A stretch of 64,000 nucleotides of DNA from a virus (taxonomy: Duplodnaviria > Caudoviricetes): the IMG/VR virus record IMGVR_UViG_3300021387_000688, one strand, 5' to 3'. The position numbers and the translations under genes were made by a program. The notes beneath the pieces are model-generated. The model was not told the origin of the DNA. It ran no database searches and saw only the letters and a program-made list of their open reading frames with translations. Every line of letters begins with the position of its first letter. Within the stretch, counting starts at the first letter, position 1. Shown here in pieces: positions 1-64,000 of the stretch.

Positions 1-1726
1 ATTGATTAATATCAGGTTTAGTTCCATAAAGGATATAATCCATTTCAGATTTTCTAACAATATTATCAATCTGTCCACCTGACAAATCAAACTCGTTTGC
101 AAGCCGTTTAGAATCTTCATCTGAAAGTTCTGGCATCTTGTTTTTCCAAATCTTCTGTTTAACTTCCAATGTTGGATTTTCAAACTTAAGCTTAAACAAT
201 AAACGCCTATCAAAAGCACTATCCAAGTTATCAGTCATGTTAGAAGTTAAACAACAAATGCCGTCAAACTTTTCAAACTCTTCCAATATAATGTTTTGGA
301 TAGAATTTTCCATTTTAGTTACAGATGCATTTCTATCACCGTCCAAAGAACTTCGTTTAGAAATAATTGCATCTGCTTCATTGAACAACAAAATAGGTTT
401 TAATACATCTGTACAACTTCTGTAAGTATCGAATACTTTTTTAATATTCTTTTCAGATTCGCCTACCCAACAATTTCTGATTTCTTGAATGTTAACATGC
501 AATACACTTCGTCCTGTTTTCTTAGCAATTTGCATTACAGTTTCAGTTTTACCAGTACCAGGAGCGCCATGTAATAATATTGTCAATCCTTTTGGTAAAT
601 TCTTTTCTTCCAAACGCTTTCTCATTTCTTGGAAAGTTTCTTCTTTACAAAGATTTTCCAAACGTTCGATATCTTTTGCATTAGCAGGGTTGTAGAAGAG
701 TTCTTTAGCTTTAATATCTTCTACATTTATTTTACCCAATTCTTTTATAGTAGCTTGATGAAGATATAAAGCATTATCTCCTTTGAAAATCATTTCCTTA
801 GCTTTATTGCCCCACATAAGCATCATATCGTCCCCAAAGTTGTTTTTATCGACTTCAAAGATTTTTTCTTTTATAAAATAATTGGTTTCATTTTTAAAAG
901 TTTTTAAAAGATCAATTACATCGCGAGGAGTTGCATTTCTTATAACAGTCTCTATTACTTCCCTACAACTTATACTATCATCTTTCAACAAATAAGAACC
1001 TGCGTAAGTAAAGAACTGTAAAGGTTCTTCTACTCTGCCAAAACCTTCTGGTACAGCATCCATTGTTTCAGGAATAAGTGGTTTAAGAATAGGATCGTCT
1101 TTGTATAAGGCGTTTACGATTTTACTATAATAATCTACTTTGTTTGTCCATCCTTCCCTATTGACCCTTGTTAAATAAGAAAGAGTATCAAATACAGTAT
1201 CTGTATTAGTAGGTTTGTGAGGCTCAAACTTTTGATTGTACTGGGCCCTTTTTAATACATCATCTGCTACTACAAATTGCAATAAAGAATCAAAAGACCC
1301 CTCGATATAAGGTACATCAAACCTACAAGACAAAACATTTTTCTTTAACAAATAATCCATATCTGGATAGTACTCGCCATATTCTGAAGGCATTACATCC
1401 ATATCTGTTTGCAGATCATTCATGTCAAAGTACATTGATCCGTTTACAGATTCTACTGCAAAGTAAGAAAACAAGCAGGCCTGAGCTTTAGATAATTTTG
1501 CATATCTCATAACCTGCTGTAAAGATTGAGTTGTTGGAATATCTATTTTATTCTTTCTACACATAGAGAGGTATACATCCCTCATCGCAGCGAAGATAGG
1601 TTTCTTTGTTGGTTTTCTTTTAGATTCTGTTTTGGATTTGCTCACTTTTTCTGCACCTGCCGTTAGCATTCTTTTTCTAGCTTTAATATTATTATTAGTG
1701 AGAAAAATTCTATCTATATCTCCCAT
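1..1726 (-). CDS. AAA+ ATPase (SpoVK/Cdc48-like), 3' end runs off window
   Basis: Not in the ORF track. Manual translation from ATG at 1726 (SD AGGAG) gives MGDIDRIFL...; Walker A LLHGAPGTGKT (~545-575), WVGESEKN pore loop, Walker B LLFNEADA, SRH TSN...LDSAFDRR. Confidence 0.9.
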   Translation of the reverse strand, partial: MGDIDRIFLTNNNIKARKRMLTAGAEKVSKSKTESKRKPTKKPIFAAMRDVYLSMCRKNKIDIPTTQSLQQVMRYAKLSKAQACLFSYFAVESVNGSMYFDMNDLQTDMDVMPSEYGEYYPDMDYLLKKNVLSCRFDVPYIEGSFDSLLQFVVADDVLKRAQYNQKFEPHKPTNTDTVFDTLSYLTRVNREGWTNKVDYYSKIVNALYKDDPILKPLIPETMDAVPEGFGRVEEPLQFFTYAGSYLLKDDSISCREVIETVIRNATPRDVIDLLKTFKNETNYFIKEKIFEVDKNNFGDDMMLMWGNKAKEMIFKGDNALYLHQATIKELGKINVEDIKAKELFYNPANAKDIERLENLCKEETFQEMRKRLEEKNLPKGLTILLHGAPGTGKTETVMQIAKKTGRSVLHVNIQEIRNCWVGESEKNIKKVFDTYRSCTDVLKPILLFNEADAIISKRSSLDGDRNASVTKMENSIQNIILEEFEKFDGICCLTSNMTDNLDSAFDRRLLFKLKFENPTLEVKQKIWKNKMPELSDEDSKRLANEFDLSGGQIDNIVRKSEMDYILYGTKPDINQ

Positions 1727-1789
1727 GTAAAACTCCTGTTAGTCTATATACTATAGAAAATTTTTAAAGGATTTCTTCCAACTTTTTAA

Positions 1790-1817
1790 TTGAAATGTAC
1801 GAAACGTTTTCTATAAT
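1790..1817 (+). promoter_or_regulatory. sigma70-like promoter, leaderless transcript
   Basis: TTGAAA-16 nt-TATAAT, then 6 nt, then ATG 1824; no SD. Confidence 0.6.
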
Positions 1818-1823
1818 TAGAAT

Positions 1824-2432
1824 ATGGAAGTAGAAACTAGGAATAAAATTTCAGAAAAATTGAAAGGTAATAAAAACCATTTAGGAAAGAATCAATCCGA
1901 AAACTCTAAGATTAAAATCAAGTTGGCCAATGAAGGATACAAATGGTACAATGATGGTACAACAGAAGTTAAAGCTAAAACATGTCCAGCTGGTTTTACA
2001 AAAGGAAGATTAAAAACTAAAAAATGGTATGCTAATAATGAAACCGAAGTTTATGCAACTTCCAAACCCTCTGATGATTTTGTTAGAGGTAAAAGAATAA
2101 CTAACAATGGAAAGAAATGGTACAATGATGGTAGGAAGAATTTTCTATTAGAAGAAGAACCTACTTCCGAATTAATGGTAGGATTAGTTATGCCCGGTAT
2201 GCATAAAAATCCTCATAAAAAAGTTGAAGGTCCGAAACCAGTTGTAGGTGCACCTTCTATTACAAAAAGAGATGAACCATTAATTGCAAAGAAAAATGTA
2301 AAATATGCTTTGGAACAAAAACCTAAAGTAGAAACCAAAGAACCTGCCAAGTTTACTTTAACTCAAATAAAAGGATATAGTCCTAGTGAAAAGTATTTGA
2401 AGCTTTGGGATAAGTTTAAGAGTTCCAACTAA
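1824..2432 (+). CDS. NUMOD3/KWYNDG-repeat DNA-binding protein lacking a nuclease domain
   Basis: ETRNKISEKLKG and SENSKIKIK NUMOD3-like motifs; three KWY(N/A)(D/N) repeats typical of homing-endonuclease DNA-binding tails; no HNH or GIY-YIG motif. Confidence 0.65.
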   Translation: MEVETRNKISEKLKGNKNHLGKNQSENSKIKIKLANEGYKWYNDGTTEVKAKTCPAGFTKGRLKTKKWYANNETEVYATSKPSDDFVRGKRITNNGKKWYNDGRKNFLLEEEPTSELMVGLVMPGMHKNPHKKVEGPKPVVGAPSITKRDEPLIAKKNVKYALEQKPKVETKEPAKFTLTQIKGYSPSEKYLKLWDKFKSSN

Positions 2433-2440
2433 TTGAAAAT

Positions 2441-3193
2441 ATGTCAGAACAGTTGAATAGAAACCCCGTTCAAATTCCTTCAGGGCATAGAGAGAAATAC
2501 AATGCCCTTACGAGAGAATTATTCTGGGATGTTAAAGACCGTAGTTTATTTTTAAGAATGCCTAATGACGGCTTTGATAAAAGCTGGGTACTCATTGGCG
2601 GAGACGGTAAACAAAATCCTATGGTGGCAGGGGACAATCTTGAAATCAATTATCGAGAAGATGATCCTAAACATTGGTTTAATGCAGAATTAAGATTAAT
2701 AGATGACATAGATATTAATACAATGGAGCTTGGGAAGTTTGCGGCTCCAGATGTTAGAAGATGGAAGGGAACAATTAAGTTAGGAGAAATTAGGAATTGT
2801 ACATTCTTTCCTGTAACTTTATTTTTCGATCCTTTTCCCTCAAAAGCTACAATAGGTGGAAAATTCTTAATTAAAATAACTAGAGGGGATATTACAGAGT
2901 GGGGTGTTTACCAAGCCACAATTACTTCTAGTGGTAGAGGAGTTATATTTGGTAGTGATACTTTAGATACTAAATGCACTATAGATAAAATAACTCTTAA
3001 AGATGGTAATAGGTATTTAGGATTCAAAACTCATCAAACTGAAGAATGGGATAATGGAGTTAAAGTTCCTGTAAGCCCTGATAAGTTTGAAGTATGGTTT
3101 AATGGATGGGATACAAGGACAAAAGATATGTTACCTCCTTATGATTTTACAGATAAAGATTTTACTTCTATAAGGGTAATTGCGAGAGGATAA
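2441..3193 (+). CDS. putative virion protein, paralog of the N-terminal module of the downstream fibre protein
   Basis: ACTAATTG late-type motif upstream; shares AGDNxEI, RLxDDIDINT, LGKF, RWKGTxKLGE and WFNGW motifs with 3195..6077. Confidence 0.6.
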   Translation: MSEQLNRNPVQIPSGHREKYNALTRELFWDVKDRSLFLRMPNDGFDKSWVLIGGDGKQNPMVAGDNLEINYREDDPKHWFNAELRLIDDIDINTMELGKFAAPDVRRWKGTIKLGEIRNCTFFPVTLFFDPFPSKATIGGKFLIKITRGDITEWGVYQATITSSGRGVIFGSDTLDTKCTIDKITLKDGNRYLGFKTHQTEEWDNGVKVPVSPDKFEVWFNGWDTRTKDMLPPYDFTDKDFTSIRVIARG

Positions 3194-3194
3194 A

Positions 3195-6077
3195 ATGGCA
3201 AATAGAGTTAGAACAACTACTACAGTAGATGAAAAGAAAGAACAAATAAGAGATGAAATAATTCTAAACAGAGAACTTCTTTATACAAAAGATAAAGAGG
3301 CTATGTACATTAAGTACAATAATGAACTTGTACCGGTCGGAGGAAGCCTCAAACAAAATTACCTAGAAGCCGGGGATAATATTGAAATACATAGAAGGGA
3401 TGAAAATGATGAAGTAATTTATCCTGAAATTGTTCGGCTCGCAGATGATATTGATATCAATACTTGTACTCTTGGAAAGTTTTCGGATACTCATAGATGG
3501 AAGGGTACTTATAAACTTGGTGAATTAAACGATAACCAAAAGCTTTTTATTTTGACAAAACGTACAGACATAAATGAAGAAATAAAAGGATTTATAGGCG
3601 GCGAAATCTTAATTAAAATGATTACCGATAAAGATGAAGAACTTTATGGCCACTTTGCAATGACTTGTGCTTCAACAGGTTCTTGGTCTTTGAAAGGGGC
3701 ATCTGGTACAGCTAACAATGTTCGTATGTGTAGATGTAAAAGACTTTCAGATGAAGAAATGTTTTATGGATTAAAAATACCTGTAGGTCCTTTTGAAAAC
3801 TATGGTACAGTAGATCACCCAACTCATGAAATAACAGATTTATTTTCTTATGTAGGTTTAAGGTCCGCAGAAGATTCTAGTCATCTTTGGATTTATACAT
3901 CTGATACAAAATATATGGCTTTGGAAAAAGAAGATCATATAGATGATGTAGTTTGGAAAGCTGCAGCAGGAGATGCTGATGGTTTACACATGTCTAGAGA
4001 TTTATGGACAGCCGGTTTTGACAATTACGATTGGATGGTAGGTTTCTCTGAAAACCACCCTGATATGTTTGGGGAAGAGACTGAATCTGAATGGGCCAAT
4101 TTAATAGGTAAAGGATATAAAATAGGATTGGTAATGGATACAGCAGAAGGAATGTCTTCTGCTTATAAGGTACATGCAACTACTAGTTCAATTTATTTAA
4201 GAAGAACTGGAAATCATGCATTTAGACTCCAAAGAGGTACTGGCGATAACTGGTGGACACCTAGATACGATTTTACAGATAGAGGATATGAAAGCCAAAT
4301 TTATCCAGATAATCCGAAGCCGGCTTCTAACTACAACCATTGGTATACGATGCCAATGCCTAACTTCTTTAATGTACTTGGTATAACACCTGAAGGAGAT
4401 TGGACCCAATACAATAACAATAATTATTTATTTGGTATGCGTATTTATACTAACGGAGATAGTACACGTATAACTGTAGTAGCTATTATGAGGAATACTA
4501 ACGCTTTACCTCAAGTAAAAGCTATTAACGCAGAGGATACAGACATTGAGTTCAATTGGGATTCTTCTTTAGTAAACTTAAAAAATGGTAATACGGATGG
4601 TTGGGATGTAGCTTATCCTGCTATGCCTCAAAATACAGATGTAGATATTTTTAAGTTTATAGATAGAACCGCGGTACCTCAAAAATTGGGTTTACAGCTT
4701 AGGGTTGTTTCAATAGGGGTGTATGACGAAGATAACAATCCAGTAGAAACTGATTTAGATTTTACAAAATTCGATAACAGTTACTTAACAAATAATTACA
4801 ACTTTATCATGAGTTTAGGAAACAATCGTGTTCCAGTATTTGGAAACAATGTAGGTCACCCTTACGGTATACCAATATTGTTATATGAGGGGCAGGAAGA
4901 TGTAACTCAAGATGATAGGACTACTTTGTTAGGGGAGCAAAGGGCCGCTTACGACCAAACAGTTCATCATTATAGTGTAGAAGCCTATATGGATGAATTA
5001 AATATTAAGCATGCAGAATTCTGGTTTAACGGATGGAAAGATATTCCAGAATCTTTACAATTGGAAAGTTATGCAGATGAGGATTTCGATTATGTAGTTT
5101 TATCAGATAGTTCTACAGATAACGACTATTATGCTGAAACTAGATATTTTGGAACGGTAAGTGAATACTTAAATGCTCAAACCGGTTTAGCTTCAATGCA
5201 GGATACAGGAGAAGATAACGCTCCTTATAAAATCATCATTACGCAAGAATATTTGTCTATGCAGGATTTAAGAAACATTGCAAGTATGGTGCAGCATTTG
5301 GAAAGACAAGTATCGTTAGACTTAAGTAGATGTACTGTTAGAAATGATGCAAGGGTATGGAATAGTGCAATTTTCGAAGGGTGTGTATCTTTAAGAGAGT
5401 TGACAATTCCAAAAGGAGTAGTGGAATTCGGTCAAGGTATTTTCAAATGGTGTACTTATTTGAGAAAATTGGATTTGACTCCTTCTGCGGATACTTTAAC
5501 AACTATTGGCGGTACAGCATGGGAACAAAATGCAGGTTTCTTAGTATCTACTCGTGTAACTCAATTAATTATTCCTCCAAACGTAAACTTCTTAAGAAAC
5601 TACTTAGTATATGCATCTAACTTAAAATCTCTTATTTTCTTACACGATAAGAATACAAGTTTTATAGAAGATCAATCTAATGCAACTGCAGCTGCAAGAG
5701 TTGGAAAATTATCAATTGCAGAGTGGGCATGGATAGGTCAAACAAACAGCTCAGGTGCATTAACTTATGAACTACCAGAAGGTTTCCATTTGTTCTTCTC
5801 TTCTTCTTTCTGGAATGAAGGTAGAAGTGCAGGCAATAATAATGGACAACCAAATAGAAATGGTTCAGGATGGGACTGGTATCCAAATGATGCAAATAGA
5901 ACCCGTTGGAATAAGAGAGTAATAGATTCTATTGCTATTTATCCTCAAGACGGTACTCAAGAAGAATGGCAAGCATTTGACGATCAATATCACTGGGGAG
6001 AAGATTTAATCAATCAAGTAAGAGCTTATTTTGGCCACTTAGACCCTATTGAGATTAAACAGAAATTAGCATACTAG
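3195..6077 (+). CDS. putative tail fibre / receptor-binding protein with C-terminal BspA/TpLRR (LRR_5) repeats
   Basis: Start refined to ATG 3195 (SD GAGGA); C-terminal VSLDLS...IFEGCVSLRELTIPKGVVEFGQGIFKWCTYL is the LRR_5 pattern. Confidence 0.6.
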   Translation: MANRVRTTTTVDEKKEQIRDEIILNRELLYTKDKEAMYIKYNNELVPVGGSLKQNYLEAGDNIEIHRRDENDEVIYPEIVRLADDIDINTCTLGKFSDTHRWKGTYKLGELNDNQKLFILTKRTDINEEIKGFIGGEILIKMITDKDEELYGHFAMTCASTGSWSLKGASGTANNVRMCRCKRLSDEEMFYGLKIPVGPFENYGTVDHPTHEITDLFSYVGLRSAEDSSHLWIYTSDTKYMALEKEDHIDDVVWKAAAGDADGLHMSRDLWTAGFDNYDWMVGFSENHPDMFGEETESEWANLIGKGYKIGLVMDTAEGMSSAYKVHATTSSIYLRRTGNHAFRLQRGTGDNWWTPRYDFTDRGYESQIYPDNPKPASNYNHWYTMPMPNFFNVLGITPEGDWTQYNNNNYLFGMRIYTNGDSTRITVVAIMRNTNALPQVKAINAEDTDIEFNWDSSLVNLKNGNTDGWDVAYPAMPQNTDVDIFKFIDRTAVPQKLGLQLRVVSIGVYDEDNNPVETDLDFTKFDNSYLTNNYNFIMSLGNNRVPVFGNNVGHPYGIPILLYEGQEDVTQDDRTTLLGEQRAAYDQTVHHYSVEAYMDELNIKHAEFWFNGWKDIPESLQLESYADEDFDYVVLSDSSTDNDYYAETRYFGTVSEYLNAQTGLASMQDTGEDNAPYKIIITQEYLSMQDLRNIASMVQHLERQVSLDLSRCTVRNDARVWNSAIFEGCVSLRELTIPKGVVEFGQGIFKWCTYLRKLDLTPSADTLTTIGGTAWEQNAGFLVSTRVTQLIIPPNVNFLRNYLVYASNLKSLIFLHDKNTSFIEDQSNATAAARVGKLSIAEWAWIGQTNSSGALTYELPEGFHLFFSSSFWNEGRSAGNNNGQPNRNGSGWDWYPNDANRTRWNKRVIDSIAIYPQDGTQEEWQAFDDQYHWGEDLINQVRAYFGHLDPIEIKQKLAY

Positions 6078-6085
6078 AGGACGAG

Positions 6086-6253
6086 ATGAAAAGTTGTTTG
6101 AATTGTAAGTTTAGGATTTGGATGGCTAAATCGGAAAAACCAACTTGTTGTTTTAAGTTAGAAGTACATGATAAAAAAGATATGAGTGATTGTACTTTAA
6201 TGATAGAAACAGATAGACCTCCAATGGAAGATCCTAATAAGAAAAAAGAGTAA
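6086..6253 (+). CDS. small Cys-rich hypothetical protein (55 aa)
   Basis: SD GAGGA, MKSCLNCKF...TCC...DC...; fills the gap before the terminator; below the ORF-track cut-off. Confidence 0.6.
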   Translation: MKSCLNCKFRIWMAKSEKPTCCFKLEVHDKKDMSDCTLMIETDRPPMEDPNKKKE

Positions 6254-6256
6254 AAT

Positions 6257-6283
6257 AAAAGCCTCTCGAAAGAGAGGCTTTTT
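6257..6283. terminator. bidirectional intrinsic terminator
   Basis: AAAAGCCTCTC-GAAA-GAGAGGCTTTTT between convergent genes. Confidence 0.85.
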
Positions 6284-6305
6284 CTATGGCTAAAATATTT
6301 TTAGA

Positions 6306-7022
6306 TTACTCTTTAGATTCTTTTTTATCCTCCTCAATCTTTTCTTCTTTCTTAGCAGAAGACTTAAAAGAAATCTTTGTTGAAGGTTTATCGGTCTTGC
6401 CGATTGAAATCCAAAGACAACCATTTTTGAACCAATGCTTCAAAGTATGGATGTCGTATTTTTTAGGATCAATAAAGACGTTCTTGTAGTATTCACCACT
6501 TACATCTTTCATTCCTTTTACGAATACGGCCCTTTTCATTTCTTCTTCTGTTTCTTCTTTTGGATCAATGTGAACAAAGAGGTAGTCGTCATCAAAATCA
6601 ATTGATACACGGCTTTCATCTACATCGGTCAATCCAAACTTAAGAAGCATACTTCCGTCTTCTCCACCCATCATGTCCATCCAAGGGAATTCAGTACCTG
6701 ATACCAATTCAGCAGGAAGTTTGTTGTTACAACCTTCTGGAAGGAATAAGTTTGGCCTTACATTAAGAGCAGGTGCATTCTTCAACTGAATCATTACCTT
6801 TTCAGGAATGTCAGATTCCTTTACCTGCTTTCCATTGTGATAAAGACTAGTCTTGTCGCCTTTCTTAATCACTGTGTAAGTGTCGCCGTTGTTGGAGATT
6901 GTTTTCTTTTGATAAGAATAATTCTCTGCGGAAGGAATTGTGAATATTTCCTCGAATGGGAAACCGAAAAGATTGAAAATAGTATCATCAAAGATACTTG
7001 AAATAGATCTGAAACCACCCAT
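6306..7022 (-). CDS. small heat-shock protein (Hsp20/alpha-crystallin family)
   Basis: FPWMDM...LLKFGLTDVDESRVSIDFDDDYLFV...FKNGCLWISI matches the alpha-crystallin domain layout; SD AAGGAGG; upstream TTTACA-17-TATATT promoter (7123-7151). Confidence 0.75.
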   Translation of the reverse strand: MGGFRSISSIFDDTIFNLFGFPFEEIFTIPSAENYSYQKKTISNNGDTYTVIKKGDKTSLYHNGKQVKESDIPEKVMIQLKNAPALNVRPNLFLPEGCNNKLPAELVSGTEFPWMDMMGGEDGSMLLKFGLTDVDESRVSIDFDDDYLFVHIDPKEETEEEMKRAVFVKGMKDVSGEYYKNVFIDPKKYDIHTLKHWFKNGCLWISIGKTDKPSTKISFKSSAKKEEKIEEDKKESKE

Positions 7023-7169
7023 AGTGCGTTTCCTCCTTAAAAATGTAATTTTTATCAGATTGAAATAATTTTCAGTACCTCCACGGTGAGCGTACTTAAT
7101 TTTTTATTTCTTTCTAATAATTAATATAGTTAGTGGTATTCCCTTTGTAAATCTACACTAACTAATAAC

Positions 7170-8378
7170 ATGACAGATTATAAAGGATATATTCAAGAGT
7201 GTTTTGATAATAATGATAATGATGAACTTATTCTAAGTTGGTCTTTTTTAGGTGAACAAAAAGCTGATGCCAATACTAGAATGTATAAAAGTGGAAACGT
7301 TTATCTTATAAACGAAGCTACTTCTAAGTTCAATAATTGTTTGTTCTATTGCGAGGCTGACCATATAGGTAAAATAGATTGGGCTAAAGTTAAGAATTTA
7401 GATGAAGTAAATCAAACAACTATTGTAAATGGTATTACTTCTTCTTGTTTTACTTTCTTCCCAAATCCAGTAGATTTAACAAATCTTGAAATGTTGTTGA
7501 ACGAAGCAGAAACTACTGGATATACTCCTTTTAGTAAATACGATGCAGACGTATCTAAGAATATCATAATTGATCAAGATACTTATATGCAAATAATGCA
7601 AGTTGTAGGTATGCCTTTTGTAAAGCAAAGAGAAATAGAATACAACAAACAGGCCATTTTGAAACTTGCAGTTGAACCAGCCCTTCGAATGTACTATACA
7701 TATTTTCCTCTCATACAGGAACAAGTTATTCCTTCAAGAGCAGGAGGAGATTTTAGGATTAAATATCCAGAGAAGCCTTACCCAGCTTATAAAGCAATTG
7801 CTTGGGTAACAAGTCCTGGTGTTGCTCGAGGGGCCCTTAATGGCTTGAGTCCTTTATCTGCTTTAGGTACAGAAGTATCTTTGTTTACAAGATCTGCATC
7901 TGGAAGTAGATTCTCTCAAGGTTTGCATTATAATAAACCTGTTCCAGGATTTACCGGAGAAGCAAATGGAAACTCTGCTTACTCTAACATGGCCACTGTT
8001 ATACCTCTTTCTAACACTCTCAAGAATATGATGCGTAGAGAGAAGTTATCTAAAATACATGTACCTGGCGAAGGATTGTATGCAGTTGGTTATTCTACTC
8101 TAACAGGTTATCTCAATATTAAATGGCTTTGTTGGTCTAGAGATTTTAATGATGTAGAATTTGAAGATTGGCCACAAGTTATTCAACTTTGTCAATCTCA
8201 TGTTAAAAAATCTATAGGTTCTATTCGTGCATTATTGAGAGCTGATAGTAACTTACCTTTCGACGCAGAATCTATGAGAAAGGAAGGCATTGCAGAAATA
8301 GAAGCTAAAGATAAAGAATGGGCTGCAAGTCCAATGAACAAGATACATGCAATTGAGCGTGGAGGAATGGCATTCTAA
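7170..8378 (+). CDS. neck/head-completion protein (T4 gp13-like)
   Basis: IMQVVGMPFV...AVEPALRMYYTYFP and C-terminal VKKSIGSIR...FDAESMRKEGIAEIE resemble gp13-type neck proteins; late motif upstream. Confidence 0.6.
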   Translation: MTDYKGYIQECFDNNDNDELILSWSFLGEQKADANTRMYKSGNVYLINEATSKFNNCLFYCEADHIGKIDWAKVKNLDEVNQTTIVNGITSSCFTFFPNPVDLTNLEMLLNEAETTGYTPFSKYDADVSKNIIIDQDTYMQIMQVVGMPFVKQREIEYNKQAILKLAVEPALRMYYTYFPLIQEQVIPSRAGGDFRIKYPEKPYPAYKAIAWVTSPGVARGALNGLSPLSALGTEVSLFTRSASGSRFSQGLHYNKPVPGFTGEANGNSAYSNMATVIPLSNTLKNMMRREKLSKIHVPGEGLYAVGYSTLTGYLNIKWLCWSRDFNDVEFEDWPQVIQLCQSHVKKSIGSIRALLRADSNLPFDAESMRKEGIAEIEAKDKEWAASPMNKIHAIERGGMAF

Positions 8379-9127
8379 TGGCAGAAGAGAAAAAAGTAAA
8401 TATAGATTACAATACTATACAAGCCAGGGTGCAATTTTTATACAAACAACTTTGGTTCAATCCTGATGCCTATTTTCCTACCGCTTTTGGGTATGCAAAT
8501 GATGCGCAAGATATAGACGCAATGATTAGAATATTTGACAAGGCTGTAGATGAAAAGGGAGAGTTCGTAACAAATAAAAGTATTAATGATTGGGCAAATG
8601 AAGAAAGCCCTTTAGTAGATGGATTGACTTCTTACAACTTGGCTGTTATAACTAAAGTAGATGGATTAAAAATTCCAGATACCCCTCTCAAAAGATCTAA
8701 CGGTAGACTAATAGCAGAACAGCTTAAAGAAAATAAATCTGAATCGTTAAAAATAAGTTTCTTATTACAAGATGGTGCAGGTGCAATTACTTTTAACAAA
8801 ACCTGGCAAGACAAGTGGTACATGTACAATAGTAAAAGTAGAAGATTAAAAGCTATGCCTGCAGGGGAAAGTGCGGCTATGCCAGAAGGTTATTTAGGAA
8901 TGGACTATATTCATATTTTACCAGACGGTGCCACTGAAAGAATAGGTCATTTATTTATATCAGGATTGATACCTACTAAAATAGAAATGGGAAGATCAGG
9001 ATTGTCTTTAGGCCCAGGTGGAGATAAAAATAATAATGTACCTACTGCAACTGTAACTTATGTTTACTCTCAAGCTATGTTAGTATTGAAAAACGGATCT
9101 GGTTCTGAAATTATTTATTTCGAGTAA
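8378..9127 (+). CDS. tail-tube-fold protein (gp19/gp54-like)
   Basis: LKISFL.QD...FNKTWQ...LFISGLIPTKI...ATVTYVY tube-fold pattern; translationally coupled to the neck gene. Confidence 0.5.
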   Translation: MAEEKKVNIDYNTIQARVQFLYKQLWFNPDAYFPTAFGYANDAQDIDAMIRIFDKAVDEKGEFVTNKSINDWANEESPLVDGLTSYNLAVITKVDGLKIPDTPLKRSNGRLIAEQLKENKSESLKISFLLQDGAGAITFNKTWQDKWYMYNSKSRRLKAMPAGESAAMPEGYLGMDYIHILPDGATERIGHLFISGLIPTKIEMGRSGLSLGPGGDKNNNVPTATVTYVYSQAMLVLKNGSGSEIIYFE

Positions 9128-9505
9128 TTAACAACAAGGCCTTTTTCTTTTTCCATTATCTTCATAATCGTAAGATTCTAAACTATACAAAACTAATGCA
9201 GCTCCTGAACCTTCAGTTTCTATCTGGGCGTCAGTAACCCAATGAGACCTGCCTGTACAATCTACAAATCTTATATGGAAAGGTCCTTCTGTAATTCGAG
9301 GAATCCTTTTAATTAAATCATTAGTCTGAATGCAATTCTCTGAATGAACTGTATCGAATTCACCCATAACATTCTTTGAACGGAGTTTATTCAAAACTGT
9401 ATAATTTACAGGAAGATAAGGTTTATATATTTTTCTACAAATAAGAATTGTAACTAATACTCCAATTGTTAAACTTACGATACCTATGGCTATGTTCAAA
9501 TACAT
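9128..9505 (-). CDS. hypothetical membrane-anchored protein
   Basis: N-terminal hydrophobic helix IAIGIVSLTIGVLVTILI; SD GAGG. Confidence 0.7.
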   Translation of the reverse strand: MYLNIAIGIVSLTIGVLVTILICRKIYKPYLPVNYTVLNKLRSKNVMGEFDTVHSENCIQTNDLIKRIPRITEGPFHIRFVDCTGRSHWVTDAQIETEGSGAALVLYSLESYDYEDNGKRKRPCC

Positions 9506-9522
9506 ATTGTTACCTCAATAAC

Positions 9523-9555
9523 AATATAGTAAATCCCGGAAAATCATTTTTCGAA
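9523..9555 (-). promoter_or_regulatory. GAAA-N20-TATATT class promoter
   Basis: TTCGAAA-aatgattTTCCGGgatttaC-TATATT. Confidence 0.6.
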
Positions 9556-9560
9556 AAAGA

Positions 9561-9586
9561 AAACCTCCTATTGCTAGGAGGTTTTT
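9561..9586. terminator. intrinsic terminator after tail sheath
   Basis: AAACCTCCTA-TTGC-TAGGAGGTTTTT. Confidence 0.8.
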
Positions 9587-9607
9587 ATCATTCTCAATTA
9601 AACAATA

Positions 9608-12295
9608 CTATTCACTAACAGTTGTAATCTGGCTCAAGTTTGTAAAGGTTAACTTAACCTTTTCTGAGAATGGGAATACACGAACATCAACACTAATACA
9701 GAAGATTCTCTGTGCTCTAGTGTAGTCGTTGTTAACTTTCTTGATGTTACATTCTGTGAATGCCCAAGCTGGATCTGCTCCACTTGTTCTCTTACGAAGA
9801 ATATCATCAACCTGACCCTGACGTTTATCCATCCAGTAATCGTTAATCTTCTTACCGATTTGTGGCTTCATAACATTGTCACGAATTTCACGTTTACACA
9901 AGTCGAATGCCATTGAGTGACCTAATGAGCTCCAGTCACCTGCATGTAATTCAGTTGTTTTCTGGGATGTAATCATTACACCGTCATCTGAATCGTAGAT
10001 GATTGGGTTAAGTCCCTTATCGTCTAAAGTCTTTGTATCAAGATCTTCAAAGTCCCAACGTGCCTTAATAGGTACACGATCCTGGAAGATTTCTCCAATC
10101 TGTCCACCCATTTCATTGTCGTTCTCCCACATAGGAGCAACAGCACCGTAAGCTCTTTCAATGATACGTAACAACATTGTTGCTACCGCACCCATTGGGC
10201 TAGCCCAGTATTTCTTACGAAGGTTTCTATCTTTGAACTGCAATTCCTGTACATACTGTGCAGATCCTCTTAAAGGATTTGTTACACGTACTTTGTTGAT
10301 ATTTGCAAAGATGTCTTCTGTAATATTCTTTGGAGAAATGATAGTAGCCATCTTGTGGTTGATACGAATGTTTGTAAAGTACTGTTTGATAGAATCAATA
10401 CCAGAACATTCAAAGAAGATGATTGCGTCTTCATACTTTGGTTTTGCAGCTTCTACCAAACCAAGTTTAAGACATCTTGCATACTTCTTAGCGATATCTA
10501 TGTTAGATACATCTCCACCTGTTCTACCAGCTTTGATATTCTCCTGTACAATTGCGTCTATAAATCTCTGACCCTGAACTTCACGAGCTACAGTTTCATC
10601 ACCTTCACCAAATCTTGTTCCAGTGTAAACACCCTTATCATCCAAATCGTCATCGAATTTTCTAACAACTCTGATTTCTGCGAAACATACAGATTCACCA
10701 GGAACTAACAATTCTTCCCAGTAGTTGTCACCGCCGTTTTCATCTGTACCATATTCATCAAGAGAACCTGTTAAGTCTCCAGATACGTGAGTTTCACCTT
10801 CTTTATCTACTTCAGTAGCCCATGAATGGAATGTATTGAAGTATGTATTTTCAAGAAGTTTATAATCATCGTTTGTAGCATCTACAGTCATTTCAACTGG
10901 ACCGGTCTCTTCAATAAAGTAGATACTGTGGTGTACTGCTTTCTCATCTTCTGATCTAGCTTCCAATGGAAGTAAACATTCCCAAGCCAAAATCTTCTTT
11001 GTTTCGAAAGAGTCATTAACCTTTGTCCATTTTCCTTCACCTGTTTCTTCATCAATTACAAATTGATAAACACCAGAGTTAGATGGGTCCAATTTATTAA
11101 CTACCAATACAGAGAAGTCGTACTGGCTTAATGCTTTAAATGCAGGTGTTCCAGAAGCTGGCAACAATGAAGCATCTACGATGTAAGGCAACTTCAAATC
11201 ATATACATATTTATCGAATACAACATTGTTGAAGTTCAAAACTGTCTTATCAGCTGTTGGAGAAGTCTGTACGCTATAAGCGAATACATCTTCCTTGTTG
11301 TTGTATACGAAATGGAAGTATTCTTTCAATGGTTTTGTATAAGAGATATCTACTTGTTCAGTTCCGATATCATCAGCTACTCCACCTTCAAGAATTGCGT
11401 TCAAAATCAATTCTGAATATTTTTTACCATCATCGCTAGCAACCCAAGCTTCAAATGTAGTATCTGCAGAAGCATTATACCTACTGTAATCATAGATAGA
11501 ACCTTTACCCTTTTCCATTGAAGCTAAGTCAATGAAAGGAATACCATAGGTTGTCTGGTTTGCGTATGTATTTGTAGGAGCGTCTACTCCGTGATCTCCA
11601 TCATTTCCACCTAAGTAGATTGTATAGGTGTTATTTTCTTCCAATACGAAGTGTCCACAAACAATTGTCTGTGCTACTGCATCAGTAAGTTCTGCAGGAT
11701 AGATTAAGCCTGTTGCTTTGTCCAACTTGTAACGGAATGTAGATGTTCCTGCCCAGAAGTCAAAGTCAATGTAGTTGATCTTCTTAAATACAGAAGCCAA
11801 GATGTTAGAAATCTTAATTGTAGCTTGCTTAGCAGCTTCACCGTTTACTGCATTAGCTGGCTGGTTGAGAGCCTCTACTTCAAATACAGCGTTCTTAGAA
11901 GCACCTACAACTGCTTCTTGTCCTGGTACAATACCTACTTCGAAGTTAGGTTTATTCTTATCTGAAAGACGATAGAAATTCTGTAAACCTTTTCTTGTTA
12001 AATAAACACCACCATAATAGTTAGGGTATTTAGAATCAACTGCTGAAGGTGCAGAAATGTATACACCGTACTCTCTATTAAATTCAATTACATCATACAA
12101 GTCTGGATAGTCTGCAGATGCAAATCCGAACATAGACTGAATCCAATCTTTATTGTTAGGAGGAACGTAAGTAGCTTCTGTGTTACCTTTTGGTGCACGA
12201 ATAGAAGCAAATCCGATCCATCTTGTGTCGTTCTCTTCAATATCAATTGACTTGTTGACATCAACGAACTCAAATCTCCATGAACTCTTTGCCAT
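9608..12295 (-). CDS. contractile tail sheath protein
   Basis: C-terminal sheath signature LDDKGLNPII...VMITSQKT...CNIKKVNND...ISVDVRVFPFSEKVKLTF; 895 aa; SD AAGGAG; late motif at 12357-12364. Confidence 0.85.
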   Translation of the reverse strand: MAKSSWRFEFVDVNKSIDIEENDTRWIGFASIRAPKGNTEATYVPPNNKDWIQSMFGFASADYPDLYDVIEFNREYGVYISAPSAVDSKYPNYYGGVYLTRKGLQNFYRLSDKNKPNFEVGIVPGQEAVVGASKNAVFEVEALNQPANAVNGEAAKQATIKISNILASVFKKINYIDFDFWAGTSTFRYKLDKATGLIYPAELTDAVAQTIVCGHFVLEENNTYTIYLGGNDGDHGVDAPTNTYANQTTYGIPFIDLASMEKGKGSIYDYSRYNASADTTFEAWVASDDGKKYSELILNAILEGGVADDIGTEQVDISYTKPLKEYFHFVYNNKEDVFAYSVQTSPTADKTVLNFNNVVFDKYVYDLKLPYIVDASLLPASGTPAFKALSQYDFSVLVVNKLDPSNSGVYQFVIDEETGEGKWTKVNDSFETKKILAWECLLPLEARSEDEKAVHHSIYFIEETGPVEMTVDATNDDYKLLENTYFNTFHSWATEVDKEGETHVSGDLTGSLDEYGTDENGGDNYWEELLVPGESVCFAEIRVVRKFDDDLDDKGVYTGTRFGEGDETVAREVQGQRFIDAIVQENIKAGRTGGDVSNIDIAKKYARCLKLGLVEAAKPKYEDAIIFFECSGIDSIKQYFTNIRINHKMATIISPKNITEDIFANINKVRVTNPLRGSAQYVQELQFKDRNLRKKYWASPMGAVATMLLRIIERAYGAVAPMWENDNEMGGQIGEIFQDRVPIKARWDFEDLDTKTLDDKGLNPIIYDSDDGVMITSQKTTELHAGDWSSLGHSMAFDLCKREIRDNVMKPQIGKKINDYWMDKRQGQVDDILRKRTSGADPAWAFTECNIKKVNNDYTRAQRIFCISVDVRVFPFSEKVKLTFTNLSQITTVSE

Positions 12296-12400
12296 ATTGT
12301 TTTATCTCCTTTTAAGTTTTTAGCAATATCACTTTTAAGGGTAATATTTTACAAAATAATTAGTATAAAAAAATGCACTTGAAACTAAATAATCTTAATT

Positions 12401-13693
12401 ATGATAGACGTAAGGGCATTAGATTTAGATAATTTCATAGAAGCAAATGGGGCGAAAGATGTAGTTACTCCAATGGGATTTTTTATTAAATCTTCTATAA
12501 GAGAAGCTATGCCAGTAGCGGGTTATTATTATACTTCAGGTTATGTTACCCCAGACATGTTATTATTAAATGTAGGATCTGCTGTAGGGCTTAAATACTC
12601 TTTAGATCCTGCAAATACGAAATGGAAAAACAGAAATTGGAATGATTTCCCTTCTATGCTTTTTAAGAATGCTAAATGTCATGGCGGTGTTAAAGGAATG
12701 GATTGGACTCTCAATTTTATTAATAAATTGTCCTTTTTCCAAAACTCAGATATACGAGAAGCATATACGGATAGGTTTGGAAATGATGTGATAAACGCGG
12801 TTATTAAATCTAATTCTTATTTACAAACTTTACAAACTAACATCCAAAAAACAGATAACTTTAATTCATTGTTTAGGTCTTTGGGAGAAAATGATATTGA
12901 ATTTATAAACGAAACGGTTTCTCCAAACTTTAGTATTGCTTATGGTAAACCTTTATTCTTTATAGGATTGGATGGTAAAATAAATTACACTTCTATCAAC
13001 AGAATACTTAACGATAGTTATATGCCCAAGCTTCAACTCTCTTTAGGGGAGATACATGATAAAGTTTCTAAAGCATTTACTAAATCAAAAGTTGAAAGTT
13101 TAATGGGTAGTGATAAATATTCTAGGTGTTCTACAAATAATTACGATATAGATTTAGGAGGGGAAGATGGTTGGAAACATATTAAACCTGTAATGTATTA
13201 CAGCCGATTTGACTTACCAAACTCTGTGGCATCTACTGAAATATCTTACCAACCGGTTACCGATAAAGAAACTTTCTATCCTTTAGACAACATGGTATTT
13301 ACCCAAATAAAAAGTACTGAAAGTGGAAGTATTTTTAATAAGGCAAACTCTACTGTATTATATGAAGCTAAAAATATGTTTGAAAGTTCAGAAGATTTTG
13401 TTAGAATAAGGGCCGAAGTTAAAGACTTAACAGAAATAAATGAATTGGTATTGGCCGGAGATAAAGTAGTTATAACTACCCCATATCCTTACTCTGTATA
13501 TAATGGAATTTATGCAATTGAAGATATTACTTACGTAAGTAAATCTAATTTAACTTCTATGATTATTACTTGTATTAGACCTAATATTGATTTAAGCTGG
13601 TCCGATACTTTAGGAGATTTGAAAGATTCAGAAGAATTCCAATTCAAATATGCTCCTACACCTAATCGTAGTTTATTCTACAGTGCGACTTAA
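12401..13693 (+). CDS. putative baseplate hub protein (gp27/GpD-like)
   Basis: C-terminal LAGDKVVI...YNGIYAIEDITY...MIITCIR pattern; ACTAAATA upstream. Confidence 0.45.
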   Translation: MIDVRALDLDNFIEANGAKDVVTPMGFFIKSSIREAMPVAGYYYTSGYVTPDMLLLNVGSAVGLKYSLDPANTKWKNRNWNDFPSMLFKNAKCHGGVKGMDWTLNFINKLSFFQNSDIREAYTDRFGNDVINAVIKSNSYLQTLQTNIQKTDNFNSLFRSLGENDIEFINETVSPNFSIAYGKPLFFIGLDGKINYTSINRILNDSYMPKLQLSLGEIHDKVSKAFTKSKVESLMGSDKYSRCSTNNYDIDLGGEDGWKHIKPVMYYSRFDLPNSVASTEISYQPVTDKETFYPLDNMVFTQIKSTESGSIFNKANSTVLYEAKNMFESSEDFVRIRAEVKDLTEINELVLAGDKVVITTPYPYSVYNGIYAIEDITYVSKSNLTSMIITCIRPNIDLSWSDTLGDLKDSEEFQFKYAPTPNRSLFYSAT

Positions 13694-13741
13694 TTGGAAA
13701 CCAATACTATAATAATATATTGATTAAAGGAGAAATAATAA

Positions 13742-14203
13742 ATGGCTGAAGAAAAAGCAACTGAATTTCAGTTACCAGTTTTGACTCAGGAAGAGATTGA
13801 GGCAAATAAGAAAGTCGCTGAAGAAAATGAAAAAATTCTTACTCCTCCAAAGGGTAAGGTATTTATAGGAATGAGAGCTTTCTGTCCTAAACATGGGGAT
13901 ATTACACAGGCTTCAAAAGTTATCAAACATAAGAAGTACGTAAAGGGGCCAGATGGTAAAGTTATTCCATTCTTCACTTCTGATGTAATTTGTCTTGCTT
14001 GTATTTCAGATATGTGGAGAGATTACGTAAATAAAGAACTTAAATCTCCTATTCAGTGTTCTCCAGTATTCATTGATGAAGCGGAAGCTGAAAAGATGAA
14101 ACAGGAATTGCTTAAACAACAGGAAGCTGCAAATGCAGAAGCCCCTGAAGAAGCTAAACCTGAAGCTGAAGAAGAGGTAACTGTTGCCCCTGCAAAAGCT
14201 TAA
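13742..14203 (+). CDS. hypothetical protein with CxxH/CxxC zinc site
   Basis: FCPKHG...CLAC; SD AAGGAG; acidic Ala/Glu tail. Confidence 0.7.
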   Translation: MAEEKATEFQLPVLTQEEIEANKKVAEENEKILTPPKGKVFIGMRAFCPKHGDITQASKVIKHKKYVKGPDGKVIPFFTSDVICLACISDMWRDYVNKELKSPIQCSPVFIDEAEAEKMKQELLKQQEAANAEAPEEAKPEAEEEVTVAPAKA

Positions 14204-14226
14204 TTTTAATTTTTAAGCAAAATAAT

Positions 14227-14252
14227 AGCCTCTCTTTAAGAGAGGCTTTTTT
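14227..14252. terminator. bidirectional terminator
   Basis: AGCCTCTC-TTTAA-GAGAGGCTTTTTT. Confidence 0.85.
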
Positions 14253-14257
14253 ATTGG

Positions 14258-14863
14258 TTAGTAACCTAATATTGCTCTTCGTTCTGCAGTAGCTTTTATT
14301 AATTTGTATAAAGGTTTGTCAAAATCAACCGGCCTTGTAGCTATAGCTATTACAAGTTTAAGAGTTAAAGGAGCATTGTTAGAAAAGTCACTTAATACTT
14401 CCAATACGTCAAATATCATGCAAGTACTTGCATTTGTATCCTTTTGAACAAATACCCTTACAATTCTATCATCTACGTCTATTTCAGAATCAATAGGAAC
14501 ATCTACTTGATATGTAGTTAAGTCTTTTTGTTCTTTACCTAAACCTTTATCTGCACCTTCTCCGTATGCAGAAACCAAAGCGTTTATCTTATAACCTTTT
14601 TCGAAAGTCTTTGTAACTTTTCTAACAGGTATATCTTTGAGGATAGGGAACTTCATATTAACAACTTTATGAGCCGTTACTTGATCTGTCATAGGGTCCC
14701 CATCTTCTGTCCTTGTTGTTTTAACTACTATCACATCTTCTGGGGTACCTTCCAATTTGATTGCATTGTCATGGAGCCTCTGTCTTTGAGACTCCAATGT
14801 TTTGTCCAACCTTCCTTGGTAGGTAACCATCCTAATATCGTTTACACAATTATCCCAATTCAT
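14258..14863 (-). CDS. hypothetical virion protein (possibly head-closure/gp14-like)
   Basis: co-transcribed with the fibre gene; NAIKLEGTPEDVIVVK...EDGDP weakly resembles gp14. Confidence 0.4.
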   Translation of the reverse strand: MNWDNCVNDIRMVTYQGRLDKTLESQRQRLHDNAIKLEGTPEDVIVVKTTRTEDGDPMTDQVTAHKVVNMKFPILKDIPVRKVTKTFEKGYKINALVSAYGEGADKGLGKEQKDLTTYQVDVPIDSEIDVDDRIVRVFVQKDTNASTCMIFDVLEVLSDFSNNAPLTLKLVIAIATRPVDFDKPLYKLIKATAERRAILGY

Positions 14864-14873
14864 AGTTTAATCC

Positions 14874-17800
14874 TTAGTTAACAATAGATCCAGTTATATC
14901 ACTATCCTGTACATATATGTGTTGATATGCTTCAGATTGAACATAATCTTCTTTTAATCTTTCCCAAACATAGAAACTATCTGTTTTGAGTTTTTTAGTA
15001 GAAGTATTATCCTCTGTTTTAAATTTCATACTATCTGTACTACTATCATGACTGTTACTTACACCATCAGGCTCGCCATGATACCAGCGCGTGCTAGCAA
15101 GATAATAATCATCTTCCCAAGTTACATCCCCAGAACCTTGTCCTATAGCAGTTGGATAAGTGTTCTTAAAACTATATGTAAGATTTTCATCTGTAGGAGT
15201 TGTAGGGTCGCTTGGAGTACCTACTGCTAAGAAAGCTTTTTGCTTATGTAATTTCCAGGTCCCTCCAAATAAATAAGTTGGATTAATTTTCTTTACAGAA
15301 AGATATACATCTCCCTGAGGGTGTTCTCTTAAAGACATATAATACAATAATGGTCTATTTTCAGGAGTAGGAATATATTGCAAAGTATCTTCTACTGCAA
15401 GTCTATTTGCAGCAGATTCCCCTGGCAATTCGTTTGACTTAAACATATCGCTTAAGATATTGCTTAAGGTCTCATACATTATTTGTTCTGTTTGATTTTG
15501 ATACCCTTTACCCGTAAATTCAAGACCATCGGCTGGATTATTGTCTCCAGTTGATACAAAGCTATTCAATTCTTTGCCACTTGGTGCATGTTTACTCTTA
15601 ATGAAAATTACATTCTTTGTAAATTCCCCTTTTTCATCAAACTCTTCTTCGTTGAGGTTATTATAATAAACTACATAATATGTTTTATCTTCAGAAACGA
15701 TACCTGTATATCTACCTTCCTTTGTATAAACTTTAAGTTTACCCGATATTGTGTAATAGCCTACTTCTTCCGTAAGTGCAAAATTCCAAGTATTGTCTGC
15801 AACTTTTCCTACGTGATAAGAAGATTTAGATACATCATAGAGTTTAGCTATCTCTTCCCAAACAAATCTGTTATGCTTGCGTACACGGTCCTTGTCTTCA
15901 TTAGCTTCACTTTCAGAGTCACTTATATCAAGGTCGAAGATTCTTTGAAGTTGGATATCGTTCAACTTCTTAGATAACCCTTCGTTAGCTTTAATTGGAC
16001 TTGCTTTTTCAAATCTTAAATTGTTTGCAGCATCACCATCACCATCATTAAATCTTTCAAATGTACTTCCATCCATGAAAGATTCTTCTAATGCTTTAGT
16101 TGCCTTTGCATTAGCATCCAAGTAAGATTCAATTGTAGACAATCTTTCCATTACAGATTTCTGTTTACGAGAAACTACGAAGTCTACGTTAGAGGCCCTT
16201 TGAATTTCTGTAGATGCATTTTCTTTAGTCTGTTTAATTACACCACTAAAGAGTCCATCTTTCTCAATTACTTCCCTATCTGCATATTGAAGTTCTTTGA
16301 GATAAGCATCCCCAATAATGCTATTTTCTGCAATTCTTGTATCTTTGGCAAGATTCAATGTAGATGTGTTAAGCCACATGTTATCTGCTAATACTTTACT
16401 TCCTAAGTAAGCATATCTTAAACCTAACAAATCTGCTAACAAATCTGTTTTAGAAACGGCGTTTTTATAACTACCTAATTTTTCATTACCTGTTTCGTCT
16501 GTAACTAACTTGCAAGTCAATAATCTTACAACATTAGAGGATGCGGTTTCATCATTTATAAATGCGCCACCTGCATTCAAGTTACCTACGCTATGGTTAG
16601 CTACCAATCCTGTATTGTACTTGGTAACTTCTTTAATTACATATTCATTTGGAATAGAGTAATTAAATAATGCATTATCTACCCATTTCAATAAACTGAA
16701 ATGTTTAGTATCTGCAGTTGAGTCGTCTCCACTTAATCCGTATTCTGCATCACTTGGCATTAAGGTATTGTATATAGATTTATGTAAATCTTGTCTACCT
16801 ACTCCACCTTCTTGCTTGAAAGACTGTTTGAATGGATTTCTCAAATCATGTCCATTTACCTGATCCTTAATTACAGGTTCTACATCGAATAAACGGTTTG
16901 GATACAAATCATCAATCAAGTTTGTAATATTACGTCTTAATACTTCAGTTCTGTTTGGTAAACTAGCTTGTACATCATCTGCACCGTAAATTGTCTTAGT
17001 TACTTCAGACAACTTCTGGTTCATTCTTTCAATTTTTGCAGAGTCCCAAGCAACGGCTTTAGATACAAAGATTGGTTTGAATGTACCTGTCTTCGCATCA
17101 TAGCTTAACTTAAGTCTTGTATACTTTCTTCTACGTGTTTCATTTTCTTCTACATTTTCTGGAGTACCATCTTTAGTATTTGTAGGTATGGTAGTTTCTT
17201 CTCCTTCTACTTCTTCAGTTTCAGGTACTCTAACAATACCGCAATCTTCTTTATTAGGAGTATGTTTATCAGTACCTTCTGCAATCTGTCCAAATGGTAC
17301 AGTTCCCTTATTTGCAATGTCTTCTGGAGAAGAAAGATGTGCCCAAGCATGTCCTTCATCATAATCTGAAGTTTCTGCATGATTGTCATTCAATCCATCT
17401 AATAATTTTTCTTTTTCAACTGAAGTAGAATCTACATCTGGAGTGTCAGTTTCATTATCCTCAAATCTCTTTTCTACGGCCTCTCCATCTTTATTAACAA
17501 TTGGAGTATAAGTATGTTTACCTTCATCATTAGAAATGTTTTCTAAGTAGTATGAAGTTAATGCATGATGACGATTTGTTAAATCATTGATGATTTCGTC
17601 AACCCTATCCATTCTTGTTTTAACTGTAATTCTTGTTCCTAAAGTATCAGAGTCAGAAAGTAAAGATTGGGTTTCTGCGTCTACTTCTTCAAGGTCTGTA
17701 GTGTCGAACAACTCAAGACAAATTGCTCTCATCAATCTATTCAAACCGAGTAAAAGTGGACCAGCATTCAACTGTTCTTGTAACTCTTCTGCAATGTGAC

Positions 17801-20267
17801 TATTCAAGAAGTTCTTTCTGTTTTCATCGTTACCAGGAACTGTAGGTGAGTCAAAACCAAATACTGAAGTTTCAATGTTCAATAAACGCTCTTGTGTTTC
17901 CTGGGCGGCCTTAAGTAATATACCTACAGTGTTTCTAATCTCCTGCTGTAACTCTTTCTTGCTTGTAGTCAAGTTCAAGTAGTTTGCAATAGATTTAATT
18001 TCTTCTTCTGTATATGTATAAGTGTTATTGTTTACAAGTTCATTACTTGCGTCAATGCCTTCGTCCTTTCCTAATACATTATCATGAGAACTCTTAATTA
18101 AAGTATTTCTCTTATGTACTAAGAAGTTTGTATCTGCAGGAGTACCATTAACTTCATCATCAGTTCCTTTTAAGTCTCTCAACTTATCCCTAACCTGATT
18201 TACACGTTCAACTAAGATACCAATCTGCTGTTTATATTCTTCCTGACCTCTCTTATAAATCCAAGTAGAAAGAGGTAACTCTTGCAATGCTTGTAAAGCT
18301 GAACCTAACTTAGTTAGGGCTTTCAAACCTTCTTCATCTGGCTGGGCTTCAAAATCTTCTACTTTCAATTCATATTCGTCGATAGTATCTTTTGTATCTA
18401 ATGGCTCTACAATATTACCATCTGCGTCAATTGAAATTTCATTTCCTTGACCATCAACTGCATTTTTGTTTGGAACCAATATAGTTGTTTCCAATCCATC
18501 TTTTACATTAACTGGAAGTTTTTCTGAAATTACAATTTTCTTAGTAATAGAAGAATTGTTTAAAAGGTTTTGCAAAACTGTATAGTTTAATGTAAGTCCG
18601 CCGATATCTACTTCTGTAAATTCAGCACTATGAGATTTGAAGTTTACATTACCTGTATATTGATTCCCTTCTTTAAGTTCAAAGTTAACTATATTGTTTT
18701 CATCTTTAGAAATAATAGAGTTAAGAATACTTGAACCAACAATAAATTGATTAATCAATTTATTCATGTTAGTATCTGTAACTTTATAACTATTCAATAA
18801 TGTAGTTGGGAAAGCAGTTAAAACATTTTCTGCAACTTTCTTAGGCACACTTTCTTTCTTAGAGAAGAAGTTTGTAGTTGTTCCTAAACCAATAGAGTTA
18901 TTTTCATCCACAAATGGAATGTAAGCACCTTTTGCAACATCTTCTGTGATTGCTTCTGCACCGTTTGATAATACAGCGCCATCCAAAGAATGCGCTTGGA
19001 TATTTCCATCAAAACCAGTATTCTTAATACCGTGAACCCCTACAGCTTTTCCATCTGAATCTAATGCAGGATTGTCAACTAAATCTTCTTTATGTGCATC
19101 TAAGTCTTCTTCAAAAACAATGGTCTTGTCTTTAATAGTAAAGTTGTTTACATTTAATGTATCTGCAAATACGCCCTTATCATCTACTTCTAATTGACCG
19201 TTACCAGCTTTTAATCCTAAAGCTTTTACCATCTCTGTTTCTACAAGTCTTTCATAAAACTTCTTAACTGCAGTAACAGTTGGAGCCATTACATCAGAAT
19301 AAGCTTCTAATGATTTTGCTAAAGGCTGATCATCTAACAAAGAATACTCTCTGTTCCAAAGATTTTTAGCAACTACTATTAATTTATATTCTACATCTTT
19401 AAGAGCAATTGGGGCTTGGGTACCTGCGAATTTACAAATACCTAAACCATCTTCAATGTTCATATGGAGGTTGTAAACACCGTCTGTTCCAGAATAATCA
19501 TCCTGCAATACCATCCATTCAAAACCATAAACAGTATCATTGTTATATACGTGGAAACCTGCGGGTATTTCTCTCCAAATATACTTATCTGCAAAAGGAG
19601 AATCTTTTTGATGACTTGGCACCTTCTTAATATTTGGTTCTCTTATAAACAACCTAACTTCAATGTTCTCAAGAGTTGGAGCAATACGGGCTTGTTCCAA
19701 AGTACCATATCTTACTAATGGAGTAATATCAATATCTGGGATTGTATTGTTTTTTGAAATAATACCTTTCTTTCTCAAGAATGGGGATCTCTGCACGTCT
19801 CTAAACAATCCAGTTGGTTCACTCCTAATCTGTGCAGGAGTGTAACCATCATTCATTGCAATGAAAGGAATGATGAATTTATTTTCATCATCTAAATAAT
19901 CTTCTCTATTGTATTGCTGAGAAATAAAAGTATTAGCTTCGAATTGAGGATGTGGATCATTTCCGCTTACAGGTTCTGTCATTGGATCTTCAAAAGCAGG
20001 TTCTTCTGGAGTTACTTCCTCTGGTTTATTTTTAAGACTAATGATGAATCTCATTCCGTCTATAATTTCTATTTCTTGATCAAGAGCTGCATCTTCTACT
20101 CTGTCATCCCCGTCTTCAGGGTACATTAAAGTAGCATAATCGATTGTCTTTCCTTCTGGTATAATAGTTTCAAAAAGTGTATCGTTAAAAACTGCGCCGG
20201 TTGATTCTAAGATGATTTCTGTGAATGTTTCGCCTCTATCAAAAGAAACTCTAACAGTATTTGACAT
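14874..20267 (-). CDS. giant tail fibre/baseplate protein with internal Peptidase_S74-like chaperone domain and C-terminal gp10_C-like domain
   Basis: Start refined to ATG 20267 (SD GAGGA); ALQALQELPLSTWIYK...IGILVERV and LLKAAQETQERL (S74-like); HPQGDVYLSV..NPTYLFGGTW...YVWER (gp10_C/collar-like). Confidence 0.7.
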   Translation of the reverse strand: MSNTVRVSFDRGETFTEIILESTGAVFNDTLFETIIPEGKTIDYATLMYPEDGDDRVEDAALDQEIEIIDGMRFIISLKNKPEEVTPEEPAFEDPMTEPVSGNDPHPQFEANTFISQQYNREDYLDDENKFIIPFIAMNDGYTPAQIRSEPTGLFRDVQRSPFLRKKGIISKNNTIPDIDITPLVRYGTLEQARIAPTLENIEVRLFIREPNIKKVPSHQKDSPFADKYIWREIPAGFHVYNNDTVYGFEWMVLQDDYSGTDGVYNLHMNIEDGLGICKFAGTQAPIALKDVEYKLIVVAKNLWNREYSLLDDQPLAKSLEAYSDVMAPTVTAVKKFYERLVETEMVKALGLKAGNGQLEVDDKGVFADTLNVNNFTIKDKTIVFEEDLDAHKEDLVDNPALDSDGKAVGVHGIKNTGFDGNIQAHSLDGAVLSNGAEAITEDVAKGAYIPFVDENNSIGLGTTTNFFSKKESVPKKVAENVLTAFPTTLLNSYKVTDTNMNKLINQFIVGSSILNSIISKDENNIVNFELKEGNQYTGNVNFKSHSAEFTEVDIGGLTLNYTVLQNLLNNSSITKKIVISEKLPVNVKDGLETTILVPNKNAVDGQGNEISIDADGNIVEPLDTKDTIDEYELKVEDFEAQPDEEGLKALTKLGSALQALQELPLSTWIYKRGQEEYKQQIGILVERVNQVRDKLRDLKGTDDEVNGTPADTNFLVHKRNTLIKSSHDNVLGKDEGIDASNELVNNNTYTYTEEEIKSIANYLNLTTSKKELQQEIRNTVGILLKAAQETQERLLNIETSVFGFDSPTVPGNDENRKNFLNSHIAEELQEQLNAGPLLLGLNRLMRAICLELFDTTDLEEVDAETQSLLSDSDTLGTRITVKTRMDRVDEIINDLTNRHHALTSYYLENISNDEGKHTYTPIVNKDGEAVEKRFEDNETDTPDVDSTSVEKEKLLDGLNDNHAETSDYDEGHAWAHLSSPEDIANKGTVPFGQIAEGTDKHTPNKEDCGIVRVPETEEVEGEETTIPTNTKDGTPENVEENETRRRKYTRLKLSYDAKTGTFKPIFVSKAVAWDSAKIERMNQKLSEVTKTIYGADDVQASLPNRTEVLRRNITNLIDDLYPNRLFDVEPVIKDQVNGHDLRNPFKQSFKQEGGVGRQDLHKSIYNTLMPSDAEYGLSGDDSTADTKHFSLLKWVDNALFNYSIPNEYVIKEVTKYNTGLVANHSVGNLNAGGAFINDETASSNVVRLLTCKLVTDETGNEKLGSYKNAVSKTDLLADLLGLRYAYLGSKVLADNMWLNTSTLNLAKDTRIAENSIIGDAYLKELQYADREVIEKDGLFSGVIKQTKENASTEIQRASNVDFVVSRKQKSVMERLSTIESYLDANAKATKALEESFMDGSTFERFNDGDGDAANNLRFEKASPIKANEGLSKKLNDIQLQRIFDLDISDSESEANEDKDRVRKHNRFVWEEIAKLYDVSKSSYHVGKVADNTWNFALTEEVGYYTISGKLKVYTKEGRYTGIVSEDKTYYVVYYNNLNEEEFDEKGEFTKNVIFIKSKHAPSGKELNSFVSTGDNNPADGLEFTGKGYQNQTEQIMYETLSNILSDMFKSNELPGESAANRLAVEDTLQYIPTPENRPLLYYMSLREHPQGDVYLSVKKINPTYLFGGTWKLHKQKAFLAVGTPSDPTTPTDENLTYSFKNTYPTAIGQGSGDVTWEDDYYLASTRWYHGEPDGVSNSHDSSTDSMKFKTEDNTSTKKLKTDSFYVWERLKEDYVQSEAYQHIYVQDSDITGSIVN

Positions 20268-20354
20268 TAAATTAATCCTCCAATTCAACTTTAAACAAAA
20301 TTTATATTCTTGTTTAATTAGTTAGTTGAATTAGAGGATTATAAGGATTGAATA

Positions 20355-23300
20355 TTATTTAATGCAATTTAACGCAGTAGTTATATTACCTAATGCAGTT
20401 TTATTACTACTACTATTTTTACCGTTGTCGCTTTCTCCCCAATCATGATTGCATGTAGTCCAAATTGCATTCTGTGTATCATCTACTTTTTTAATCTCTT
20501 CTTCAGTACCTGTAATTGTAATTGTAAGACTGTCTCCTCCTGCATCTGTAACTGCCCATTCATCCCCTGTAATTGAGAATATGCCATCACTTTGCTGTAC
20601 TTTATCAGTAACTTCTACGAGGGCGGCTTTTGTATATGCTATTGTAGTTGCTGTCTTAGTTTTACTTGTTGCGGCACAAATCTTAGTAACACGTACTCTA
20701 ACATGATCCTTTGTATTTACTTCCCATTTATCTAATCCAATATGTCCTATATATCTACTTGGCATATACCATTCATAAGAACCGTCCTGGAAAGTAACTT
20801 TTGCTCCCATTGTTACCATCATATCAGTCCAGTCGTCTCCCCATGTATTGTTATAGGTAATATCATCTCCTTCACCGCTCGTACCCTCTTTTTGTAAAGA
20901 TCTATATACAATCATATATGCAGGTTTAATTTCACTTACCCAACTGAGTTTGGTACCTGGATTTTTAAGACTTGTAATGTCTAAATTGATGTTAAGTGTA
21001 GCAAGATTTACGTTAATATTAGAGGCATCAGAAGTAGCTTTATTTACTGCGTAACTTGTCTTAGATGGAGGAGTTAAAGTACTTGATGTTACTTTTACCC
21101 CCTTGTAAGAGGACTCTGTATATCCTAAATAATACATCTCATTATCGGTAAGTACCTTTCTACTTCCCCCAAGTAATTGCGCAATAGTAAGTTGAGTAAA
21201 TACGTTTTTAGTACCGTAATCACTTAATTTTACAGTTTTACTCATCAAAGTAAGTCCATTTGTATCTTTAAGTACTGTACCAAGGCTTATTTTATCATAC
21301 TTTTTTTCTTTGTTAATTGAGCTTGGTATCTTCGAAACTATCTTATCCCATATACCGGCTCTATTAACAGTGGCGTTAATCTTAAGAGTTCCGCTTATAG
21401 TTACGGCCTGAGAACAATCTACTGCCCCGCTTACATAATCTGGAGCAATACTCATATACTTATGAATTGGAATATCCTCATTAAGAGTATATTTTTTAGT
21501 TGCAAATGATGCATCCTCAGTATCTTTATATTTCACTACATATGAATTACTATTTGCTTTAAATTCAAAGTACTTATTAGTTGGGTCCCCAAACATATTA
21601 AATTGAGGGTCATTAATGATACCTTTCAACTCATCAGAAGTAATTTTAAATTTACCTATAGTATCCTCACTAGCCCTATATTTACCTTTTTTGAATTCGT
21701 CTGTAAGAGGTTTATCGCTTACTAATGTTCTACCCTTATTATAAGTTACAGTTATGGTCTTTACCCCGTTTTGCATTTCGTCAAATTTATCTACAATCTT
21801 AAAAGTTTCATCCATTTGATGTTGCATAGATTCTACAGTTGAATTCAATGCTGTAATCTCAGATTCTTTCTCTGCTAGAGCCTCATCATAGGTAGTTTTC
21901 ATTTGAGATATCTGTGCGTCCTTTTCTTGCAATGCAGTATCGTATGTAGATTTCATTGCCTCAAAAGTTTCTTTTACGGTTTTTCCATTATTCTCTTCAT
22001 CATCCCATTCTTCAGCTTCTTTAATAGCTGCATCTTGTTTTTCATCAATAATCTGTTGAGCCGCAGCTTCTTCTGTAGCTCTTTCTTTTTCTTCTGCTCT
22101 AATATCTGAAGCGGTCTTTCTAAGAGCTTCATCTTGAGATTCATCTTTATCTTTCTGATCAGTCTTATATTGTTCAAAAGCCTCCTGATGAGCTTCCATA
22201 GTACTTCTCCAACCAGCGGCTTCTTTATGGATCTGTACCATATATTCATTAATCTCTCCAAAGAATTCATAATACTTCTGGGCCATTGTAGCATTAAATT
22301 GTTCTCTAGTAACTCCAGAAGGTTTTAAGTCTTCTTCATCAAACCAGTTTCTTAAAGCATTATACAACTCTGGGTATTTTCTCTTATCGTAAAGAGTAAT
22401 ACCATCCATCAATGCAAAACCTTTTTCTGGCAAACCTCTATTAGAAGGTTTAATATATCCAAGAGGGAAATTACCTGAGTAATCTCTCAAAGGTTCTTTT
22501 ACATCTACTATGAAATAATTACAACTTTCAGCAATTCCAATTGGTACATTAAAATCATACCAATATTGAGGGCGGGCAGTTATTCTACCATTAAGCCCAA
22601 GATAATATTGAGTGCCTGGCTTAAGATTACCCATGGTAACCATTCTACCCATTCTCAATACTTTAATTACATCACCTTTTTTATGTATACCAGTCTGGTT
22701 TGTTAATACAACACCAATTACGTTTAATCTTGATGCATCTCTAACATCTGCAAGAATTGCTTGTCCTGCTTCTGCAGTCTGCCCATGTTCAATCTTTCTA
22801 ACATTCATGTAAGGTAATAAATTATGGCTTACATAAACATCATAGTATCCTTCATTTATGTTAGAAGTAATTTCGAATATACCATCTGCAATTTCTTTAG
22901 ATGTAAATTCTATTTCTTCATCTTCGTGATAATTCTGTTGTAATTCTTTTAATCCATCTACAAGCGCACCTCTAATAAGATTAGGAGTAAATACACTCAT
23001 AGGTTCTTTTTGAATTATATTTGCACCTGCATTGCAGAAGGATTTAGAAAGTCTAATATAACCTTCATCATTTGGATCTGCTAAATCATCATAATCAATA
23101 GGTTTACTTACTACAGGAATAATTATTGTATCCCCGTCCAACTTTCTCAATCCAATAAATGCATCTTCAAGCGTTAAATTCTGAGCAGCTTCCCCTACTA
23201 CTCTAATTTCGCAACTAAATGGTCTTGGTTTACCTTCTGCAATAGCAACTACTTTAACTTCATCATAAATACCTGTATTTAAAGCTTTGTTATAAGAAGG

Positions 23301-24305
23301 TTCTCCTCTTTCATTTAATCTTGCAAAATCTGGTTCACCATTAGTACTATCATAGCCACCGGTTTCGTCTTCCAAATCTACATCTTGTTTAACTTTATTG
23401 AAATAAATATCTTCACCTAAAGTTACTAAGAATTGAGTATTGTCAATTGGACCTCTAGTATCTCCAGTGATGTTCAATTCAATGGTTACTACTTCATCTT
23501 CGGCTCCATCTGTTGTAGGGGCATCTGTTAAATAACCTACTTGAATTGTATTTTTTGTATTGTAAATAGAATCTGAATAATCCCAAGTAAACCATGCTTT
23601 ACCATCTACTTCTGCATCTGCTTTTCTAGAAGTATCTAAATGGTCTGTATCGTGAAGGTCTCCTTCTTTATCGTAACCTGTATGAGAACCTCTATTATCT
23701 AATTTTCCATCTTCTTCAAGAGAAAGGGTTTCAATAGATTTTCTAATGTATAAAGGTTGTCCACGTACTTGATCAAAATTGAATTCTGATTTTTCTTTTT
23801 CGTATTTACCTGTAATCTGATCGAAAGGAATAGCTTTGTAAGCATCTATATCAATAAATACTTCTCTATCTTTTCTAGTTTCAAAATCAGGGTGTTTTGT
23901 TGTAAGGAATGAGAATTTACCACGACTCTGTACACTAACAATTTGTCCAGGCTCTGCGTAGTTCATTGCAATACCTAAACAAGTATCATCTACGTCAGGG
24001 TCTGTTATTTTACAATATGCATATGAATCGTTTTCTGGGTCCCAACCATCTGGAGTATTACCAGTAGGGTCCCAAATACCTTCAAACTTATCTTTGAAAG
24101 CTTGTAAATCTTTTTTCTGTGCAATAGAAATTGGCTGACCACGTTTAATGGTCTCTACAGCATAATATCTTGACTCTGGAATAAGTTGTGCTTTAGCTCC
24201 ATCTTTATCGATGTAGTTAAAATTATCATTTCTCTTATTTACGTAAAATGCTCCAGGTCTTATTTTATTGGTTAAATCGTCATGACGGCCTTTGATAAGT
24301 TCCAC
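20355..24305 (-). CDS. tail fibre protein with tail-collar domain and coiled coil
   Basis: FPLGYIKP...PEKGFALMDG.TLYD...YPELYNAL collar motif; GxA...G..V.V...G and LKPGTQYYL..NG fibre/cement-like repeats; heptad region ~21790-22300; GTG start with SD GAGGA. Confidence 0.7.
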   Translation of the reverse strand: MELIKGRHDDLTNKIRPGAFYVNKRNDNFNYIDKDGAKAQLIPESRYYAVETIKRGQPISIAQKKDLQAFKDKFEGIWDPTGNTPDGWDPENDSYAYCKITDPDVDDTCLGIAMNYAEPGQIVSVQSRGKFSFLTTKHPDFETRKDREVFIDIDAYKAIPFDQITGKYEKEKSEFNFDQVRGQPLYIRKSIETLSLEEDGKLDNRGSHTGYDKEGDLHDTDHLDTSRKADAEVDGKAWFTWDYSDSIYNTKNTIQVGYLTDAPTTDGAEDEVVTIELNITGDTRGPIDNTQFLVTLGEDIYFNKVKQDVDLEDETGGYDSTNGEPDFARLNERGEPSYNKALNTGIYDEVKVVAIAEGKPRPFSCEIRVVGEAAQNLTLEDAFIGLRKLDGDTIIIPVVSKPIDYDDLADPNDEGYIRLSKSFCNAGANIIQKEPMSVFTPNLIRGALVDGLKELQQNYHEDEEIEFTSKEIADGIFEITSNINEGYYDVYVSHNLLPYMNVRKIEHGQTAEAGQAILADVRDASRLNVIGVVLTNQTGIHKKGDVIKVLRMGRMVTMGNLKPGTQYYLGLNGRITARPQYWYDFNVPIGIAESCNYFIVDVKEPLRDYSGNFPLGYIKPSNRGLPEKGFALMDGITLYDKRKYPELYNALRNWFDEEDLKPSGVTREQFNATMAQKYYEFFGEINEYMVQIHKEAAGWRSTMEAHQEAFEQYKTDQKDKDESQDEALRKTASDIRAEEKERATEEAAAQQIIDEKQDAAIKEAEEWDDEENNGKTVKETFEAMKSTYDTALQEKDAQISQMKTTYDEALAEKESEITALNSTVESMQHQMDETFKIVDKFDEMQNGVKTITVTYNKGRTLVSDKPLTDEFKKGKYRASEDTIGKFKITSDELKGIINDPQFNMFGDPTNKYFEFKANSNSYVVKYKDTEDASFATKKYTLNEDIPIHKYMSIAPDYVSGAVDCSQAVTISGTLKINATVNRAGIWDKIVSKIPSSINKEKKYDKISLGTVLKDTNGLTLMSKTVKLSDYGTKNVFTQLTIAQLLGGSRKVLTDNEMYYLGYTESSYKGVKVTSSTLTPPSKTSYAVNKATSDASNINVNLATLNINLDITSLKNPGTKLSWVSEIKPAYMIVYRSLQKEGTSGEGDDITYNNTWGDDWTDMMVTMGAKVTFQDGSYEWYMPSRYIGHIGLDKWEVNTKDHVRVRVTKICAATSKTKTATTIAYTKAALVEVTDKVQQSDGIFSITGDEWAVTDAGGDSLTITITGTEEEIKKVDDTQNAIWTTCNHDWGESDNGKNSSSNKTALGNITTALNCIK

Positions 24306-24365
24306 TGTAATATCCTCACAAAAATTATTAAATCAATTAGTGGAAACTTTGCCGTAAATAAAAAT

Positions 24366-24385
24366 AGGGGTACTTTCGTACCCCT
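24366..24385. terminator. intrinsic terminator
   Basis: AGGGGTAC-TTTC-GTACCCCT flanked by A-tracts. Confidence 0.75.
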
Positions 24386-24406
24386 TAAAAACAGAAAAAA
24401 TAGAAT

Positions 24407-25651
24407 TTATGAATAACAGTCCAGAAGTTTACTAATGAACAAGTCCTTCGTAAAGAATCCGTCTGTATTAAGTTTGAAAATGGCGTCCTTAAGCTTCTGA
24501 TAATTTACACCCTGTGAAAGTTTTGTAGCACGATTGAAAGAAGCTCTTTCTCCACCATCCGTGTTAGCATCTGTAATTTTCAATTCTTCTGAACCGTCTT
24601 TCTTAACTTTAGTTGTTCCAATTCTTCCGAATACTCTTACCATCTCTGCTCTACGAATTTCAGACATCATAATCTGATAAACTGTTACGTAGTTATCTTT
24701 TGTGATAGATGCTAACTGCATAAACGCGTCGTCAGTTTTTGCATTTGTTGCAATAGATAATGTTACGTCAAGTACTTTTGTCTCTGGAATAAATCCAAAC
24801 ATTCTACCAATTGCACTTGGATCAAATGTCTTTGTTTCAATACACTGCTGAAGAATACGAGTTGCATTTCTAATAGAACCTACAGCTCCTTCTGCCATAG
24901 CTTTTACACCTTCAAGACAGAAATCTTTTCCCCCGTTTGCAATCATCCATTTCCAAAGATTTTCACCCTGATACTCATTTGCTACTGCAAAGTCGTGAAT
25001 ATATTTCATCAAATCTGAAACACTCAGATCTGAAAACTTGAATAAGTTACATCTAGAAACAAATCCTGCCGCACCTGCTTTTCTTGTTTTAGAACCATTA
25101 AGTTCTGTTTCTACGTTAGTTGAGTTTGTTCCAATCTCATCCATTGAAGTAAAGATCCAATTTGTCTTTGCGTCAGGTCTTTCCAACTCTCTCAACAATG
25201 CATCAATTGCACCCTGAGATTTTAACAATTCCTGAATTTCTTCAAAGATGATTACTTTTCTCTTTCCCCAGAAAGGCTGTTCTTTTGATTTTTCAACTAA
25301 TGCTTTTACAGCATCTACCTGAGAAGTAAATTTACCATCTGAGTTTAAAGTATCAGCTCCAATTACTTTTACATCGCGGGAATATTTACCTTCCAATACT
25401 GCTTTACAATCTGGACAATCTCCGCATGGATTTCCATCAGCATCTTTATGCTGACAAACCATTGTCATTGCAATAATTCTTGCAGTTGTTGTTTTTCCTG
25501 TTCCATATTTACCCATCAAAAGAATACCACGAGGCCATTTATCATCTTTTGCATGAGTTGCTACGAAATCTTTAAGTAATGTACATCCATGTACTTCAGA
25601 CATCTTAGTTGGTCTTGCGTCAATTGCCCACTGTTTTCCTGTTAAATCCAT
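24407..25651 (-). CDS. dnaX: DNA polymerase III gamma/tau-like clamp-loader subunit
   Basis: ARP...EVHG, Walker A GKYGTGKTTTARI, Zn cluster C...PCGDCPDC, Walker B IIFEE, SRC motif. Confidence 0.85.
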   Translation of the reverse strand: MDLTGKQWAIDARPTKMSEVHGCTLLKDFVATHAKDDKWPRGILLMGKYGTGKTTTARIIAMTMVCQHKDADGNPCGDCPDCKAVLEGKYSRDVKVIGADTLNSDGKFTSQVDAVKALVEKSKEQPFWGKRKVIIFEEIQELLKSQGAIDALLRELERPDAKTNWIFTSMDEIGTNSTNVETELNGSKTRKAGAAGFVSRCNLFKFSDLSVSDLMKYIHDFAVANEYQGENLWKWMIANGGKDFCLEGVKAMAEGAVGSIRNATRILQQCIETKTFDPSAIGRMFGFIPETKVLDVTLSIATNAKTDDAFMQLASITKDNYVTVYQIMMSEIRRAEMVRVFGRIGTTKVKKDGSEELKITDANTDGGERASFNRATKLSQGVNYQKLKDAIFKLNTDGFFTKDLFISKLLDCYS

Positions 25652-25723
25652 AAATCTTATTCCTCTTTCTGTTTTAATTTCTTTTCAATATATAAAAGGT
25701 TTTCAAAACATTTACAACAATTT

Positions 25724-25756
25724 TTTGAAAAAGTGGCCTCCTTTTTTAACGATATT
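25724..25756 (+). promoter_or_regulatory. GAAA-N20-GATATT class promoter
   Basis: TTTGAAA-aagtggcctccttttttaaC-GATATT. Confidence 0.55.
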
Positions 25757-25788
25757 ATATATGTAAGCAAATTAATCTGGAGTAGATT

Positions 25789-26463
25789 ATGTCTAAGAAG
25801 GTATACAGCATTGTAGTTAAAAGAGAATGGGATGTAGATACCCGTGATGGTAAAGTCCATTTTGTAGAACATGTGTCCAAACCTATCAACTGTTATAAGG
25901 TATCTGATGTTACTCGTGGAGACCCTGTTAGAGTAGTTGCAGGTAAGAAAGTTCCTATAGGAACTGAAGGCGTTGTAAAAACGGTTTGTATAAATAAATA
26001 TTCAAGTGATGTAACTCACAACCCTTCCGTATTTATTACTTTACCAGATGGCACTGAAGTAAAAACTGTAGGTCATAACCTTATCAATTTGAAAAATGTA
26101 GGGGCTGAAGATTGTATTACAGAATGGCCTTCTTTTGAAGATTTTTGCGAAAGTAGTAAGAATAATCAAGAACAAATCAAACCAATGTGGTATATTGATA
26201 AAGAACTTAATGTTAAAAGTACCGGATTGCCAAATATGGAAGATTATAAGATGTTAAATCTTGACACTTTAGATAAATCTTATAAATCCCTTTTATATAA
26301 TAAAAAACAAGATACATATGCAGTAGTAGAGTTTGCAAAAACTTTTACTCCTGGTAATGTAATAAGTTTTAAGCAGTATGGAACTGCCAGCCGTTTTAGA
26401 GATATCTTTGGCGGGGATGATGGTAGAAAAGAAGCAGAGTTAAATTACAACATGTTAAGTTAA
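25789..26463 (+). CDS. hypothetical protein, paralog of 42543..43310
   Basis: GDPVRVVAGKKVPIGTEGVVK...NPSVFITLPDGTEVKTVGHNLIN; SD GGAG. Confidence 0.75.
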   Translation: MSKKVYSIVVKREWDVDTRDGKVHFVEHVSKPINCYKVSDVTRGDPVRVVAGKKVPIGTEGVVKTVCINKYSSDVTHNPSVFITLPDGTEVKTVGHNLINLKNVGAEDCITEWPSFEDFCESSKNNQEQIKPMWYIDKELNVKSTGLPNMEDYKMLNLDTLDKSYKSLLYNKKQDTYAVVEFAKTFTPGNVISFKQYGTASRFRDIFGGDDGRKEAELNYNMLS

Positions 26464-26487
26464 AAATAAATAATTAAAAAATGTTTC

Positions 26488-26515
26488 AAGCCTATCGAAA
26501 GATAGGCTTTTCTTT
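26488..26515 (+). terminator. intrinsic terminator
   Basis: AAGCCTATC-GAAA-GATAGGCTTTTCTTTT. Confidence 0.85.
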
Positions 26516-26526
26516 TACCTAAATTC

Positions 26527-26660
26527 AATTGAAATGTATGAGGGTGGGTTTTTCAGGGAACGGGTCTAACTCTATATATTATAAAGATTTAACTGAAATG
26601 TATGGGCGTAAAAATATTCCTTAAAAATATTTTTTAAAATTTAAATTTTATATATAAAAT
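26527..26660. repeat. two AAYTGAAATGTATG direct repeats plus a near-pure A/T tract (candidate origin/operator region)
   Basis: repeats at 26527-26540 and 26591-26604; A/T tract ~26609-26660. Confidence 0.4.
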
Positions 26661-26713
26661 GTTTGTTACTTTTTTACATCTCTTATTTGGAACCTCCCGC
26701 TATATATTCTTAT

Positions 26714-27268
26714 ATGATTAAACTTAGAATTAAACTACCAGATGAAAAAGGTTTTGAATTTGAATATCCTTTATCTGAAGATGAACTTATTGTAGTGCAA
26801 GGTAATAGCACTAACCCTCCTATCATAAATAAAAACATATATGAATGGTATAAAGATGTAGACGGCCTTGACATATATTTTGATTTAGCTTCAGCTCTAA
26901 CAGGTCGCCAGAAAAATGAATATGCAGAATTATTTTTTTTAATCATTGCATCTGCAGATTCAAAAGGAAAAGTACTTTGTACTCAACAATATAAAAACGA
27001 AGAAGAATTTTTAGAGCGTTTTAATAAATATCTTAAGAAATGGCGTCTTCCAAAAACCGCTAATAAATTACCTTCAGATATTTGTCTTAATGTTTTAGCC
27101 GCAGTACATTATAGCAGAAGTGGTAAAAACTTTTTGGAAGTAACTGAGGAGCTCATTCCATATATTGTACCTATAACTAATGAAGTAGACGAAGGTCACA
27201 ATGAAGGATTAGTTGAAGAAGTAAAACCTGCAGAAGGTGATGCAGAATCCCATCCAGTAGAAAATTAA
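26714..27268 (+). CDS. hypothetical protein
   Basis: Start refined to ATG 26714, 7 nt after CTATATA (leaderless). Confidence 0.65.
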   Translation: MIKLRIKLPDEKGFEFEYPLSEDELIVVQGNSTNPPIINKNIYEWYKDVDGLDIYFDLASALTGRQKNEYAELFFLIIASADSKGKVLCTQQYKNEEEFLERFNKYLKKWRLPKTANKLPSDICLNVLAAVHYSRSGKNFLEVTEELIPYIVPITNEVDEGHNEGLVEEVKPAEGDAESHPVEN

Positions 27269-27400
27269 GTAAATTACTAGGGCACCTGCACTATATAATT
27301 ATTATTAACATTTAGATGTAACTTGAGCAACCTTTCCAAAACAAATTAAGATTTTGTTTTTGGATTAAAATTATGTTCACCTTACGTCAAGGAGTTTTAT

Positions 27401-28720
27401 ATGTTACAAGAAGAAGAAGTAGACTTTGACGCCTACACCGCAGCAGTTGAAGAGAAAGAGCAGTCTGATGCTCAGAACAATCAGAACAACCAGGGATTTG
27501 AATTCCCAACATGTGTACAAGTTGGTTCTAAAGCCATTGTACGTTTCGTAAACGGTATTGCAGAAACTGCAACAGATCAAGGCAAACCAGGTTCAGGTCG
27601 CGCAAAATTATTCAATATGGGTTGGGTAAAAGATGACGCCGGTAAGAACTTCCCACTCTGCCTCCCACCAATCGTTCAGAACAAGCCAATGTATCCTCAC
27701 ATCATGTACGACTTTATTGACAAAGTATTGTCTCGTACTTGGGTAGAAAATCCAGATCCTTCAAAGAAAGGTTCTTGGAAGTATTTCTATGCAGATAGAG
27801 ATGACTACGGTGCAAAGAGTTCTGGAGAAATGACTTTGAAAGACATTTATTGGAATGTATTCAAGTCAGGTCACAAAGAAGGCGAACAGTATTACGAATC
27901 CCAGAAGACTTGGAGAGGACAGACTGTTTATGTTGCAAATGTAATTGATAGAAATGATTACAAGTGGCACCAGGAAAACAAGAAAACAAAGTTGTTGATG
28001 AGATCTTTGAAGCTTAAGGGCGATAGATTGAATCATAAGGAAGTTTCTTTGTATGCAATCGGTGGTCCACTTCAGGAACTTGCTGACAATCATGGTTTCA
28101 AATTGAACTACGATGTTTTGATCGTTCCAGGAGAAAAGTCTCTTGATAAGTTCAAGTTGTACAATGTTACAAAACTTAAGAACATCAATTACTGGGATGA
28201 TGTAAGCAAGATTATCACAGAAGCTGATAAGAATGTAATTTCTACAAACACAGGATTTACAGCTGAAGAAGCTACATGGGATACAATCGATATCGATAAG
28301 TATTATCACTATACTTCTTACACAACAATCCTTAAGCACTTCGGAAAGACAATTCGTTGCTTCGATGACATGGTAGGAACAACTTTCTACGATCAGATGA
28401 AAGTAGAAGCTGATAGAGAAGCAGCTGAAAGAAAAGCTCGCCAGGAAGCTAAGAAAGCAGCAGAAGGAACAGCTGAAGCTACCCCAGCTACAGAATCAAA
28501 ACCAACTGTAGCAGAAAGCATTCCAGCTTCTCAGCCACAGCAGTCTATTGTAACTCCAAAAGAGGAGCCAAAGCCAGTTGAAACAACTGTAGTATCTTCA
28601 ACTCCATCTTTTGACAACATGCAGTCAGTTCCAACTGATAAGCCAGAAGAGATGCCAATCTCTGATGACGCAAAAGAAGATATTTCTAGCTTCTATGATT
28701 CATTGGACGATGACGAATAA
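27401..28720 (+). CDS. single-stranded DNA-binding protein (T4 gp32-like)
   Basis: AIVRFV..., YVANVIDR, YDVLIV OB-fold pattern; Pro/Ala/Glu linker and acidic tail FYDSLDDDE; upstream of helicase loader and helicase. Confidence 0.7.
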   Translation: MLQEEEVDFDAYTAAVEEKEQSDAQNNQNNQGFEFPTCVQVGSKAIVRFVNGIAETATDQGKPGSGRAKLFNMGWVKDDAGKNFPLCLPPIVQNKPMYPHIMYDFIDKVLSRTWVENPDPSKKGSWKYFYADRDDYGAKSSGEMTLKDIYWNVFKSGHKEGEQYYESQKTWRGQTVYVANVIDRNDYKWHQENKKTKLLMRSLKLKGDRLNHKEVSLYAIGGPLQELADNHGFKLNYDVLIVPGEKSLDKFKLYNVTKLKNINYWDDVSKIITEADKNVISTNTGFTAEEATWDTIDIDKYYHYTSYTTILKHFGKTIRCFDDMVGTTFYDQMKVEADREAAERKARQEAKKAAEGTAEATPATESKPTVAESIPASQPQQSIVTPKEEPKPVETTVVSSTPSFDNMQSVPTDKPEEMPISDDAKEDISSFYDSLDDDE

Positions 28721-28747
28721 GTTGTAAAATAATTAAATAATACGTAT

Positions 28748-28774
28748 CACCTAGAGGAAACTCTAGGTGTTTTT
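28748..28774 (+). terminator. intrinsic terminator
   Basis: CACCTAGAG-GAAA-CTCTAGGTG-TTTTT. Confidence 0.85.
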
Positions 28775-28799
28775 CGTTAACACCAACTATAATATTAAC

Positions 28800-29582
28800 A
28801 TGGAATATATAAGATCACCGCACTGTGAATGTGCACAATATTCAGATATTGATTCAGTTTCATTTGAGAAAAGAAAATCCTTAAAGACTTATTGGCAAAA
28901 AGGCTATATCTATACACAAGGCAAAACTACTGAATGTAGTTGCCATAAAAGATTTAGATTAGGTTCAAGGTATGATATCCTTTCTTTACAATTTGGGTTA
29001 CCCTCTTATCAAGATTTAAGTCAATTAAAATATATGGGGCCGGGAGACGCTTATAAGAAATTAAAAGCTGTTCCTGCTATTGTAGATAAACATCCTATAA
29101 GAGATTTGATTGTTTATTGTACAGGTATTGAAGGAAATCAAAAAACAACTTCGGCCGCAAAAGTAATTTACGATATTGTAACATCTAATAAAACTGTAGA
29201 ATATATTTTATTTCCAGATTTGATTAACAAGATGTTAAGTTTTGAATTTGACCAAACCCCTTATTTAACAACAGATTTCTTATTCATTGATGACGTGTTT
29301 GAAGGGGAAACAGTAAACTTCAAAAACACTTACAATGCTTTTTATAATTTGTTACTTAAGAGAAGAAAGCCAACTATTCTTATTTCTTCATGGAATCAGG
29401 AAATGTTATTTTCAGATAAGGGAAAGCAACTTCCTTCTTTTAACCCCGATATGCTAAATAAGATCTTTAACAGGATTAATAATAAGGCTCATAAATCTGT
29501 TATAGAGTTCAATGACAATGTAGAGAAGCTTAGAGTAATGGAACAGATAGGTGATGAGCCTGTAGATTTATGGAGTTTGTAA
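28800..29582 (+). CDS. DnaC/IstB-like helicase loader
   Basis: Start refined to ATG 28800; N-terminal Cys cluster (HCEC...ECSC), variant Walker A GIEGNQKT, Walker B FLFIDD; directly upstream of helicase. Confidence 0.7.
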   Translation: MEYIRSPHCECAQYSDIDSVSFEKRKSLKTYWQKGYIYTQGKTTECSCHKRFRLGSRYDILSLQFGLPSYQDLSQLKYMGPGDAYKKLKAVPAIVDKHPIRDLIVYCTGIEGNQKTTSAAKVIYDIVTSNKTVEYILFPDLINKMLSFEFDQTPYLTTDFLFIDDVFEGETVNFKNTYNAFYNLLLKRRKPTILISSWNQEMLFSDKGKQLPSFNPDMLNKIFNRINNKAHKSVIEFNDNVEKLRVMEQIGDEPVDLWSL

Positions 29583-29583
29583 T

Positions 29584-31023
29584 ATGGCTTACGAAAGTGA
29601 AAATCAGTATGCAATGGATTGTATAGCTGCCAGTGTAGGTACAGCTTTAAGTGAAGATTTTTATACGAGGGATTATGATATCTTAATTGGATATGAAAAA
29701 CCTTTTCAAAGGATTTGTTCTTCTTTTATAGACTTTGTAAAAACTATTAGTTTTGAAAATGTTCTTAAATACGGTACTATCGAAAACTTTACAGAAACCT
29801 ATACAAACAAAAAAGGTGCAGCTATTTCTGAAGATGAACAATCTATCATAGATATAATTTACGAACAGATTAATTACAACAAAACTAATAACAACGGGGG
29901 TTTGAAAGAACCTAACAATCTTTGGAAAAAGTTAGGAGAAGCTAGACGCAAAATCAATCTTTATAAATCTACAGAAGAGTTGACCAAGAGCGGAACTTAT
30001 TCTACTAACCCTGTTACATGGTCGGATTCTTATTATGAAGAATTACAGAAGAGTATGGCAGATGCTTCTATTTCAAACGTAGAAACAGAAGAACAATTAT
30101 TGATGGCGGAAGACTTAGTTTCTTATTATAAAGAAACTTTGGATAAACGTGAACAAGGCTCTCATTATTCTTGGCATAATCAAATCTTTGATGAACTTAT
30201 TGAAGAAGGTCCAACTCCAGGTCATGGGGGAATTATCGGTGGTTCTACAGGTATGGGTAAATCAACTTTATGTCTTAACGTAATAGATGATTTAATCAAT
30301 GCAGATGTTCCAACTATTTACTTCCCTATAGAAATGGGGGTAGAAAATACAATGGACCGTTTAGCTTCAAAACGAACTCATATTCCATTTAAGGAAATTA
30401 CAAAGCTTGGTAGAAGTGATACTATCAAAGATGCAAGAGCAATTATTGATCACGAAATAGATGGTTTGTTAGCCCATAGTAATTTTGCTATTGTTAGAGA
30501 CCCTTGCATTACAATGCCTAAATTGAGATCTTATGTAAAGAGATTCCAATCTAAATTACCAGGCAATAAATACTGTATTGTATTTATAGACTTGTTGTTA
30601 ATGATTTCTGAGTTTTATGATGGCGGAGAAGGTTCAATGGCACAGATGATTGAAAAGGCCGTTAACAAACTTGATATTCTTGCAAAGGAATTGGGTTTCC
30701 ACTGGGTAGGAGTTGTACAGTTGAATAGATCTGTAGAAACAGATAAAGTTCAGTCAATGCAGTCTATTGATAAATTAAAACCAACTCGTTCAGCTATTAA
30801 AAACTCTTCAGCTTTGTTGGAACGTGCACGATGGGCTATTACTATTTTCAGAAAGAAGTATTTCGCGGATTTATATTTACCAGAAGATGAAGCTGCAACT
30901 ATTGAAGATATTGCAGAAATACAATTGATGAAAGCTAATGATGAAGCATTAGGAAGAAGATATGCAATCTTTGATGGACCTACATTTACTATAACTCCAA
31001 TGCAGGATGAGAGAGTAGCATAA
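29584..31023 (+). CDS. dnaB: replicative DNA helicase (DnaB family)
   Basis: IIGGSTGMGKST, PIEM, IVFIDLL, LAKELG...VQLNR. Confidence 0.9.
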   Translation: MAYESENQYAMDCIAASVGTALSEDFYTRDYDILIGYEKPFQRICSSFIDFVKTISFENVLKYGTIENFTETYTNKKGAAISEDEQSIIDIIYEQINYNKTNNNGGLKEPNNLWKKLGEARRKINLYKSTEELTKSGTYSTNPVTWSDSYYEELQKSMADASISNVETEEQLLMAEDLVSYYKETLDKREQGSHYSWHNQIFDELIEEGPTPGHGGIIGGSTGMGKSTLCLNVIDDLINADVPTIYFPIEMGVENTMDRLASKRTHIPFKEITKLGRSDTIKDARAIIDHEIDGLLAHSNFAIVRDPCITMPKLRSYVKRFQSKLPGNKYCIVFIDLLLMISEFYDGGEGSMAQMIEKAVNKLDILAKELGFHWVGVVQLNRSVETDKVQSMQSIDKLKPTRSAIKNSSALLERARWAITIFRKKYFADLYLPEDEAATIEDIAEIQLMKANDEALGRRYAIFDGPTFTITPMQDERVA

Positions 31024-31027
31024 AAAA

Positions 31028-31056
31028 TAAAAGGCTGACAATTAAGTCAGCCTTTC
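31028..31056. terminator. bidirectional terminator
   Basis: AAAAGGCTGAC-AATTAA-GTCAGCCTTT. Confidence 0.85.
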
Positions 31057-31059
31057 TTT

Positions 31060-31242
31060 TTAGCCCTGTAAATGTTGAAGGGTTTTGTATTGATTACTTG
31101 TACCTTCAACCAACTTAATTCTCTGACCAGGCTTGTTCTGAGCTTCGCGCAACTCCATTTGGGTAACAGGTTTACCATCTAATAAGATTTCCTGCACATT
31201 TGGGGCTGTATTTGCGTTTTCATTGTTTACTACTTCACTCAT
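31060..31242 (-). CDS. small hypothetical protein
   Basis: 60 aa, SD AAGGAG. Confidence 0.7.
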   Translation of the reverse strand: MSEVVNNENANTAPNVQEILLDGKPVTQMELREAQNKPGQRIKLVEGTSNQYKTLQHLQG

Positions 31243-31305
31243 AAGTTTTTCTCCTTATATACTTAAATAAGTGGCAAACCCGTAACTTTTACTATAATAA
31301 TTATT

Positions 31306-33183
31306 ATGATAACATTGGGATTTGAAAAAGGTAACATAGTAGCAGGAATAGTTAACACTAAAGATGAAAGTGATTTCAAAATGTGCTGCTCTATATTAAA
31401 AAATCAAAAGTTTAGATGGAACCCTGATAGAAGGCAATGGGAAAAATCCGCTCTTCTTTACAATAACGATTTATATGATGTATTAAAAATTATTACAGAG
31501 GTTTATTTTCCGGATATTGTCAAACAGCAAATAGAAAATTATCCAAATACTTTACCTACGGAATATGAAGAATATGCCCCTATCGAAAAACTAGATTATA
31601 CCAAATATGTAAAGTTCCCTCCTATCAAAGGTAAACACCCTTATGAAACATTCCAGGATGAAGATATTAGAAAAGCGTTAAGTAGAAATAGAATGCTTTT
31701 CAATTGGTCAATGGGTTGTGGTAAATCTTATGCCACTTCTGTTATTTACGAATACCTAAGAGTAGAAAGAAGTGTACCTAAAATGATTTTGTTAACTACA
31801 AGAGTGGGTACATTAAACTTAAGAAAAGAGTTGTGCAAGTTCTGTAAATCTTTAAAGTTGGAAGATGTTGCAGTTTTCAATTCTCCAAAATCTTTTAAGA
31901 GACAAGCCGGTGGAAGAAAAATATTTGACTCTGTAGAAATATGTGAAAAGAAAGTTTTAGTATTTTCTTACGATAGCTGGAAGTTGATGGCTTCTGCTTA
32001 TGGAGATAAAAAGCAAGGTAGAAAAACAAATATACCTTTAGAAATGTTTACCCATGGCTATGAATGTTTATTGTGTTTGGATGAATGCCATCAATTGTCA
32101 AATCCAAAATCCGAACGTTCAAAATCTTTATTCAAATATTTGAACATGTTTAAGTACAGGTATTTATTTTCTGCCACCCCAGCTGACAAGCCAGAAAAAT
32201 TGTACGCGCTTTGTAGAATACTTGATCCTAACTTAGTAGGGTTTATGAAGTACGATGATTGGATTCATAAATACAACGACGTAGGTACATTTTTCTCAAA
32301 ATATGCTATTAACAAAAAGAAATGGCATATGGATGAAATTGAGAAGTTAAATAAACGTTTGGAAAAATTCTCTGCCAAACGTGAAGCCAAAGATGTATTG
32401 GATTTACCACCTTGTAGAGAAAAAACATTCTATATCGGAATGGGAGAAAAACAACAAGCCCTTTATAAAATTGTAGTTAATGATATTGTTAATGAATGTA
32501 TTAGGCGTCACCCAGATATGGCTTCAACTACAGTAGACGTTATTAAAGAAGCATTTTCTACAGTAATGTCATTTACAGAAAACCCTAATGTATTAGGTGC
32601 AAGTTCAAGTACTTTTGTTTCAGATGAAGTAAAAGAGAAATGTAAAAAGTATAATTATAATGCAGATTATGAAAAGCTTGATGCAGTAGATGCTATTATT
32701 GAAGATGAGATTGAAAGAGACAATAGAGGTATTCTTTGGTACATCCACCCTCTTACAAAAGATGTCTTAAAAGAAAAATATGTCAACTTAAATCCTATCA
32801 TAATTTCAGCTGAGATGAATGCAGATGAAAGAGACGAATTGTTGGAAGAATTTATAAGAAATAAAGCCCATAAAATATTAATTGCATCCCAAAATATTTT
32901 AGCAACTTCTGTAACAATTACAGAAGCCTCTTATGCAATTTACTTGGAAACATCTTTCTCTTATGAAACTTATTTACAATCAACTGGACGTATTTACCGT
33001 ATTGGACAGAAGAAGGATGTAAGAATTTATCACATTTATTATGAAAATTCTGTAGACGTATTCCACGAGATTGCTTTAGGAAAGAAAGCAGATTTGTCTT
33101 CAATGTTATTTGCTAGTGAAAAGAAACCAGTATTCTCTTTACAAGAAATGAAGCAAATGTTTGAAGGACAATTAACCGCTTAG
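31306..33183 (+). CDS. SNF2-family helicase/ATPase
   Basis: SMGCGKS, LDECH, SATP, YLQSTGRIYRIGQ. Confidence 0.9.
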   Translation: MITLGFEKGNIVAGIVNTKDESDFKMCCSILKNQKFRWNPDRRQWEKSALLYNNDLYDVLKIITEVYFPDIVKQQIENYPNTLPTEYEEYAPIEKLDYTKYVKFPPIKGKHPYETFQDEDIRKALSRNRMLFNWSMGCGKSYATSVIYEYLRVERSVPKMILLTTRVGTLNLRKELCKFCKSLKLEDVAVFNSPKSFKRQAGGRKIFDSVEICEKKVLVFSYDSWKLMASAYGDKKQGRKTNIPLEMFTHGYECLLCLDECHQLSNPKSERSKSLFKYLNMFKYRYLFSATPADKPEKLYALCRILDPNLVGFMKYDDWIHKYNDVGTFFSKYAINKKKWHMDEIEKLNKRLEKFSAKREAKDVLDLPPCREKTFYIGMGEKQQALYKIVVNDIVNECIRRHPDMASTTVDVIKEAFSTVMSFTENPNVLGASSSTFVSDEVKEKCKKYNYNADYEKLDAVDAIIEDEIERDNRGILWYIHPLTKDVLKEKYVNLNPIIISAEMNADERDELLEEFIRNKAHKILIASQNILATSVTITEASYAIYLETSFSYETYLQSTGRIYRIGQKKDVRIYHIYYENSVDVFHEIALGKKADLSSMLFASEKKPVFSLQEMKQMFEGQLTA

Positions 33184-35348
33184 TCATTTGTATAGCCGTA
33201 GAGATTATCCATAACTTGTTTACCCCAGCTAGATTCATCATAACTCCATGGCATTTTTGTATTAGATGCTTCTCCAAATTCTTTTAAAGAATCACTAGGA
33301 GAAGCATTTCTGTATTTCATTTCCATTTTAGTCCAACTAAAACCTACTTTGATTTTTAACAAACTTGCAGAGTCTGAAGAGGCCTTAAAACTAAAACGAG
33401 GGGTTGCTTTATATATTCTAAAGTTTTCAAATACGAAATAAGGGGTTTTCATATAAGAATAAAAATCAGGCTTTCCCAAGAATCTACCCACCGTAAAATC
33501 TTTACCGAAAGGTTCATTATGTTCTCTTTGAATATAAGATCCTGGAATAATCTCCAACACTGCATAAGTTTCTAATTCTCCTAAATCTCTTTCCATATCC
33601 TCTGTAGGCTCGAGTTGCCATGCCGTGCCTTTAGTATTTCTTTTATGCGCTTTTGCAACTTCTAACATTTTATCATGTATATTACTGATATTAAAAATTT
33701 CGTTTTGAATGAATTTACCAACTTCACATTCTTTCTCTACCCCTGCTTCATTTCCACTTATAAAATTACAACTCCTGCCTTCATCTACACCTATTCCTAA
33801 GTAATCAAATAAATAACTTAAAGAATTTAATTTCTTATCGCATAAAATTGTACCATCTGCATAATTCTTAACAGTTACGTTATCTTTAGGTTGTAATTGT
33901 AAAAGGTTAAAACCATATCTAGTGCTTTCAGATTTTTTAGAAAAATCTGGTAAAGTTATATCTTGCAATCTAAAGTTATATACTTTATATGAAGTAATCT
34001 TGCCTTCATTTACTGCAGATTTTTTATAAGTCCATAATAAAAACTGAGAGGAAGAAAGTAAAGGATCGTCATTTAACAACTTGAAGAAAGCTTCAGATTC
34101 ATCTTTAAGACCTAATTGCTTATTAAACAAAACCCTTAAAGTAGAATTGATTTTTTCCATATCTGGTAAATCCGGATAAGCATAAGTATTTATTTTAAAT
34201 GATCTTTGTCCTTTATCCGGGCCGGCTGGGATATATGCACTAACATCTCTTGAATTTATAAGAGGATTATTTCCTTTTCCAATTCTTTCAGGGGTCCATA
34301 AATGACCCTTTTTATAAAGTTCGATCTTTCCACCATCTGTACATAAAGAAGCCATTACAGAAGAAGGCTCTTTATTTTTATCTAAAGGGTTAATTTTCCA
34401 GCCTCTAGGAATTCCATTTCCTCCTTTTCCTAAAAGACTGTTTATAGTATTACTTAAATAATCATTTGCTAAATCTACTAAACCCCCGGTAAAATCATTA
34501 AGAGCTTTAACCCAGAAATTATCTTCACCATCTTTACCTGTCCAAAAGTTTTCTACAAACCAATTCCCAAATTTCTCCCATTCATTGCCTAAAGATTTTT
34601 GCTGTTCCCACAACTCTCTATATTTTTCTTTAGCTTTATTTTCATATTCTTTTTTAAATTTTTCCCAAGCTTCGTTATACTCTTCAGAACCTTCTACATA
34701 ATCGTATTTAGATTTGAATATTTTCTTTAATTTAGATTCATTGTTTTTTATCCAGTTGTCTACATAATCTGATTCAGAAGTCAATAGTAAATTATAATTA
34801 ACGGATTGTTCTATCTTCGGAAGAGGAGTAAGCATATCAGAAGCATCTAAACCTCCAAATTGTTTAGTACCTCCCTTTCCATTAATATTTAAGAAATTGT
34901 AAAAATAATCATATACAAGGTCCCCGCCTGTTACTTTTTCAGCTGCTATTGGTTTTCCAGTCCAAGGATCTTTTATGTTAGACTCTTTCCAAGTATCTTC
35001 TAACCCTTTACTATTTTCCCCTAAGGCTATCATATTGAAAGGTACTATGGTTGTGGATTTACCTAAATCTAAGTTTCCCAATTCCTCAATGCCGAAATTA
35101 TTAGCAAATGCACTGTTTCCGTCTTTAGCAATAATAGGTTGGGTATTTTGGGGCATGTAATCATCTATTTGATCAAAATCAGAAGCCTCTAGAGGTGCGT
35201 AATTGATTATACCGTCAAACTCAGGAGCAACGGGAAGTACATAATTACCTACATCGTCAAGATCAGGAGATTGTGCAATTGGTAGGTAATTACCTAGAGA
35301 CTCTAAATCAGGTGCACTCAATTGAAATAATTTTATTTCTTCTTCCAT
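33180..35348 (-). CDS. putative baseplate/tail-tube-initiator-like virion protein with N-terminal tandem repeats
   Basis: four ~14-15 aa PD(L/F)xx(L/V/I)xNY repeats; C-terminal LQDITLP...FENFRI...IKVGFSW tube-fold-like pattern; late motif upstream. Confidence 0.4.
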   Translation of the reverse strand: MEEEIKLFQLSAPDLESLGNYLPIAQSPDLDDVGNYVLPVAPEFDGIINYAPLEASDFDQIDDYMPQNTQPIIAKDGNSAFANNFGIEELGNLDLGKSTTIVPFNMIALGENSKGLEDTWKESNIKDPWTGKPIAAEKVTGGDLVYDYFYNFLNINGKGGTKQFGGLDASDMLTPLPKIEQSVNYNLLLTSESDYVDNWIKNNESKLKKIFKSKYDYVEGSEEYNEAWEKFKKEYENKAKEKYRELWEQQKSLGNEWEKFGNWFVENFWTGKDGEDNFWVKALNDFTGGLVDLANDYLSNTINSLLGKGGNGIPRGWKINPLDKNKEPSSVMASLCTDGGKIELYKKGHLWTPERIGKGNNPLINSRDVSAYIPAGPDKGQRSFKINTYAYPDLPDMEKINSTLRVLFNKQLGLKDESEAFFKLLNDDPLLSSSQFLLWTYKKSAVNEGKITSYKVYNFRLQDITLPDFSKKSESTRYGFNLLQLQPKDNVTVKNYADGTILCDKKLNSLSYLFDYLGIGVDEGRSCNFISGNEAGVEKECEVGKFIQNEIFNISNIHDKMLEVAKAHKRNTKGTAWQLEPTEDMERDLGELETYAVLEIIPGSYIQREHNEPFGKDFTVGRFLGKPDFYSYMKTPYFVFENFRIYKATPRFSFKASSDSASLLKIKVGFSWTKMEMKYRNASPSDSLKEFGEASNTKMPWSYDESSWGKQVMDNLYGYTND

Positions 35349-35590
35349 TAACTTACCTTCCTAACATCTTTGTAATAAGCAACTACCATAACCCCGTTTA
35401 CTTTTTTAAGTAAAAACCCAACGGGGGTAAAAGAAGATTCTATAGTTAAAACATCTGTAGAATTGACATTACAGGGACATCTTATATAAGACATTCCTGC
35501 TCTTTTTGCTTTTTCATATAAATTAAGAGATGCGGTTGTAGCCTTTATTAAAACTACTTTATCTCCTATAGAAAATCTTGGACTACTCAT
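35348..35590 (-). CDS. small hypothetical protein (KOW/SH3-like FSIGDKV)
   Basis: Start refined to ATG 35590, 6 nt after CTAATTG. Confidence 0.6.
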   Translation of the reverse strand: MSSPRFSIGDKVVLIKATTASLNLYEKAKRAGMSYIRCPCNVNSTDVLTIESSFTPVGFLLKKVNGVMVVAYYKDVRKVS

Positions 35591-35668
35591 ACATTTCAAT
35601 TAGTTGAAATACCTATATGGGAAACAAAACACTAAATAATCTAATAAAGATATAAGGAGAAATTTCCC

Positions 35669-37738
35669 ATGAGATTACCTGCAAAGGCAAAAATAGAAGA
35701 AGCCAGAATGAATAAACATATGACCCATTTTGAGTCATTAGTAATGTTAGGACCAGATGGTTTAGCTGAATTAAATAATAAGATAGAGTCCTTCGAAGCT
35801 CAATTGTATGGAGAGGATAGAGGCTTAAATAATACTACCAAAATAGATGGTAGCCCAGCAGTATTTGTTTGGAGTAAGTTTCCAGGTTATCCAGACAATT
35901 CTATCTGTTTGAAATCTTTCATTGATAATGCTAACAATTGCATGACTTCTTTGGATGAGATTTTTGAAAAATACCATGATCGCCCAGATATGTGCAAGAA
36001 GTTGGAAAACGCATTGATGTTGGCAAAGTATATCCCTGAAGGGGAATGCTGGCAAGGAGATTGTTTATTTACTCACGATACTTTGAAAGAGCAAACCATC
36101 GATGGAATTGAATATGTAACCTTCCAGCCTAATAAAATTGTATACGCCATTCCTCAAACTTCTCCTTCTTATGAAACTATAAAAGATGCAGAGTTTGGTA
36201 TTGCATTCCATACAATTTATAAAGACGATGGCAATGGTGGAAAGAAGCAATCATTTAGAGTAGACTTGGAAAGAATACAAGCCCCTAAATGTTTCTACTT
36301 AATGTCGGTTGCATTAAATCTTGATAATAGTAAAGATCCATTCCACATGAATGAGGTTCATAATTTATATACTCGTTTGCAAAGCGTAGAAGCTAAGTTG
36401 AATGCAAATCCAGCCTATGCAGATTTAACAGATAACCAAGCATTTATGGGCTTCTGGAATACTTTTGAAAATAAGAAAATTGCAGATGAAAGAAATGTAA
36501 CATTAAACGAAGATACTGTAATTGAAGAATTGTGGGATTATATTGAAGCTAAACAAACTGCAGAGTTTACAAATAAATTGCAAAACCTCAAAACTGTTAA
36601 AGGTAAGTTAGGAGCAATTGATAAGTGGGTAGACGCTGTAGCAGAAATGAAAGCTTTACTTACAAATAATAACCAGTTGATTGTTTATATGGTACAGGCT
36701 TTCAACTTGGCAGCTCAGATTAAAATGCACTACTGGGAAGGTTTCAAATCTGCTTATAAATCAGATTACGACCAGTATTACTTGTCTAGAACGAAAGGAT
36801 ATATTCCAGCAGATATGGAAGGTATTGCAATGTCAGATTCTGAAGGCAACGTTGTAAAGGTTGTAGATAGAACTACATTCTCTTCTTATAACAGAGACCC
36901 AGATATTATGGCAGGTTGGGAACATCCAGAAGATAAATTAAAAGAGGATATGTCTTCTGAAGATGCTGCAAATGCTGCAGGTGAATATTATAAAAGAACA
37001 AGGGGGTTACCTTACGACAGTACACCATTTTGGGTAAAACAAGGTAGACGTACAGGTAGTTTATATGACTACGATCCTGAAAAAGAAAAAGAAGAAATTG
37101 CCAAAATGAATGTTTGGCTTAAGACACAGAATAAGGCAGATAGAAAAGCGAAGTTTCAAAAGATAAAAGATACAATCTTTGGAGATCCTTCAGATACTTT
37201 AGGTTGCGGTTACGACGATTTAACAGAAAGTAAATTAAAGGAAAGTTATTATTCATCAAGTTGGAGTGTAGAGGATACAGAAACCGCCCTTGAAATGATA
37301 AGAGAGTTTGCTGAAAAACACCATACTGTAATTAAAACAAGCCGTACAAAAAATAACGAAGCAATTGTATTCATTGATGGCTCTGACTTCCATTGTACAA
37401 TTGTTTTAGGTGATTGTGTTAACTTGCAAGAAAATATAAATTATTCATATCATATTTTTATAAGCGGTGCAAAACTTTCAAGTAGAAACGATTGGTGGGG
37501 CTTCACAATTAAAGAGTTTGAAGAAGACTTTGAAGCATTTGATTCTGTATATCATTTCGCTGAAACAGGTTTAAGAGAAAATGTACCTACCGGTTGGATT
37601 GCACGTAGAGTTATGCACGGAGGAACTAAAACAGGTGGAAGAGATGAATTGGTAAAATGCGATGTATGTGGAGAAAAAACAGATCATCCTCATTTTGTCA
37701 ATGGACGCTTCTACTGCGATGCATGTTGGGAACAATAA
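35669..37738 (+). CDS. DUF6267-like ATP-dependent ligase-fold (nucleotidyltransferase) protein with C-terminal add-on modules
   Basis: NKHMTHFE, motif I TTKIDGSPA, WQGDCLF, FQPNKIVY, GIAFHT, motif IV/V EGIAM...VKVVDR..FS; terminal CxxC...CxxC; ACTAAATA at 35631. Confidence 0.75.
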   Translation: MRLPAKAKIEEARMNKHMTHFESLVMLGPDGLAELNNKIESFEAQLYGEDRGLNNTTKIDGSPAVFVWSKFPGYPDNSICLKSFIDNANNCMTSLDEIFEKYHDRPDMCKKLENALMLAKYIPEGECWQGDCLFTHDTLKEQTIDGIEYVTFQPNKIVYAIPQTSPSYETIKDAEFGIAFHTIYKDDGNGGKKQSFRVDLERIQAPKCFYLMSVALNLDNSKDPFHMNEVHNLYTRLQSVEAKLNANPAYADLTDNQAFMGFWNTFENKKIADERNVTLNEDTVIEELWDYIEAKQTAEFTNKLQNLKTVKGKLGAIDKWVDAVAEMKALLTNNNQLIVYMVQAFNLAAQIKMHYWEGFKSAYKSDYDQYYLSRTKGYIPADMEGIAMSDSEGNVVKVVDRTTFSSYNRDPDIMAGWEHPEDKLKEDMSSEDAANAAGEYYKRTRGLPYDSTPFWVKQGRRTGSLYDYDPEKEKEEIAKMNVWLKTQNKADRKAKFQKIKDTIFGDPSDTLGCGYDDLTESKLKESYYSSSWSVEDTETALEMIREFAEKHHTVIKTSRTKNNEAIVFIDGSDFHCTIVLGDCVNLQENINYSYHIFISGAKLSSRNDWWGFTIKEFEEDFEAFDSVYHFAETGLRENVPTGWIARRVMHGGTKTGGRDELVKCDVCGEKTDHPHFVNGRFYCDACWEQ

Positions 37739-37766
37739 TAGTTCTATAATATAAAAGAGGATTATC

Positions 37767-40058
37767 ATGTTAATAAACGAAGAAGCTTTATGGAAAAAAT
37801 TCAATACACGCCTTAAGGAAGGTGTAGATATTGATTTAAGAAATGATATAAGAAATATCTTAAAGGGCTATGTTAGAGACCAGGGTTTAGATCCTGAATA
37901 CTTAAAACAGTATAGTCGTAGCCCTTCTGAAATATTTAGAATTGGTTCTCAACAAGTTTATGAAGTAACTGAAGCTTATATAACTTCTCCGGAATTTGCA
38001 GAAGCTATAAAAGCAAACCACCCAACTGCAATTGTAAACATTACTAAAAATGAAGCAGGGGATTTAGATAAAAAACCTAGAGGTTCAGGTACTGCGTCTG
38101 GAGAATATAGTTCTATTGAAATTGTAATTGATGATAACGGGCTCCTAAACCATTTGTACTTAACAGATATGTCTACAGGTAAAAGAAGAAAAGTTTTCAT
38201 TCCTAATAAACTTATTAAAGACTTTAGTTTGAAATACGATACTGAAGATTTGATTAATACTGTAGCCACTGAAGCTAGTAAATTAAAAGGTTTTGAAGAT
38301 TATGCAGAATTCTTAGTAGAGTTGTTGAAGAGTGCTACTACCTGTAAAGCAGATTCTCCGGCATTGGGAGCAATGTTTAGTTTCTTTGCAGGTAGAATAT
38401 CTACAGTAAAGGCAGATCCAAACAGCAACTCAGCTTACATAACATTTACAAAGAATTCTAGAATGTTTGAATTGATTCAAGAGTTTGCAAATGATTCAAC
38501 CTTTACTCAAATTAAACCTTCTATTAATGTAGACTTTGCAGAAGTATTTGGTGCAATTGCCTTGTTAAGTGCAGTTAGAAGTGACCCTGAAATTGCAGAT
38601 TACTATGCAAATTATAAAATTAAATATCCAGAAGCTTCAAATGAACCTTTAGTAGATTATTATTTGACACCTGGAGGAGTAGAAGAAGGAGTACAGATTT
38701 CTGCAAAAACTGGTGCAGGTGGAAAACCTACAAACGGCTCTATTATTCAAACAGCCTACGGAATGATATCTAAAAGTAAAAACCCTCAATATCAACCATT
38801 TGTTAAATTCTTACAGGAATGGTTGGCAAGAAGTGAAGGTACTGTACACGAAAGCTTTGAACATTTAGCTTCTTGGTTTGAAGAAATGGTTAGAGGTGTT
38901 AGTGAAAATTACCTAATGGAAATGTCCATGTTGGGTAGCGATACTTCAATTGATCCAGCCGATTTGATAGTTAATGTAACGCCAGAAGATTTAGATTCAA
39001 TTAATAATGCAAATACTACTCAAGAAGTTGTAGATGCTTATACTGCTATTTCTAGTAGAACTACTCCTAACAAAGGTGCAAGGTTAAAGGACGCTACAGA
39101 AGAACAAAACGCAGATCCTCTTTATAGAGATGCAATGAAGATTAAAGCAAAAGTATCTTTGTTTATAAATATCTTAAATAATTCTTTTGTAATAGATTTG
39201 ATTAATATGTACTTTAACTTAGGTATGGGGCATATGGTTCAGATTTATTTCTTAGGGGACGTCGCAGATGATTCTCCTACTTGTACGTTTAGAATTCAGT
39301 CTAATGCAACTAAGTTTGCTTATAAATTCTCTTTTGATTGCAACATCGATAATAGACAGAAAAAGTTTACTACAAAGAAATTAGCAATGTCTTTGATGCA
39401 TGAAGGGGAAATTAAGGAGAGGAAAAGAATGATTGAAAAATATCTTAAAGAAGAAGTAACTCCGCCAGAAGATACAATTGTTGTAGCATTTGGAAGATTA
39501 AATCCTCCTACATTAGGTCATCTTAAAATGGTAAATAAGATGGCTACTATAGCAACTCAACGTAGTGCTCATAAGGCTAGAATTTATTTAAGTCATTCCC
39601 ATGATGCAGAAAAGAACCCTCTTCCATATGAATCTAAATTGCAATGGGTAGATAAAGCTTTTGGAGACTTTATTGATGTAGCAGATTCAGATGCAAAGAA
39701 TATGTTCTATATGATGCACGAACTTTATGAAGAAGGTTTCAAACATGTAATCTATGTTTGCGGAGAAGATAGATTTGAAGAGACTTCTAAATATCTTGCA
39801 GGTGCAAATGGTCAAGAACTTACAAAGAGTGGAAAGCCAGTAGCTGCAAATCTTTATTACAAGTTTGATACATTAACTTTTGAAGACGCAGGTCATAGAG
39901 ATGAAAACTCAAATGATTTAGCTGAAAAAGCATCTGCCTCTTTAGCAAGAAGTTATGTTAAAGATGATAGGTTTGATTTATTTGAAGAGATTGTTCCGTT
40001 ATCTGAAAAAGATGCAGAAGATTTATTTATTGAATTAAAAACAGAAATGACAGTATAA
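37767..40058 (+). CDS. fusion of a PD-(D/E)xK-like nuclease domain and a HIGH-superfamily (cytidylyltransferase-like) nucleotidyltransferase
   Basis: N half DFAEVFG...YPEASNEPLVDY...ISAK; C half AFGRLNPPTLGH...KNPL...GEDR...SAS..R. Confidence 0.75.
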   Translation: MLINEEALWKKFNTRLKEGVDIDLRNDIRNILKGYVRDQGLDPEYLKQYSRSPSEIFRIGSQQVYEVTEAYITSPEFAEAIKANHPTAIVNITKNEAGDLDKKPRGSGTASGEYSSIEIVIDDNGLLNHLYLTDMSTGKRRKVFIPNKLIKDFSLKYDTEDLINTVATEASKLKGFEDYAEFLVELLKSATTCKADSPALGAMFSFFAGRISTVKADPNSNSAYITFTKNSRMFELIQEFANDSTFTQIKPSINVDFAEVFGAIALLSAVRSDPEIADYYANYKIKYPEASNEPLVDYYLTPGGVEEGVQISAKTGAGGKPTNGSIIQTAYGMISKSKNPQYQPFVKFLQEWLARSEGTVHESFEHLASWFEEMVRGVSENYLMEMSMLGSDTSIDPADLIVNVTPEDLDSINNANTTQEVVDAYTAISSRTTPNKGARLKDATEEQNADPLYRDAMKIKAKVSLFINILNNSFVIDLINMYFNLGMGHMVQIYFLGDVADDSPTCTFRIQSNATKFAYKFSFDCNIDNRQKKFTTKKLAMSLMHEGEIKERKRMIEKYLKEEVTPPEDTIVVAFGRLNPPTLGHLKMVNKMATIATQRSAHKARIYLSHSHDAEKNPLPYESKLQWVDKAFGDFIDVADSDAKNMFYMMHELYEEGFKHVIYVCGEDRFEETSKYLAGANGQELTKSGKPVAANLYYKFDTLTFEDAGHRDENSNDLAEKASASLARSYVKDDRFDLFEEIVPLSEKDAEDLFIELKTEMTV

Positions 40059-40089
40059 AAAAGAAAAGGGCTACATAAGTAGCCCTTTT
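40044..40089. terminator. bidirectional terminator
   Basis: AAAAGGGCTAC-ATAA-GTAGCCCTTTT at ~40064-40089. Confidence 0.8.
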
Positions 40090-40114
40090 AATCTATATAA
40101 ACTTAAGCCCCTGC

Positions 40115-40369
40115 TTAAGACTTCTTTTCTCCTCTAATCCATTCTACATTTGGTAAAACAATTCTAAAAAGAAAATCTTTTAATTTTTCATCATTGAGAT
40201 TTGCTTGTTCTAATTCCATTTCTTTTACATCGGGGTTTGGATATAAAATCCAATTACTAGGAAGATCTTTTATATTATTGAGATAGATGTTTTTATCTTT
40301 AGGATTATAAGCGTATACTTCTACTTCTTTGTTTAAGATTAGATTTCTGATTTTAACTAAATCTGACAT
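40115..40369 (-). CDS. hypothetical protein
   Basis: ORF with leaderless TATAAT-6-ATG. Confidence 0.65.
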   Translation of the reverse strand: MSDLVKIRNLILNKEVEVYAYNPKDKNIYLNNIKDLPSNWILYPNPDVKEMELEQANLNDEKLKDFLFRIVLPNVEWIRGEKKS

Positions 40370-40414
40370 AATTAAATTATAGTGCCAAAATCCAAATCAT
40401 ACACTATTTGATTT

Positions 40415-41074
40415 ATGACAAGAGATGAAAAGAAAAAATTACAAGAACAATTAGATAAAGATTTTCTAGAAAAGAAAGAATTGTATACCGAACAATGTTT
40501 TGATAAAACTAATCCAGCCTATTCTAAAATGGAAACTATTCTGCAAAATGCTTCAACAAGGCCTTTAGTAAAAGAAGTAGGTTATGAATTGCATCATAGA
40601 ATACCAAGATCCTTTTTTAAGAAAATAAATATTGCAGTTGTAGATAATAACAATCTTTATAAATTAACTTATAGGGAACATTTTTTAGTTCATTATTACG
40701 CATACGTTTGCGCAACTTCTTTTATGAAACCTGCAATGAGTTTAGCGCTTTTGGAAATGAAAAAGATGTGTACAAAAGTAGATGGTTGTTTGGAAGAAGA
40801 TGCAATTTTTATGTCCAATCTTTTCAATAATATTAAATGGGAAATATTTGGAAACAAAAGTAAAGAACATAAAAAATATACTTTGAAATATTTTGAAAAA
40901 CAACTTAAAGACACTTCTATTAGATTTGTAGCATTATATAGAGGAATGACTAATCAAGATTTTGTAATTAAAGGTATTTGTGAAAAGTGCGGCCAGAATA
41001 TTTTACGAGAAGTTAAAATCAATGATTTGGAAAATGTTTTGAAAGAATTAAAGAATCATAAATGTGAAAAGTAA
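40415..41074 (+). CDS. HNH endonuclease-like protein
   Basis: YELHHRIPRS...NNLYKLTYREHFLVH; C-terminal CxxC. Confidence 0.8.
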   Translation: MTRDEKKKLQEQLDKDFLEKKELYTEQCFDKTNPAYSKMETILQNASTRPLVKEVGYELHHRIPRSFFKKINIAVVDNNNLYKLTYREHFLVHYYAYVCATSFMKPAMSLALLEMKKMCTKVDGCLEEDAIFMSNLFNNIKWEIFGNKSKEHKKYTLKYFEKQLKDTSIRFVALYRGMTNQDFVIKGICEKCGQNILREVKINDLENVLKELKNHKCEK

Positions 41075-41169
41075 AACCCCGTTTATCGTCCGTAAAGACT
41101 ATCCCGTTACTACTTCAAGTTGCAGGCAAACCAGTTGGTCAAATCTGCCGGGGTTAAGTACAGTTTGAC
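41075..41169 (-). ncRNA. putative structured ncRNA (pseudoknot-capable)
   Basis: GC-rich intergenic segment; GUCAAACUG/CAG(A)UUUGAC stem whose loop AACCCCG complements distal CGGGGUU; extra hairpin GUCU-UUAC-GGAC. Confidence 0.4.
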
Positions 41170-41174
41170 TTTAG

Positions 41175-41249
41175 GTACGGTGGATGGATTCGAACCATCA
41201 AACTTCCTCTGGGAGGCTGAGGCGCTTCACCAATTAAGCTACGCCGTAC
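41175..41249 (-). tRNA. non-canonical tRNA-like gene (pseudo-tRNA; nominal anticodon CUC, His-like G-1:C73)
   Basis: Acceptor GUACGGCG/CACCGUAC (one C-A), D arm GCUU-AAUUGGUG-AAGC, T arm GAUGG-UUCGAAU-CCAUC; anticodon loop GCCUCCC lacks U33 and R37; no encoded CCA. Confidence 0.75.
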
Positions 41250-41261
41250 ACTATTATTTAG

Positions 41262-42302
41262 TTACAGTACTTGGGTACCATCGGCCTTTTTAACAACAAC
41301 TACTTTTCTTGCAATTGTTTTTGAACCACATGTATCTACCTTATCATCTTTTACATGGATGAAAGATTTTTCCAATACTTCTTTTTTATCTGTAGAAGAT
41401 TTCAAATAAAGGATTTCATCTACAACACCTTTTCTACAATAGTAATAATTTCTAGAACCGCCTTTAGGATAAACAACAATGTCTCCTACATCAATTTCTA
41501 CACCATACTGATCCTGTAATTTGTAAGATTGTACAACTTTAGAAACTGGCTTTCTGGGTTTAGATTTTATTTCTTTAGAGGCTTCAAGAGAGAAGAGTCC
41601 ATCCAAAGAATCAATTCCCATACCTTGAGCGAATTCATCGAGCTGTGCATACTTAGAAGGGTCCTCTATAAATACTTTAATAGCTAAGCGTACCCCTTTA
41701 TAATATTTTTCAGGTTCTTCTATCATAGAAGGGGATATATGCCAAGAATCTACTCCATTGCATTCCCAGAAGTCTTTCTTTAATTCCCTACCACCAGTTT
41801 CTCCATATTCACTAGCATGTTTTTCAAGCCAATCCCATTTATAGTGGAATGTATCGTAACTATAAGTGCAGCCTATAAAAGATTTTTCTTTTTCATCGGA
41901 AATTTCTTTAATCTTTTTCAAGAAAGCTTCTACTAAGAAAGCTTGCCAAGATATCAATAGAGGTCCTTTGAGTGGCCCCTTAGATCCGTCTACTTCATTA
42001 TTCTCTCCAAAAGGTGTATATTTTTCTTTCTTTGCCAGATTTATGAAATCTGTTTTTTCTTCAAGAAGTTTCCACCAACCGTTGTATGCTGTAGGAATTT
42101 TATCAAGAGGGATGTAATGGTAATTTGGTTCTTCTTGCGGCTCATCCCACTGTCTCAAATTTTCTTTTAATTCTATTCCCCACATTTTAGGAAACATGTT
42201 GAATACATATTCTTTGTAAGATGATCCGGCTTGCTTTTCAGTACAATAATCTATAACCTTGGTACCAACATCTGAAATCCATCCAAGTACTTCACAACTC
42301 AT
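41262..42302 (-). CDS. hypothetical protein
   Basis: 346-aa ORF, SD GGAGG. Confidence 0.75.
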   Translation of the reverse strand: MSCEVLGWISDVGTKVIDYCTEKQAGSSYKEYVFNMFPKMWGIELKENLRQWDEPQEEPNYHYIPLDKIPTAYNGWWKLLEEKTDFINLAKKEKYTPFGENNEVDGSKGPLKGPLLISWQAFLVEAFLKKIKEISDEKEKSFIGCTYSYDTFHYKWDWLEKHASEYGETGGRELKKDFWECNGVDSWHISPSMIEEPEKYYKGVRLAIKVFIEDPSKYAQLDEFAQGMGIDSLDGLFSLEASKEIKSKPRKPVSKVVQSYKLQDQYGVEIDVGDIVVYPKGGSRNYYYCRKGVVDEILYLKSSTDKKEVLEKSFIHVKDDKVDTCGSKTIARKVVVVKKADGTQVL

Positions 42303-42303
42303 T

Positions 42304-42522
42304 TTATTCCTCCACTTCTATAACAACTGGTTTGTTTGGGAAAACCTTATTAAATCTTTCGCGAATAAAATTCGCTTTAGTTTCATCTAAAACCGAGGCA
42401 ATGGATTTATCACTTACAAAATAAGAATCCATAAAAGAATCAGTAATGGCAGAATTTTCTACCCATTCTCTTTCTTTGAAATAGAATCCAGATTCTTTAT
42501 CTTTTATATAATATTTCTTCAT
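42304..42522 (-). CDS. small hypothetical protein
   Basis: leaderless TATATT-6-ATG. Confidence 0.65.
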   Translation of the reverse strand: MKKYYIKDKESGFYFKEREWVENSAITDSFMDSYFVSDKSIASVLDETKANFIRERFNKVFPNKPVVIEVEE

Positions 42523-42542
42523 ATTAACAATATAGATTTTGC

Positions 42543-43310
42543 TTAAGCAGCTGCTTCTTCAAATGCTTTAATAGCATCTCCAAGTCCTGTATCCCCTCTC
42601 CACATATCATCCATGTCTCTACGGGTACCTGTATCTACAATTTTGATAAGGTTATTATGAATTGCTTTCTTAGAGAAACGAACAAACTTGTAAGTATCTG
42701 TAGTGAAGTCATCAATTACGGCCATTACTTCATCTGTAGTTTCTTTAATCATTCCCTGATAGATTCCATAAGACTGCTGGGCAAGTCCCCAAAGAGACTG
42801 GTGAGCGTAAACAATATCATGAGAGTTTGGACTGTAAAACCAAACTGGATCTGAATCGTCTTTGCCGAATTTTTCTTCTGCTTCTTTGCAAAGCTTGCTG
42901 TAGTAATCTTTATCTGAAATATCTACTTCATGAATAGTATTGTCAAGTCCAAGGTGAGTAATATTGATACAGTTGTTACCTGTGGTCCAAACTTCTGAAC
43001 CATCGTCAAGAGTGAGGCGGATAGAAGGATTAAGATGGATTGTTTTTCCTGTGAGAGCATCATTGAAAGTAGTTCCAAAGTTGTTGATGCCGCACCATTT
43101 TACAGTACCTTCAGTACCGATTGGATTTTTGCGACCTTTAATGATTCTTAAACGGTCCCCTTTCTGAACTCCTGAATGATGTCTTTCCGAGCGTTCAAGC
43201 CTGTCAGTATAAATAGATACTGGATTGATTTCTGAAAAATTAACAACTCCATATGGAGTGCGTATATCCTGTGAAAGTTTTGTGAAAACGAAATAATCCT
43301 TATTTGACAT
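42543..43310 (-). CDS. hypothetical protein, paralog of 25789..26463
   Basis: GDRLRIIKGRKNPIGTEGTVKW...NPSIRLTLDDGSEVWTTGNNCIN. Confidence 0.75.
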   Translation of the reverse strand: MSNKDYFVFTKLSQDIRTPYGVVNFSEINPVSIYTDRLERSERHHSGVQKGDRLRIIKGRKNPIGTEGTVKWCGINNFGTTFNDALTGKTIHLNPSIRLTLDDGSEVWTTGNNCINITHLGLDNTIHEVDISDKDYYSKLCKEAEEKFGKDDSDPVWFYSPNSHDIVYAHQSLWGLAQQSYGIYQGMIKETTDEVMAVIDDFTTDTYKFVRFSKKAIHNNLIKIVDTGTRRDMDDMWRGDTGLGDAIKAFEEAAA

Positions 43311-43352
43311 GCTTTGTACCTCTCGTCAATTTAAGTTATAATTTACGTTAAT

Positions 43353-43386
43353 AATATAGCGGCTCTCCGGAATCCAAGTTTCTGAA
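43353..43386 (-). promoter_or_regulatory. GAAA-N20-TATATT class promoter
   Basis: TTCAGAAA-cttggaTTCCGGagagccgC-TATATT. Confidence 0.6.
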
Positions 43387-43403
43387 AAAGAACTAAATTA
43401 AGT

Positions 43404-44471
43404 ATGGAATTAAAAAAATTTTTAGAAGAATATAACCCTCAATTAGAAAACAATTTTTTATCAAATGAAGAAAGATTGAGATTAATAAAAATATACGATT
43501 CTTTAGAAGATAAGCCAGAAACTTTTGATGATTGGTTACTAGAACACACTCCCCCTGAAACTATTGATTATGTGTTTCCTTATGTAGATTATTCTGATCC
43601 TATTTGGAGGAAAAAGTTTTTTAAAGTCGCAGAAAACTTCGATAGTTACTTAATGACTGATAAAAGATTTGATGGGGACAAAACGTTATTGAGGTGCATA
43701 TTTAAAGGAATAGAACTTTACATGCCCTGGATTGGAATAATACATTTTATAATAAGTGAACCTTCTCAAATACCTGAATGGTTAGATCAAGATAAAATAC
43801 ATGTAGTCTATCATAAAGATTTCATTCCTAATTGTTTTTTACCTACTTTCAATAGTTGCACCATTGAAATATTTTTGCACAGGGTAATAGGTTTATCAGA
43901 AAAATTTATTTACGGGAACGATGATTTTTATCCAATAGGCCCTATGGATTCTTCAGATTTTTTTAAAAAAGATAAACCAGTTACAGAGTTGAATTATCAA
44001 TATTGGAAGTATGCGTTTCATTCTACTGAAAATTTAAAAATGGCAGAACAATGTACTAAAATTCTTAAAGACGGTGTCAGGGGTACAAAACACTTTGTAC
44101 CCCATATTCCCCTAAGTTTTCTTAAATCTTTATATAAATCTATTTATAAAGAATTTGAAAATTTTATCATCTATACAATAAGTCCTTTTAGAAAACTGGA
44201 TAACGCCAGTGTTTATTTTTATTATTACGTAATGTTTTTAAGAAACGAATATGAAGAATCTCTAAGAGGGCCTAGGTATAGGGTATGGACCGGGGACGAA
44301 AAGAGCCCCAAAGATTTGATAGAGATGTTAGATATTTTAGATAAAAAAACTGTAATAAAAAATTATTGGCAAATACTGGTAATAAATAGTTTACAAAACC
44401 TTCATAAAACATTGTTTTTATCTAAATTGTTAAATTATTATAATTTTATATCTAAATTCGAAAAGAGGTAA
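43404..44471 (+). CDS. Stealth-family hexose-1-phosphoryltransferase
   Basis: CR1 IDYVFPYVD..DP.W; CR2 YMPWI...QIPEWL...HKDFIP...LPTFNS..IE..LH...GLSEKFIYGNDD. Confidence 0.9.
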   Translation: MELKKFLEEYNPQLENNFLSNEERLRLIKIYDSLEDKPETFDDWLLEHTPPETIDYVFPYVDYSDPIWRKKFFKVAENFDSYLMTDKRFDGDKTLLRCIFKGIELYMPWIGIIHFIISEPSQIPEWLDQDKIHVVYHKDFIPNCFLPTFNSCTIEIFLHRVIGLSEKFIYGNDDFYPIGPMDSSDFFKKDKPVTELNYQYWKYAFHSTENLKMAEQCTKILKDGVRGTKHFVPHIPLSFLKSLYKSIYKEFENFIIYTISPFRKLDNASVYFYYYVMFLRNEYEESLRGPRYRVWTGDEKSPKDLIEMLDILDKKTVIKNYWQILVINSLQNLHKTLFLSKLLNYYNFISKFEKR

Positions 44472-44474
44472 ATT

Positions 44475-45299
44475 GTGGAAAAAGTCGCTATTATTGTACC
44501 TGCTTACAATGCAGGCAAGTTTATAAAAGATTTATTAAACGATTTATTAAACCAGACTTACGAAAATTGGAATTGTTATATAATTGATGATGGTTCTACA
44601 GATGATACTAAATCCCAAATCTCTGAATACTTAAAAGATACTAGATTTAGGTATTTTTATCAAGAGAATGCAGGCCCAGGAGCAGCTCGTAATAAAGGTT
44701 TAGATAAAATGGGAGAAGAGGAATATATATACATGCCTGACTCTGACGACCGAATAGACTGTCACCTATTAGAAGATTGTGTGCACTACTTGAACGAAGT
44801 ACCCATAGTAGATGTGGTAAGATTTCAAACATTAGAAAAATCTACTCATGGTAAAATAATACCTCAAACAAGGCTTACTGACGTTCCTAAGATAATTAAA
44901 GGATTTGAAGAAAAGGATAATTACCCTTTTCTATGGGGGTGCTGGTCTTATATGTTAAGAAGTAAAGTTGTTAAAGAACACCATTTAAGATTTAATACTT
45001 CTTTAAGAAATTACGAAGATCTTTTATTTTCTTTGGATTTATTATACATTAATCCTTATATTTTAATGGTACCCGATTTTTACTATATTTGGTGTCATAA
45101 AAATGAATCCTCTTTAACAGCTTGCCACTACATCAAAGGTATTTTTACCATAGCATCTCAATGCTGTGAAACAGCCGTAATACCTTGGTTGAAAGAACAC
45201 AGGGATTTTATTTTCAAAAAACATTTACTCAAATTCATAAACCATCAATTAGAGTCCGCTGATATAAAGGCATCCTACCTAATATATTTTTCAGATTAA
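44475..45299 (+). CDS. glycosyltransferase family 2
   Basis: IIVPAYN, IIDDGSTD, NAGPGAARN.G, DSDD, YED. Confidence 0.9.
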   Translation: MEKVAIIVPAYNAGKFIKDLLNDLLNQTYENWNCYIIDDGSTDDTKSQISEYLKDTRFRYFYQENAGPGAARNKGLDKMGEEEYIYMPDSDDRIDCHLLEDCVHYLNEVPIVDVVRFQTLEKSTHGKIIPQTRLTDVPKIIKGFEEKDNYPFLWGCWSYMLRSKVVKEHHLRFNTSLRNYEDLLFSLDLLYINPYILMVPDFYYIWCHKNESSLTACHYIKGIFTIASQCCETAVIPWLKEHRDFIFKKHLLKFINHQLESADIKASYLIYFSD

Positions 45300-45315
45300 T
45301 CTCTATAATTAAATT

Positions 45316-46116
45316 ATGCCTAAAGTAACTATTATTTTACCAATGTACAATTGCGAAAAATATATTTGCAATATGTTAGATTGTTTACAAAAACAAATAT
45401 TCAAAGACTGGTGTTGCATTTTAATAGATGATGGATCTGCTGACAACACTTTTGGAGTTATTGAACCTTATTTGGTAGATGGAAGATTCCATTACATTCA
45501 TAAGGAAAATGGCGGACCATCTACTGCAAGAAATGCAGCTCTTGATTTAGCTTTCAAAGAATATCCTTCCGAGTATATTTATTTCTGCGACGCGGATGAT
45601 TATATTGATCCTAAACTATTAGATGTTTGTGTTAAGAAATTAGATGAAACAAAACTAGACATTGTAGAATTTGGATATAAAACTTTAGACCCTAATGGTA
45701 AAGTTACTTACGATAATTGCGCAAAGAGAGAACAATTTAGTAAATCTGTTTTTACATTATGGTGCGTTTGGAGATGTCTAATAAGAAGTTCTTTAATCAG
45801 AGATAACAATATAAGATTTGATGAAAGGTTAAAATGGGGGGAGGATTCTTTGTTTATGAGAACCTGTGCCTATTATGCAAAAGATAATTGGCATGTAGAA
45901 ATTCCTTATTACTTTTATTACTACAAATGTCAAAACCCAGATTCTTTAATAGTTGATAGTTATAAACATAATAGGAAAGTAAAGAAACTTTACATTAAGT
46001 GTTATGAAGATTTTATAAAATCTCATCCTTGGAATCCAGTTATTGGAGAAATGATTGAACATATCAATTGGCATAAGAAAAATAGAAAACCTCAAAAACC
46101 TCCTCAACTAAATTAA
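45316..46116 (+). CDS. glycosyltransferase family 2
   Basis: IILPMYN, IDDGSAD, NGGPSTARN, DADD, GED. Confidence 0.9.
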   Translation: MPKVTIILPMYNCEKYICNMLDCLQKQIFKDWCCILIDDGSADNTFGVIEPYLVDGRFHYIHKENGGPSTARNAALDLAFKEYPSEYIYFCDADDYIDPKLLDVCVKKLDETKLDIVEFGYKTLDPNGKVTYDNCAKREQFSKSVFTLWCVWRCLIRSSLIRDNNIRFDERLKWGEDSLFMRTCAYYAKDNWHVEIPYYFYYYKCQNPDSLIVDSYKHNRKVKKLYIKCYEDFIKSHPWNPVIGEMIEHINWHKKNRKPQKPPQLN

Positions 46117-46119
46117 AAT

Positions 46120-46584
46120 ATGAAAACATTTTTGAAAAACTTTTTAATCTTTTGTATAGGCTTTACAGTATATCAAACCTGTGAAGGTATTTGGAAAACT
46201 TTTATTAGTCCAGGTGCAGCAGAATCTTTTATGATGGGGTTGGTAGGAGGAACTGTAACTATTTGTATAGGTTTGTTAAATGAAAAAACTTTCAAATGGG
46301 AATGGCCGATTTGGATTCAAGTTTTAATTGGAACTTTTTATGCTTTAGTATTAGAATTGCTAACAGGTTTGATTCTAAATAAATGGTTGTGTCCTATGCT
46401 GCATAAACCTTTGGTTTGGGATTATTCTGATTTGCCATTAAACTTTTATGGATTACTTTGCCCTCAGTTTATACCGGCTTGGATTTTATTAGTAATAGCT
46501 TGCATTACTGTAGATGATTATATAAGGTATAAAGTGTATGGGGAAGAAAAACCCCATTACACTTGGTGGTGGAAAAAGAAATAA
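46120..46584 (+). CDS. CmpB/TMEM229-like (putative ABC type IV) membrane protein
   Basis: 4 TM helices; ELLTG.IL...WDYSDLPLNFYGLLCPQF. Confidence 0.8.
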   Translation: MKTFLKNFLIFCIGFTVYQTCEGIWKTFISPGAAESFMMGLVGGTVTICIGLLNEKTFKWEWPIWIQVLIGTFYALVLELLTGLILNKWLCPMLHKPLVWDYSDLPLNFYGLLCPQFIPAWILLVIACITVDDYIRYKVYGEEKPHYTWWWKKK

Positions 46585-46923
46585 CTATTCTTCTACTTCT
46601 TCCCTTTTAATAGAGAATTCAAAATCGGCTGGAAATTTTTCTTTACAATTCCAGTCGGTTACCATTCCTTCTCTTTCAAGTCTCTTTTTAAGAATTATTC
46701 TAGATTCTTGACCGATTGTTTTTGAACAATTCTTGAAATACATTTTCATATGTTCTTCTTCCCAAGGGATATTGAATTCAACCCAATCAATGGCTTTAAT
46801 TAATCCTTCTTCAGTATCTGCAAATATTTTTGTTTCTTCACTTCCACTTTGCCAATCATCTGAATAATGTGCTACCAAAACGTCCATTCTAATCCCCCTT
46901 AAATCAAATCTGTCCAATTGCAC
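46585..46923 (-). CDS. hypothetical protein
   Basis: ORF in accessory cluster. Confidence 0.6.
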   Translation of the reverse strand: MQLDRFDLRGIRMDVLVAHYSDDWQSGSEETKIFADTEEGLIKAIDWVEFNIPWEEEHMKMYFKNCSKTIGQESRIILKKRLEREGMVTDWNCKEKFPADFEFSIKREEVEE

Positions 46924-47213
46924 CCATATTTTGCTTTAAACTTTTCTGACATTTCAGTAATATGGGAATCTGAATATTGTTCAGAATCTGCAAGATTCTT
47001 TATTTCTAAAGCTTCATTAAAAATTACAGCCAAACGTTTTGCGGCTTCAGATATGTTAAACTGATTGGGCTCTATGTCTTTAAGGTCCCCTAAAGTCTTA
47101 TTATGACATCCGTAAAGCTCCATAAAGTTTTTACGCTTTGCTGCCAATCTCATTTCCGGAGTTATTTCATTAGTATGAAACATTCTTTTAGCAGTTTCAG
47201 TATGAATATCCAT
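46899..47213 (-). CDS. mini-protein carrying an isolated family-A DNA polymerase fingers motif
   Basis: DIHTETAKRMF...ITPEMRLAAKRKNFMELYG matches the PolA DIH..TA..F / motif B R..AK..NF...YG pattern. Confidence 0.7.
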   Translation of the reverse strand: MDIHTETAKRMFHTNEITPEMRLAAKRKNFMELYGCHNKTLGDLKDIEPNQFNISEAAKRLAVIFNEALEIKNLADSEQYSDSHITEMSEKFKAKYGCNWTDLI

Positions 47214-47219
47214 TTAATA

Positions 47220-47570
47220 TTACCCCCACATTTCTTCTATTGATATAACCCTTAAAAGATTTTCAACAGTATTCTTAACCAATTTGGAATCGTATTCTAT
47301 TCCAAAAGAGAAAGCATGTTTATAATATCTAATACGGGTTGTATTTTTCAAAAGAGATTCTATTAATTTTAAAGGTTGCTTATCGAGATTTTCTTGAATA
47401 ATAGTTTCTCCAAAATCTTCTGCAGAAACCTTTGTATATACTTTAAGACGATTGCCATCGGAATTAATTACATCCAAAAACATTGAACCATCTTTTGCAA
47501 ATTCTTTTACTGCAATGGACATACTAGTTTTTTCAAAAAATACACTTCCGTAATTAATTACTGAAAACAT
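47220..47570 (-). CDS. hypothetical protein
   Basis: SD AGGAGG. Confidence 0.7.
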   Translation of the reverse strand: MFSVINYGSVFFEKTSMSIAVKEFAKDGSMFLDVINSDGNRLKVYTKVSAEDFGETIIQENLDKQPLKLIESLLKNTTRIRYYKHAFSFGIEYDSKLVKNTVENLLRVISIEEMWG

Positions 47571-47598
47571 GCAACCTCCTAAAGTATTCTTTCATTCA

Positions 47599-48081
47599 TC
47601 AATATCCATAGAATTCAATTTTATAATTATGTCGATTTCTTGTACCGTCTTGGAATTCTTCAAAAGAACAAGTTAAGGCAACGTACCTAACATCGTAATC
47701 TTCTTCACATTCATGAATTTCTATACCAAGATCGTATTCGTTTACATCATAAGTTTGTTTAGCATAAGCAATTAATTTATTTACGGCATCTAAAACTGCA
47801 GGGAGGTTATTGGAAACTTTAATCTTGGTCAATGTCTCTCCGCCACTACAGGTCATGGGGTTATCCTCATCTTGCTTTTTGACAAAAGATAATTGCCTTC
47901 TGAAAGTTCTACTTACTGCTTCAAAATCTGCATCGCCCTGAGGTAACATACCTTCTGCATGTCGGTCACACCAAGACTTTACAAACTCTTCCTTCTCTGC
48001 ATCTGTATAGCAGGTAGTAAGATAATCGTCGTGATCCAAACCACAAAATTCTTCATCATGATAAATATCCCAAACAGCCAT
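47599..48081 (-). CDS. acidic hypothetical protein
   Basis: SD AGGAGG. Confidence 0.7.
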   Translation of the reverse strand: MAVWDIYHDEEFCGLDHDDYLTTCYTDAEKEEFVKSWCDRHAEGMLPQGDADFEAVSRTFRRQLSFVKKQDEDNPMTCSGGETLTKIKVSNNLPAVLDAVNKLIAYAKQTYDVNEYDLGIEIHECEEDYDVRYVALTCSFEEFQDGTRNRHNYKIEFYGY

Positions 48082-48091
48082 ATGTTACCTC

Positions 48092-48532
48092 CTACAGTAA
48101 TCTTGGATCTATTCCATCATATTGATGAGCTTCTGTTTTAAGAGCTCGGGCAATACTTTCTATATCCCCGTTCGTTATCAAAGTTCTAGCCTTTTCACGA
48201 TAACGTTCCATTTCGGCTTCTTCCTTAGCACGATTTTCAGCTCGGTAGTGTTCATAAATAGCTTCTTCCAAATCTTTTTTATACTCTCTTTCAAGAGCTT
48301 TGTACTGTTTGATTTCTTCGGATATATTGTAATGCTTTTTTAGATAGGCCTGACTGTAATCTTCGTATCTTCCTTTACCCGTAACATAGGAATAAAGAAT
48401 ATTTTCAATAGTTGGATGTAAGTTCATTGAGTAGATAATTTCTTTGATATTGGCAGCGTTTAATTTAGCATCTTTTGGAAAGCCTCTGTCGGCCTGGTTC
48501 AACTGAGTTTTTGTAGGTTTTACATCGAACAT
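48092..48532 (-). CDS. hypothetical protein
   Basis: Start refined to ATG 48532 (MFDVK), SD AGGAG. Confidence 0.7.
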   Translation of the reverse strand: MFDVKPTKTQLNQADRGFPKDAKLNAANIKEIIYSMNLHPTIENILYSYVTGKGRYEDYSQAYLKKHYNISEEIKQYKALEREYKKDLEEAIYEHYRAENRAKEEAEMERYREKARTLITNGDIESIARALKTEAHQYDGIDPRLL

Positions 48533-48556
48533 ACTATTATCTCCTATTATGATAAT

Positions 48557-48589
48557 AATATAGCAAATTCCTGGATTCCGGGTTTCCAA
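48557..48589 (-). promoter_or_regulatory. GAAA-N20-TATATT class promoter
   Basis: TTGGAAA-cccggaaTCCAGGaatttgC-TATATT. Confidence 0.6.
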
Positions 48590-48600
48590 AAAGCAAAAGA

Positions 48601-48624
48601 AAAACTCCAGAATTTCTGGAGTTT
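48601..48624 (-). terminator. intrinsic terminator
   Basis: AAACTCCAGA-AT-TTCTGGAGTTT inverted repeat. Confidence 0.65.
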
Positions 48625-48643
48625 AATATTAGAAGATTTTTAA

Positions 48644-49168
48644 TTAATACTCTTCATCTTCATCCTCATAATCATCTTCCTCTTCTGCCCAAGGATCAAA
48701 ATCATCCTCATAATCTTCTTCCTCTTCTTCAGAAGTCTGGATGTAACCATCATAAAGATTCTGTCCACTTTCGGTATCATATACATCGATACGAATCATT
48801 CCTTCATCGTATTCAACTTCTACTTTTGCTTTTCCTGAAGGTACGTCTACAAAAACTCCAAGACCTTCAATATCTGAACGATCTTCTCCGAAATATGCTG
48901 AACCCGTAACACCGATGTTTCCGGCATCAACTCCAAACTCATTTCCTTTTTCATCCGTATAGCTACCATCTCCGTAAGCAGTAGAAACGGTTACGGCTGC
49001 AATAATATCAGTACCTGCAACTACAGGAATAAGCCCATCCTGAAAATCTAATGCATCTCCCCAACATTTTTGATAAGTATCATCGTTCAATGCATAACAA
49101 ATGTCCCCAATAAAAAGTCTAGGACTTTTAATGGTTGCATAGAAAGTTTCGTTTTCGCGTCTTGCCAT
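48644..49168 (-). CDS. conserved phage-type hypothetical protein with acidic tail
   Basis: IGDICY...TAYGDGSY...FGVDAGNIG; poly-D/E C-terminus. Confidence 0.7.
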   Translation of the reverse strand: MARRENETFYATIKSPRLFIGDICYALNDDTYQKCWGDALDFQDGLIPVVAGTDIIAAVTVSTAYGDGSYTDEKGNEFGVDAGNIGVTGSAYFGEDRSDIEGLGVFVDVPSGKAKVEVEYDEGMIRIDVYDTESGQNLYDGYIQTSEEEEEDYEDDFDPWAEEEDDYEDEDEEY

Positions 49169-49220
49169 ATTTAATCTCCTTAATTAAAATAGCTTTTTCA
49201 GATCAACTATTTAAAATCTT

Positions 49221-49514
49221 ATGGACGACTATTTAGGAAACCTCAAACACAAGTTAGAATACCTTATGAAGATGGCAAGTATTTACGGTCTTTATAGAGT
49301 TCCTTTGGATTGGTTTGAAGTCTGCGTTGTATCAAACGAAGGTGAAAAAGGCCCAAAAGATATTATACACGGTTACGGTACAACTTACAAGATGGATGAT
49401 CTTCTAAATATGTACCCCGATGAATTAAATAGAATGCTAACCGCTTGCGCTGTAGTTCTTAAAAAAGATAAACAAGGTTATACATTCATTGCAAAAGAAT
49501 TGTGTAAAAATTAA
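49221..49514 (+). CDS. hypothetical protein
   Basis: ORF after ACTATTTA motif. Confidence 0.6.
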   Translation: MDDYLGNLKHKLEYLMKMASIYGLYRVPLDWFEVCVVSNEGEKGPKDIIHGYGTTYKMDDLLNMYPDELNRMLTACAVVLKKDKQGYTFIAKELCKN

Positions 49515-50116
49515 TCCTCCTGCTTCTTTGTATATTTCCACAAATCGATATTTGTTTTATCAAAAGCGGCTTCAATACCTTTATAAGTTTTTGGGTCGTT
49601 TTCTTTGATATAATTCATTACCTTATAAATATCTTTATAAACATTGTCCACGATGTCTTTATTGTAACGGGTTTTAATCAACTCACTTGTAACCATATAC
49701 AAGAAGCTCATAGTGGTAAGTTCATCGTATTCTTTATTTCTGGTAAAGAATTCCTGAATCCGAGAATTGTAATAAATCCAGAAACTGCCAGATATAATTA
49801 ATAGAATTGCTTCTACAGAGTATGTTAAAATGAGTGGAAGGGTAGTAGGACCTTTAAATACGCTGGCATAGATAATAGCAACTCCAATTGTAAGTGCAAT
49901 TAATACGCACATTGCTCCAAAAAGTTTCTGCCATATAGAATTTTTTCTAAAAAGCTTTTCATAGTCTTTCCAGAAAATGGTTTTTTCCTGATACTTATCA
50001 ATATCTTCATATTTCTTATCAAAGTCATCGATGAAGCCTTTGATGTCTTCTTTATTCAAAGAAGCCTTAATAGCTTCAATACATTCTTTTCGAGTTTTTT
50101 TAACATCTATTTCCAT
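49511..50116 (-). CDS. two-TM membrane protein
   Basis: two hydrophobic helices; SD GGGAGG. Confidence 0.7.
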   Translation of the reverse strand: MEIDVKKTRKECIEAIKASLNKEDIKGFIDDFDKKYEDIDKYQEKTIFWKDYEKLFRKNSIWQKLFGAMCVLIALTIGVAIIYASVFKGPTTLPLILTYSVEAILLIISGSFWIYYNSRIQEFFTRNKEYDELTTMSFLYMVTSELIKTRYNKDIVDNVYKDIYKVMNYIKENDPKTYKGIEAAFDKTNIDLWKYTKKQED

Positions 50117-50134
50117 AGTTAATTCCTCCCTATA

Positions 50135-50347
50135 TTAGCAACCCATATATCTTACTTGATTGCAATTAAGTATCAACCTATCTGCAACTTCGACTGCACC
50201 AATGCCATTACCTGTAGAGTCTCCTATATGATGCATGTTTACTTCTACTCCAGGCTCTACTACAATTAATTCAATCAACTTTTCATCGGGGATGTTTTCA
50301 ATAAACTTTTTAAGCTCCCCTACATTCTTGACACCGACTATTTCCAT
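50135..50347 (-). CDS. small hypothetical protein
   Basis: SD GAGG. Confidence 0.65.
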   Translation of the reverse strand: MEIVGVKNVGELKKFIENIPDEKLIELIVVEPGVEVNMHHIGDSTGNGIGAVEVADRLILNCNQVRYMGC

Positions 50348-50356
50348 TTTTACCTC

Positions 50357-50713
50357 TTAGCGAATAAAGTGGATTTCTGTAGCTCCCGAATCGATGATTT
50401 CAATTTCACCATTAGGAGTAGTTACAATCGATCCATCCTGTTTAAGCAAATGGATTTCACCCGTTACTTTATATTTATAAAACTGAATGCGGTTTTTATC
50501 TTTTACAAGAGAGATTATATTTTCGTTGGTTTGTACTGTAGTTGTTACATCTGCGTTCATTGCTTCGACAGTAGTAACTCCACCGTTATTAAATGCAATA
50601 TAACTTACATGAGAAGGAATACCCACTCCCTGAATAACTTTATTTTCTGTAAAGCTACAACCTGTAAGAATAAGGGCTGTACCCAAAACCAAACCCGCAA
50701 GAATCTTTTTCAT
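50357..50713 (-). CDS. lipoprotein
   Basis: MKKILAGLVLGTALILTG-C lipobox. Confidence 0.8.
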   Translation of the reverse strand: MKKILAGLVLGTALILTGCSFTENKVIQGVGIPSHVSYIAFNNGGVTTVEAMNADVTTTVQTNENIISLVKDKNRIQFYKYKVTGEIHLLKQDGSIVTTPNGEIEIIDSGATEIHFIR

Positions 50714-50816
50714 AACTTACCTCTATGATATACTATGCTAATATTATAGCTTAAACCAGAAGCTTAAATACCTAAAAATTAAGCTATATATAATATATTG
50801 TTAAAAGGAGTTTAGT

Positions 50817-51152
50817 ATGAGAGATCAAGACGAAGTATTCGAAACAGGTATACGCAAGTGGCTTGAATTGAATGATTATAAAGAAGGGGAATGGGTTGTA
50901 ATCAGCAATGATGGGGATGCACAGTGTTTAGCTGCTAACAACACAGAAGAGATCGTAACAATTGCACAAGATGTATATGCACAGGTTGGCGGATTCGAAT
51001 TCCAAATTGAATCTGAGTATTCTGATATAGAAGAAATCCAAACACCAGAAGATTGCGCAGAATTAGTAGAAGGTTATTGGGATGCTTTTATGGTTGTTAT
51101 GAAAATTTTGAGACCTGAATCAGGTGAAGGTATAGTTGACTTATCCAGATAA
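50817..51152 (+). CDS. small highly acidic protein
   Basis: about 27 D/E vs about 7 K/R in 111 aa (manual count); SD AGGAG. Confidence 0.7.
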   Translation: MRDQDEVFETGIRKWLELNDYKEGEWVVISNDGDAQCLAANNTEEIVTIAQDVYAQVGGFEFQIESEYSDIEEIQTPEDCAELVEGYWDAFMVVMKILRPESGEGIVDLSR

Positions 51153-51162
51153 GGAGTAGATA

Positions 51163-52116
51163 ATGGAACAACAGTTTTTTGTATCTAAAGGTTTTTACTA
51201 CGAGGACACTGAAGTAGATGGAGAACCTGCAATAGATGAAGGATTCATATTTCCAGAGATAGAAGCTTCTAATGGCGGTCAAATAATGACTGCAGCCCAA
51301 ATCAAAGAAATGCTAAGAGATCATATCACTATCGGTGATTTCGATTCTACAAAGGTAAATATAAAAGGTAATTACGAAGACACCTATTGTGAAATCTCTA
51401 TTATGAAGGACGGTGCAAAGATTGGAGAATTGAATGTAACTGAATATTTTGATACTCGCCAGTTTGAAGCTTTGTTTACTATTGCAGATGGGGAAGTAGA
51501 AAAACATCCTGCACTTATAGAATCTGAAGGTAATCCAAAAACTGAAAAAGCACTTAAGGTTTGCCAAAAGGTTTGCGAGAAATATCCAGAAATTAAAAGT
51601 GTAGGGCTTTCAGAACCTTTTCACGATCACATTGTAATTCTTTTTGATGGACCTAATCCAGAATTGATTAAAAAGCTTCGTGGATATTTTGATTATGACC
51701 ATCCAAAAGATTTACCTGACGGCGGAACACAGATTCCTGTAATTCAAGGTGAATTAGAAAAAGCCCTTGAAGAAGTTGGGCTTGAAATGGGTGGCGGATG
51801 GGACTACGTTCCTAATGAAGAAGCCGCTAGAGCCGATTACAATAATTGGTTGAAGGATAATCCTAGACCAGTTGACCCTACAAGCGATTATTATAAATGG
51901 AAGAGCAGGTCCTATTATGATAGAACTAAGGGCGCGGGTGCTAGAGAGTATGCTAAGTTTAAAGACGAATTACCTGCTTGGAAAGAAAAGTATGATAAGG
52001 CTAAAGGAGGGTTTGCCCCTGAACACTTACCAGGAATGTACTTTAGTGTACAGAGATTAGGAATGAGTGATGAAATAAATGCGTTCTATTCAGGAACGAA
52101 TTATTGGGGTGACTAA
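51163..52116 (+). CDS. hypothetical protein
   Basis: SD AAGGAG; internal LIE linker. Confidence 0.75.
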   Translation: MEQQFFVSKGFYYEDTEVDGEPAIDEGFIFPEIEASNGGQIMTAAQIKEMLRDHITIGDFDSTKVNIKGNYEDTYCEISIMKDGAKIGELNVTEYFDTRQFEALFTIADGEVEKHPALIESEGNPKTEKALKVCQKVCEKYPEIKSVGLSEPFHDHIVILFDGPNPELIKKLRGYFDYDHPKDLPDGGTQIPVIQGELEKALEEVGLEMGGGWDYVPNEEAARADYNNWLKDNPRPVDPTSDYYKWKSRSYYDRTKGAGAREYAKFKDELPAWKEKYDKAKGGFAPEHLPGMYFSVQRLGMSDEINAFYSGTNYWGD

Positions 52117-52121
52117 CCAAT

Positions 52122-52150
52122 AAAAAAGCCTCTCTTTTCAGAGAGGCTAT
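52122..52150. terminator. bidirectional terminator
   Basis: AAAAAAGCCTCTC-TTTTCA-GAGAGGCT. Confidence 0.8.
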
Positions 52151-52174
52151 TATTTTGCAATTTTTAAATTAAAA

Positions 52175-53080
52175 TTATCTTGATTGTAGGTATTCGTAGT
52201 ATTCCCACATAACTGCAGCGCACTCAGGATCGTATCCCTCATCCCCTTCACCTATAACATCTTCAAGGAATTCATCTTCAGATTTATCAGGATTGTACTT
52301 AAACATTCTTTCTACGTCCGCTTTCATATATTTACTTAATCCTGGGAAAGATTTTTCAGATTCCTGCAAATCATTAAGAGTAACTTCTCCATAAGCTTTA
52401 CCTGCAGTGTCATCTCGAATATCTCTTTGACCGATACCTAAGCTCATAATTTCTTCAGGATCTAAGTCTACAGATAGCCAAGAACCCATCTGGAAATTAT
52501 CAGGAATTTCTGATACATATCCTGTATAATCCCCTCCTCGTTCTATTGGTAATGCATCTCTACCATTTACGAGCTTATCATATATTTTCTTATATTTACG
52601 AACAGAAGCTACATCATTTCCGAATACAATAATTCCTTCATATCTTTCAGATTCAGGTTCTGTAGCGTAAAGAGGCCATACCCTACCACTAGAGACTCCA
52701 AACATTTCCTTGTTTTTAATCCAATGACTTAAGTCATCTGCCATCTCATCTGTAAAATCTACGGATAGGCGGTCGGCTTTAATTTCAGAAGATTGTCTAG
52801 TTAATTTATTCAACCCCATTTTAGGGTGACGCCAAGCATATTCCTTAGGGTTCCACAAATACAAATAATATCTTCCTTCGATCTTTGCAAGCCCAAATCC
52901 AAAAAGTTCTATACCTTTCTTTATATTTTGCATTGCCATCAATCCAAATAGTTGCTCAACATTTATATCTGTTATATGAACACTATATCTATGAGGCGGT
53001 AATTGTTTTCCCTTTTTAGCTTTTTCTATTCCCTTTGCACTCCAAGGCTTTGGATCAAACAATCCTTCGTTTACCCTCAT
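52175..53080 (-). CDS. hypothetical protein (possible head-internal protein)
   Basis: N-terminus MRVNE-G, internal LQE-S; in an ACTAAATA-driven operon. Confidence 0.65.
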   Translation of the reverse strand: MRVNEGLFDPKPWSAKGIEKAKKGKQLPPHRYSVHITDINVEQLFGLMAMQNIKKGIELFGFGLAKIEGRYYLYLWNPKEYAWRHPKMGLNKLTRQSSEIKADRLSVDFTDEMADDLSHWIKNKEMFGVSSGRVWPLYATEPESERYEGIIVFGNDVASVRKYKKIYDKLVNGRDALPIERGGDYTGYVSEIPDNFQMGSWLSVDLDPEEIMSLGIGQRDIRDDTAGKAYGEVTLNDLQESEKSFPGLSKYMKADVERMFKYNPDKSEDEFLEDVIGEGDEGYDPECAAVMWEYYEYLQSR

Positions 53081-53512
53081 TTACATCTCCTCGTTCAATA
53101 CTTCAGCTAAAGCATTAAAACCATCTAATAAGAATGATTCAAAATCCTGATCGTCATCATCTTCCGAATCCCAATCGTCCTCAAAGATTGCTCCATCATC
53201 TTTATCAAAAACTCTCATAGAGACTACGACAGCGCCGTCGTCCCTTAAGTCAAAGGATAAACTAACGCTATATGGACCATACTCTAGAATAACACCTAGA
53301 TCCGGCTCATTAAAATAATTATCATCCGGCTCGAAGGCAAACCCATCTGCAACATCCCAAGCTTTATCTAACAACATTGCAAATCTATCCCGAGCTTCTT
53401 CAAGTATATCATTCCTTCTTTCAATGTACGCGATTTTATCATTATTCTTTTTAATCGCTTTATTAAACATATTTTGAAAAATAGTATTAGTTTGTTTGAA
53501 ACAGTTTAACAT
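53081..53512 (-). CDS. acidic hypothetical protein
   Basis: late motif at 53527-53534; FEDDWDSEDDDDQDFE. Confidence 0.7.
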   Translation of the reverse strand: MLNCFKQTNTIFQNMFNKAIKKNNDKIAYIERRNDILEEARDRFAMLLDKAWDVADGFAFEPDDNYFNEPDLGVILEYGPYSVSLSFDLRDDGAVVVSMRVFDKDDGAIFEDDWDSEDDDDQDFESFLLDGFNALAEVLNEEM

Positions 53513-53576
53513 ATTAACCTCTATCTTATTTAGTAATAGGTAAAAGAAAAGTCAGCCTTTCGACTGACCTTGTTCA

Positions 53577-54803
53577 TTATTCTGCAGCTTTAAAGTTGTA
53601 GATAGGCTTGATGATAGAAATCACTTCTGCATTATCCTTAATATTTTCAAGGATTTCATCAGCTGGTTTGTAAGCCATTGGAGCTTCATCGATAGTAGAA
53701 ACACAAACCGAAGTTGTATAAATATCCTTCATGGATGCCTTAAAGTCTTCCATCTTCAAAGTTTCCTTTGCTTTAGATCGAGACATTAATCTTCCTGCCC
53801 CGTGAGGTCCAGAAGCGTTCCAATCTGGATTTCCTTTACCCTTAACAATCAAAGAACCGAATTGCATGTTGATAGGAATAATTGCCATTTCATCATTTTG
53901 TAAGGAGATTGCACCCTTGCGCAAGATACCATTCTTGATATCTATATAGTTGTGAATAGTACAGAACTCATCCAAAATGTGCCTCTTCTTGATTCCCATT
54001 TCTTCAATAAGAACATCCATCATAGCTTCACGATTTAAGCGAGCAAATTCCTGACAGATATCCATGTCGTGAATATATCCATCTACGTCAGCTCCCTCCA
54101 AGTAAGAAAGTTCGCGGGAAACAACTACAGTAGGAATCTTTGAGATTTCAGCCTGTATATCCTTTTCACGGCCTTCTCTTTTAAGCTTGTTGATTAAGTC
54201 GTTCTTAACCTTAGAGTTGTTCTTATGATATTCAACGGCCTTGTTTTCCCAATACTTTGCTACAGCAATTCCTAAGTGACGAGAACCTGAATGTATTACA
54301 ATGTAATAGTCTCCGTTTTCATCCTTGTCGATTTCTACGAAGTGGTTTCCTCCGCCAAGTGAACCCATAGCGAAAAGTTCTTTGTCATAATCTGCATCAG
54401 CAATTAATTCGCGGATACGAGAGAAATCTTTTGCAAATCTGTGAAGAGTTTTTCTGTGGTTCATTCCAGATGGAACCTTAGTATGCATAATCTTGTCGAA
54501 CTTTTCCAATCCCGGCTTGTTGAATAATTGACGGCCTGCTTCTGCAGAAATCTTCAAAACCAACATACCGCAGCCTATATCCACGCCAACCATGTTAGGG
54601 TTAACACGAGGATTGTCCTTGTTTATTTTTTGAGTGAATCCAATACAAGATCCCTTGCCAGCATGAGTATCTGGCATAATAGCAATATTGCAATTTTCTA
54701 CAACTGGCGAATTCATAAATCCGTAGATTTGTGAAACACATTCTTCTTCTACAGTTGTAGCATAAACTTTAGCTGTACCATATTTTCCTGTTATTTCAAA
54801 CAT
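53577..54803 (-). CDS. rtcB: RtcB family RNA ligase (3'-phosphate/cyclic phosphate to 5'-OH)
   Basis: MPDTHAG, VGVDIGCG, GSLGGGNHFVE, HSGSR, HNYI, RKGA, HGAGR, DEAPMAYK. Confidence 0.95.
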   Translation of the reverse strand: MFEITGKYGTAKVYATTVEEECVSQIYGFMNSPVVENCNIAIMPDTHAGKGSCIGFTQKINKDNPRVNPNMVGVDIGCGMLVLKISAEAGRQLFNKPGLEKFDKIMHTKVPSGMNHRKTLHRFAKDFSRIRELIADADYDKELFAMGSLGGGNHFVEIDKDENGDYYIVIHSGSRHLGIAVAKYWENKAVEYHKNNSKVKNDLINKLKREGREKDIQAEISKIPTVVVSRELSYLEGADVDGYIHDMDICQEFARLNREAMMDVLIEEMGIKKRHILDEFCTIHNYIDIKNGILRKGAISLQNDEMAIIPINMQFGSLIVKGKGNPDWNASGPHGAGRLMSRSKAKETLKMEDFKASMKDIYTTSVCVSTIDEAPMAYKPADEILENIKDNAEVISIIKPIYNFKAAE

Positions 54804-54805
54804 AA

Positions 54806-55027
54806 TTATAATCCTTCTCTTTTACAATAATCTCGGAACCATTCAGTTCTTTTAAGCTTTTCAATCATATTTTTAACACGTTTACTTGAATCTGTCCTTC
54901 TCGGGCCAAACTCTGCATATTCCTGTTTGGGTTTAAACATTTCCTCTTCCAACATTTCTTCCTCTGTAGGATAAGGTGTTATTTTTTCAACGTGTTTTGA
55001 ATTTCCTATTAAATCAAATCCATTCAT
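54806..55027 (-). CDS. small hypothetical protein
   Basis: SD AGGAG, operonic with rtcB. Confidence 0.65.
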   Translation of the reverse strand: MNGFDLIGNSKHVEKITPYPTEEEMLEEEMFKPKQEYAEFGPRRTDSSKRVKNMIEKLKRTEWFRDYCKREGL

Positions 55028-55029
55028 AA

Positions 55030-55353
55030 TTATACTCCTAATACGTACGGAAATGCTTTTTCAAAACGCTTTACATAAGGGATTAAATCCTTTACATCTT
55101 TTTCAAACTTTGTACCAACTCTACGATCTACATAATCCTTCAATTCATGATAGATTGTACTTATCGCATTTTCTTTTCCTTTCCAAGGATTGCCTTTATC
55201 TGTACCACAGAAATATGTATAACCTGAACTTGAAGCTCTGTTTGGAATTCCAAGTGTATAAATATCTGCATACATATTGTTATCAATTGTACACTTTGCA
55301 AAACCTTTTCGAGTTGGAATACTCAAAAGAAATTCGTGATCAGATAAAGTCAT
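55030..55353 (-). CDS. hypothetical protein
   Basis: SD AAGGAG. Confidence 0.7.
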   Translation of the reverse strand: MTLSDHEFLLSIPTRKGFAKCTIDNNMYADIYTLGIPNRASSSGYTYFCGTDKGNPWKGKENAISTIYHELKDYVDRRVGTKFEKDVKDLIPYVKRFEKAFPYVLGV

Positions 55354-55372
55354 TTAAATTCTCCTTGATAAT

Positions 55373-55406
55373 AATATCGCAAAAAAATGGGTCTTGAATT
55401 TCTCAA
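55373..55406 (-). promoter_or_regulatory. GAAA-N20-GATATT class promoter (overlaps terminator hairpin 55389-55411)
   Basis: TTGAGAAA-ttcaagacccatttttttgC-GATATT. Confidence 0.55.
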
Positions 55407-55437
55407 GACCCTTACAAAAAGCTAAAAAATAAAGAAA

Positions 55438-56007
55438 TTATTCTACTACAATTTTACAATCTGGCATACCCAATTCATCGCAAAGTTCATTGTATTGATT
55501 CATATATTCCATAATTGCATCGTAATAAATTCTTGTATGTTCACAGATTGGGTTTGTAGTGAAAGGCTTTAATTGTTCAAGAGCTTCTTTCACTGAAGAA
55601 TATCCAGTTGCTTCCCAAACACAGTTATCATATCCTTCCAAAGTTGCATATAAAGCATCCCCCGGTCCTTCAATCTTTGAACCATAATTTCCACGAGCTT
55701 CAGGGTCGTTCAAATAACTTTCGTAAACATTTTTAGCATCTTCTGTAGCAGGGTTTCCATCTTCATCTACTAAAAATTCACTCAAGTCATTGACTTCGAT
55801 ATCGTAAATGTTTCTATTTTGTTGATATAATTTATCCAACTCTTCTTCATGGTTGACATATTCAAGTTCTGTCATTCCATGATACTTTGCCATATCTTTT
55901 ACGTAACGGGCTCTTTCTGGATTTTTATAAGAAAGAGATTTGTCGTCGTAAAGATAATCGTATCCTCCGGATTCTATATTTCTTAAAGTATCTTCAATAT
56001 TATCCAT
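55438..56007 (-). CDS. acidic hypothetical protein
   Basis: SD AGGAG. Confidence 0.7.
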   Translation of the reverse strand: MDNIEDTLRNIESGGYDYLYDDKSLSYKNPERARYVKDMAKYHGMTELEYVNHEEELDKLYQQNRNIYDIEVNDLSEFLVDEDGNPATEDAKNVYESYLNDPEARGNYGSKIEGPGDALYATLEGYDNCVWEATGYSSVKEALEQLKPFTTNPICEHTRIYYDAIMEYMNQYNELCDELGMPDCKIVVE

Positions 56008-56055
56008 ATTATTCTCCTAAGACTATATATTTAATATAGTCTTTTTGAGGTAGTT

Positions 56056-57090
56056 ATGAAATTAAGTTGGATAGAATTAATAGGATTAACTTCAAGATTT
56101 TTAGAAGATAATACATTAAATTTTGAAGTAAATGGCAAAGAAATAAAAATGAAATGCGGGAGTCGTAGTACGGCCCTCAATGATAATAGCCGCATCGTTC
56201 TTTTTATAAATGGAAGAAAAAACGTATTCGATGCGTTAAGCTTCGGCCATTCAGAAGCTCCAAATGAATTCTATTTTCCTAGACAATATAGTGATTTAGA
56301 TTTGGACAAGACTTTTATGAAAATGTATGATTGGCCAACACCTTCAGATTATGACATAAATGCAGAATATGACTACAATGAAGATGATGAACATAGAAAA
56401 TGTAGATATTTTTACGAAGAAGCTATAAATCAATTCGTACATAGGAAACTAGAAAAAATAAAAGTTGATGTACCTAACACCGAATTATATAAATTGCTCC
56501 CTAGAGAATTTTATGAAATAGAAGATTACGATCTTAACGATTTTATGAAAGATTACAAAGAACTTATAAGAAATTCGTATGAACCTGGTTGGGTAGATGA
56601 TATAAAAGATGCCCATAAAAGACAAATGAAGGATTTTGAAAATACCTGGCAAAACATGAGGACTGGTAAATTAGATGTAAATGACTTGGTAGACAAATAT
56701 GGAGATAGTATAATTGACGTACTTACAAGAGGTGATTCAAATGAATCTACAGAACAGTTGGAACAAGTTATTGAAGATAAAGGGGCCAGCTATTGGGAAG
56801 AAATTGAATTTGTAATGCAACAAGAAACTGAAGCTATTGCAAAATACTTAAAAAGATTCTTTAAAGAGAAGGGAATAGATAATTGGGAGGATTTGTCAAA
56901 ATTGATTTTAGAGGACCCTTCATCTGGTAAAGAAGATTACGGTCCTTCATTATACAGATTCCTGACAGAGGAATTTGTGGAATCTAAATATTACAGAAGA
57001 TTAATAGATGACATTGCTGATGATGTAGCCGATGGTTTTATAGAACTTAAAGGAGCTTCTAGATCATCAGATAATGAAGACGAGGAGTAA
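56056..57090 (+). CDS. hypothetical protein, paralog family A member 1
   Basis: LLPREFYEIEDYDLNDFM motif. Confidence 0.75.
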   Translation: MKLSWIELIGLTSRFLEDNTLNFEVNGKEIKMKCGSRSTALNDNSRIVLFINGRKNVFDALSFGHSEAPNEFYFPRQYSDLDLDKTFMKMYDWPTPSDYDINAEYDYNEDDEHRKCRYFYEEAINQFVHRKLEKIKVDVPNTELYKLLPREFYEIEDYDLNDFMKDYKELIRNSYEPGWVDDIKDAHKRQMKDFENTWQNMRTGKLDVNDLVDKYGDSIIDVLTRGDSNESTEQLEQVIEDKGASYWEEIEFVMQQETEAIAKYLKRFFKEKGIDNWEDLSKLILEDPSSGKEDYGPSLYRFLTEEFVESKYYRRLIDDIADDVADGFIELKGASRSSDNEDEE

Positions 57091-57093
57091 TAA

Positions 57094-58266
57094 ATGGAAC
57101 TTAGATTAAGTGAATTACTACAATGTATGTATATTGCAGCTTTTGATAAACGCCGAGATATGAATGACAGTGATAACGGTGTTGAAGATCCTACTATAGA
57201 ATTCGCAACCTCTTTTAATTGGAATGGTAAAAAAGGTAAATTGACTTTTATAGATGGTTATCTGGACTACTCCGGTTTCTATTGTAAAATGGAAATTGAT
57301 AATAAAATTATAGTATTTCCTTTAATGATTTTGCAATATAAGTACAGATTTAGGATACCTGTAGATGTAACCATGTCCCAAGAAGGTATGGCCGATAGTG
57401 ATGATTACTCATTTCCATTGGCAGTTTATTTAATGTTAACAGGTGTATTTACTGCAGAAGAAATAAAAAATAAAATCGTGTTTACAGAGCCTTTTGAAGG
57501 GGCAACATCTGTAAAAGTTTCTAACAAAGATGGTCATTTGTCAAAGATTATGATAAATGCAGATTTTGAAGACGAAGAGTGGGCAAAACAATTACAACCT
57601 ATTGTAATGCGTAATAATAAACCTATGGCAGAACTTTATGAAATTGCTAAACACTTAGATAGCCTTTATGAGTTTTTGAATTCCTCAAAATTAGAAGTAA
57701 ATAAGCATGATTGCTATGATTTGCTACCTAGGGATTTGTATCTGATAGATGATTATTCTTTTGAAGAATATATTTCTTCCGGGGATTATTTAACAATAAC
57801 AGACCCTATAGAAAAAACTGATTTAGGGCAGGCAGAAAAAGAGCGTCAAAGTGCAATTGACCGTATAGATAAGGAATCCAAATTCCAACATTACAAAAAG
57901 GAAGGAGAAGTTTCTGCAAAAGAATTGTTAACTCATTATAGGCATCAAACTTTAACTTATATTGATGAGGAATTAGAAGAAAACGAGGAAGTTCGTGAAA
58001 GGCTAGAAGTTCTTTCAGATGAATTGGGTGAAACTACAGAAGATATTATTCCTTATTTATTTAAAGACTTCTGGGATGAAGTAGAAAAGTATTTACAGAA
58101 AGATTTGAAAAAATTCCCTTACCAAGAGGACTCAAATAGTTACTTAACTAAAAAAATAGAAAATTACCTAAATTATTTAAAAGATCATGCCAAAAGGTTT
58201 AATGTTTATATAGAAGATTTAGAGGACGCTATATTAGAGTTGGATATGGATGACATTGTAGAATAG
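57094..58266 (+). CDS. hypothetical protein, paralog family A member 2
   Basis: LLPRDLYLIDDYSFEEYI motif. Confidence 0.75.
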   Translation: MELRLSELLQCMYIAAFDKRRDMNDSDNGVEDPTIEFATSFNWNGKKGKLTFIDGYLDYSGFYCKMEIDNKIIVFPLMILQYKYRFRIPVDVTMSQEGMADSDDYSFPLAVYLMLTGVFTAEEIKNKIVFTEPFEGATSVKVSNKDGHLSKIMINADFEDEEWAKQLQPIVMRNNKPMAELYEIAKHLDSLYEFLNSSKLEVNKHDCYDLLPRDLYLIDDYSFEEYISSGDYLTITDPIEKTDLGQAEKERQSAIDRIDKESKFQHYKKEGEVSAKELLTHYRHQTLTYIDEELEENEEVRERLEVLSDELGETTEDIIPYLFKDFWDEVEKYLQKDLKKFPYQEDSNSYLTKKIENYLNYLKDHAKRFNVYIEDLEDAILELDMDDIVE

Positions 58267-58292
58267 GATGACTATTTATTTAATATCAAAGG

Positions 58293-59858
58293 ATGAGGAA
58301 TAAGATGAAAAATAAATTACTTGAAGCTAGGAAGATACTTAAAGCCTCCGATGCTACAGAATTGTTAAACAATGGTAAGTTGGCAGGAATGATTGGAGGT
58401 AGAAAGTTTATACCTCAATGGGTTTGGGATGATCCAAAACATTTTGAAAACTTGGTAGATGCCACATTGACCTTAATAGGTTCTGGGCAAAATGTTGCAA
58501 CAGATGAAACCATTAAATACTTAATGAAGTGTTCTATGAATGATGTAAGTGTTTGGGAAAAAGCTATTACAGAATCCCCAGATACTGTCGTTTATTTATC
58601 TACAGCCTTTTTAAGCAAATGGATTCAGGAAGGAGAATGGGCAACTAAATTGAATAATTTGGCTGCCGAACCTGAATACAATCAAGGTGCTTGGCATAAT
58701 TTGGAAAAAGATTTACAAGATAAAATAGAGGCCGTTCAACAAAGACGTGGTAAAAAGTTTACCACTAGTGACAATACTTTATTTACTACTTTATATGATG
58801 ATGGTACATGGAAGCTATGCATTCCTAAATCCCAAAGAGGTGATTCTGAATTAGCTTCCCATATTCAACCATTCAAATACATGGGCAAGACATTTACCAA
58901 AACAAGGTGGTGTACAGCTGCAGGTAATAACTTCTACAACAGTTATTCAAAAGATGGTAATAAGTATTATGTAATTCAATATTATAAGAACGGTGTATAC
59001 ACGGATGCTTGGCAGATCGCTTTTGACAGTGCAAGCCATGTAGAATTTATGGATAAATACGATCTACCTGAATATAGAAAAATGTTGGAAGTTGCTCCAA
59101 AAGAAATGTTACAGATGATCACGGTAGATAACCCTAACAGTGAATTGTTTGGAATAAATATTGACGCCTTAGCTCAAGGGTATACTAAAATTAATCCAAC
59201 ATGGGAGAAATTAAATTTGAGGGAATTTGATGAAGCCCCTTGGATTGCTTTTCCTCAATACTACGCGTTCGTAGACGGAATGATTATAGAAAAGAAGAGC
59301 GGTACAATTATGGCAGTTGAAAAGGATGAGATGAAAGAAAGTATTACAATTCCTAAATACGTAAAAGCTGTTAAGAGTGCATCACTTTTCTATAAGACAG
59401 GTATAAAGGAAGTAACTTTTGAAGTTGGTTGTGAAGTAGTCCCAGCCGAAATGTTTGTATTCAATTCTACTTTGGAATTGGTAGTACTTCCTAATACTAT
59501 AAAAAGAATTGGGGAATCTGCATTTAGAAAATGTTCTAACCTTGTAGATATTGCACTCCCTCCTTCTTTGAAAACAATAGGTGAAGAAGCTTTCGCAAGA
59601 ACTGGCTTGCAGTCTGTGCAACTTCCAGAAGGTTTGGAGCAAGTAGAAGACTTAGCATTTAGAAAATGCAATGATTTGGAAGTAGTAACTTTACCAGATT
59701 CTTTACAGTTTGTAGGAGATGAAGTTTTCGAAGATTGTACAGAATTAAAAACTGTAAATCTTAGTAGTGTAGATAATATTTCATGGGGTGAAGATGTTTT
59801 CATGGGTTGTGAAAGTTTACAAACTCCTGAAATTGTAAATAAGTTTGAAATTGAATAG
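58293..59858 (+). CDS. WCT-motif domain plus BspA-type leucine-rich repeat (LRR_5) protein
   Basis: TRWCTAA; repeats LP..L..IG..AF..C..L..V.; N-terminal KLLE-A. Confidence 0.85.
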   Translation: MRNKMKNKLLEARKILKASDATELLNNGKLAGMIGGRKFIPQWVWDDPKHFENLVDATLTLIGSGQNVATDETIKYLMKCSMNDVSVWEKAITESPDTVVYLSTAFLSKWIQEGEWATKLNNLAAEPEYNQGAWHNLEKDLQDKIEAVQQRRGKKFTTSDNTLFTTLYDDGTWKLCIPKSQRGDSELASHIQPFKYMGKTFTKTRWCTAAGNNFYNSYSKDGNKYYVIQYYKNGVYTDAWQIAFDSASHVEFMDKYDLPEYRKMLEVAPKEMLQMITVDNPNSELFGINIDALAQGYTKINPTWEKLNLREFDEAPWIAFPQYYAFVDGMIIEKKSGTIMAVEKDEMKESITIPKYVKAVKSASLFYKTGIKEVTFEVGCEVVPAEMFVFNSTLELVVLPNTIKRIGESAFRKCSNLVDIALPPSLKTIGEEAFARTGLQSVQLPEGLEQVEDLAFRKCNDLEVVTLPDSLQFVGDEVFEDCTELKTVNLSSVDNISWGEDVFMGCESLQTPEIVNKFEIE

Positions 59859-59869
59859 AGAGGTAAGTT

Positions 59870-60550
59870 ATGAGAAAAACTAGAAAAGAAGATTTGATGG
59901 AAGGGGAATGCGCTTGTGGAGAAGTAAGTTGTACTTCTACAGAATGTCAAGCTATGGCTCCTGCCAAAGTAGTTTCTCCTGCTTATTACTCAGGTAATAA
60001 AAAGAAGGCTTTAGGAAAGAAAGATAAATACAATAAATTGGGAGAAAAAAATCTTAAAGAATGGAGAGCAAGTTCTGCCGCAGAAGGTTTAGGTTGGGTT
60101 GATTCTGAATTGGATACTATAGAAACAAACCTTAGCGTGTTGGAGGATTTTATTGGAGCAGTTTGCGATCCTAATGATGAAATCTTCAACAATATAAGTG
60201 CAATACATTCTTCTATTAATTATATTCGCAGTGATTGTATCAACTTCAAGGAAAGTGTAAACCTTAAAGAAAATGGAGAAGTTCAGTCTGGTTCATTAAA
60301 AGGAACAGATCCTGAATTTTGGGAATTCCTTCAAATGACTTTTAATAGAGAAGAAGACCCCTATATGGGCTCTTATGATGACCTTGTTGAAGCAGTAGAA
60401 AGTTTCAAACAGGATTGGATCAATGAAGGATCAGGAAACTCACGAGTTTTAAGATATACTGCAAATAAATGGTTGGCAACGGAAGGTAGATCTCTTTGCA
60501 GCGAGGAATTATTGCAAAGAGAATATAACGATTATTATTCAGTAAACTAA
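59870..60550 (+). CDS. hypothetical protein (possible head-internal polyprotein)
   Basis: LME-G, LKE-W, FKE-S, LKE-N linkers. Confidence 0.65.
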   Translation: MRKTRKEDLMEGECACGEVSCTSTECQAMAPAKVVSPAYYSGNKKKALGKKDKYNKLGEKNLKEWRASSAAEGLGWVDSELDTIETNLSVLEDFIGAVCDPNDEIFNNISAIHSSINYIRSDCINFKESVNLKENGEVQSGSLKGTDPEFWEFLQMTFNREEDPYMGSYDDLVEAVESFKQDWINEGSGNSRVLRYTANKWLATEGRSLCSEELLQREYNDYYSVN

Positions 60551-60558
60551 GGATTCAT

Positions 60559-61773
60559 ATGAAAATTAAATTATTATATTTACCTATTGTAGTTGAAAAT
60601 TACGAAGAGGATTTAAGATCTACTGCAAAGCAGCCAGGTGATGACTTGCGAAGTAGATTGAATAGTCTACGTATAGAAATGCCTTTTACTTATAAGGGGC
60701 ATGAAGGTTCTTTAATTTACGATAGGGGCCGTCCAGCCGAATTGCATAACAGCCTTGAGAAGCTATTTTACACTCTTAAGATAGATTCTCATTTTATTAA
60801 TTTACCTTCTTTGGTAAAACCGAAACGCCGTTTTGATAAAATGGTAGATGTAGAGGTTGATACAAGGGACACAATATGTTGTAGTGCAATATTTGCATTA
60901 GGAATTTGGTTAGACAGTCTTGGCTTATTACCTCTTGGCGATAAAATAGAAACAAATCATCCTAATGCACAAGGACTTCTTCCAAACGGTAAGGCACTTG
61001 CAATAAGTAAAAAGGGAGAAGAAATTTCTAAAATAACATTACCGGTAGATTCGAAAGATAGGTATTGGGGCGTTGAATTAATAGATTTCTTGCTAGAGGA
61101 TTCCCATTACAGAGCATTGGATTTAAGACAACATCCAGAACTCTTTCAACCAATTGCAGATTTCTTAAATAATTTTATAGTGGAAATAAATGAAAGAGAT
61201 TACAATAATTTAATTCCTAGAGAACTTTACGTTATAGATGACTACGATTTCAAAGAATACATTGAGTCTAAAGATTTCTTTGACTTGCAAGTATCTGATA
61301 CTGTATATGCAGATAGTAGAGATATAAGCGCTATAAAAAGGGATTATAAATCTCAAATAGACCGAATGGATAAATATAATTCGCACCGCAGTAAAAATAG
61401 AGAAGGTGTAGTTACGGCAGAGGAATTAATACACGACAATTTAGAAAGTATCGAAGATTATATAAGTTCTGCGTTTAGAAAGGATTTTGAGGAAAAATAT
61501 CAGGTATTGTTCAAAGGGGAAAACCCTGAAGATGCACTAGAAAACTTTTTCGGGGACAAAATTGTAAATACTATATTAAAAGTGGACTCCGATTTTTGGG
61601 AAGAGGCTGAAAAAGCTTTGCAAAAAGATTTAGACAAAAATCCTTATTCTGCAAAATTAGAGTATAGTGATAACATAAAAGATTACCTTAAGGTAGCTAA
61701 AAGGTTTAATCATCTTGTACAAGATACTTGGGATGATTTAATAGATGTATACTACGAGCAACAAAATGAATAG
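60559..61773 (+). CDS. hypothetical protein, paralog family A member 3
   Basis: LIPRELYVIDDYDFKEYI motif. Confidence 0.75.
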   Translation: MKIKLLYLPIVVENYEEDLRSTAKQPGDDLRSRLNSLRIEMPFTYKGHEGSLIYDRGRPAELHNSLEKLFYTLKIDSHFINLPSLVKPKRRFDKMVDVEVDTRDTICCSAIFALGIWLDSLGLLPLGDKIETNHPNAQGLLPNGKALAISKKGEEISKITLPVDSKDRYWGVELIDFLLEDSHYRALDLRQHPELFQPIADFLNNFIVEINERDYNNLIPRELYVIDDYDFKEYIESKDFFDLQVSDTVYADSRDISAIKRDYKSQIDRMDKYNSHRSKNREGVVTAEELIHDNLESIEDYISSAFRKDFEEKYQVLFKGENPEDALENFFGDKIVNTILKVDSDFWEEAEKALQKDLDKNPYSAKLEYSDNIKDYLKVAKRFNHLVQDTWDDLIDVYYEQQNE

Positions 61774-61794
61774 GGGATTATAAAAATGGGTAAT

Positions 61795-61823
61795 AAAAAA
61801 GGCTCCTTTTTAGGAGCCTTTTA
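61795..61823. terminator. bidirectional terminator
   Basis: AAAAAAGGCTCC-TTTTTA-GGAGCCTTTT. Confidence 0.85.
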
Positions 61824-61839
61824 TTTTACCTTAATTGAA

Positions 61840-62751
61840 TTACATGTCAAGATCAAGTGGATGAATATTGTTGTCCTTTACATAAGCTTCAATTTCTTCC
61901 TGAGTGTTAAACTCTTTAGTCAGTTTTGCACTGTTTAAGAGATATCTTGGTTCTCTTGTGATTCCCATATAATCTCTTCTTGAGAAAAGCCAGTTACGTG
62001 CATTCAACTTACGTTTTGCGGCTTTTGCATCAAATGCAGTTGTCCACCAGTAAGCTATTCTTCCATCATCGTAAGAAACCATTGTACCGAGATAATACTT
62101 TTTAGTTACACGAGCCACTGTATCTTCAAGAGGAGGAAGTGCAGGTTCTTCAAGAGCCTTCATATATTCTTTATTTTCTTTTGTCCACTTATTGATCTGC
62201 TGCTGATATCTTTTCAACTGCCAAGCGCGATCATACCATTCATGATTTTTATCTTCGCCGTTAATCCAACTTTCACGTTCAGCAATCTGTTTGTTGTTTT
62301 CTTCGATCCAATCCCCGAGTTTTGCAATGGCTTCATCGAAGATACCTTCCCAATCAGTTTTTGGAAAATATTCTTTGAAAGCTGCAATAATTGTGTCGGC
62401 AAGTTCTGCTCTTGTAACACCTTCTTTGAAATGATTTTCTCCAGAATTGAATCTTGTTACAGTCCAAGTTGGACCCTGATAAATTTTATTGTTTTCATCA
62501 TCGATCCAAATTTCTACACCATCTCCTGATCCGTAGTAAGTACGAATCCAGATATTGTCGTCCTGCACTTCTGCATAAGGATAAGTTGAATCATAAGTAC
62601 TGCAAGCATAAAAAGCCGGTGTACGATAAACTTTCTTATCCTTTTTATGACCGCAACGAATTGGGAAATGTTTAGCTGTAAGTTCACGAGCAAGGTCGCT
62701 CTTAAACTTCCAATAAGGGTCTTCTGGGAATTGATATTTTGGTTTAGCCAT
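61840..62751 (-). CDS. hypothetical protein
   Basis: 303-aa ORF, SD GGAAGG. Confidence 0.75.
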   Translation of the reverse strand: MAKPKYQFPEDPYWKFKSDLARELTAKHFPIRCGHKKDKKVYRTPAFYACSTYDSTYPYAEVQDDNIWIRTYYGSGDGVEIWIDDENNKIYQGPTWTVTRFNSGENHFKEGVTRAELADTIIAAFKEYFPKTDWEGIFDEAIAKLGDWIEENNKQIAERESWINGEDKNHEWYDRAWQLKRYQQQINKWTKENKEYMKALEEPALPPLEDTVARVTKKYYLGTMVSYDDGRIAYWWTTAFDAKAAKRKLNARNWLFSRRDYMGITREPRYLLNSAKLTKEFNTQEEIEAYVKDNNIHPLDLDM

Positions 62752-62786
62752 TTATTTGTACCTTCCGTAATTTAATTTACAATAAT

Positions 62787-62819
62787 AATATAGCTAAACC
62801 CGGAAAGGACTTTTTCTAA
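62787..62819 (-). promoter_or_regulatory. GAAA-N20-TATATT class promoter
   Basis: TTAGAAA-aagtcctTTCCGGgtttagC-TATATT. Confidence 0.6.
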
Positions 62820-63289
62820 AATCCATGAATATCTATAGCATATTCTGTAAAAGGTCTTCTATTATTACCTTCTGCTTTCTTTTCACAAGCACTACAAACA
62901 AGGTAATCACAAGTACCCACATTCGACCACATTCTTCTTAATTCATAATGAGAATGGAATATTTCCCCTTGGTATCCAAAATTCTTGAAATTAAAAAATT
63001 GAAGCGGATGTTGCTCTCTTTCGTGTTTTTCAACCCACTTGTTTAAAGTCTCAACATCTTCCTTAGTTAATTTGATGCCATCATCTACAGTAAAAGTTAC
63101 AGAAGGCTTAGCATTCTCATAATCCGATTTCAATACCCCTTCTTTTTCCTTTTGAAGATCGTCTAACTTCTTTTTACAGCTTTCAATGAATTCCTTATCC
63201 TCTTCAATTTCTGATTCGGCGTCGGCAATATCACTACGGATTCTATGTTCCTTTTCACTGTAGTATTTTTCAATTAATTGGGCATCCAT
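62816..63289 (-). CDS. hypothetical coiled-coil protein
   Basis: Start refined to ATG 63289 (TAATG coupling with upstream gene). Confidence 0.65.
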   Translation of the reverse strand: MDAQLIEKYYSEKEHRIRSDIADAESEIEEDKEFIESCKKKLDDLQKEKEGVLKSDYENAKPSVTFTVDDGIKLTKEDVETLNKWVEKHEREQHPLQFFNFKNFGYQGEIFHSHYELRRMWSNVGTCDYLVCSACEKKAEGNNRRPFTEYAIDIHGF

Positions 63290-63612
63290 TACTTTGTCCT
63301 CGCTGCTAATTCCTTCTTGTAATGATCCATAGGTACACCGTAAACTACATAACAATCATCTTTATTCAATGTTTCCGGTCCCTTATATTTCTTAATCATC
63401 TTTCCATAAGTCTTAAGACCGAAATGGAACTTAGGTACATCTTCTTCACCTACCAATTCTACCAACTTATCCAAAACCTCTTCCGCTTTAGAATTTTTAG
63501 TAGTATTGGTTTCAATGTAGAAACCTGCGCCTGGAAGGTCAACCCAATTGTTAGTATAACCTACACAATCAAACTTTTCAATCTCCGAAAAAATAGTTGG
63601 ATAACTCTTCAT
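63289..63612 (-). CDS. hypothetical protein
   Basis: SD AAGGAG. Confidence 0.7.
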   Translation of the reverse strand: MKSYPTIFSEIEKFDCVGYTNNWVDLPGAGFYIETNTTKNSKAEEVLDKLVELVGEEDVPKFHFGLKTYGKMIKKYKGPETLNKDDCYVVYGVPMDHYKKELAARTK

Positions 63613-63622
63613 AATCTACTCC

Positions 63623-63919
63623 TTAAACTTGGCCATCCCACCACCCCATTTTAGAATCCTTTCGATGGCATGCACCAGCAGGCAATTCTCTGCCGAGTTT
63701 TCTTAATCCATTACAATATAGAATTTGATCATAAACTACTTGCATTGCAGTCTTACGATCTTTGGCCTTAGATAATCTTTTCATCATAACTCCTGTGCAA
63801 GGATCTCTAAACAAACCTTCCTTTTTAAGAAGATCTATTAAATCTCTAAAGAAATGTTTATCGTTAACATGAGCTTCTAATACTTTGCCTAACTTCTCTT
63901 CTTGCGGGGTTATCTTCAA
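63623..63919 (-). CDS. hypothetical protein
   Basis: TTG start, SD AAGGAG. Confidence 0.65.
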   Translation of the reverse strand: MKITPQEEKLGKVLEAHVNDKHFFRDLIDLLKKEGLFRDPCTGVMMKRLSKAKDRKTAMQVVYDQILYCNGLRKLGRELPAGACHRKDSKMGWWDGQV

Positions 63920-64000
63920 ATTACCTACTCCTTCTATTAAAGTATAGCCTTTTAAGATTGTGAAAATAACTAAATATAAATATGATTATACCAGAGAATA

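Follow-up and report, generated by a model that had tools for sequence, protein, structure and literature searches.

Two adjacent genes in the 64,000-nucleotide sequence analysed here, from an uncultured giant phage (the whole stretch is called the window), encode an RNA-ligase-shaped enzyme of the DUF6267 family and a composite protein whose last part is a small nucleotidyltransferase. This pair is conserved, sometimes as a fusion, across hundreds of T4-like phages and is probably carried within the phage head; for its role, break sealing or RNA repair is our best guess. The complete reading, in which the conserved enzyme pair is a head-loaded, protease-cut and injected cargo that mends or modifies broken nucleic-acid ends, is given an even chance of being right. 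Both ORFs were located where a preliminary description of this DNA had placed them and with the motifs that it had named (Table 1).

Table 1. Features of the two-gene unit, with positions in the window.
Feature	Position	Strand	Basis or remark
ACTAAATA upstream box, T4-late-promoter-like	35631..35638	+	31 nt 5' of gene 1 start codon
AAGGAG ribosome-binding site, gene 1	35654..35659	+	read from sequence
Gene 1, 689 aa; ligase-like DUF6267 domain behind a short leader, followed by two extra modules and a zinc ribbon	35669..37738	+	ORF; Pfam
Gene 1 leader, aa 1-11; last residues I-E-E, an L/I-x-E type site	35669..35701	+	sequence
RNA-ligase-fold nucleotidyltransferase domain, aa 12-422	35702..36934	+	structural match
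KIDG, motif I, aa 58-61; K58 predicted nucleotidyl-accepting lysine	35840..35851	+	invariant K58, D60, G61
KLKE border site after ligase-like domain	36935..36946	+	homologue comparison
Module A, aa 427-525, ending in second KLKE	36947..37243	+	no known family
Module B, aa 526-637, ending in GLRE	37244..37579	+	no known family
C-terminal CxxC...CxxC zinc-ribbon-like tail	37580..37735	+	CDVC aa 664-667, CDAC aa 683-686
Gene 2, 763 aa: X (aa 1-555) and nucleotidyltransferase (aa 566-763)	37767..40058	+	ORF; domain matches; X relatives
X subdomain 1, aa 10-141, Pol-beta-like / RelA-SpoT-like alpha/beta fold	37794..38189	+	weak fold match
X core, aa 225-335, candidate restriction-endonuclease-like module, E259, D297, S312-x-K314	38439..38771	+	invariant residues; model
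X C-terminal helical/beta part, aa 340-555	38784..39431	+	model
In-frame AAGGAG and ATG (Met555), X/transferase border	39414..39431	+	candidate internal start
YLKEE linker, gene 2	39441..39455	+	aligns with capsid-targeting-like leader of free transferases
(T/H)xGH nucleotidyltransferase ('cytidyltransferase', NMNAT-like)	39462..40055	+	phrog_3041, motifs
Hairpin, 11-bp, GC-rich, between convergent genes	40064..40089	.	likely terminator ending unit

Gene 1 matches Pfam DUF6267 over aa 15-408 (E 8e-38). It shares the nucleotidyltransferase fold over 165-204 aligned residues with the nick-sealing ATP-dependent RNA ligases, with NgrRnl (Rnl5; 5cot, 6vt8), T4 Rnl2 (1s68, 2hvr) and Trypanosoma REL1 (1xdn) as best structural matches, along with T4 Rnl1 (5tt6) and the fungal Trl1 ligase domain (6n0v). 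The lysine motif KIDG is followed in ligase order by GD (WQGD, aa 128-131), F-x-P-N, EG (MEGI, 383-386) and a late Lys (VKVVDR, 396-401), and K58, D60, G61, G130, D131, E384, G385 and K397 did not vary across 24 homologues (27-61% identity). These matches and invariant residues bear out the ligase fold that had been proposed for this protein. Gene 1 differs from the RNA ligases in that its sequence profile resembles that of no solved ligase, and profile searches linked it to no known ligase; a helical insert of 135 aa (aa 227-362), ahead of the EG motif, separates its motif IIIa-like from its motif IV-like position, and it carries short modules and a zinc ribbon in place of an OB, Rnl2-type or Rnl1-type C-terminal domain. 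It also lacks the second motif V lysine (K-x-V), which, like the missing profile link, counts against a ligase reading. A Pfam search with module A gave no match, and Pfam zinc-finger matches to the tail were weak. In the near-identical relatives P0001, P0003 and P0005 the first KLKE is joined directly to the sequence after the second KLKE, and P0003 has 590 aa, i.e. 689 minus 99, the gain or loss of module A falling exactly between the two KLKE sites.

The partner of DUF6267, again unlike in the RNA ligases, is a HIGH-type transferase, here the C-terminal domain of gene 2, which matched phrog_3041 'cytidyltransferase' with an E-value of 1.3e-40 and carries FGRLNPPTLGH at aa 575-585. In the alignment, FGRxNPPTxGH retained its G, N, P and H, and SASxxR its R, throughout; with TxGH and SxSxxR conserved, the domain is intact, as had been claimed. 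(T/H)xGH after the first strand, SxSxxR near the C-terminus and weak profile matches to several members resemble the HIGH-signature alpha/beta nucleotidyltransferases (NMNAT/NadR, phosphopantetheine adenylyltransferase, TagD, TmcAL-type MJ0951). Unlike these, it misses each named family's cut-off by a wide margin and has signatures of its own (FGRxNPP, KNPL, GSDR, YNG, RDPD). Searches against PDB profiles gave weak matches to MJ0951/TmcAL-type, NadR and NMNAT proteins, and the matches to NadR 6gye (E 0.047), 9rpk (E 0.076) and phrog_3462 (E 0.005) were all weak. Phosphopantetheine adenylyltransferases have Thr in place of the first His of HxGH.

The co-occurrence of the two families could be substantiated: the transferase lies downstream of DUF6267 on the same strand in 58 of 80 IMG/VR loci (in 12 of the remaining 22 the downstream sequence is too short to judge), the genes are adjacent in P-SSM4 and S-PM2, and DUF6267 was found in 470 phage records. 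Fusions occur as DUF6267-transferase, DUF6267-X-transferase, DUF6267-transferase-X and transferase-X. Families, order and strand are identical to those of the cyanomyovirus core genes T4-GC71 (hypothetical) and T4-GC190 ('cytitidyltransferase'), for example PSSM4_154/155 and S-PM2p141/142, at 30-34% identity for the transferase and 24-28% for DUF6267. Unlike T4-GC71, the DUF6267 protein of the window begins with a leader and is extended at its C-terminus by modules of about 265 aa in total, and unlike T4-GC190, its transferase sits at the C-terminus of a fusion and not at the N-terminus of its own protein. RtcB, also reported by the preliminary description, is encoded within the window. The Pol-beta-like subdomain, the L-x-E borders, the fused forms and the nick-sealing-ligase alternative are additions to that description.

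Head loading, likewise proposed before, is partly supported, namely through the relatives of the transferase. In T4, gp21 cleaves after L/I-x-E, and residues 4, 7, 8 and 10 matter (PMC9026906). Like T4 IPI-III and Alt, which carry a capsid-targeting sequence cut by gp21 in this way, free transferases start with such leaders (MKKFSAFLKE in P-SSM4; M-I-N-S-F-K-x-Y-L-V-E), sharing the P7, P4, P3 and P1 residues with MKTYQEFIAE, the N-terminus of T4 IPII and IPIII (PMC9026906). The pattern aromatic-x-x-aromatic-aliphatic-x-E was matched by 36 of 50 free transferase leaders as compared to 32 of 430 control ORFs (p 8e-30), and the homologue has been reported in virions of the cyanophages S-SM1, S-SCSM1, S-CBWM1 and S-CREM2 (PMC3037559, PMC9602691, PMC10665884). 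Among gene 1 homologues, 37 of 61 have [LI]xE within the first 14 aa (23.5% of control ORFs), and of the 43 that carry an extension, 35 have [LIM]xE at most 10 aa from the end of the domain. For DUF6267 itself several observations count against packaging: the full targeting pattern was found at 2 of 61 N-termini, cyanophage DUF6267 has no leader, and T4-GC71, present in 16/16 cyanomyoviruses, carries no virion-protein flag in the 2010 cyanophage table (PMC3037559). The leaders of the window's own proteins (AKIEE, LINEE), which are shorter than those of T4 internal head proteins and lack aromatic residues, are only loosely T4-like and also count against it. The cleavage-site-like L-x-E sites recall the internal head proteins and lie here at domain borders. 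Unlike the T4 proteins, which are anti-restriction inhibitors and an ADP-ribosyltransferase, this cargo would consist of enzymes of nucleic-acid and nucleotide chemistry.

We infer that the proteins are packaged and cut in this phage, and likewise their substrates and the time at which they act. In the proposed mechanism the gene 1 protein would belong to a new and divergent family within the superfamily of ATP-dependent RNA ligases (lysine-nucleotidyl), in which K58 would take up a nucleotide monophosphate and presumably pass it to a 5'-phosphate end, whereupon the break is sealed. Gene 2 would provide the small (T/H)xGH alpha/beta partner, with the accessory region X, a putative Pol-beta-like fold plus a restriction-enzyme-like E/D/SxK core, fused ahead of it. 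The T4-type L/I-x-E sites at N-termini and domain borders, read as marks of prohead cargo, would allow the prohead protease to cut the loaded proteins into separate enzymes, which may be injected together with the DNA and act at the very start of infection, on RNA ends first and nicked DNA second. Such a scheme resembles the polyvalent proteins described for phages and conjugative elements (Iyer et al. 2017, PMC5512222), with several unrelated catalytic domains per polypeptide, a domain order that varies among relatives, and predicted delivery with DNA followed by processing. Unlike in these, the hub domains (zincin metallopeptidase, ArdC-N, MuF) are all missing and processing would be by the prohead protease; the text of PMC5512222 leaves a cytidylyltransferase/NMNAT domain unmentioned and names RNA ligases in another context only.

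A rather unlikely alternative is that DUF6267 seals nicks in the cytoplasm as the phage's own ligase, joining Okazaki fragments or acting in recombination, where a T4 gp30-type DNA ligase is missing; the transferase would be accessory or cofactor-supplying, and its detection in virions carry-over or a second role. The pair adjoins a clamp loader, a helicase loader, a DnaB-like helicase and an SNF2 helicase in the window and comes after DNA polymerase, UvsX, gp41 and MazG in cyanophages, a neighbourhood that suits cytoplasmic replication or repair and counts against the head-cargo reading. The nick-sealing activity of the best structural matches and the occurrence of DUF6267 in all 16 cyanomyoviruses without a virion flag point the same way, as does the distribution of gp30 homologues: these occur in 2644 phage records, with Synechococcus phages outside the ten genera that have most records (63 for the tenth), in contrast to the transferase, carried by 375 Synechococcus-phage records. 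Against a replication ligase stand the T4-late-like box heading a unit that is not grouped with the transcription of the helicase genes, the L-x-E sites at domain borders, and the targeting leader and virion detection of the partner transferase; where the ligase-like domain is fused to the transferase, it would be packaged alongside. Less probable still, the transferase may be an NMN adenylyltransferase that rebuilds NAD+, against NAD+-depleting defences or in plain metabolism, the ligase-like enzyme using NAD+ as AMP donor or acting on a small molecule. Its closest named families are indeed NMNAT or NadR types, all weak, a Zeta-toxin-type P-loop kinase follows it in some relatives in a NadR-like arrangement, and two papers on cyanophages list the homologue as an NMNAT (PMC9602691, PMC10665884). 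However, the score against TIGR00482 (E 0.013) is 15.5 bits with a family cut-off of 112, the top PDB profile match is MJ0951 and no NMNAT, Thr replaces the first His of HxGH, and the remaining C-terminal partners (DUF5824, RimK with Zn protease, HNH) are a poor fit for NAD+ salvage.

We consider it very improbable that the pair is an offensive injected cargo, in which X acts as a nuclease on host DNA or RNA at entry, alone or together with a Pol-beta-type transferase, leaving the ligase-like and HIGH enzymes to modify or protect the nucleic acid of the phage. X contains the motifs DFAEVFG (aa 256-262), SNEPLVDY (291-298) and ISAKTG (311-316), and the E259, D297, S312 and K314 of its core, invariant in the alignment, are kept from gut giant phages to S-PM2, where the core motifs recur in S-PM2p143, a structural homologue of X directly 3' of the pair (hhalign 92.5%, E 5e-7). 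In the structure model the core follows a restriction-enzyme-like helix-strand-strand-strand-helix order (alpha-beta-beta-beta-alpha), and MspI, HaeIII and HinP1I are its language-model neighbours at 0.86-0.89, a sub-threshold lead only, as the atlas rates family assignments with scores <0.9 as probably wrong. Structure searches with X, however, returned no nuclease fold; the restriction-like nuclease proposed by the preliminary description is partly supported, by the E/D/SxK core and the topology. The Pol-beta-like subdomain lacks the acidic DxD, its catalytic activity being doubtful, and the C-terminal part of X has no Pfam match. X is rare, with 15 representatives among 1.84 billion proteins and the core motif in 2 of 83 related phage loci (IMG/VR contig L004 and S-PM2); a region this rare cannot supply the core function of the gene pair.

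The unit is bounded by the ACTAAATA box upstream and by a hairpin downstream, the latter likely its terminator. Over the whole window ACTAAATA is not over-represented (5 copies, 6.5 expected), but all 5 copies are intergenic with a non-coding share of 6% (binomial p 9e-7), and 4 of them lie 16-38 nt 5' of a gene or tRNA-like gene; of the looser ACTAA[AT]T, 10 of 21 copies fall within the 10% non-coding part (p 1e-5). Because the copies concentrate in non-coding DNA, the box is regarded as a real upstream element, for which we infer late timing. The earlier statement that it also heads structural genes found no support here: the box-headed ORFs 12401-13693 and 53081-53512 match no family. A further AAGGAG at the X/transferase border has a spacing of 9 nt, identical to that of the gene 1 site, and an internal start at Met555 could possibly yield a free transferase.

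The Pfam family DUF6267 covers residues 15-408 of gene 1, the first gene of the pair (E 8e-38), and is its sole significant Pfam match; neither a PHROGs nor an NCBIfam family was found for this protein. No ligase was retrieved for gene 1 when all PDB sequences were searched with the single sequence or with a profile, and alignment of DUF6267 with the T4 DNA ligase gp30 gave an hhalign probability of 0.2%. Across 24 homologues (27-61% identity) the invariant residues of gene 1 are K58, D60, G61, K82, G130, D131, F152, P154, N155, H181, T182, E384, G385, K397 and R401, and they run in the ligase-motif order I, Ia, III, IIIa, IV, V. Motif I (KxDG) is present with K58 at the position of the nucleotidyl-accepting lysine, and is followed in order by GD (130-131), F152-x-P-N, EG (384-385) and K397; the second lysine of motif V is Val in gene 1. 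The motifs KIDG, QGD and EG...K named in the preliminary description each contain invariant positions. An AlphaFold model of residues 1-424, built on the 24-homologue alignment (pLDDT 90.4), has the fold of a nucleotidyltransferase domain, with two antiparallel sheets around a nucleotide pocket. The ligase figures given beside this model, which are unlabelled, are 6.8-6.9 for T4 Rnl1, 6.6-6.8 for T4 Rnl2, 6.7 for REL1, 6.1-6.5 for Trl1 and 5.6 for Rnl3. Foldseek against the PDB returned nothing for the model, its list being swamped by helical hairpins. Since no sequence-profile match to named ligases was obtained, gene 1 was assigned to a new family of the covalent nucleotidyltransferase superfamily, separate from Rnl1, Rnl2, Rnl3 and Rnl5. 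The best-supported reading is that gene 1 would encode a lysyl-nucleotidyl enzyme of the RNA-ligase type.

Known-family matches in gene 2 were limited to residues 557-763, which matched two 'cytidyltransferase' families, phrog_3041 (E 1.3e-40) and phrog_395 (E 5e-27), and weakly the Pfam model CTP_transf_like and NMNAT models. With the HIGH-clan Pfam model (PF01467) the score was 13 bits for the window protein and 22-29.5 bits for relatives, the gathering cut-off being 21. Profile matches of this transferase domain in the PDB were all weak (MJ0951, E 0.0014; NadR, 0.047; NMNAT, 0.076; PPAT, 0.24). When the domain was aligned with 25 relatives, FGRxNPPTxGH and SASxxR were found to be conserved, together with the family-specific KNPL, GSDR, YNG and RDPD. 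The (H/T)xGH motif lies in FGRLNPPTLGH (aa 575-585), in which G, N, P and H do not vary among the 26 sequences, and the second signature is SASLAR (aa 723-728) with a nearly invariant S and an invariant R. The conservation of both motifs indicates that the HIGH-type catalytic signatures are intact, Thr replacing the first His, in agreement with the intact HIGH nucleotidyltransferase that had been read in gene 2.

About 470 phage records carry DUF6267 and 555 carry the transferase; most of these are cyanomyoviruses, and the rest include Pelagibacter, Methylophilales and RaK2-like phages. In P-SSM4, PSSM4_154 (cyanomyovirus core gene T4-GC71) encodes DUF6267 and immediately precedes the 'cytidyltransferase' gene (PSSM4_155, T4-GC190). 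S-PM2 has DUF6267 first, then the transferase and then p143, which resembles the N-terminal region X of gene 2 (aa 1-555). The co-occurrence of the two genes in T4-like phages that was given in the preliminary description is supported: the transferase lies downstream on the same strand in 58 of 80 IMG/VR loci with DUF6267 (12 of the remaining 22 have less than 2.3 kb of downstream sequence), and the two are also fused. Fusions were detected in the orders DUF6267-transferase (P0029, P0045, P0047, L003), DUF6267-X-transferase (P0086), DUF6267-transferase-X (P0089, P0092, P0094, L004), DUF6267-X (P0085, P0090) and transferase-X (P0088). Elsewhere the transferase is an N-terminal domain with variable tails, namely DUF5824, a Zeta-toxin-type kinase, RimK ATP-grasp plus Zn protease, DUF6321 or HNH. 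Linkage and fusion pattern together identify DUF6267 plus transferase as the constant core; X is one of several swappable accessories, having joined the pair at least twice.

Long proteins headed by the transferase were also seen in three marine loci: L068:3425-6814 (tail of RimK ATP-grasp plus Zn protease, DUF3140 and DUF6321), L009:7378-9456 (DUF5824 plus Zeta-toxin-type kinase) and L026:5739-8462 (DUF5824 alone). In their architecture the head looks constant and the effector tails exchangeable. In S-PM2 (L083:5998-7777, NC_006820), p141 (192 aa) consists only of the N-terminal half of DUF6267, and the start of p142 is similar to the helical insert of DUF6267. The newer S-PM2 record from resequencing, LN828717, matches DUF6267 in one piece. 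NC_006820 probably contains a frameshift; alternatively, DUF6267 and the transferase are naturally fused in p142.

Relatives of X are few: a search of 5.8 billion clustered proteins gave 4 close ones, and one of 1.84 billion proteins gave 15 representatives. Between residues 225 and 335 the invariant positions are D256, E259, G262, P288, N292, D297, S312, A313, K314 and G318. In the model of X (pLDDT 82.9) this core is composed of a helix at 244-272 (carrying E259), strands at 283-286, 298-302 (after D297) and 309-315 (S312-A-K314), and a helix at 323-334. This resembles the arrangement of PD-(D/E)xK nucleases, with D297 starting strand 2 and S-x-K in strand 3, except that the middle residue is Ser instead of Asp or Glu. 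Cyanophage S-PM2p143 shares the core motifs (hhalign 92.5%, E 5e-7) and is also a whole-length structural match to X (Foldseek BFVD, E 8e-9); by tblastn, S-PM2p143 was unique to S-PM2, and an HMM and motif search of the related loci found X elsewhere only in L004 and S-PM2. Foldseek against the PDB gave nothing for the X model, and the Foldseek and VIA lists contained no nuclease; as these lists were filled by the N-terminal subdomain (aa 1-141), the core was barely tested by structure search. Language-model neighbours of X were MspI, HaeIII and HinP1I at 0.86-0.89, below the 0.9 reliability line of the tool. The restriction-like nuclease proposed earlier for gene 2 fits the conserved residues and the order of helices and strands, but found no solved nuclease to match; a nuclease core in X is plausible but unproven. 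The neighbours PSSM4_153 and PSSM4_156 of the P-SSM4 pair were considered as X homologues and rejected as not homologous.

The C-terminal part of gene 1 is built from modules bordered by sites of the L-x-E type, the cleavage-site motif of T4 gp21. The near-identical relatives P0001, P0003 and P0005 do not have module A (aa 427-525), and in them the first KLKE is joined directly to the sequence behind the second; the length of P0003, 590 aa, is exactly that of gene 1 (689 aa) less the 99 aa of the module. The indel spans exactly KLKE to KLKE, as if modules swap at a repeated linker. More generally, an [LIM]-x-E, typically ESL(E/N/Q)E, lies within 10 residues of the DUF6267 domain end in 35 of 43 homologues with a C-terminal extension. 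Pfam searches with six sub-pieces (modules A and B, the zinc ribbon and three pieces of X) gave chance-level matches only.

In T4, the capsid-targeting sequence comprises the first ten residues, of which positions 4 and 7 drive targeting and 8 and 10 processing, and gp21 cleaves after L/I-x-E (PMC9026906). The N-terminus of T4 IPII and IPIII, translated from the T4 record, is MKTYQEFIAE; the P-SSM4 transferase starts with MKKFSAFLKE and has the same residue classes at positions 4, 7, 8 and 10. Among distinct leaders of free transferases from the IMG/VR loci, 36 of 50 carry the pattern aromatic-x-x-aromatic/Leu-aliphatic-x-E, compared to 32 of 430 control ORFs taken from the same loci (p 8e-30). 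The X/transferase junction of gene 2 (R-M-I-E-K-Y-L-K-E-E) aligns with these leaders, and the only L-x-E-type sites of this kind in the window proteins are I-E-E (aa 9-11), L-I-N-E (2-5), L-K-E (16-18) and an internal Y-L-K-E. The transferase was reported in virions of S-SM1 (PMC3037559), of S-SCSM1, with S-CBWM1 and one further phage cited by the same authors (PMC9602691), and of S-CREM2 with three peptides (PMC10665884); in two of these three reports carry-over is named as a possible explanation. Head loading is less well supported for DUF6267: [LI]xE occurs in the first 14 residues of 37 of 61 N-termini versus 23.5% of controls, the full targeting pattern in only 2 of 61, the cyanophage copies have no leader, and the 2010 cyanophage table (PMC3037559) does not mark T4-GC71 as present in virions. 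In the fused forms DUF6267 would travel with the transferase. Loading of both proteins into the head, as the preliminary description had it, is partly supported: the T4-type leader of free transferases and the virion reports on cyanophage homologues favor it for the transferase, and the support is weaker for DUF6267. At the X/transferase border an AAGGAG and an in-frame ATG (Met555; 39414-39431) are spaced as at the start of gene 1, and a start at Met555 could yield a free transferase beginning with MIEKYLKEE.

Taken together, a conserved enzyme pair of DUF6267 and a HIGH-type transferase is the best-supported reading. In the giant phage the pair is extended by extra modules joined at L-x-E sites; probably it is packaged in the prohead, cleaved into separate pieces and then injected. 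As its role, the sealing or modification of broken ends of RNA or DNA would rank first: ligases that seal nicks or repair tRNA were the fold matches, P-loop kinases of the polynucleotide-kinase-like type are added in some relatives, and RtcB and a tRNA-like RNA are encoded in the same window. A more specific proposal, to which we would give a rather small chance, is that DUF6267 and its HIGH partner form an unrecognised, self-contained break-sealing system of T4-like and giant phages, preloaded in the capsid and injected with the genome; the transferase would supply or regenerate the activated nucleotide donor for the RNA-ligase-family enzyme, accessories (nucleases, kinases, ATP-grasp) would be swappable, and breaks that host nucleases introduce into phage DNA, tRNA or mRNA would be resealed before phage gene expression.

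The main rival to the reading as an injected pair is a cytoplasmic replication or repair ligase, which is favored by the position of the pair among replication genes in the window and in cyanophages, and by the fact that cyanomyoviruses seem to have no gp30-type ligase; gp30 homologues were found in 2644 phage records, with Synechococcus phages not among the ten commonest genera. The replication genes of the window are of divergent phage types (clamp loader, helicase loader, DnaB-like helicase and SNF2 helicase). A role of the transferase in NAD+ supply ranks lower; its PDB profile matches to NMNAT types have E-values of 0.05-0.5, and the NMNAT equivalog cut-offs were missed (TIGR00482, 15.5 bits vs 112.45; PRK08887, 13.5 vs 164). 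An offensive nuclease role of X likewise ranks lower.

Among known kinds, the locus was classed with the RNA-ligase superfamily, the HIGH transferases and T4-type packaged proteins; a survey of polyvalent proteins (PMC5512222) lists neither DUF6267 nor the transferase domains. Few phage genes without an assigned function are as widespread as DUF6267 and 'cytidyltransferase', which are core genes of marine cyanomyoviruses; in hundreds of genomes the pair is annotated as 'hypothetical protein' plus 'cytidyltransferase', and the literature searched contained no paper on DUF6267 or the 'cytitidyltransferase'. Three points are added here: one of the pair has the fold of an RNA ligase and retains the active-site lysine, the two are repeatedly fused, and the transferase partner bears a T4 head-loading tag. 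Two 'hypothetical' genes thereby become a hypothesis testable at the bench, of a sealing enzyme pair that may be injected or linked to replication, which bears on the old gap of a recognisable ligase missing in T4-like cyanophages. In the giant-phage version the same module appears built into a polyprotein-like cargo with cleavage-site borders.

Features of the two-gene locus and of the C-terminal part of gene 1
Feature	Position	Strand	Remarks
ACTAAATA box	35631-35638	+	upstream of gene 1; an AAGGAG site also precedes the pair
Gene 1 ORF	35669-37738	+	689 aa
KLKE	gene 1 aa 423-426		directly after the ligase-like domain
Module A	gene 1 aa 427-525; 36947-37243	+	99 aa; ends in a second KLKE (522-525)
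Module B	gene 1 aa 526-637		112 aa after module A; ends in GLRE (634-637)
CxxC...CxxC tail	C-terminal end of gene 1		
Gene 2 ORF	37767-40058	+	763 aa; 28 nt from gene 1, same orientation
GC-rich hairpin, 11 bp	40064-40089		between convergent genes, 3' of the pair

The box ACTAAATA occurs in 5 copies in the window with 6.5 expected, so that its number is uninformative and only its position is informative. All 5 copies lie inside the 6% non-coding share of the window (p about 9e-7), four of them preceding gene 1, the tRNA-like gene and the ORFs that start at 12401 and 53512 at distances of 16-38 nt, and the fifth at the end of the window. Of the 21 copies of the looser ACTAA[AT]T, 10 fall within non-coding DNA (here 10% of the window), and this motif is also found upstream of the Stealth gene and of ORFs of 895, 1316 and 1804 aa. 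ACTAAATA/ACTAA[AT]T is a real upstream element. It is similar to the T4 late box TATAAATA, and we infer late timing of the genes that it heads. Within the window, genes behind the CTAA[AT]T box showed no clear tendency to have L-x-E leaders; the start-codon calls of the large ORFs are uncertain.

No near DNA match for the window was found among 50,697 phage records. Its G+C content is 30-38%, and besides the genes already named it contains an HNH gene, a Stealth/GT2 cluster and several ORFs of very large size that match no family. Two divergent boxes share one 69-nt spacer, ACTAATT at 35598-35604 (-) and the ACTAAATA copy before gene 1. The former lies 5 nt before an 83-aa ORF (35348-35599, -), which continues into a 722-aa ORF (33180-35348, -) without any family match; the N-terminus of the latter has four tandem short acidic motifs ending in G/D/I-x-Y (DLESLGNY, DLDDVGNY, EFDGIINY, DFDQIDDY). 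Directly 3' of the operon, before the tRNA-like gene, lies an HNH homing-endonuclease-like gene (40415-41074, +; phrog_655, E 2.5e-8). ARAGORN called the tRNA-like gene as tRNA-Glu(CUC) at 41174-41248 (-), and 7 nt upstream of it is the end of a ACTAAATA box (span 41174-41262). A Stealth CR2 protein (E 1e-26) and two GT2 glycosyltransferases follow at 43404-46116 (+) behind a ACTAAATT box, and the N-terminus of the Stealth protein, MELKKFLEE, is also an L-x-E end.
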